DNA of 16,129 nucleotides, taken from assembly GCA_037441385.1 (NCBI GenBank), contig JBBISH010000134.1:1-16129 (forward strand), given 5' to 3'. Made by a program: the position numbers and the translations under genes. Numbering within the stretch: the first letter of the stretch is position 1; every line of letters begins with the position of its first letter. Origin of the DNA: Myxococcales bacterium. GTDB taxonomy: Bacteria; Myxococcota_A; UBA9042. Positions 1 through 16,129 of the stretch are shown here, piece after piece. The notes beneath the pieces were generated by a model that saw only the letters and a list, made by a program, of their open reading frames with translations, was not told the origin of the DNA and ran no database searches.

Positions 1-776
1 GCCAGGCAGGCGTTGCCGTCGTCGCAGGTCTTGCTAGCGTCGACCGCCAACCCGGCGCAGTCGCCGTCTTTGCAGGCGTCACTGCCGCTGCATGGGTTGC
101 CGTCGTCGCAGGGCGCCCCGCTCGCCGCGTAGCTGGCCTTGCATTTCCCCTGTACGGGGTCGCACTTCCAGGTGATGCACGCCTCGCTGGCCTTGCACAC
201 CATCGGCGCGCCGGCCTGGCAGCTGCCCGCCTGGCAGGTGTCGCCCAAAGAGCATGGGTCGCCGTCGTCGCAGGCCCCCGCCTGTGGCGCGCTGGTGCAG
301 CCGCTGCCCGGCGTGCAGCCATCGGCCGTACACGGATTGCCGTCGTTGCACGCAATCGCATTGCCCAGGCACTTCCCCGACTTGCACGTCTCGCCCTGGG
401 TGCAAGCGTTGCCGTCGTCGCACGGGCTGCCGTCGTCTTTGACCAGCGAGGCGCAGGCGTGGGTGTTGGGGTCGCAGCCGTCTTGCGTGCACGGGTTGCC
501 GTCGTCGCAGGCGGTCGCGCTGCAAGAGCCAGCGGCGTCTACGCTATCGGCGGCATCCAGGCTGTCAGTAGCAGCGGCATCCGCGGCGTCGCCGGCATCG
601 GACTCGACGGGCACGTCCGCCTGAACATCGGCCGCCTCGCCGCCCGCCCCATCCAGCCCCGCGCCGGAGTCGACCAAGGCGTCGTATTCCGAAGCAAAAT
701 CGCCCCGCGTCGGCAGTTCGACCTTGCACCCGCTGACCGCCAGCGCGGCCACCATCCACCACAGGATCGTGCGCAT
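1..776 (-). CDS. Cys-rich CDDGNPC-repeat lipoprotein (Dictyostelium CTDC-like repeats), 3' end runs off the window
   Basis: Not in the ORF track because it has no stop in the window. I translated it by hand from ATG at 776 (AAGGA RBS upstream): MRTILWWMVAALAVSGC (lipobox VSG-C), then an Asp/Ala-rich linker, then CDDGNPCTQDGC, CDDGNACTQGETC, CNDGNPCTADGC, CDDGDPCSLGDTC, CDDGNPCSGSDAC, CDDGNACLA. The frame is open to position 1. Confidence 0.9.
   Translation of the reverse strand, partial: MRTILWWMVAALAVSGCKVELPTRGDFASEYDALVDSGAGLDGAGGEAADVQADVPVESDAGDAADAAATDSLDAADSVDAAGSCSATACDDGNPCTQDGCDPNTHACASLVKDDGSPCDDGNACTQGETCKSGKCLGNAIACNDGNPCTADGCTPGSGCTSAPQAGACDDGDPCSLGDTCQAGSCQAGAPMVCKASEACITWKCDPVQGKCKASYAASGAPCDDGNPCSGSDACKDGDCAGLAVDASKTCDDGNACL
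12..509 (-). repeat. Intragenic C[DN]DG[ND]xC repeat cores (plus-strand consensus GTTGCCGTCGTCGCA)
   Basis: 15-nt cores at 12-26, 96-110, 258-272, 336-350, 408-422 and 495-509. Spacing is 72-87 nt, with one degenerate unit (CKASEAC) filling the 162-nt gap. Confidence 0.9.
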
Positions 777-793
777 AGTATTGATTTCCTTGA

Positions 794-1813
794 CTACCAG
801 CGGCCAGCCACCACTAGACCACTCGCCGTCGGCGCCACCGCCACCGGCACCGCCCCGTCGCGCAGCCACAGCCAGGTGCCCACACCCGCCGCCACCACAC
901 CCGCGCCCGCAAGTGCCCAGCCCAGTTGGTACTGCCCCTCGATGCGGCTGGCCTCTTGGGCGGCGGCCGTGTAGCTGATTGCGTCCACATGACCGGCCGA
1001 ATCCCTATGCTGCACCTGGCTTTGCAGAGTGCTGTCCGCGCTGGAGGCCAACCCCAGCACCACCCCACCGCCCAGCAGGGCCGCGACGCCTGTCCCCAAG
1101 ACCGCGTAAGCCAGGACGGGAGCCGGCCGTGGTTCCGCGGGCTTGCTGACAACGGGAACAGGCGCCACGGGGACTCTGTCCGGCTTGGCGACCACGACCT
1201 TGGCCGCCGGTCGCAGCTCGTCGCGCCACCGCTCCGCATCTCCGCGCTGCGGTTCGTCCGCTTTGGCCGCCTGCAACCACTCGTCGTACATGGCCACAGC
1301 CACATCCGCGTGTCCGGCCAGTTGCTCGGCGCGAGCCCGCCGCAGCTGCCAGTCACGGCGGTCCGCTTGGAACCCCACCGCGTCGGCCCAGCGCTGGGCG
1401 GCCAAGGAGAAATTGTTCGCCGCCTCGGCCTGTTGCGCCTCGTCCGCCGCTTTCTGGCCGCGCTTCTTGGCCACTTCGGCGGCAAAGGCCTGGACCTTGG
1501 TCTTGACCGGCGCCTCGAACTGCGGATGAGCCAGAATCTCGGCATACAGCTCGGCGGCCTGGGCCAGCTTGCCGGCCATGTGGTGGGCGCGGGCGGCGTT
1601 GTACAACGCCCCGAGTTCACTGGGTTCTTGCCGGTAGATCTGCAGGAACAGCTCGCCAGCCCGGTCGAAGTTGCCGGCGTCGAACTCGCGCTGGGCAGCG
1701 GCGCTGAGGGCTTTGACGACCTTGGAGGCAGCGGCGAACGCGGCTTGTGGCGGGTAGGCAAGGTGGGCGCAGATTGCGAATACCGCAATACTGCTGAAGA
1801 AACGTAGATGCAT
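794..1813 (-). CDS. Secreted tetratricopeptide-repeat protein with C-terminal hydrophobic segments
   Basis: 339 aa. Signal peptide ends near AAFA. TPR-like helices include AQREFDAGNFDRAGELFLQIY and ALYNAARAHHMAGKLAQAAELYAEIL. A Pro-rich linker leads to two Gly-rich hydrophobic stretches and the terminal GLVVAGRW. Confidence 0.85.
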   Translation of the reverse strand: MHLRFFSSIAVFAICAHLAYPPQAAFAAASKVVKALSAAAQREFDAGNFDRAGELFLQIYRQEPSELGALYNAARAHHMAGKLAQAAELYAEILAHPQFEAPVKTKVQAFAAEVAKKRGQKAADEAQQAEAANNFSLAAQRWADAVGFQADRRDWQLRRARAEQLAGHADVAVAMYDEWLQAAKADEPQRGDAERWRDELRPAAKVVVAKPDRVPVAPVPVVSKPAEPRPAPVLAYAVLGTGVAALLGGGVVLGLASSADSTLQSQVQHRDSAGHVDAISYTAAAQEASRIEGQYQLGWALAGAGVVAAGVGTWLWLRDGAVPVAVAPTASGLVVAGRW

Positions 1814-1977
1814 GGTCGCCTCTGCAAGCGGCTTCGCCGGTCACCGGGCGCAATCGCTCTGCGTGGGCCAAATTGCGTCGTGGCTGTACGAAGCTACGCC
1901 CGAATGGGGTTGGTGGTCAAGGTGGGGTGTTACGAGCTGGACCCTCAATGGCGCCTTGTGCCGCGACCTCGCCAGGA

Positions 1978-2035
1978 GCCCTCATCCCCCGCGCCTCCGG
2001 CGCGACCCCTTCTCCCAACGCATTGGGCGAAGGGG
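1978..2035. repeat. Left 58-bp REP-like double-hairpin inverted repeat (downstream of the DUF559 gene)
   Basis: GCCCTCATCCCC-CGCGCC(TCC)GGCGCG-A-CCCCTTCTCCCAA(CGCA)TTGGGCGAAGGGG. 51/58 identical to the reverse complement of 2505-2562 by manual alignment. Confidence 0.95.
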
Positions 2036-2047
2036 TGTCGGGCCGGA

Positions 2048-2464
2048 TCATGGTCTTGGAGAGTTGCGCTCAGCCATGAGGCGAGTCTGCCGCTCGCGCA
2101 TGGTCGCCGGTTCGGCAGCGGATAGCGCCTTCGCGATGGCGCTGACCACGGTCGATACCTGCCCCACAACCTGGTCACTACCGAACCTCAGGACTTGCCA
2201 GCCGTTCTGCGCAAGCCAACAGTCCCGCGCCGCATCCTGGCTTGCCTGCGCCGGTTCGTCATGGACTCCGCCATCGACCTCGATGACCAGGCAATGCGAC
2301 AGGCAAGCAAAGTCTACCACCCAGCCGCAGATGTGGACTTGGCGCCGAAATTTGTAGCCGGCAACCCCTCGACCACGCAGCAACCGCCACATCGCAGCCT
2401 CGGCCGGTGTGGCTGTGCGACGAAGGGAGCGGTTCAACGCAATGTCCGCAGGCCTATCTGGCAT
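2048..2464 (-). CDS. DUF559 family (Vsr-like, PD-(D/E)xK fold) endonuclease domain protein
   Basis: 138 aa carrying the family motifs RSLRRTATPAEAAMWRLLR, KFRRQ, VDFAC, LVIEVDGGVH, DAARDCWL and GWQVLRF. GGAG RBS lies upstream of the ATG at 2464. Confidence 0.93.
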   Translation of the reverse strand: MPDRPADIALNRSLRRTATPAEAAMWRLLRGRGVAGYKFRRQVHICGWVVDFACLSHCLVIEVDGGVHDEPAQASQDAARDCWLAQNGWQVLRFGSDQVVGQVSTVVSAIAKALSAAEPATMRERQTRLMAERNSPRP

Positions 2465-2504
2465 GGTCTTGCTCCTGCACCAGCCTCAAATTTCGCTGTT
2501 TCTT

Positions 2505-2562
2505 CCCCTTCGCCCAATGCTTTGGGAGAAGGGGTGCCGCCAAAGGCGGCGGGGATGAGGGC
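2505..2562. repeat. Right 58-bp REP-like double-hairpin inverted repeat (upstream of the DUF559 gene)
   Basis: Reverse complement reads GCCCTCATCCCC-GCCGCC(TTT)GGCGGC-A-CCCCTTCTCCCAA(AGCA)TTGGGCGAAGGGG, an inverted copy of 1978-2035. Confidence 0.95.
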
Positions 2563-2652
2563 CTCGACCCGCGCCGCCAAGCGCCCCGCAAATGAAGCCA
2601 ATAACCCACCCCATTCCCAAAACCAACTGCAACTTCAACACGCTAGACCCAA

Positions 2653-2668
2653 AGTTGCGCGCGCAACT
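2653..2668. other. Perfect 16-bp palindrome AGTTGCGCGCGCAACT (weak terminator or protein-binding site)
   Basis: The sequence is its own reverse complement. It lies about 27 nt past the Uma2 stop and has only a short T run after it on the minus strand. Confidence 0.5.
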
Positions 2669-2694
2669 CTGACTCGTGGCGGACGGCGCTGGCG

Positions 2695-3303
2695 CTACCC
2701 CTCGCCGGCCGCCAGCCGCCCGGCGCGCTTGGGCGTCTCGACCGGAATCTCTAGGTCGGCGTACAGCGCGTCGACCGCCAGCTCGACCGACAGCGCCTCG
2801 ACCCGCGCCACCTCGCCGGCGCCATAGGCCGAAAAGCGCCAGAACGGGCCCTCTTGGCGCTCGTAGACCTCGACCAGCTGCATCTCGGTGCTCACCAGCA
2901 CGTAGGCGCGCAGCGACTCGATCTTGCGGTAGGCGGCGAACTTGCCTTCGCGGTCGTAGATGGCGGTGGAAGGGGACAGGACCTCCAAGATCAGCGTGGG
3001 GTGGCGCTGTACCAGCGTCTCGCCGCGGTCGCGCTCATCGCACGTCACAAAGGCGTCCGGGTAGTAGTAGTCGCCCGTGCGGTCCACCTTCAACTTGACA
3101 TCGATCATCCAGGTGCGACATTGGCGCCCCGCCAGCTTGCCGCGCAGGTCGGTCACCGCACGATAGACCAGCTCATTGTGGGTCAAAGTCGTCCCAGTCA
3201 TGGCAAAGATCTCGCCGCCCACGTACTCGTGCCGCCCTTCGGCCGTGGCCTCGAACTCCAAGTACTCCGCCTCGGTGACCGTGTTCACAGCTGGCAATGG
3301 CAT
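2695..3303 (-). CDS. Uma2 family (DUF820) putative endonuclease
   Basis: Motifs EYLEFE..RHEYVGGEIFAMTG..H, YYPDAFVTC, PTLILEVLSPSTAIYDREGKFAAY and SLRAYVLVS. The ATG at 3303 is 5 nt from a GGAGG RBS; the track's 3306 start is the adjacent GTG. Confidence 0.93.
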   Translation of the reverse strand: MPLPAVNTVTEAEYLEFEATAEGRHEYVGGEIFAMTGTTLTHNELVYRAVTDLRGKLAGRQCRTWMIDVKLKVDRTGDYYYPDAFVTCDERDRGETLVQRHPTLILEVLSPSTAIYDREGKFAAYRKIESLRAYVLVSTEMQLVEVYERQEGPFWRFSAYGAGEVARVEALSVELAVDALYADLEIPVETPKRAGRLAAGEG

Positions 3304-3340
3304 CACGACCTCCCTGGTCCGGCGCGCCGCGGCGCAGCTG

Positions 3341-4780
3341 CTAGTCTACCATCTTGATGGCGCCGGCGCCGGGCTTTTTTGCCGCTGGCTTGGCTGCACT
3401 GGCCTTGGCTGCCGGCTTGCCGTCGCCGGTTGGCTGAGCAGCTGCGGGCGCAATCGGCGGAGGTGCGGCAACTGCGGGAGGCGGACTGTCGGAGACTGGA
3501 GCCGGTGTGGGCGCCGGAGCGGGAGCCGCAACCGGTGCAGCGACCGGAGCGGCGACCGGCGTGGGACCCGGAGCGGGGACCGGGGCCTGGACTGGCGCCG
3601 CAGCCGGGGCCTTCATCGCCGGTTCCGCGCCATCCCCTGCGACCGCCGCGCTGGCCGGTTTGGCCACCGGCGTCATGCCTAGCCAGGCCGCCACCGCCAC
3701 CCCCGCCGCGACCAGGGCCACCGCCGCCACCAGCACCACCCGGCTGCGCCCCTTGCCCTGATCCGCCACCGCCTGCGCCGCCATCTTGGTTTGGGTATTG
3801 AGCGGCAGGGTCGCGTCGACGTCCAAAACCGTGGGTGCGGCCGTTTTGGGCGTGGAATAGGGCTCCGTGCCCGGACTGATCAGCCGGGACGGCGTGCCGG
3901 CCCAGGCGCCGCCCAGCACCGCCTCCAACGCCGCCCGCATGGACCGCGCATCGGCGTACCGCTGGCTGGGCTCCTTGGCCAGCGCCGTCGTGATGACCTG
4001 CACAAAGGCATCGGAAAGGGGTTGCTTGGCCAGCGCTCGCGGGTCCGGGATGTCGGCCATCAGGTGCAGGTTCATCAAAGCCATGGGGTTGTCGCCGCCG
4101 TTGTAGGGCGGCCGGCCGGTCACACAGCAATACAGGATGCAGCCGACCGCATACAGATCCGAGCGGCCGTCGAGTTTCAGCGCCTGCCATTGCTCGGGGC
4201 TCATGTACGACGGAGTGCCCAACAGCCGGCCGGCATTCGTCATGGCTGAGTCATGGACACGCGCGATACCAAAGTCTAGGACCTTGCATAGCTCCTCGCC
4301 GCTGCCGTCGTCCGTCAAGAACACGTTGCCAGGCTTCAGATCGCGGTGCACCAGGCCCGTGCCGTGGGCCTCGGCCAAAGACTTGAGGATCTGCACGCCG
4401 TAGCGCGCCGCGTCGGCCTCGGCCATGGTCTGGCCCTTGCGGCCGAGCTCGCGGATGCGCCGGTCCAGGCCTTGGCCTTCCAGCAATTCCATGGCCATGA
4501 ACATCGCGCCGTCGTCGGTGCGGCCAAAGTCATACAAGCGCACGGTGTTCGGGTGGCGCAGCTTGGCCATCACTCGCGCTTCTTGCTCAAAGCGGGCGTA
4601 GAACTCCTCCTCTTCCTCGTCGCCGATGGTCATGAACTTCAGAGCGACCCGCTGCCCCGACGACACATGCTCTGCGGCAAACACCGCGCCCATCGCGCCC
4701 TTTCCAACCGTGCCGGTGATGCGGAAGCGCCCCGCCACCACGTCGCCCACGACCGGAGTCGTCACCGAAGAATCGCCCAT
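3341..4780 (-). CDS. Membrane-anchored Hanks-type Ser/Thr protein kinase (Pkn2/PknB-like)
   Basis: Kinase motifs GKGAMG, VALK, HRDLKPGN, DFG, GTPSYMSPEQ and DLYAVG. One TM helix (VVLVAAVALVAAGVAVAAWLGM) is followed by a Pro/Ala-rich tail. Confidence 0.96.
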   Translation of the reverse strand: MGDSSVTTPVVGDVVAGRFRITGTVGKGAMGAVFAAEHVSSGQRVALKFMTIGDEEEEEFYARFEQEARVMAKLRHPNTVRLYDFGRTDDGAMFMAMELLEGQGLDRRIRELGRKGQTMAEADAARYGVQILKSLAEAHGTGLVHRDLKPGNVFLTDDGSGEELCKVLDFGIARVHDSAMTNAGRLLGTPSYMSPEQWQALKLDGRSDLYAVGCILYCCVTGRPPYNGGDNPMALMNLHLMADIPDPRALAKQPLSDAFVQVITTALAKEPSQRYADARSMRAALEAVLGGAWAGTPSRLISPGTEPYSTPKTAAPTVLDVDATLPLNTQTKMAAQAVADQGKGRSRVVLVAAVALVAAGVAVAAWLGMTPVAKPASAAVAGDGAEPAMKAPAAAPVQAPVPAPGPTPVAAPVAAPVAAPAPAPTPAPVSDSPPPAVAAPPPIAPAAAQPTGDGKPAAKASAAKPAAKKPGAGAIKMVD

Positions 4781-4901
4781 CGTGGTGCCACCCGCCCAAT
4801 GGACTGGGCCGTAGTGGGGACAGCGTGCTCCGCCAAGGCGGCAAGGTCAAGACCGTCCGGGTTGTGTCGCAACACGGAGACATTCAAGGTCGGCTCCAAA
4901 T

Positions 4902-6296
4902 CTACAACCCCGCCCGACCCAACAGCACCATCAGCTGGGCTTCGGCCGTGCGTTGGTCCAAACGCGCCTGTATCGCTGCCAGCTGCGCCCGAACCACGGC
5001 GGTCTCGGCGTCGGCGACCTCGATCCACAGACCGGCCCCGGCCTGGTAGCGGGCGCGCGCCGCGTCGCGTGCGGCCTGGGCAAACTCGACCTGCATCTGC
5101 GCAACCGGACTGCGCTTCTTGGCCTGCAGCCAGGCCGACAGGGCCGTGACCAGTTGCCCACGCAGCGCCAGCACTTGGTTGTCGCGGTTGGCGATCAAGG
5201 CGGAGATTTGGCCTTTGGTATCGGCGATTTGTGGCGACACGGTCCACCACGCCGCCAGCGGCACGCTGATGCCGATGGTACCGGCCACGTGCGTCTGCAC
5301 GTCAGATGCGGATGTGCCGCTGGCTTGGGTGATGCCCGAAACGTACAGGCTGGGCCGCAAGGTGCGCTGCACGGCCAACAGCTGGGCCTGCAGGGCCGCC
5401 ACGCGCTCGCGCAACGCCGCGTACTCGGGGCGTTTGTCCACAGCCTGCGCGAGCAGGCCATCGATAGTCGCGTCGTCGTCCAAGGTTGCGGTGGCGGCGT
5501 CGCCCAGGTCAAAGGCCGGCTCGCTGAGGTTCCCGGCCGCCAGCCGCCGCTCGCCCATCGCCACCGCCAGCACTTGCCGCTGGGCCCGCGCCGCCTCTTC
5601 GGCCCGCAAGACGTCGCCTTCGGCCGCGGCCAAGTCCGCTTCCACCTTGAGCCGGTCCAGGTCGGGTTTGGCGCGCAGCGCGACTTGCTGGGCGACGGCA
5701 TCGCGCGACCGAATCAGTTGGTCGCGACCGGCCTTGACCACTTCCAGGGCTGCATCGGCGCCCAGCACCGCCAGCCATGTCGTGGCCACGCCCTGCCAAA
5801 GCTGGGCACGCACCGCCGCGACGTCGCGCTCGGCCGCGGTGGCCGACTTCTCGGCAGCCTCTACACTGGCCGCGGTCTTGCCAAAGTCGAATGCCGTCCA
5901 GCGCGCACTGCCCGTCACCTGGAACGCCGGGGTAAAGCTGAAGGTATCGCTGAATTTGGCCGATCCCGCCGCCGCGGGTGCTGCAGTTTGGGCGGCCAGC
6001 GTCTGCGTATGGCTGGCGTCGATGCTCGCCGTGGGCAGCCAACCGTTGCGAGCGGTGCCGATCTGGGCGCGAGCACTCTCTATCCGAGCCAGGGCCGCCT
6101 GCAGCGACGGGTGAGCGCGCAGGGCCCGTTGCCACGCCTGGTCCAGGTTTGCCGGGAGCTCGGTGGCATGCGCTGGCGCAGTCCAAGCAAGTCCACACAC
6201 TACAAGCGCAAGTAGGTTAGACTGAACTGCTAGTCCAATCCACTTTGCAGTAGACTGGACGTACAGTCCAATGGAGTTGCAGCGGCAGCTACTCAT
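4902..6296 (-). CDS. TolC family outer-membrane efflux protein
   Basis: Two outer-membrane efflux repeats (ALRAHPSLQAA...WLPTAS and AVDKRPEYAAL...LRPSLY) plus ARARYQAG...EVADAE. The start is placed at ATG 6296, which overlaps the permease stop (ATGAGTAG). The track's 6410 start lies inside the permease. Confidence 0.9.
   Translation of the reverse strand: MSSCRCNSIGLYVQSTAKWIGLAVQSNLLALVVCGLAWTAPAHATELPANLDQAWQRALRAHPSLQAALARIESARAQIGTARNGWLPTASIDASHTQTLAAQTAAPAAAGSAKFSDTFSFTPAFQVTGSARWTAFDFGKTAASVEAAEKSATAAERDVAAVRAQLWQGVATTWLAVLGADAALEVVKAGRDQLIRSRDAVAQQVALRAKPDLDRLKVEADLAAAEGDVLRAEEAARAQRQVLAVAMGERRLAAGNLSEPAFDLGDAATATLDDDATIDGLLAQAVDKRPEYAALRERVAALQAQLLAVQRTLRPSLYVSGITQASGTSASDVQTHVAGTIGISVPLAAWWTVSPQIADTKGQISALIANRDNQVLALRGQLVTALSAWLQAKKRSPVAQMQVEFAQAARDAARARYQAGAGLWIEVADAETAVVRAQLAAIQARLDQRTAEAQLMVLLGRAGL
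6218..6282. repeat. Imperfect tandem repeat (33 + 32 nt), each unit containing TAGACT-N8-AGTCCAAT
   Basis: TAGACTGAACTGCTAGTCCAATCCACTTTGCAG (6218-6250) is followed directly by TAGACTGGACGTACAGTCCAATGGAGTTGCAG (6251-6282). Confidence 0.75.
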
Positions 6297-7512
6297 AACG
6301 CAGCGCCTCGATGGGGTCGAGCTGGGCGGCCCGCCGCGCCGGCCAAAAGCCAAAGAACACGCCCACTCCGGCAGAAACCAGGAACGCCAGCGCCGCGGCT
6401 TTGGGGTCAAAGACCGTGGTCCAACCGGTGGTGTCGCTGAGCAGCTCAGCGGCGGCCCAGCCCAAGAACACGCCGATGGCGCCGCCGATCAGGGCGAGCA
6501 CGACGGCCTCGACCAAGAATTGAACCAAAATATCTCGGGACTTGGCGCCCACGGCCATGCGGATGCCGATCTCGCGGGTGCGCTCGGTGACGCTGACCAA
6601 CATGGTGTTCATGATGCCGATGCCGCCGACTAGCAGCGACACGCCGGCGATCGACCCGAGCAAAAGCGTCATCGAGTCGGCCACTTCGCGACTGGCGTTG
6701 GCCATATCCTGCAGGTTGCGCACGGCGACGTCGTCTTCTTGGTCTTCGCGGAGCTTGTGGCGCTGGCGGAGCATGGCGCGTATCTCTTCGACCGCAAAGG
6801 GCGTATCGTCGGCCTGCGCCGTCGAGGCATAGGTGAACTGGACGTTGTCCTTTTGCGGTCCGGCGATGCGCTGGCGGTAGGTCTGGAACGGAATCAAGAC
6901 GACGTCGTCTTGGTCGCCGCCCATCGGCGACTGGCCCTTGGCGGCGAGCACGCCCAGCACGCGGAACGGCATACGGCGAATGCGGATGGTCTGCCCCACG
7001 GGGTCGTCGGTGCCAAACAGCTGCTTGGCTACGGTCTGACCGATGACGCACGCCTTGTTGCGCGCGGCTTCGTCGAGCTCGGTGTGGACCGAACCGGCCG
7101 CCGGCTGCCAATCGCGGATGCGGTAGTACGACGGCGTGGTGCCAGTGACGCTGGTGCTCCAGTTCGCATCGCCCGCCACCACCTGCGCGTTGGTCCGATT
7201 GGTCGGCGCGATATCGGCGACCAGGCTCACGTCGCGCTTGACCGCGTCCACGTCGTCGACCGTCAGGGTGGTCATGGAACCGCCGCCGCCGCGCACACCG
7301 CCGATGTTGTTGGAACTGGGCATGAGGACAATCAGATTGCTACCCAGCGAGGCGATCTGCTGGGCGATATTCTGCTGGGCGCCGGTGCCCAGGGCGACCA
7401 TGGCGATGACGGCCGCGACGCCGATGACGATGCCGAGCACGGTCAGCAAGCCGCGGGCCTTGTTGCGCGCGAGCACCCGCAACGATAACCGAAGGAGGGT
7501 CAGCGGGTTCAT
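6289..7512 (-). CDS. ABC transporter permease, MacB/FtsX family
   Basis: LLTVLGIVIGVAAVIAMVALGTG, a MacB periplasmic core, SLLVGGIGIMNTMLVSVTERTREIGIRMAVGA and PARRAAQLDPIEALRYE. ATG 7512 overlaps the ATPase stop (ATGA). Confidence 0.95.
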   Translation of the reverse strand: MNPLTLLRLSLRVLARNKARGLLTVLGIVIGVAAVIAMVALGTGAQQNIAQQIASLGSNLIVLMPSSNNIGGVRGGGGSMTTLTVDDVDAVKRDVSLVADIAPTNRTNAQVVAGDANWSTSVTGTTPSYYRIRDWQPAAGSVHTELDEAARNKACVIGQTVAKQLFGTDDPVGQTIRIRRMPFRVLGVLAAKGQSPMGGDQDDVVLIPFQTYRQRIAGPQKDNVQFTYASTAQADDTPFAVEEIRAMLRQRHKLREDQEDDVAVRNLQDMANASREVADSMTLLLGSIAGVSLLVGGIGIMNTMLVSVTERTREIGIRMAVGAKSRDILVQFLVEAVVLALIGGAIGVFLGWAAAELLSDTTGWTTVFDPKAAALAFLVSAGVGVFFGFWPARRAAQLDPIEALRYE

Positions 7513-8258
7513 GCGGCCTCGCCGCGCGCATCGCGGTCGATGGCCGGCTGCCAATCGGCCGGCGGCGGTCCGTCGTGGACGACGTGTCCATCGCGGAACT
7601 GGACCACGCGCTGCGCCACGGCCGCCACGTCGGTCTCGTGGGTGACCATGACGACGGTGATGCCTTGGTCCTGATTCAAGTCCACAAAAAGGCGTAGAAT
7701 CTCGCGACTCGTTGCCGAATCCAGGTTGCCCGTCGGCTCGTCGGCCAGGAGCAGCGCCGGCCGGTTCACCAGCGCCCGTGCAATCGCCACCCGCTGCTGT
7801 TGACCGCCAGAAAGTTGATTAGGCAAATGATCCAAGCGGTTACCCAGACCCACTGCCTGCAGGGCCGCCACGGCCCGCCGGTGCCGCTCGCCGGCACCCA
7901 GTCCTGCATACAGCATGGGTAGTTCCACGTTCTCCAGCGCCGACGTGCGCCGCAGCAAGTTGAACCCCTGGAACACAAAGCCGAGCTTGCGGTTCCGCAA
8001 CGTCGCACGCTGGTCGGGCTGCAGGCGGGCGGCATCCACGCCATCCAGAAACAGCTGCCCACCGGTGGGCCGGTCGAGCAGGCCAATCAGGTTCATGAAC
8101 GTGGACTTGCCCGAACCGGAAGCGCCTACCACGGCAACGAACTCGCCACGCTGGACCTGCAGCGTGACGCCGCCCAGGGCCACGACTCGCGCATCGCCGC
8201 TCGCATAGATCTTGGTCAGATCGCGGGCCTCGATGACCGGCGGCACAACGGCGTCCAC
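7509..8258 (-). CDS. ABC transporter ATP-binding protein, MacB/LolD family
   Basis: Walker A GASGSGKST, Q-loop GFVFQ, signature LSGGQQQRVAIARAL, Walker B LLADEPTGNLD and H-loop VTHE. The probable GTG start at 8258 overlaps the upstream TAG. Confidence 0.95.
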   Translation of the reverse strand: MDAVVPPVIEARDLTKIYASGDARVVALGGVTLQVQRGEFVAVVGASGSGKSTFMNLIGLLDRPTGGQLFLDGVDAARLQPDQRATLRNRKLGFVFQGFNLLRRTSALENVELPMLYAGLGAGERHRRAVAALQAVGLGNRLDHLPNQLSGGQQQRVAIARALVNRPALLLADEPTGNLDSATSREILRLFVDLNQDQGITVVMVTHETDVAAVAQRVVQFRDGHVVHDGPPPADWQPAIDRDARGEAA

Positions 8259-9649
8259 TAGAACAACCGCCTGGGCATGGCGCCACCGCGACCACCGGGG
8301 CCCGACGCGGGGCTGCCGGGGGTGGACGCGACCTTGTCGGTGCGGCGCGTGACCAGGGCATCGCCGACCTTGAGATTTCCGCTGAGGATTTCGGTCGAGC
8401 GGCCGTCGCTGATGCCGGTGGTGACTTCGACGGCCACCACGGTAGTGCCGCGCAAGACGTACACCTTGGTGGGCAACGGCTTGGCCGCTACCGGGGCAGA
8501 GGTCGCAGTCGGGCCCGCCGCGAGCCCTTCGGCCTCGGCCCGCCGCTGCCGCCATTTGCCGCGCCCTTCGCCGCCCTTGTCGTCCGTGCCGGCCAGGCCG
8601 CTGCCCGTCGTGCCAGTCGAAGCGCCGGGCAGACCCTCGATTTTCTCATCGGCCGTGGGGCGGTAGCGCAGCGCGGCGTTCGGCACGGCGAGCACATCGC
8701 GGTGGTGGGCGGTCTCGAACGTGACGGAGGCCGTCATGCCCGGTCGCAGCCGCGCGCCCGGATTGGCGACGTCGACGACCGCATCGTAGGTCACCACATT
8801 CTGAACAGTTTGCGGACTGAGGCGCAGCTGGGTGACCTCACCAAAAAACGTGGTGCCGCGGAAGGCGTCTACCGTGAACGAGGCCGGCATATGCTCGCTG
8901 AGCTTGCCGATGTCCGCCTCGTCGATGGCCGCGTGGACCTGCATCTTGCTCAAATCCTTGGCAATCTGGAACAGCACCGGCGCTTGCAGCGATGCGGCGA
9001 CCGTCTGGCCTACGTCTACATTGCGGCTGAGCACCACGCCGTCCACCGGCGAATAGATCTTGGTGTAGGCCAAGTTGGTCTCTTGCGCGCGCACCTGGGC
9101 TTGGGCCTGGGCGACCTGCGCCTTGCTGGCCACGATGTCGGCGGCGGTCAACTCGGACTGGGCCTGAGCCTGCTCCAGGTCGGCCTGGGTGGCGAGCTGC
9201 TTGTCATAGAGCTGCCGCACCCGGTGCAGGGTCCGGTCCGCGGCGCGATGAGCAGCCTCGGCGCGCTGTACGCCAGCTTGGGCGTTGAGCAGATTGGCGC
9301 GGCCCTGTTCGAGTTGCGATTTGTAAAGCGTCGGGTCCAACTCCGCGATGAGTTCGCCCTCGCTGACCGTCTTGTTGTAGTCCTTGTAGATCTGCACCAA
9401 ACGGCCCGAGACTTGCGCGCCAACCTGCACCGTCACCAGCGCTTGCAGTGTGCCGGTGGCCGTGGTTCTCTCGACCAGGTGCGGCGCGCGGAACACGGCT
9501 TCTGTGGCGTATTCTGGACCTTTTTGCACGCCGCCTTGCCAGCGCTGCCAGCCGTACCAGGCGCCGGCAACGATGGCTGCGAGCCACGCAAGCCGCCACA
9601 GCACCGCCAGGACGCGGTTCCACCAGGGCCTGGCGATGGGATCGTTCAT
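8258..9649 (-). CDS. Efflux periplasmic adaptor (membrane fusion protein), MacA-like
   Basis: N-terminal TM after MNDPIARPWW, then ATGTLQALVTVQVGAQVSG, IYSPVDGVVLSRNVDVGQTVAASLQAPVLF, IDEADIG, LRPGMTASV and VLAVPNAALRY. The start is reassigned to ATG 9649 (AGGT RBS). Confidence 0.93.
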   Translation of the reverse strand: MNDPIARPWWNRVLAVLWRLAWLAAIVAGAWYGWQRWQGGVQKGPEYATEAVFRAPHLVERTTATGTLQALVTVQVGAQVSGRLVQIYKDYNKTVSEGELIAELDPTLYKSQLEQGRANLLNAQAGVQRAEAAHRAADRTLHRVRQLYDKQLATQADLEQAQAQSELTAADIVASKAQVAQAQAQVRAQETNLAYTKIYSPVDGVVLSRNVDVGQTVAASLQAPVLFQIAKDLSKMQVHAAIDEADIGKLSEHMPASFTVDAFRGTTFFGEVTQLRLSPQTVQNVVTYDAVVDVANPGARLRPGMTASVTFETAHHRDVLAVPNAALRYRPTADEKIEGLPGASTGTTGSGLAGTDDKGGEGRGKWRQRRAEAEGLAAGPTATSAPVAAKPLPTKVYVLRGTTVVAVEVTTGISDGRSTEILSGNLKVGDALVTRRTDKVASTPGSPASGPGGRGGAMPRRLF

Positions 9650-9700
9650 AGCACCTGCGCATGCCGGCCCGCTGGCCGCGTCCAACAACGGTATGCCAGC

Positions 9701-9716
9701 GGCAGCAGGTTTGCCA
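9701..9716 (-). promoter_or_regulatory. Candidate sigma-54 (-24/-12) promoter for the efflux operon
   Basis: The minus strand reads TGGCAAACCTGCTGCC (GG-N10-GC; consensus TGGCACG-N4-TTGC) about 50 nt upstream of ATG 9649. An imperfect palindrome CTGTGG-N5-CCGCAG at 9789-9805 lies at a plausible enhancer distance. Confidence 0.4.
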
Positions 9717-9921
9717 GGGCCGGTTCCGCAAAGAATTGTCTTGGTCTTGTTGCCGAATCTGTAGTTGCGGCACGCCGAGCGGGCCAAACTGTGGGCAATC
9801 CGCAGATTTCTCGTGCGCCAGCTGAACGAGTTGGGCATACTGCCGCGCTTCGTCGGCGGGTCTGCCGACCTGGGCTGGGTGCGCGATGGGGTCTTGGGCA
9901 GTGGTTCAAACGAAAAGGCAT

Positions 9922-11334
9922 ATGCCCCTACACGCATTCGCCCTGATCGCCGCCGTGGCGTGGGGCTGTGCAGACGACGCGGGGGGCAGCGCGGCGGCTG
10001 GGGCAAAATCGGGTGATGCCGCGGTATTGGACACGTCAGACGCAAGCCATGCCGATGCGGCGGGCGACAGCCTGGCTGCCAGTGATCAAAAAGCCGACTC
10101 CGCGACCGACGCTGGCGAGCAGCCCCTAGACGCAGCGGACTTTGAGGTGGCAAGCCATACCGCCCTGCCCCAGCTGGTCTTTGGCGGCGAGGCGGTTCTG
10201 CGGCATCCCCACGTGGTCAGCGTGACATTCGACGGCGACCCACACCGCGACGAGATCGAGACCTACAATGCCAAACTGCTGCAACTGCAGTGGTGGGCGA
10301 CCGTAACGGCGGGCTACTGCGATGCCCAAGGTCAGTGCATCGAGGACGGCGATGCGGCGGTGGCCCATCTGGCGAGCAAGCCGGCATTGAGCTACACCGA
10401 CACCACCGTACCGGGCAAGGCGGCGACGCTGCAGGATTTTATCGCGGAGCGTCTGGATGCGAGCGATCTGCCGGCGCCGGTGACCGACACCCTGTATGTG
10501 CTCTACTTTCCAGGCACGACCAAGATCAGCCTGAGCTCGGGCGGCGGCGGAATTTCGAACAGTTGCACGGCCTTTGGCGGCTATCACCACTCGATGGAGT
10601 ACAAAGGCAAGCCCATCGCCTACGCGGTGGTGCCCGAATGCGGCGCCAGCATGGGCGGCGGGCTGCCCAAGCCAGAAAACTTCTTATTTGCCGGCAGTCA
10701 CGAGATCATCGAGGCAGTGACCGACCCATACTTTGTGCCCGTCCAGGGCGGCGAAATGCCTGGCGGCTTCAACCTGAGCACCACGGACTACAACGTCATT
10801 GGCTGGATGTTGGCCTTTGGCGGGGGCGAGACTGCGGATCTGTGCCCTTACATTCCGGAAAGCAGCCTTGGCTACGCCGAAGAAAAGGGCCTGATCGTCA
10901 CGCGCTCGTGGTCGAATCTGGCGGCCAAGGGCAGCCACAACCCGTGCGTGCCGGCGCCGCCGGGCCCGTACTTCAACCTGGCGCCGGAAAAGAAGGGCAC
11001 GCATTTCAAGCTCGCGGTCGACGGCGAATACACCTTTGTCGCCCACGCTTTCTCGGACCAGCCCGTGGCAGCGTGGCACGTGCAGGGCAGCGACCTCAAC
11101 AGCTTGTACGGCGGCCCAGCAGCCCTGGACATCACCTTTGGCGACGACAAAGTGCCGGACATCACGGTCAACAACGGCGATGTGGTCACGGTCCACGTCA
11201 CGCGCTACGACGCCAAGTCGCCCAGCGGCACGCCCGGGGTCATCGGCTTTCTGATCTCGACCGGGACCGACGGCAGCAGCCACGCCTGGCCCCTGTGGAC
11301 CTACACCAAGTCCGAGTGCCCGTACTGCCCCTAG
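9922..11334 (+). CDS. Hypothetical lipoprotein with a Phi-1/EXORDIUM-like HExxExxTDP domain
   Basis: ATG 9922 follows an AAAAGG RBS. MPLHAFALIAAVAWGC gives a lipobox, followed by an Asp/Ala linker and motifs CTAFGGYH, IAYAVVPEC, GSHEIIEAVTDP, GETADLC and RSWSN. Codon usage is GC3-rich. Confidence 0.85.
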   Translation: MPLHAFALIAAVAWGCADDAGGSAAAGAKSGDAAVLDTSDASHADAAGDSLAASDQKADSATDAGEQPLDAADFEVASHTALPQLVFGGEAVLRHPHVVSVTFDGDPHRDEIETYNAKLLQLQWWATVTAGYCDAQGQCIEDGDAAVAHLASKPALSYTDTTVPGKAATLQDFIAERLDASDLPAPVTDTLYVLYFPGTTKISLSSGGGGISNSCTAFGGYHHSMEYKGKPIAYAVVPECGASMGGGLPKPENFLFAGSHEIIEAVTDPYFVPVQGGEMPGGFNLSTTDYNVIGWMLAFGGGETADLCPYIPESSLGYAEEKGLIVTRSWSNLAAKGSHNPCVPAPPGPYFNLAPEKKGTHFKLAVDGEYTFVAHAFSDQPVAAWHVQGSDLNSLYGGPAALDITFGDDKVPDITVNNGDVVTVHVTRYDAKSPSGTPGVIGFLISTGTDGSSHAWPLWTYTKSECPYCP

Positions 11335-11411
11335 CGGCTAGTACTACCCGGCAGCCATTTTCTACATGTTGAAATTGTTGGTGTTTCACGGAACAGGCTT
11401 CGCCTGGTCGG

Positions 11412-13028
11412 CTAGAGCGCCCACACGTGGTTCTCTTTGAAGGGCGAGCGAAAATCGGCACCGATGCGGCGGACCGCCGCGGATTTGGCAAAGCGACGGT
11501 CCAGCCAGCGGCGGGCCTGGGTGCGCGGGTGCTCGTCGCCACAGTAGAAATCGTCGTACAGCGACAAGTCGGTCTCGACATGAAACGGCTGGATGCGGGT
11601 GATGCCGAACCGCGCGGGCTCCTGCCACATCGGGCTGCCGCGCGGTAGGTTCAAAATCGCGAGGTTGAGGGCGTGAATGTGATGCCCTTCCTCTTCGACC
11701 AAGGCCAGGGTCTGCTCGCGGTCGTCGTCGGTCTCGCTGGGCACGCCAAATAGCAAATACACATAGTTGCGTATGCCAGCGTTGCCCAATACCTGCAGAA
11801 CGCGGCGCGAACGCTGTGGGTCTCCTGTACCTTTGCCCAGTAGTTCCAGGATGCGTTCGGACCCCGTCTCGATGCCGAGCTGCAGCATCGCACAGCCCCC
11901 TTGGGCCAGTCGATCAGCGAACACTGGGTCGGCAAAGTGCTTTTCGCAGCGGACGAATCCCCGCCACTGCAGCGGCAGCCGGTCGCGAGCGATGACGTCG
12001 GCCACCCGACCCAGGTGCGCGGGCGGCAGGGCCGAATCGGTAAAATGGATCATCGCCCCGCCGGGAAACCGCTGAGCCAGTTGGTGCAGCCAAGCGTCCA
12101 TCCCGCCGCGATCCGTAGGCAGCAAGCGGGGATGCAGATGGTCTGGGCAGAACGTGCAGTGCCGCCAGTAGCAGCCGCGACCCAGCACCGCCGGCACGGT
12201 CGGCACAGGGCCCAAGTAGTGCGCCCAGTCGATGCCATCGACGTCGACGCTGAGCGGCGCCTCGGGCAGGTCGCGCGGCAGCTCGATGTCCGGCATGTCG
12301 TTGGCCGTTTCGCGGGCAAGCACGGCCACATCGTCGTCGTCGCCGGCCAGGATGCGGTCAAAGCGATCGAACGGCGCCTGCGTCAGCGGCGTCTGGGCGG
12401 TTTTCCAGCAGGCGACCAGCGGCCCGGCCAGGATCCGCTCGACGTGGGGCAAGTGCTCGCGCAAAAGCGTGGCCCAGCGCACCGCCACCGGCGTCTGGGG
12501 TTGAAAAGTCAAGGAAAACCCAACCTTCTTGGCCCCACTGCGGGCAATCGCCGGGATGACCTCGCGGACGAAGTACTCGTCGCAAGGTCCAGCCAGATCC
12601 GCGACTTGCGCCAGGCCAACCGACGACTCGGCGCGCAGCCCGGGGCGCTCGACCTCGATTTGGGCCACCCGCAGTTGGACCCCAGGGAAAGGCTTGGCGA
12701 CCAAGCGCAAGGCCTGCTCCAAGTGATTCACTGCAGAGGTATATACCTTGCGATCTTGATAGGTTGCGGGCTGATGCAGCGGCCGCGTCTGGCCAACCGA
12801 GCGCAGCGCCCGCTCGAAGACCTTGGCCTCGACCTCGCCGAGCCCCTGGGCGCGCTGCTGCTGCAATTGCGCGGCCAGACGGTGCGGATCCAGGACGTAG
12901 CGGTGCCAGCCCACCGAGGCGTCGATCGCCAAGGCGCGCCCACCCATCCGACGCATCAGTTGGGCCGCGGCAAAGGCCGACAGCCCAGGTTCCGATGGCT
13001 TGACCGGCGGCGGAGTTAGGATGATCAA
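11412..13028 (-). CDS. Radical SAM protein with an N-terminal (probably degenerate) B12-binding-like region
   Basis: CxxxCxxC motif GRGCYWRHCTFC, plus HFTDSALPP, GCAMLQLGIETGSERILELLGKG and YVYLLFGVPSET. The start is inferred at TTG 13028 (MIILTPPPVKPSEPG); the track's longer ORF overlaps the upstream gene. Confidence 0.88.
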   Translation of the reverse strand: MIILTPPPVKPSEPGLSAFAAAQLMRRMGGRALAIDASVGWHRYVLDPHRLAAQLQQQRAQGLGEVEAKVFERALRSVGQTRPLHQPATYQDRKVYTSAVNHLEQALRLVAKPFPGVQLRVAQIEVERPGLRAESSVGLAQVADLAGPCDEYFVREVIPAIARSGAKKVGFSLTFQPQTPVAVRWATLLREHLPHVERILAGPLVACWKTAQTPLTQAPFDRFDRILAGDDDDVAVLARETANDMPDIELPRDLPEAPLSVDVDGIDWAHYLGPVPTVPAVLGRGCYWRHCTFCPDHLHPRLLPTDRGGMDAWLHQLAQRFPGGAMIHFTDSALPPAHLGRVADVIARDRLPLQWRGFVRCEKHFADPVFADRLAQGGCAMLQLGIETGSERILELLGKGTGDPQRSRRVLQVLGNAGIRNYVYLLFGVPSETDDDREQTLALVEEEGHHIHALNLAILNLPRGSPMWQEPARFGITRIQPFHVETDLSLYDDFYCGDEHPRTQARRWLDRRFAKSAAVRRIGADFRSPFKENHVWAL

Positions 13029-13066
13029 AGGATTTTCTCGCAGGACGCCGGCGCGGCGCGGCTCGG

Positions 13067-15013
13067 TCAAGGCGTGGTGGAGCAGCTGGGCTGCATGTAG
13101 TCCGCGTAGAGCTTGCAGTATTGGTTGGTTGGGCAGGTCTTGATGGTGATCCAAGCGCCCCAGACGTAGTCGGCGCTGGCGTACGAACAGCCGGTCGACG
13201 TGCCCGAGCACGCGTAGTGGGCCTCGCGCTTCTGCATGGCGGCGCCCAGGCCGCTGCCCAGACACTGGTACTGGGTATCGGCGATGCTGCTGCCGCAAGT
13301 CGCGGTTTTAGCGGCGTATTGGCCGTCGGCATCGCAACAGGTTGTGTTGGGCGTACACTTCTGGTAGGGCACGCACGACGCGTAACCATAGGATATTTCG
13401 CATACTTCCGTGACGAGGCAGGTCTTCTTGGTGGTCCAGTCGCCCCAGGCGTAGTTGGCACTAGAGCAAGAGCAACTGGTCGACGTGCCCGTGCAGCCGC
13501 ACATTGCCTGACGTTCCAGGATCTTGCCGCCCTTTTCGGGTCCGGAGCATTTCTCTTCGCTGCCCACCGTGCCATACCCGCACGAGGTGGCTTGAGGCGA
13601 GTACGTGCCATCGGCGCTGCAACACGTGCTGCCGGCCTTGCACTGGGACTCGCAGGTGGGCTCGTACGCATCGCTCCAGCTGGGCGTGCAAGCCTGCAAA
13701 GGTGGACAGGTTTTGACGTTGGCCCACGCTCCCCAGGCCGGGTAGGACGAGCTGCACCAGGCCATACCACCGGCGCAGCCCGCCACGGCGTCGCGCTTGC
13801 GAATGGTGCCGCCCAGGGCGCCCGTGCACTCAAATTGGGTGTCGACGACAGACGTGCCGCAAGGGGTCGCTTCAGCTGCGTATTTGCCCTCGGCCGTGCA
13901 GCAAGTGCTCCCTGGCGTGCATTCGGGGGCCGGGATGCACGTGCCGGGCTTGCTGGGGTCCAACACCTGGCACACCTCGTTGTAGTTGCACATTTTTTCT
14001 GTCGCCCAGGCCCCCCAGCTGGGCATATCAGAGGTGCACGCACCTGCGGCGCTGCAGGTGGGGAAGCCCTTGCGCACCTGCACGTCGGAGCCGGGCCCCG
14101 TGCCTTGGCATTTGTACTCGGCGGCGCTGGCCGTGTTCGAGCAGACCGCGCCCGCCACGACCTGGGGCGCCTGGCAGGCAAAGCCGACGCACTTGTTCTT
14201 GGTGCAGGGGTCGCCGTCGTCGCAGGCCGCGTCGCTGGTGCACTGCGGCGGTCCGCCCGCCGAGCACTGGGGTTTCTGCTTGTTCGAGAGCAGGACGCAC
14301 TGGCCGTCGCCCGTGCAGGCCCCGGTCTTTTGCCAGGCGCCCCACACGGCGGCGTCGCTAGAGCAGGACAGGATGGTCACGCCGTCGCACGCCGCAACCT
14401 GGCTCCGCATCAGCATATCCTGGCCTTGGCAGCCGTACTCGATCGCCAGCGCCGGACCATCGCACGGACTGCCCTGCACCTTGGCCTGGTTCGTCTGCAC
14501 ATCGCAGCAGGGCCCGCTCTCGCAGCAGCCGTAGACCGGCGTGATGACGCATTGACCCTTTTCGCACAGGCCGACCTTGCACGGCCCGGACCCCACGCAT
14601 TGGCCATTGCTAGTGCAGCCGCCGCCATCGCTCGTGCCGTCCGACTTGGGGCCGCTGTCGGCACCGTCGGCCCCGATGGAGCTGTCGGGCCCGATCGAGC
14701 TGTCGGGCCCGGAGCTAGTGTCTGCGCTTGCGTCGGGCGCGACGTCGGCGATCCCCGCGTCGTTCTTGGCATCTGCGGGAACGCCAGTGTCCAAGAACCC
14801 GCTGCCGTCCTGTTTCCCGGCGGCAGCGCCGTCGCCCTTGCCGTCGGCCGCAGCCAGACCGTCGCCCCCCGCGTCTTGGAACAGGCCGCCAAGGCCAGAG
14901 TCGGCCGAATAGTCCCCCGAACTTGGGGGGCTCGCCACCTCGGCGCACGCCGGCACCAGCAGCAGCGCTGCGGCCCGCAACGCGACAATGGCGATGGGAA
15001 TCCTTGCGTCCAC
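13067..15013 (-). CDS. Cys-rich repeat lipoprotein with five ~95-aa modules ending in WG[AD]W
   Basis: Probable GTG start at 15013 (approximate) with lipobox LLLVPA-C and an Asp/Gly/Ser linker. WG[AD]W codons lie at 14333-14344, 14006-14017, 13724-13735, 13436-13447 and 13151-13162. One CDDGDPCT unit is also present. Confidence 0.85.
   Translation of the reverse strand: MDARIPIAIVALRAAALLLVPACAEVASPPSSGDYSADSGLGGLFQDAGGDGLAAADGKGDGAAAGKQDGSGFLDTGVPADAKNDAGIADVAPDASADTSSGPDSSIGPDSSIGADGADSGPKSDGTSDGGGCTSNGQCVGSGPCKVGLCEKGQCVITPVYGCCESGPCCDVQTNQAKVQGSPCDGPALAIEYGCQGQDMLMRSQVAACDGVTILSCSSDAAVWGAWQKTGACTGDGQCVLLSNKQKPQCSAGGPPQCTSDAACDDGDPCTKNKCVGFACQAPQVVAGAVCSNTASAAEYKCQGTGPGSDVQVRKGFPTCSAAGACTSDMPSWGAWATEKMCNYNEVCQVLDPSKPGTCIPAPECTPGSTCCTAEGKYAAEATPCGTSVVDTQFECTGALGGTIRKRDAVAGCAGGMAWCSSSYPAWGAWANVKTCPPLQACTPSWSDAYEPTCESQCKAGSTCCSADGTYSPQATSCGYGTVGSEEKCSGPEKGGKILERQAMCGCTGTSTSCSCSSANYAWGDWTTKKTCLVTEVCEISYGYASCVPYQKCTPNTTCCDADGQYAAKTATCGSSIADTQYQCLGSGLGAAMQKREAHYACSGTSTGCSYASADYVWGAWITIKTCPTNQYCKLYADYMQPSCSTTP
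14673..14708. repeat. 18-bp tandem duplication in the lipoprotein linker (encodes PDSSIG twice)
   Basis: CCGATGGAGCTGTCGGGC followed by CCGATCGAGCTGTCGGGC, one mismatch. Confidence 0.85.
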
Positions 15014-15125
15014 GGCGGTTGTGCGGCCTCGCGCCAACCCTGGCGCGCTTGGCACGCATTGTGCGACTTGTCCGGTCGCCGCGCAAACCAGCGCGATCGG
15101 GTCTGAACGTGGTCGCCTGGGAGGC

Positions 15126-15734
15126 CTACGGCGCCGCGGCCTTGAAGCCGGCCCCATGGTCGTGGCAGGTGCTGCACCAGGCCGTTGGGTGGCTGGCGCC
15201 GGTGCCGTCGCGGCGGAACACTTGCGTGGTGGAGTGGCAGACCTCGCACACGCCTGGACCGGTGCCTTGGCCGGCGTGGGCCAGCCCAGCTGCCGCAACC
15301 CCCTGGTAGGTCTGGAGGTTCACGGGCGTGGCGCCAAAGGGCGTGTCGATCGCGTCCGCGACCAGCTGCAAGTTGCCCGTGCCGTGAACGCGGTGGCAGG
15401 TGGCACACGGGGCCGCAGGCGGGTGGCTGGTTTCGCTGTGGCAGGCCGCGCACGCCTTTGAACTTTGGTGGGATTTTCCACCAGCGCCGCCCAGCGAACC
15501 GTGGCACTGGCTGCACGCATACAGCAGCGCGTGGCTGGTCGGACGCTGCCAGTCCTTGGCGATGCCCAGGTGGCACTGCCCGCACGCGACGACTTCACCC
15601 AGGTCCGCGCCAATCCCCAGCGTTTTTAAGGTCTTCAGCGACGCCAACTGCGGGTCGTCGGCCCGCAACAGCCAACCAGCGAGCAGGCCCACGGCCGCCA
15701 CCAGAGCCGCCAGCCACGGCCCAGCGCGCTTCAT
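15126..15734 (-). CDS. Small exported or membrane-anchored hexaheme cytochrome c
   Basis: Six CxxCH motifs (CGQCH, CSQCH, CAACH, CATCH, CEVCH, CSTCH) in 202 aa, with extra His residues as possible distal ligands and an N-terminal hydrophobic segment. ATGA overlap with the upstream GMC gene. Confidence 0.92.
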   Translation of the reverse strand: MKRAGPWLAALVAAVGLLAGWLLRADDPQLASLKTLKTLGIGADLGEVVACGQCHLGIAKDWQRPTSHALLYACSQCHGSLGGAGGKSHQSSKACAACHSETSHPPAAPCATCHRVHGTGNLQLVADAIDTPFGATPVNLQTYQGVAAAGLAHAGQGTGPGVCEVCHSTTQVFRRDGTGASHPTAWCSTCHDHGAGFKAAAP

Positions 15735-16129
15735 GGTACACCGCCGGCCAGTTCCACCATGCGCAGCGCGGTTCTGTGGGCCAGCGCCTGCTGGGTCAGC
15801 GTGGGATTGAAGGCGGTCGACGTGGGGAAGACGCTGCCATCAGCCACCCACAAATTGTCCAAATCGTGCGCCCTTCCCCACCGATCCGTCACGGACTGCT
15901 TGGGGTCGTCGCCCATGCGCGCGGTGCCCAGCAGATGCTTGGTATCGGGCGCCCCGTCTTGCTTGGCAAAATCGATCTCCATCACCTCGCCGGCCCCAGC
16001 CGCCTTGGCAATGGCCGCCAGCTTGGGCATGTAGCGGTCGATGACGGCCTGGTCGTGCGCATGGCGGGCGTAGGTCACGCGCGGCGCAGCGCGGCCATAG
16101 ATATCGCGGACTTTGGGGTCGAGCTCGAC
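15731..16129 (-). CDS. GMC family oxidoreductase, C-terminal part (5' end outside the window)
   Basis: The frame is open to the window edge (VELDPKVRDIYGRAAPRVTY...). It carries the GMC C-terminal motifs HLLGTARMG..P..SVTD.WGRAHDLDNLWVADGSVFPTS..NPTLT.QALA.R. Confidence 0.93.
   Translation of the reverse strand, partial: VELDPKVRDIYGRAAPRVTYARHAHDQAVIDRYMPKLAAIAKAAGAGEVMEIDFAKQDGAPDTKHLLGTARMGDDPKQSVTDRWGRAHDLDNLWVADGSVFPTSTAFNPTLTQQALAHRTALRMVELAGGVP

Follow-up and report, generated by a model that had tools for sequence, protein, structure and literature searches.

A DUF559 nuclease gene framed by inverted BoxC/TMECO-like repeat units: a candidate selfish cassette

We analysed a stretch of DNA of 16,129 nucleotides (hereafter the window), which is contig C134 of a genome of 6.6 Mb assembled in 221 contigs (G000). 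Positions 1978-2562 of the window form a unit of 585 bp in which a DUF559 gene lies between two inverted arms of 58 nt. The arms (1978-2035 and 2505-2562) are 88% complementary, lie 469 nt apart and are the longest inverted pair of the window. The initial annotation had described a lone gene of 138 codons between inverted 58-nt repeats, placed 12 and 40 nt from it in a 585-bp unit, and our searches returned the same coordinates throughout. The features of the unit are as follows:

1978..2035, + strand: left arm, a TM-type unit on the 3' side of the gene (inverted-repeat search, folding, genome copies)
1978-1989: leader of the left arm, 12 nt, C-rich
1990-2004: small GC hairpin of the left arm, 15 nt, 6-bp stem, 3-nt loop
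2006-2035: long hairpin of the left arm, 30 nt, 13-bp stem with one T.C mismatch, 4-nt loop
2036..2052, + strand: 17 nt past the left arm, including the DUF559 stop codon (2048-2050), common to the solo unit of contig C79
2048..2464, - strand: DUF559 (Vsr-fold PD-(D/E)xK) nuclease gene, 138 aa (ORF, PF04480)
2465..2504, - strand: 40-nt spacer from the start codon to the right arm; GGAG precedes the ATG by about 8 nt
2505..2562, - strand: right arm on the 5' side of the gene, the left-arm unit inverted (inverted-repeat search, folding)
2505-2534: long hairpin of the right arm
2536-2550: small hairpin of the right arm
2551-2562: G-rich tail of the right arm

The stop codon is separated from the left arm by 12 nt (2036-2047), the start codon from the right arm by 40 nt, and the small hairpin from the long one by a single base in each arm. 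Sequence and folding both confirm the proposed order of a leader, a 6-bp GC hairpin and a 13-bp hairpin with the same single mismatch in the two arms. Folding of the four arm strands as DNA gives -22.4 to -23.8 kcal/mol; relative to shuffled sequences, the z-scores lie between -2.6 and -4.3. The two small hairpins differ in sequence and both pair, which indicates that the changes between them are compensatory. Read by eye, the leader mirrors the reversed C-arm of the first hairpin at 10 of 11 positions. A scan of the cassette for sigma-70-like promoters and terminators found none, and there is no target-site duplication at the window (1975-1977 versus 2563-2565). Rfam returned two sub-threshold mir-150 matches, on the hairpins only, which we took as chance.

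Other features of the window lie close to the unit. An element of about 60-85 nt at 2590-2672 ends in the palindrome AGTTGCGCGCGCAACT, just past the stop of a Uma2 gene. It has copies at C79:3226-3294 (87-88%), C154:12610-12674 and C60:33303-33333, and the one on C79 likewise lies about 10 nt past a gene end. The neighbouring gene (2695-3306, - strand) encodes a Uma2-family putative restriction endonuclease (PF05685, E 1.3e-30), which matches the PADLOC candidate defence family PDC-S03 (E 6.5e-25). Positions 1-870 hold cysteine-rich repeats (…DDGNxC…) with the direct-repeat families D1, D2 and D4; these repeats belong to a large ORF on the minus strand that continues beyond the start of the window.

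The product of the framed gene matches PF04480 with 107.6 bits (cut-off 20.6, E 3.9e-31) over profile positions 6-108 of 109. It keeps all 18 residues that are invariant in a 33-sequence alignment of the family (18/18), including D51, E62, D64 and H68, which we take to be its catalytic residues. The long start of the gene is supported by a paralogue on contig C46, which aligns from residue 1. The AlphaFold model of the protein has a pLDDT of 83. Its best Foldseek match is 3HRL, the DUF559 structure of NGO0050 (E 7e-7, TM 0.85), which phmmer also retrieves from the sequence (E 1.2e-17); NGO0050 and E. coli YcjD belong to the same DUF559 family as the window protein. The second match is the homing endonuclease I-Bth0305I (3R3P; E 1.5e-4, TM 0.78-0.81). 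The entry 1CW0 was matched with E 0.02, and the Vsr and PvuRts1I/AbaSI nucleases gave weaker matches than 3R3P. The protein is predicted by this model to have an intact Vsr-like PD-(D/E)xK fold with the invariant residues in place, and I-Bth0305I is its closest characterised match. NCBIfam PRK09767 matches with E 1.3e-22, which is below the cut-off of that model. We rejected an assignment as a defence gene, for which PADLOC and NCBIfam gave just weak domain-level matches to large defence proteins (DpdF, ProA).

To our knowledge, DUF559 is a very large orphan family that has a solved structure and no assigned role. One member has been linked to DNA damage in cells. According to passages of a recent report (PMC12907096), Caulobacter VsrA (CCNA_02930), which carries the same DUF559 domain as the window protein, elicits the SOS response upon deletion of a cytosine methyltransferase. 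DUF559 proteins can thus damage DNA in cells. The methyltransferase is not adjacent to VsrA, and the same passages propose a mismatch-repair enzyme paired with it; they make no mention of repeats beside the gene. At the window gene, a search for a linked cytosine-5 methyltransferase was negative among the four ORFs scanned around it, which are the DUF559 gene itself and those for a TPR protein, the Uma2 protein and a Ser/Thr kinase.

The arms are dispersed in the genome, a point that the initial annotation had proposed to check. The full 58-mer has four copies, namely the two window arms, C46:6381-6438 and C79:3360-3417, and a pattern made of the leader and the first hairpin arm has 51 matches in the 6.6 Mb, against 0 for the reversed-pattern control. 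A looser search with the leader gives 97 matches, of which a few are not units (e.g. C4:121691, C42:35536). The small hairpin takes 26 distinct sequences among the 51 units, and 23 of these form a 5-6 bp stem at the same place, which indicates that the structure is kept through compensatory change. The mismatch of the long stem is kept in 41/41 hairpins of the A type, 30/31 of the B type and 4/4 of the T type, and is restored to a Watson-Crick pair in none.

PF04480 is found at three places in this genome: in the window, at C46:6000-6314 and as a domain within a 997-aa frame on contig C23. The gene on C46 (C46:5937-6341) has 58% amino acid identity to the window protein over residues 1-135. 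It is framed by units at 5773(+) and 6438(-), the upstream one 40 nt before the start codon as in the window. Hence, each of the two stand-alone DUF559 genes of the genome is flanked on either side by a unit no more than about 110 nt away. The T-type leader subtype, to which the window arms belong, has four copies: three are arms of these two genes and the remaining one is the solo unit on C79. The latter (G000:C79:3343-3417) resembles the window over 75 nt with 93% identity, up to the DUF559 stop codon and no further. It could be a deletion remnant of a cassette, as it shares with the window the unit, the 17 nt to the stop codon and, further on, the 85-nt element; the junction is not clean. 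The two genome copies of the cassette are just 58% identical, as expected of old paralogues, and thus give no sign of recent movement.

Units of this genome also pair with one another. We found 19 pairs with the leaders outside, two of them with the gene, and none with the leaders inside. Their lengths fall into the following groups:

122-127 nt: gene-less, 8 pairs
175-184 nt: gene-less, 7 pairs
230-231 nt: gene-less, 2 pairs
585 and 666 nt: gene-bearing, 2 pairs

The gene-less doublets of this genome have the topology of the cassette. All those examined (15/15) are nested in a larger MITE that has its own inverted ends CCTGCCTTACCGG, so that their copy number in this genome needs no DUF559. 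The superfamily of this MITE has 283 end matches (with at most two mismatches); its complete copies number 32 and measure 144-392 nt. About 15-20 solo units lie in unrelated contexts, and in this genome it is just these and the gene frames that bear on a link with DUF559. The interior of the MITE is modular: some copies hold TM doublets and others unrelated GC hairpins (e.g. G000:C153:7865-8096 and G000:C85:22374-22580 are copies of this MITE). A further element, about 105 nt long and bounded by inverted ends of its own, interrupts the loops of TM long hairpins, in the A type as well as in the B type (e.g. G000:C14:61026-61255, C64:29285-29515, C165:3981-4314 and C68:11696-12084).

We considered whether an HUH enzyme could be the mobiliser of these units. 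PF01797 (Y1_Tnp) has six matches in the genome, all away from the window gene, and no TM unit lies beside the gene at the five loci that we examined. These are flanked as follows:

L004, 1358-1913: Y1_Tnp with a flanking inverted repeat of 30 nt at 97%
L005, 1364-1931: Y1_Tnp with a flanking inverted repeat of 70 nt at 84%
L006, 950-1931: Y1_Tnp with a flanking inverted repeat of 31 nt at 100%
L007, 921-1914: Y1_Tnp with a flanking inverted repeat of 32 nt at 97%
L008: Y1_Tnp with a weaker 22-nt pair only

Four of the five loci have their own, different flanking repeats, and a RAYT as the mobiliser of the TM units was rejected. Since the Y1_Tnp genes are framed by other repeats, the TM units have no HUH partner in this genome. 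The repeat of L004 resembles hairpins inside the 144/207-nt versions of the MITE, and that of L006 and L007 (GGTGTCAGGTATTG...) also adjoins several MITE copies.

We searched 41 genomes for the protein, including the one described here, and found a DUF559 match in nine, several of them within long frames; within the genus the figure is 4/10. Among the relatives, one locus (L015) has arms of 54 nt that are 91% complementary and of another sequence, with the same layout of leader, small hairpin and long hairpin and the leaders outside. Another (L014) has arms of 31 nt, and in two genomes (G008, G006) the unit lies on one side only. The exact unit has 0-5 copies in 40 relatives, against 51 in G000. 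Solo units of the T type occur in two genomes where DUF559 was not found, G009 (90% complete, five units) and G002 (69% complete, one unit). An empty site at an orthologous locus, which had been suggested as a check, was not found: BLAST of window positions 800-3400 against 25 relatives gave paralogous fragments and repeat units, and no syntenic locus. Excision or empty joints across the cassette were likewise not seen in contigs of three sequencing runs of one study, where contigs break at the arms.

To cover other phyla, we collected 80 loci with an alignment of eight sequences, of which 77 could be scored and 76 were kept after dropping one (L055) whose score came from masked runs of N. As these eight closer sequences were used rather than the alignment of 33, the survey covers one subclade of DUF559 only. 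Controls were 290 intervals shifted by 800-1000 nt within the same loci. Flanking inverted repeats scored above the 95th percentile of the controls in 64 of the 76 loci, which bears out the expectation that inverted hairpins flank DUF559 genes across taxa. The median score of all loci, L055 included, was 23.5, against 9.5 for the controls, and scores of at least 25 were reached by 35/76 loci and by 3/290 controls. The usual arm of a homologue is a hairpin followed by a G-rich tail beside the start of the gene. The orientation could be scored in 50 loci: 33 have the tails inside, five have them outside and 12 are ambiguous; the window, with its leaders outside, is the reverse of the usual case. 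In most homologues the arms overlap the ends of the ORF, and the C-terminal tails that many of the proteins have, such as PHPSPLPKGEGE, are translated repeats. The stems, read by eye, are perfect in most arms from other phyla. None of 35 loci has a flanking direct repeat of at least 3 nt.

On the protein tree, loci of one arm class group together: there are 13 changes, against 21.7 in shuffles, and none of 200 shuffles was as low. We regard this as weak evidence, since related sequences have labels in common. One clade with support 99 joins a locus of Pseudomonadota (L044) and one of Binatota (L066) that have a rare arm type in common, which suggests that the gene and the arm type travelled together between phyla in this clade. 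In all three other genomes that we searched, the arm of the cassette is dispersed, with 22, 22 and 62 matches in G041, G042 and G044. Other genomes have one to five DUF559 copies, and the Hyphomicrobiales genome G044 has five. The 12 close inverted pairs that we read in it all have the tails inside, like the cassette, and are made of the same units of long hairpin, small hairpin and tail. In place of the gene they have a spacer of about 30 nt, which is capable of forming a hairpin in most of them. One cassette of this genome (L121, 1397-1886) fills the spacer between pheS and pheT, genes that we read from their translations, and its stop codon overlaps the start of the second gene.

The repeats can be compared with a known family. 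The TMECO motif, as described in passages of Holder et al. 2015 (PMC4666352), is a hairpin with a G-rich third block, and such motifs are widespread. Its commonest type has one mismatched position (the 'mm' type), and at five E. coli sites two subtypes form an inverted pair. These passages also link BoxC/PIT/TM repeats to local genome instability, report that no mobility functions were found near TMECO sites and call the origin unclear. The word 'endonuclease' is absent from the paper. The unit of the window has the three blocks of such motifs, two hairpin arms and a third block that appears to mirror one of them. Compared with the published descriptions in PMC4666352, the likeness extends to C-rich and G-rich hairpin arms with a third block that is G-rich (C-rich on the other strand), to the single mismatched position of the commonest type, and to the occurrence in many bacteria, in intergenic positions, as single units or as close inverted pairs of two subtypes, comparable to the A+B doublets described here. 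The arms of three homologues (L024, L025 and L028) nearly match an oligonucleotide printed in that paper. The window differs from TMECO in having a 15-nt GC hairpin in place of the short second loop and, relative to the parts of that description considered here, in that the units frame a nuclease gene. From their sequence, we consider the arms to be a variant of the BoxC/PIT/TMECO intrastrand-triplex repeats, rather than classical REPs.

The gene ycjD of E. coli K-12 offers a partial parallel. It ends inside a TM-like hairpin, and a canonical TMECO lies about 170 nt downstream. Unlike the window gene, it has no TM unit upstream, and its frame is one-sided. At this locus (L102, 3740-3920), a partial duplicate of the last ~50 bases of ycjD lies between the degenerate hairpin of the stop codon and the canonical TMECO. 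We found no description of a pairing of DUF559 with BoxC/TM repeats in the literature within our coverage, which leaves out subscription journals. There was nothing on repeats in the titles, abstract beginnings and passages of the DUF559 literature, nor in the titles of the ycjD literature together with passages of PMC1189080.

Some known systems resemble the cassette in part. In REP/REPIN elements and their RAYT genes ('REPtrons'), a small nuclease-type gene is flanked by inverted hairpin repeats that are dispersed as singlets and doublets without target-site duplication. The DUF559 cassette shares the single small nuclease-type gene, the inverted hairpin flanks, the dispersed repeat and the lack of a target-site duplication, and differs in having a Vsr-fold PD-(D/E)xK protein (PF04480) instead of an HUH Y1 enzyme (PF01797) and three-block triplex-motif repeats. 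It also differs from the MITEs of DDE transposons, as no target-site duplication of at least 3 nt was found (0/35 loci, and none at the window). The structural match I-Bth0305I is itself a selfish nuclease whose spread relies on break and copy; the sequence identity to the window protein is only 22%. I-Bth0305I lies within a phage gene, in the context of an intron or intein, whereas the window gene is free-standing, intergenic and framed by repeats, and no empty allele of it was found.

Taken together, we favour the reading, to which we give a probability of roughly 45%, that the 585 bp form a small selfish cassette, which spreads along with the gene-less doublets through nuclease breaks and copying repair, and not by an HUH or DDE mechanism. 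The DUF559 protein would cut at or beside an extruded hairpin or triplex form of the TM repeats. The break might then be repaired from another member of the family, with the arms of 40-60 nt serving as homology, and the gene could thereby be copied into gene-less doublets in a homing-like manner. We prefer break and copy to a transposase-like cycle because a hydrolytic nuclease cannot rejoin DNA. The recurrence of the frame, the dispersed arms, the pheS-pheT insertion, the patchy distribution and the DNA damage seen in vivo (passages of PMC12907096) speak for a selfish cassette. Several results count against it: no empty site was found, the two copies are 58% identical, the doublets are nested in a MITE, the arm subtype has four copies, units occur in the DUF559-negative genomes G009 and G002, the orientation is reversed relative to 33/50 loci, ycjD is one-sided and the clustering on the tree is weak. 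The mobility of the cassette is our inference.

The initial annotation had seen in the locus a possible analogue of REP/RAYT. On such a model, DUF559 would act in trans as a mobilising enzyme that recognises the folded single-stranded units, cuts them and rejoins them like a transposase. The analogy is supported in part. The frame of inverted hairpins is real, non-random and general (both genome copies, 64/76 homologue loci), the gene, like a RAYT, has its own repeat family on both sides, while the Y1_Tnp genes of the genome have other repeats, and cognate dispersed copies exist in four genomes (G000 and 3/3 others), with doublets read in G000 and G044. No target-site duplication was found, and the conserved mismatch of the stem (41/41, 30/31 and 4/4) orients the hairpin. 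The equation with REPs needs correction, as the repeats are of the BoxC/TM triplex type, and the idea that DUF559 propagates the repeat family is not supported: nothing shows that the protein moves repeats, and the examined doublets of G000 ride in a different MITE. PD-(D/E)xK nucleases act on DNA by hydrolysis, with no covalent intermediate, so that rejoining would need other factors. In addition, the exact arm type of the window has four copies only, and the count of units among relatives does not track the presence of DUF559. We therefore regard such an enzyme as unlikely. The initial annotation had also called the conserved mismatch notable because Vsr-type enzymes cut at mismatches. Vsr acts at a T.G mismatch. 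The one in the stem is T.C (G.A on the other strand), is known in TMECO, and is missing from most arms elsewhere, which are perfect; we have set the idea of a Vsr substrate aside for these reasons.

If DUF559 were instead a host nuclease for very-short-patch repair, of the Vsr kind, the flanking repeats would be passive and would gather at the gene or insulate its expression. The predicted Vsr-like fold and the place of ycjD in the E. coli chromosome, which we assume to be fixed, fit this explanation, as does the functional tie between VsrA and a non-adjacent cytosine methyltransferase in Caulobacter (passages of PMC12907096). It accommodates poorly that in most homologues the ends of the ORF run into the arms, whose tails are translated, that the gene and the arm type seem to move together between phyla, that the distribution among relatives is patchy, that one cassette sits inside the pheS-pheT spacer and that no methyltransferase is encoded by the four ORFs scanned. 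The compact frame, the overlap of arms and ORF, the matching doublets and the lack of target-site duplication are easier to reconcile with a selfish cassette than with a host gene that has passive neighbours, and so are the patchy distribution across phyla and the fold akin to a homing endonuclease; we judge a host repair role quite improbable. As for a neutral juxtaposition of an abundant repeat and a small gene, it could be expected in a genome as rich in repeats of several families as this one. At a density of about 97 leader matches per 6.6 Mb, about 0.2% of gene ends should have a unit within 150 nt, whereas both ends of both stand-alone DUF559 genes have units and 64/76 loci elsewhere are framed too. 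Given these units and the 51 matches against 0 in the control, we consider chance to be excluded for practical purposes.

A selfish cassette of this kind might be one instance of something wider. We put forward, as a doubtful proposal, that DUF559 and BoxC/TM repeats form an unrecognised class of minimal mobile elements of about 0.4-0.6 kb, present across phyla, in which the nuclease would recognise the folded end and drive the spread of itself and of the doublets. BoxC/PIT/TM repeats are abundant and conserved, and passages of PMC4666352 leave their origin and spread unexplained. If the proposal is true, the origin of repeats that have been orphans since the early 1990s would be explained, and the pairing would give these BoxC/triplex repeats a partner enzyme. 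The cassette would then be among the smallest protein-coding selfish elements defined, and a single purified protein with a few oligonucleotides would suffice to test the long-standing question. Many annotated DUF559 proteins carry a stray Pro/Gly-rich tail, which could then be understood as a translated repeat.

DUF559 domains also occur in other architectures. In G044, a 437-aa ORF (L128, 514-1827) ends in a fused DUF559 domain whose motif is degenerate; the N-terminal part of this ORF, read by eye, resembles an RNA methyltransferase.
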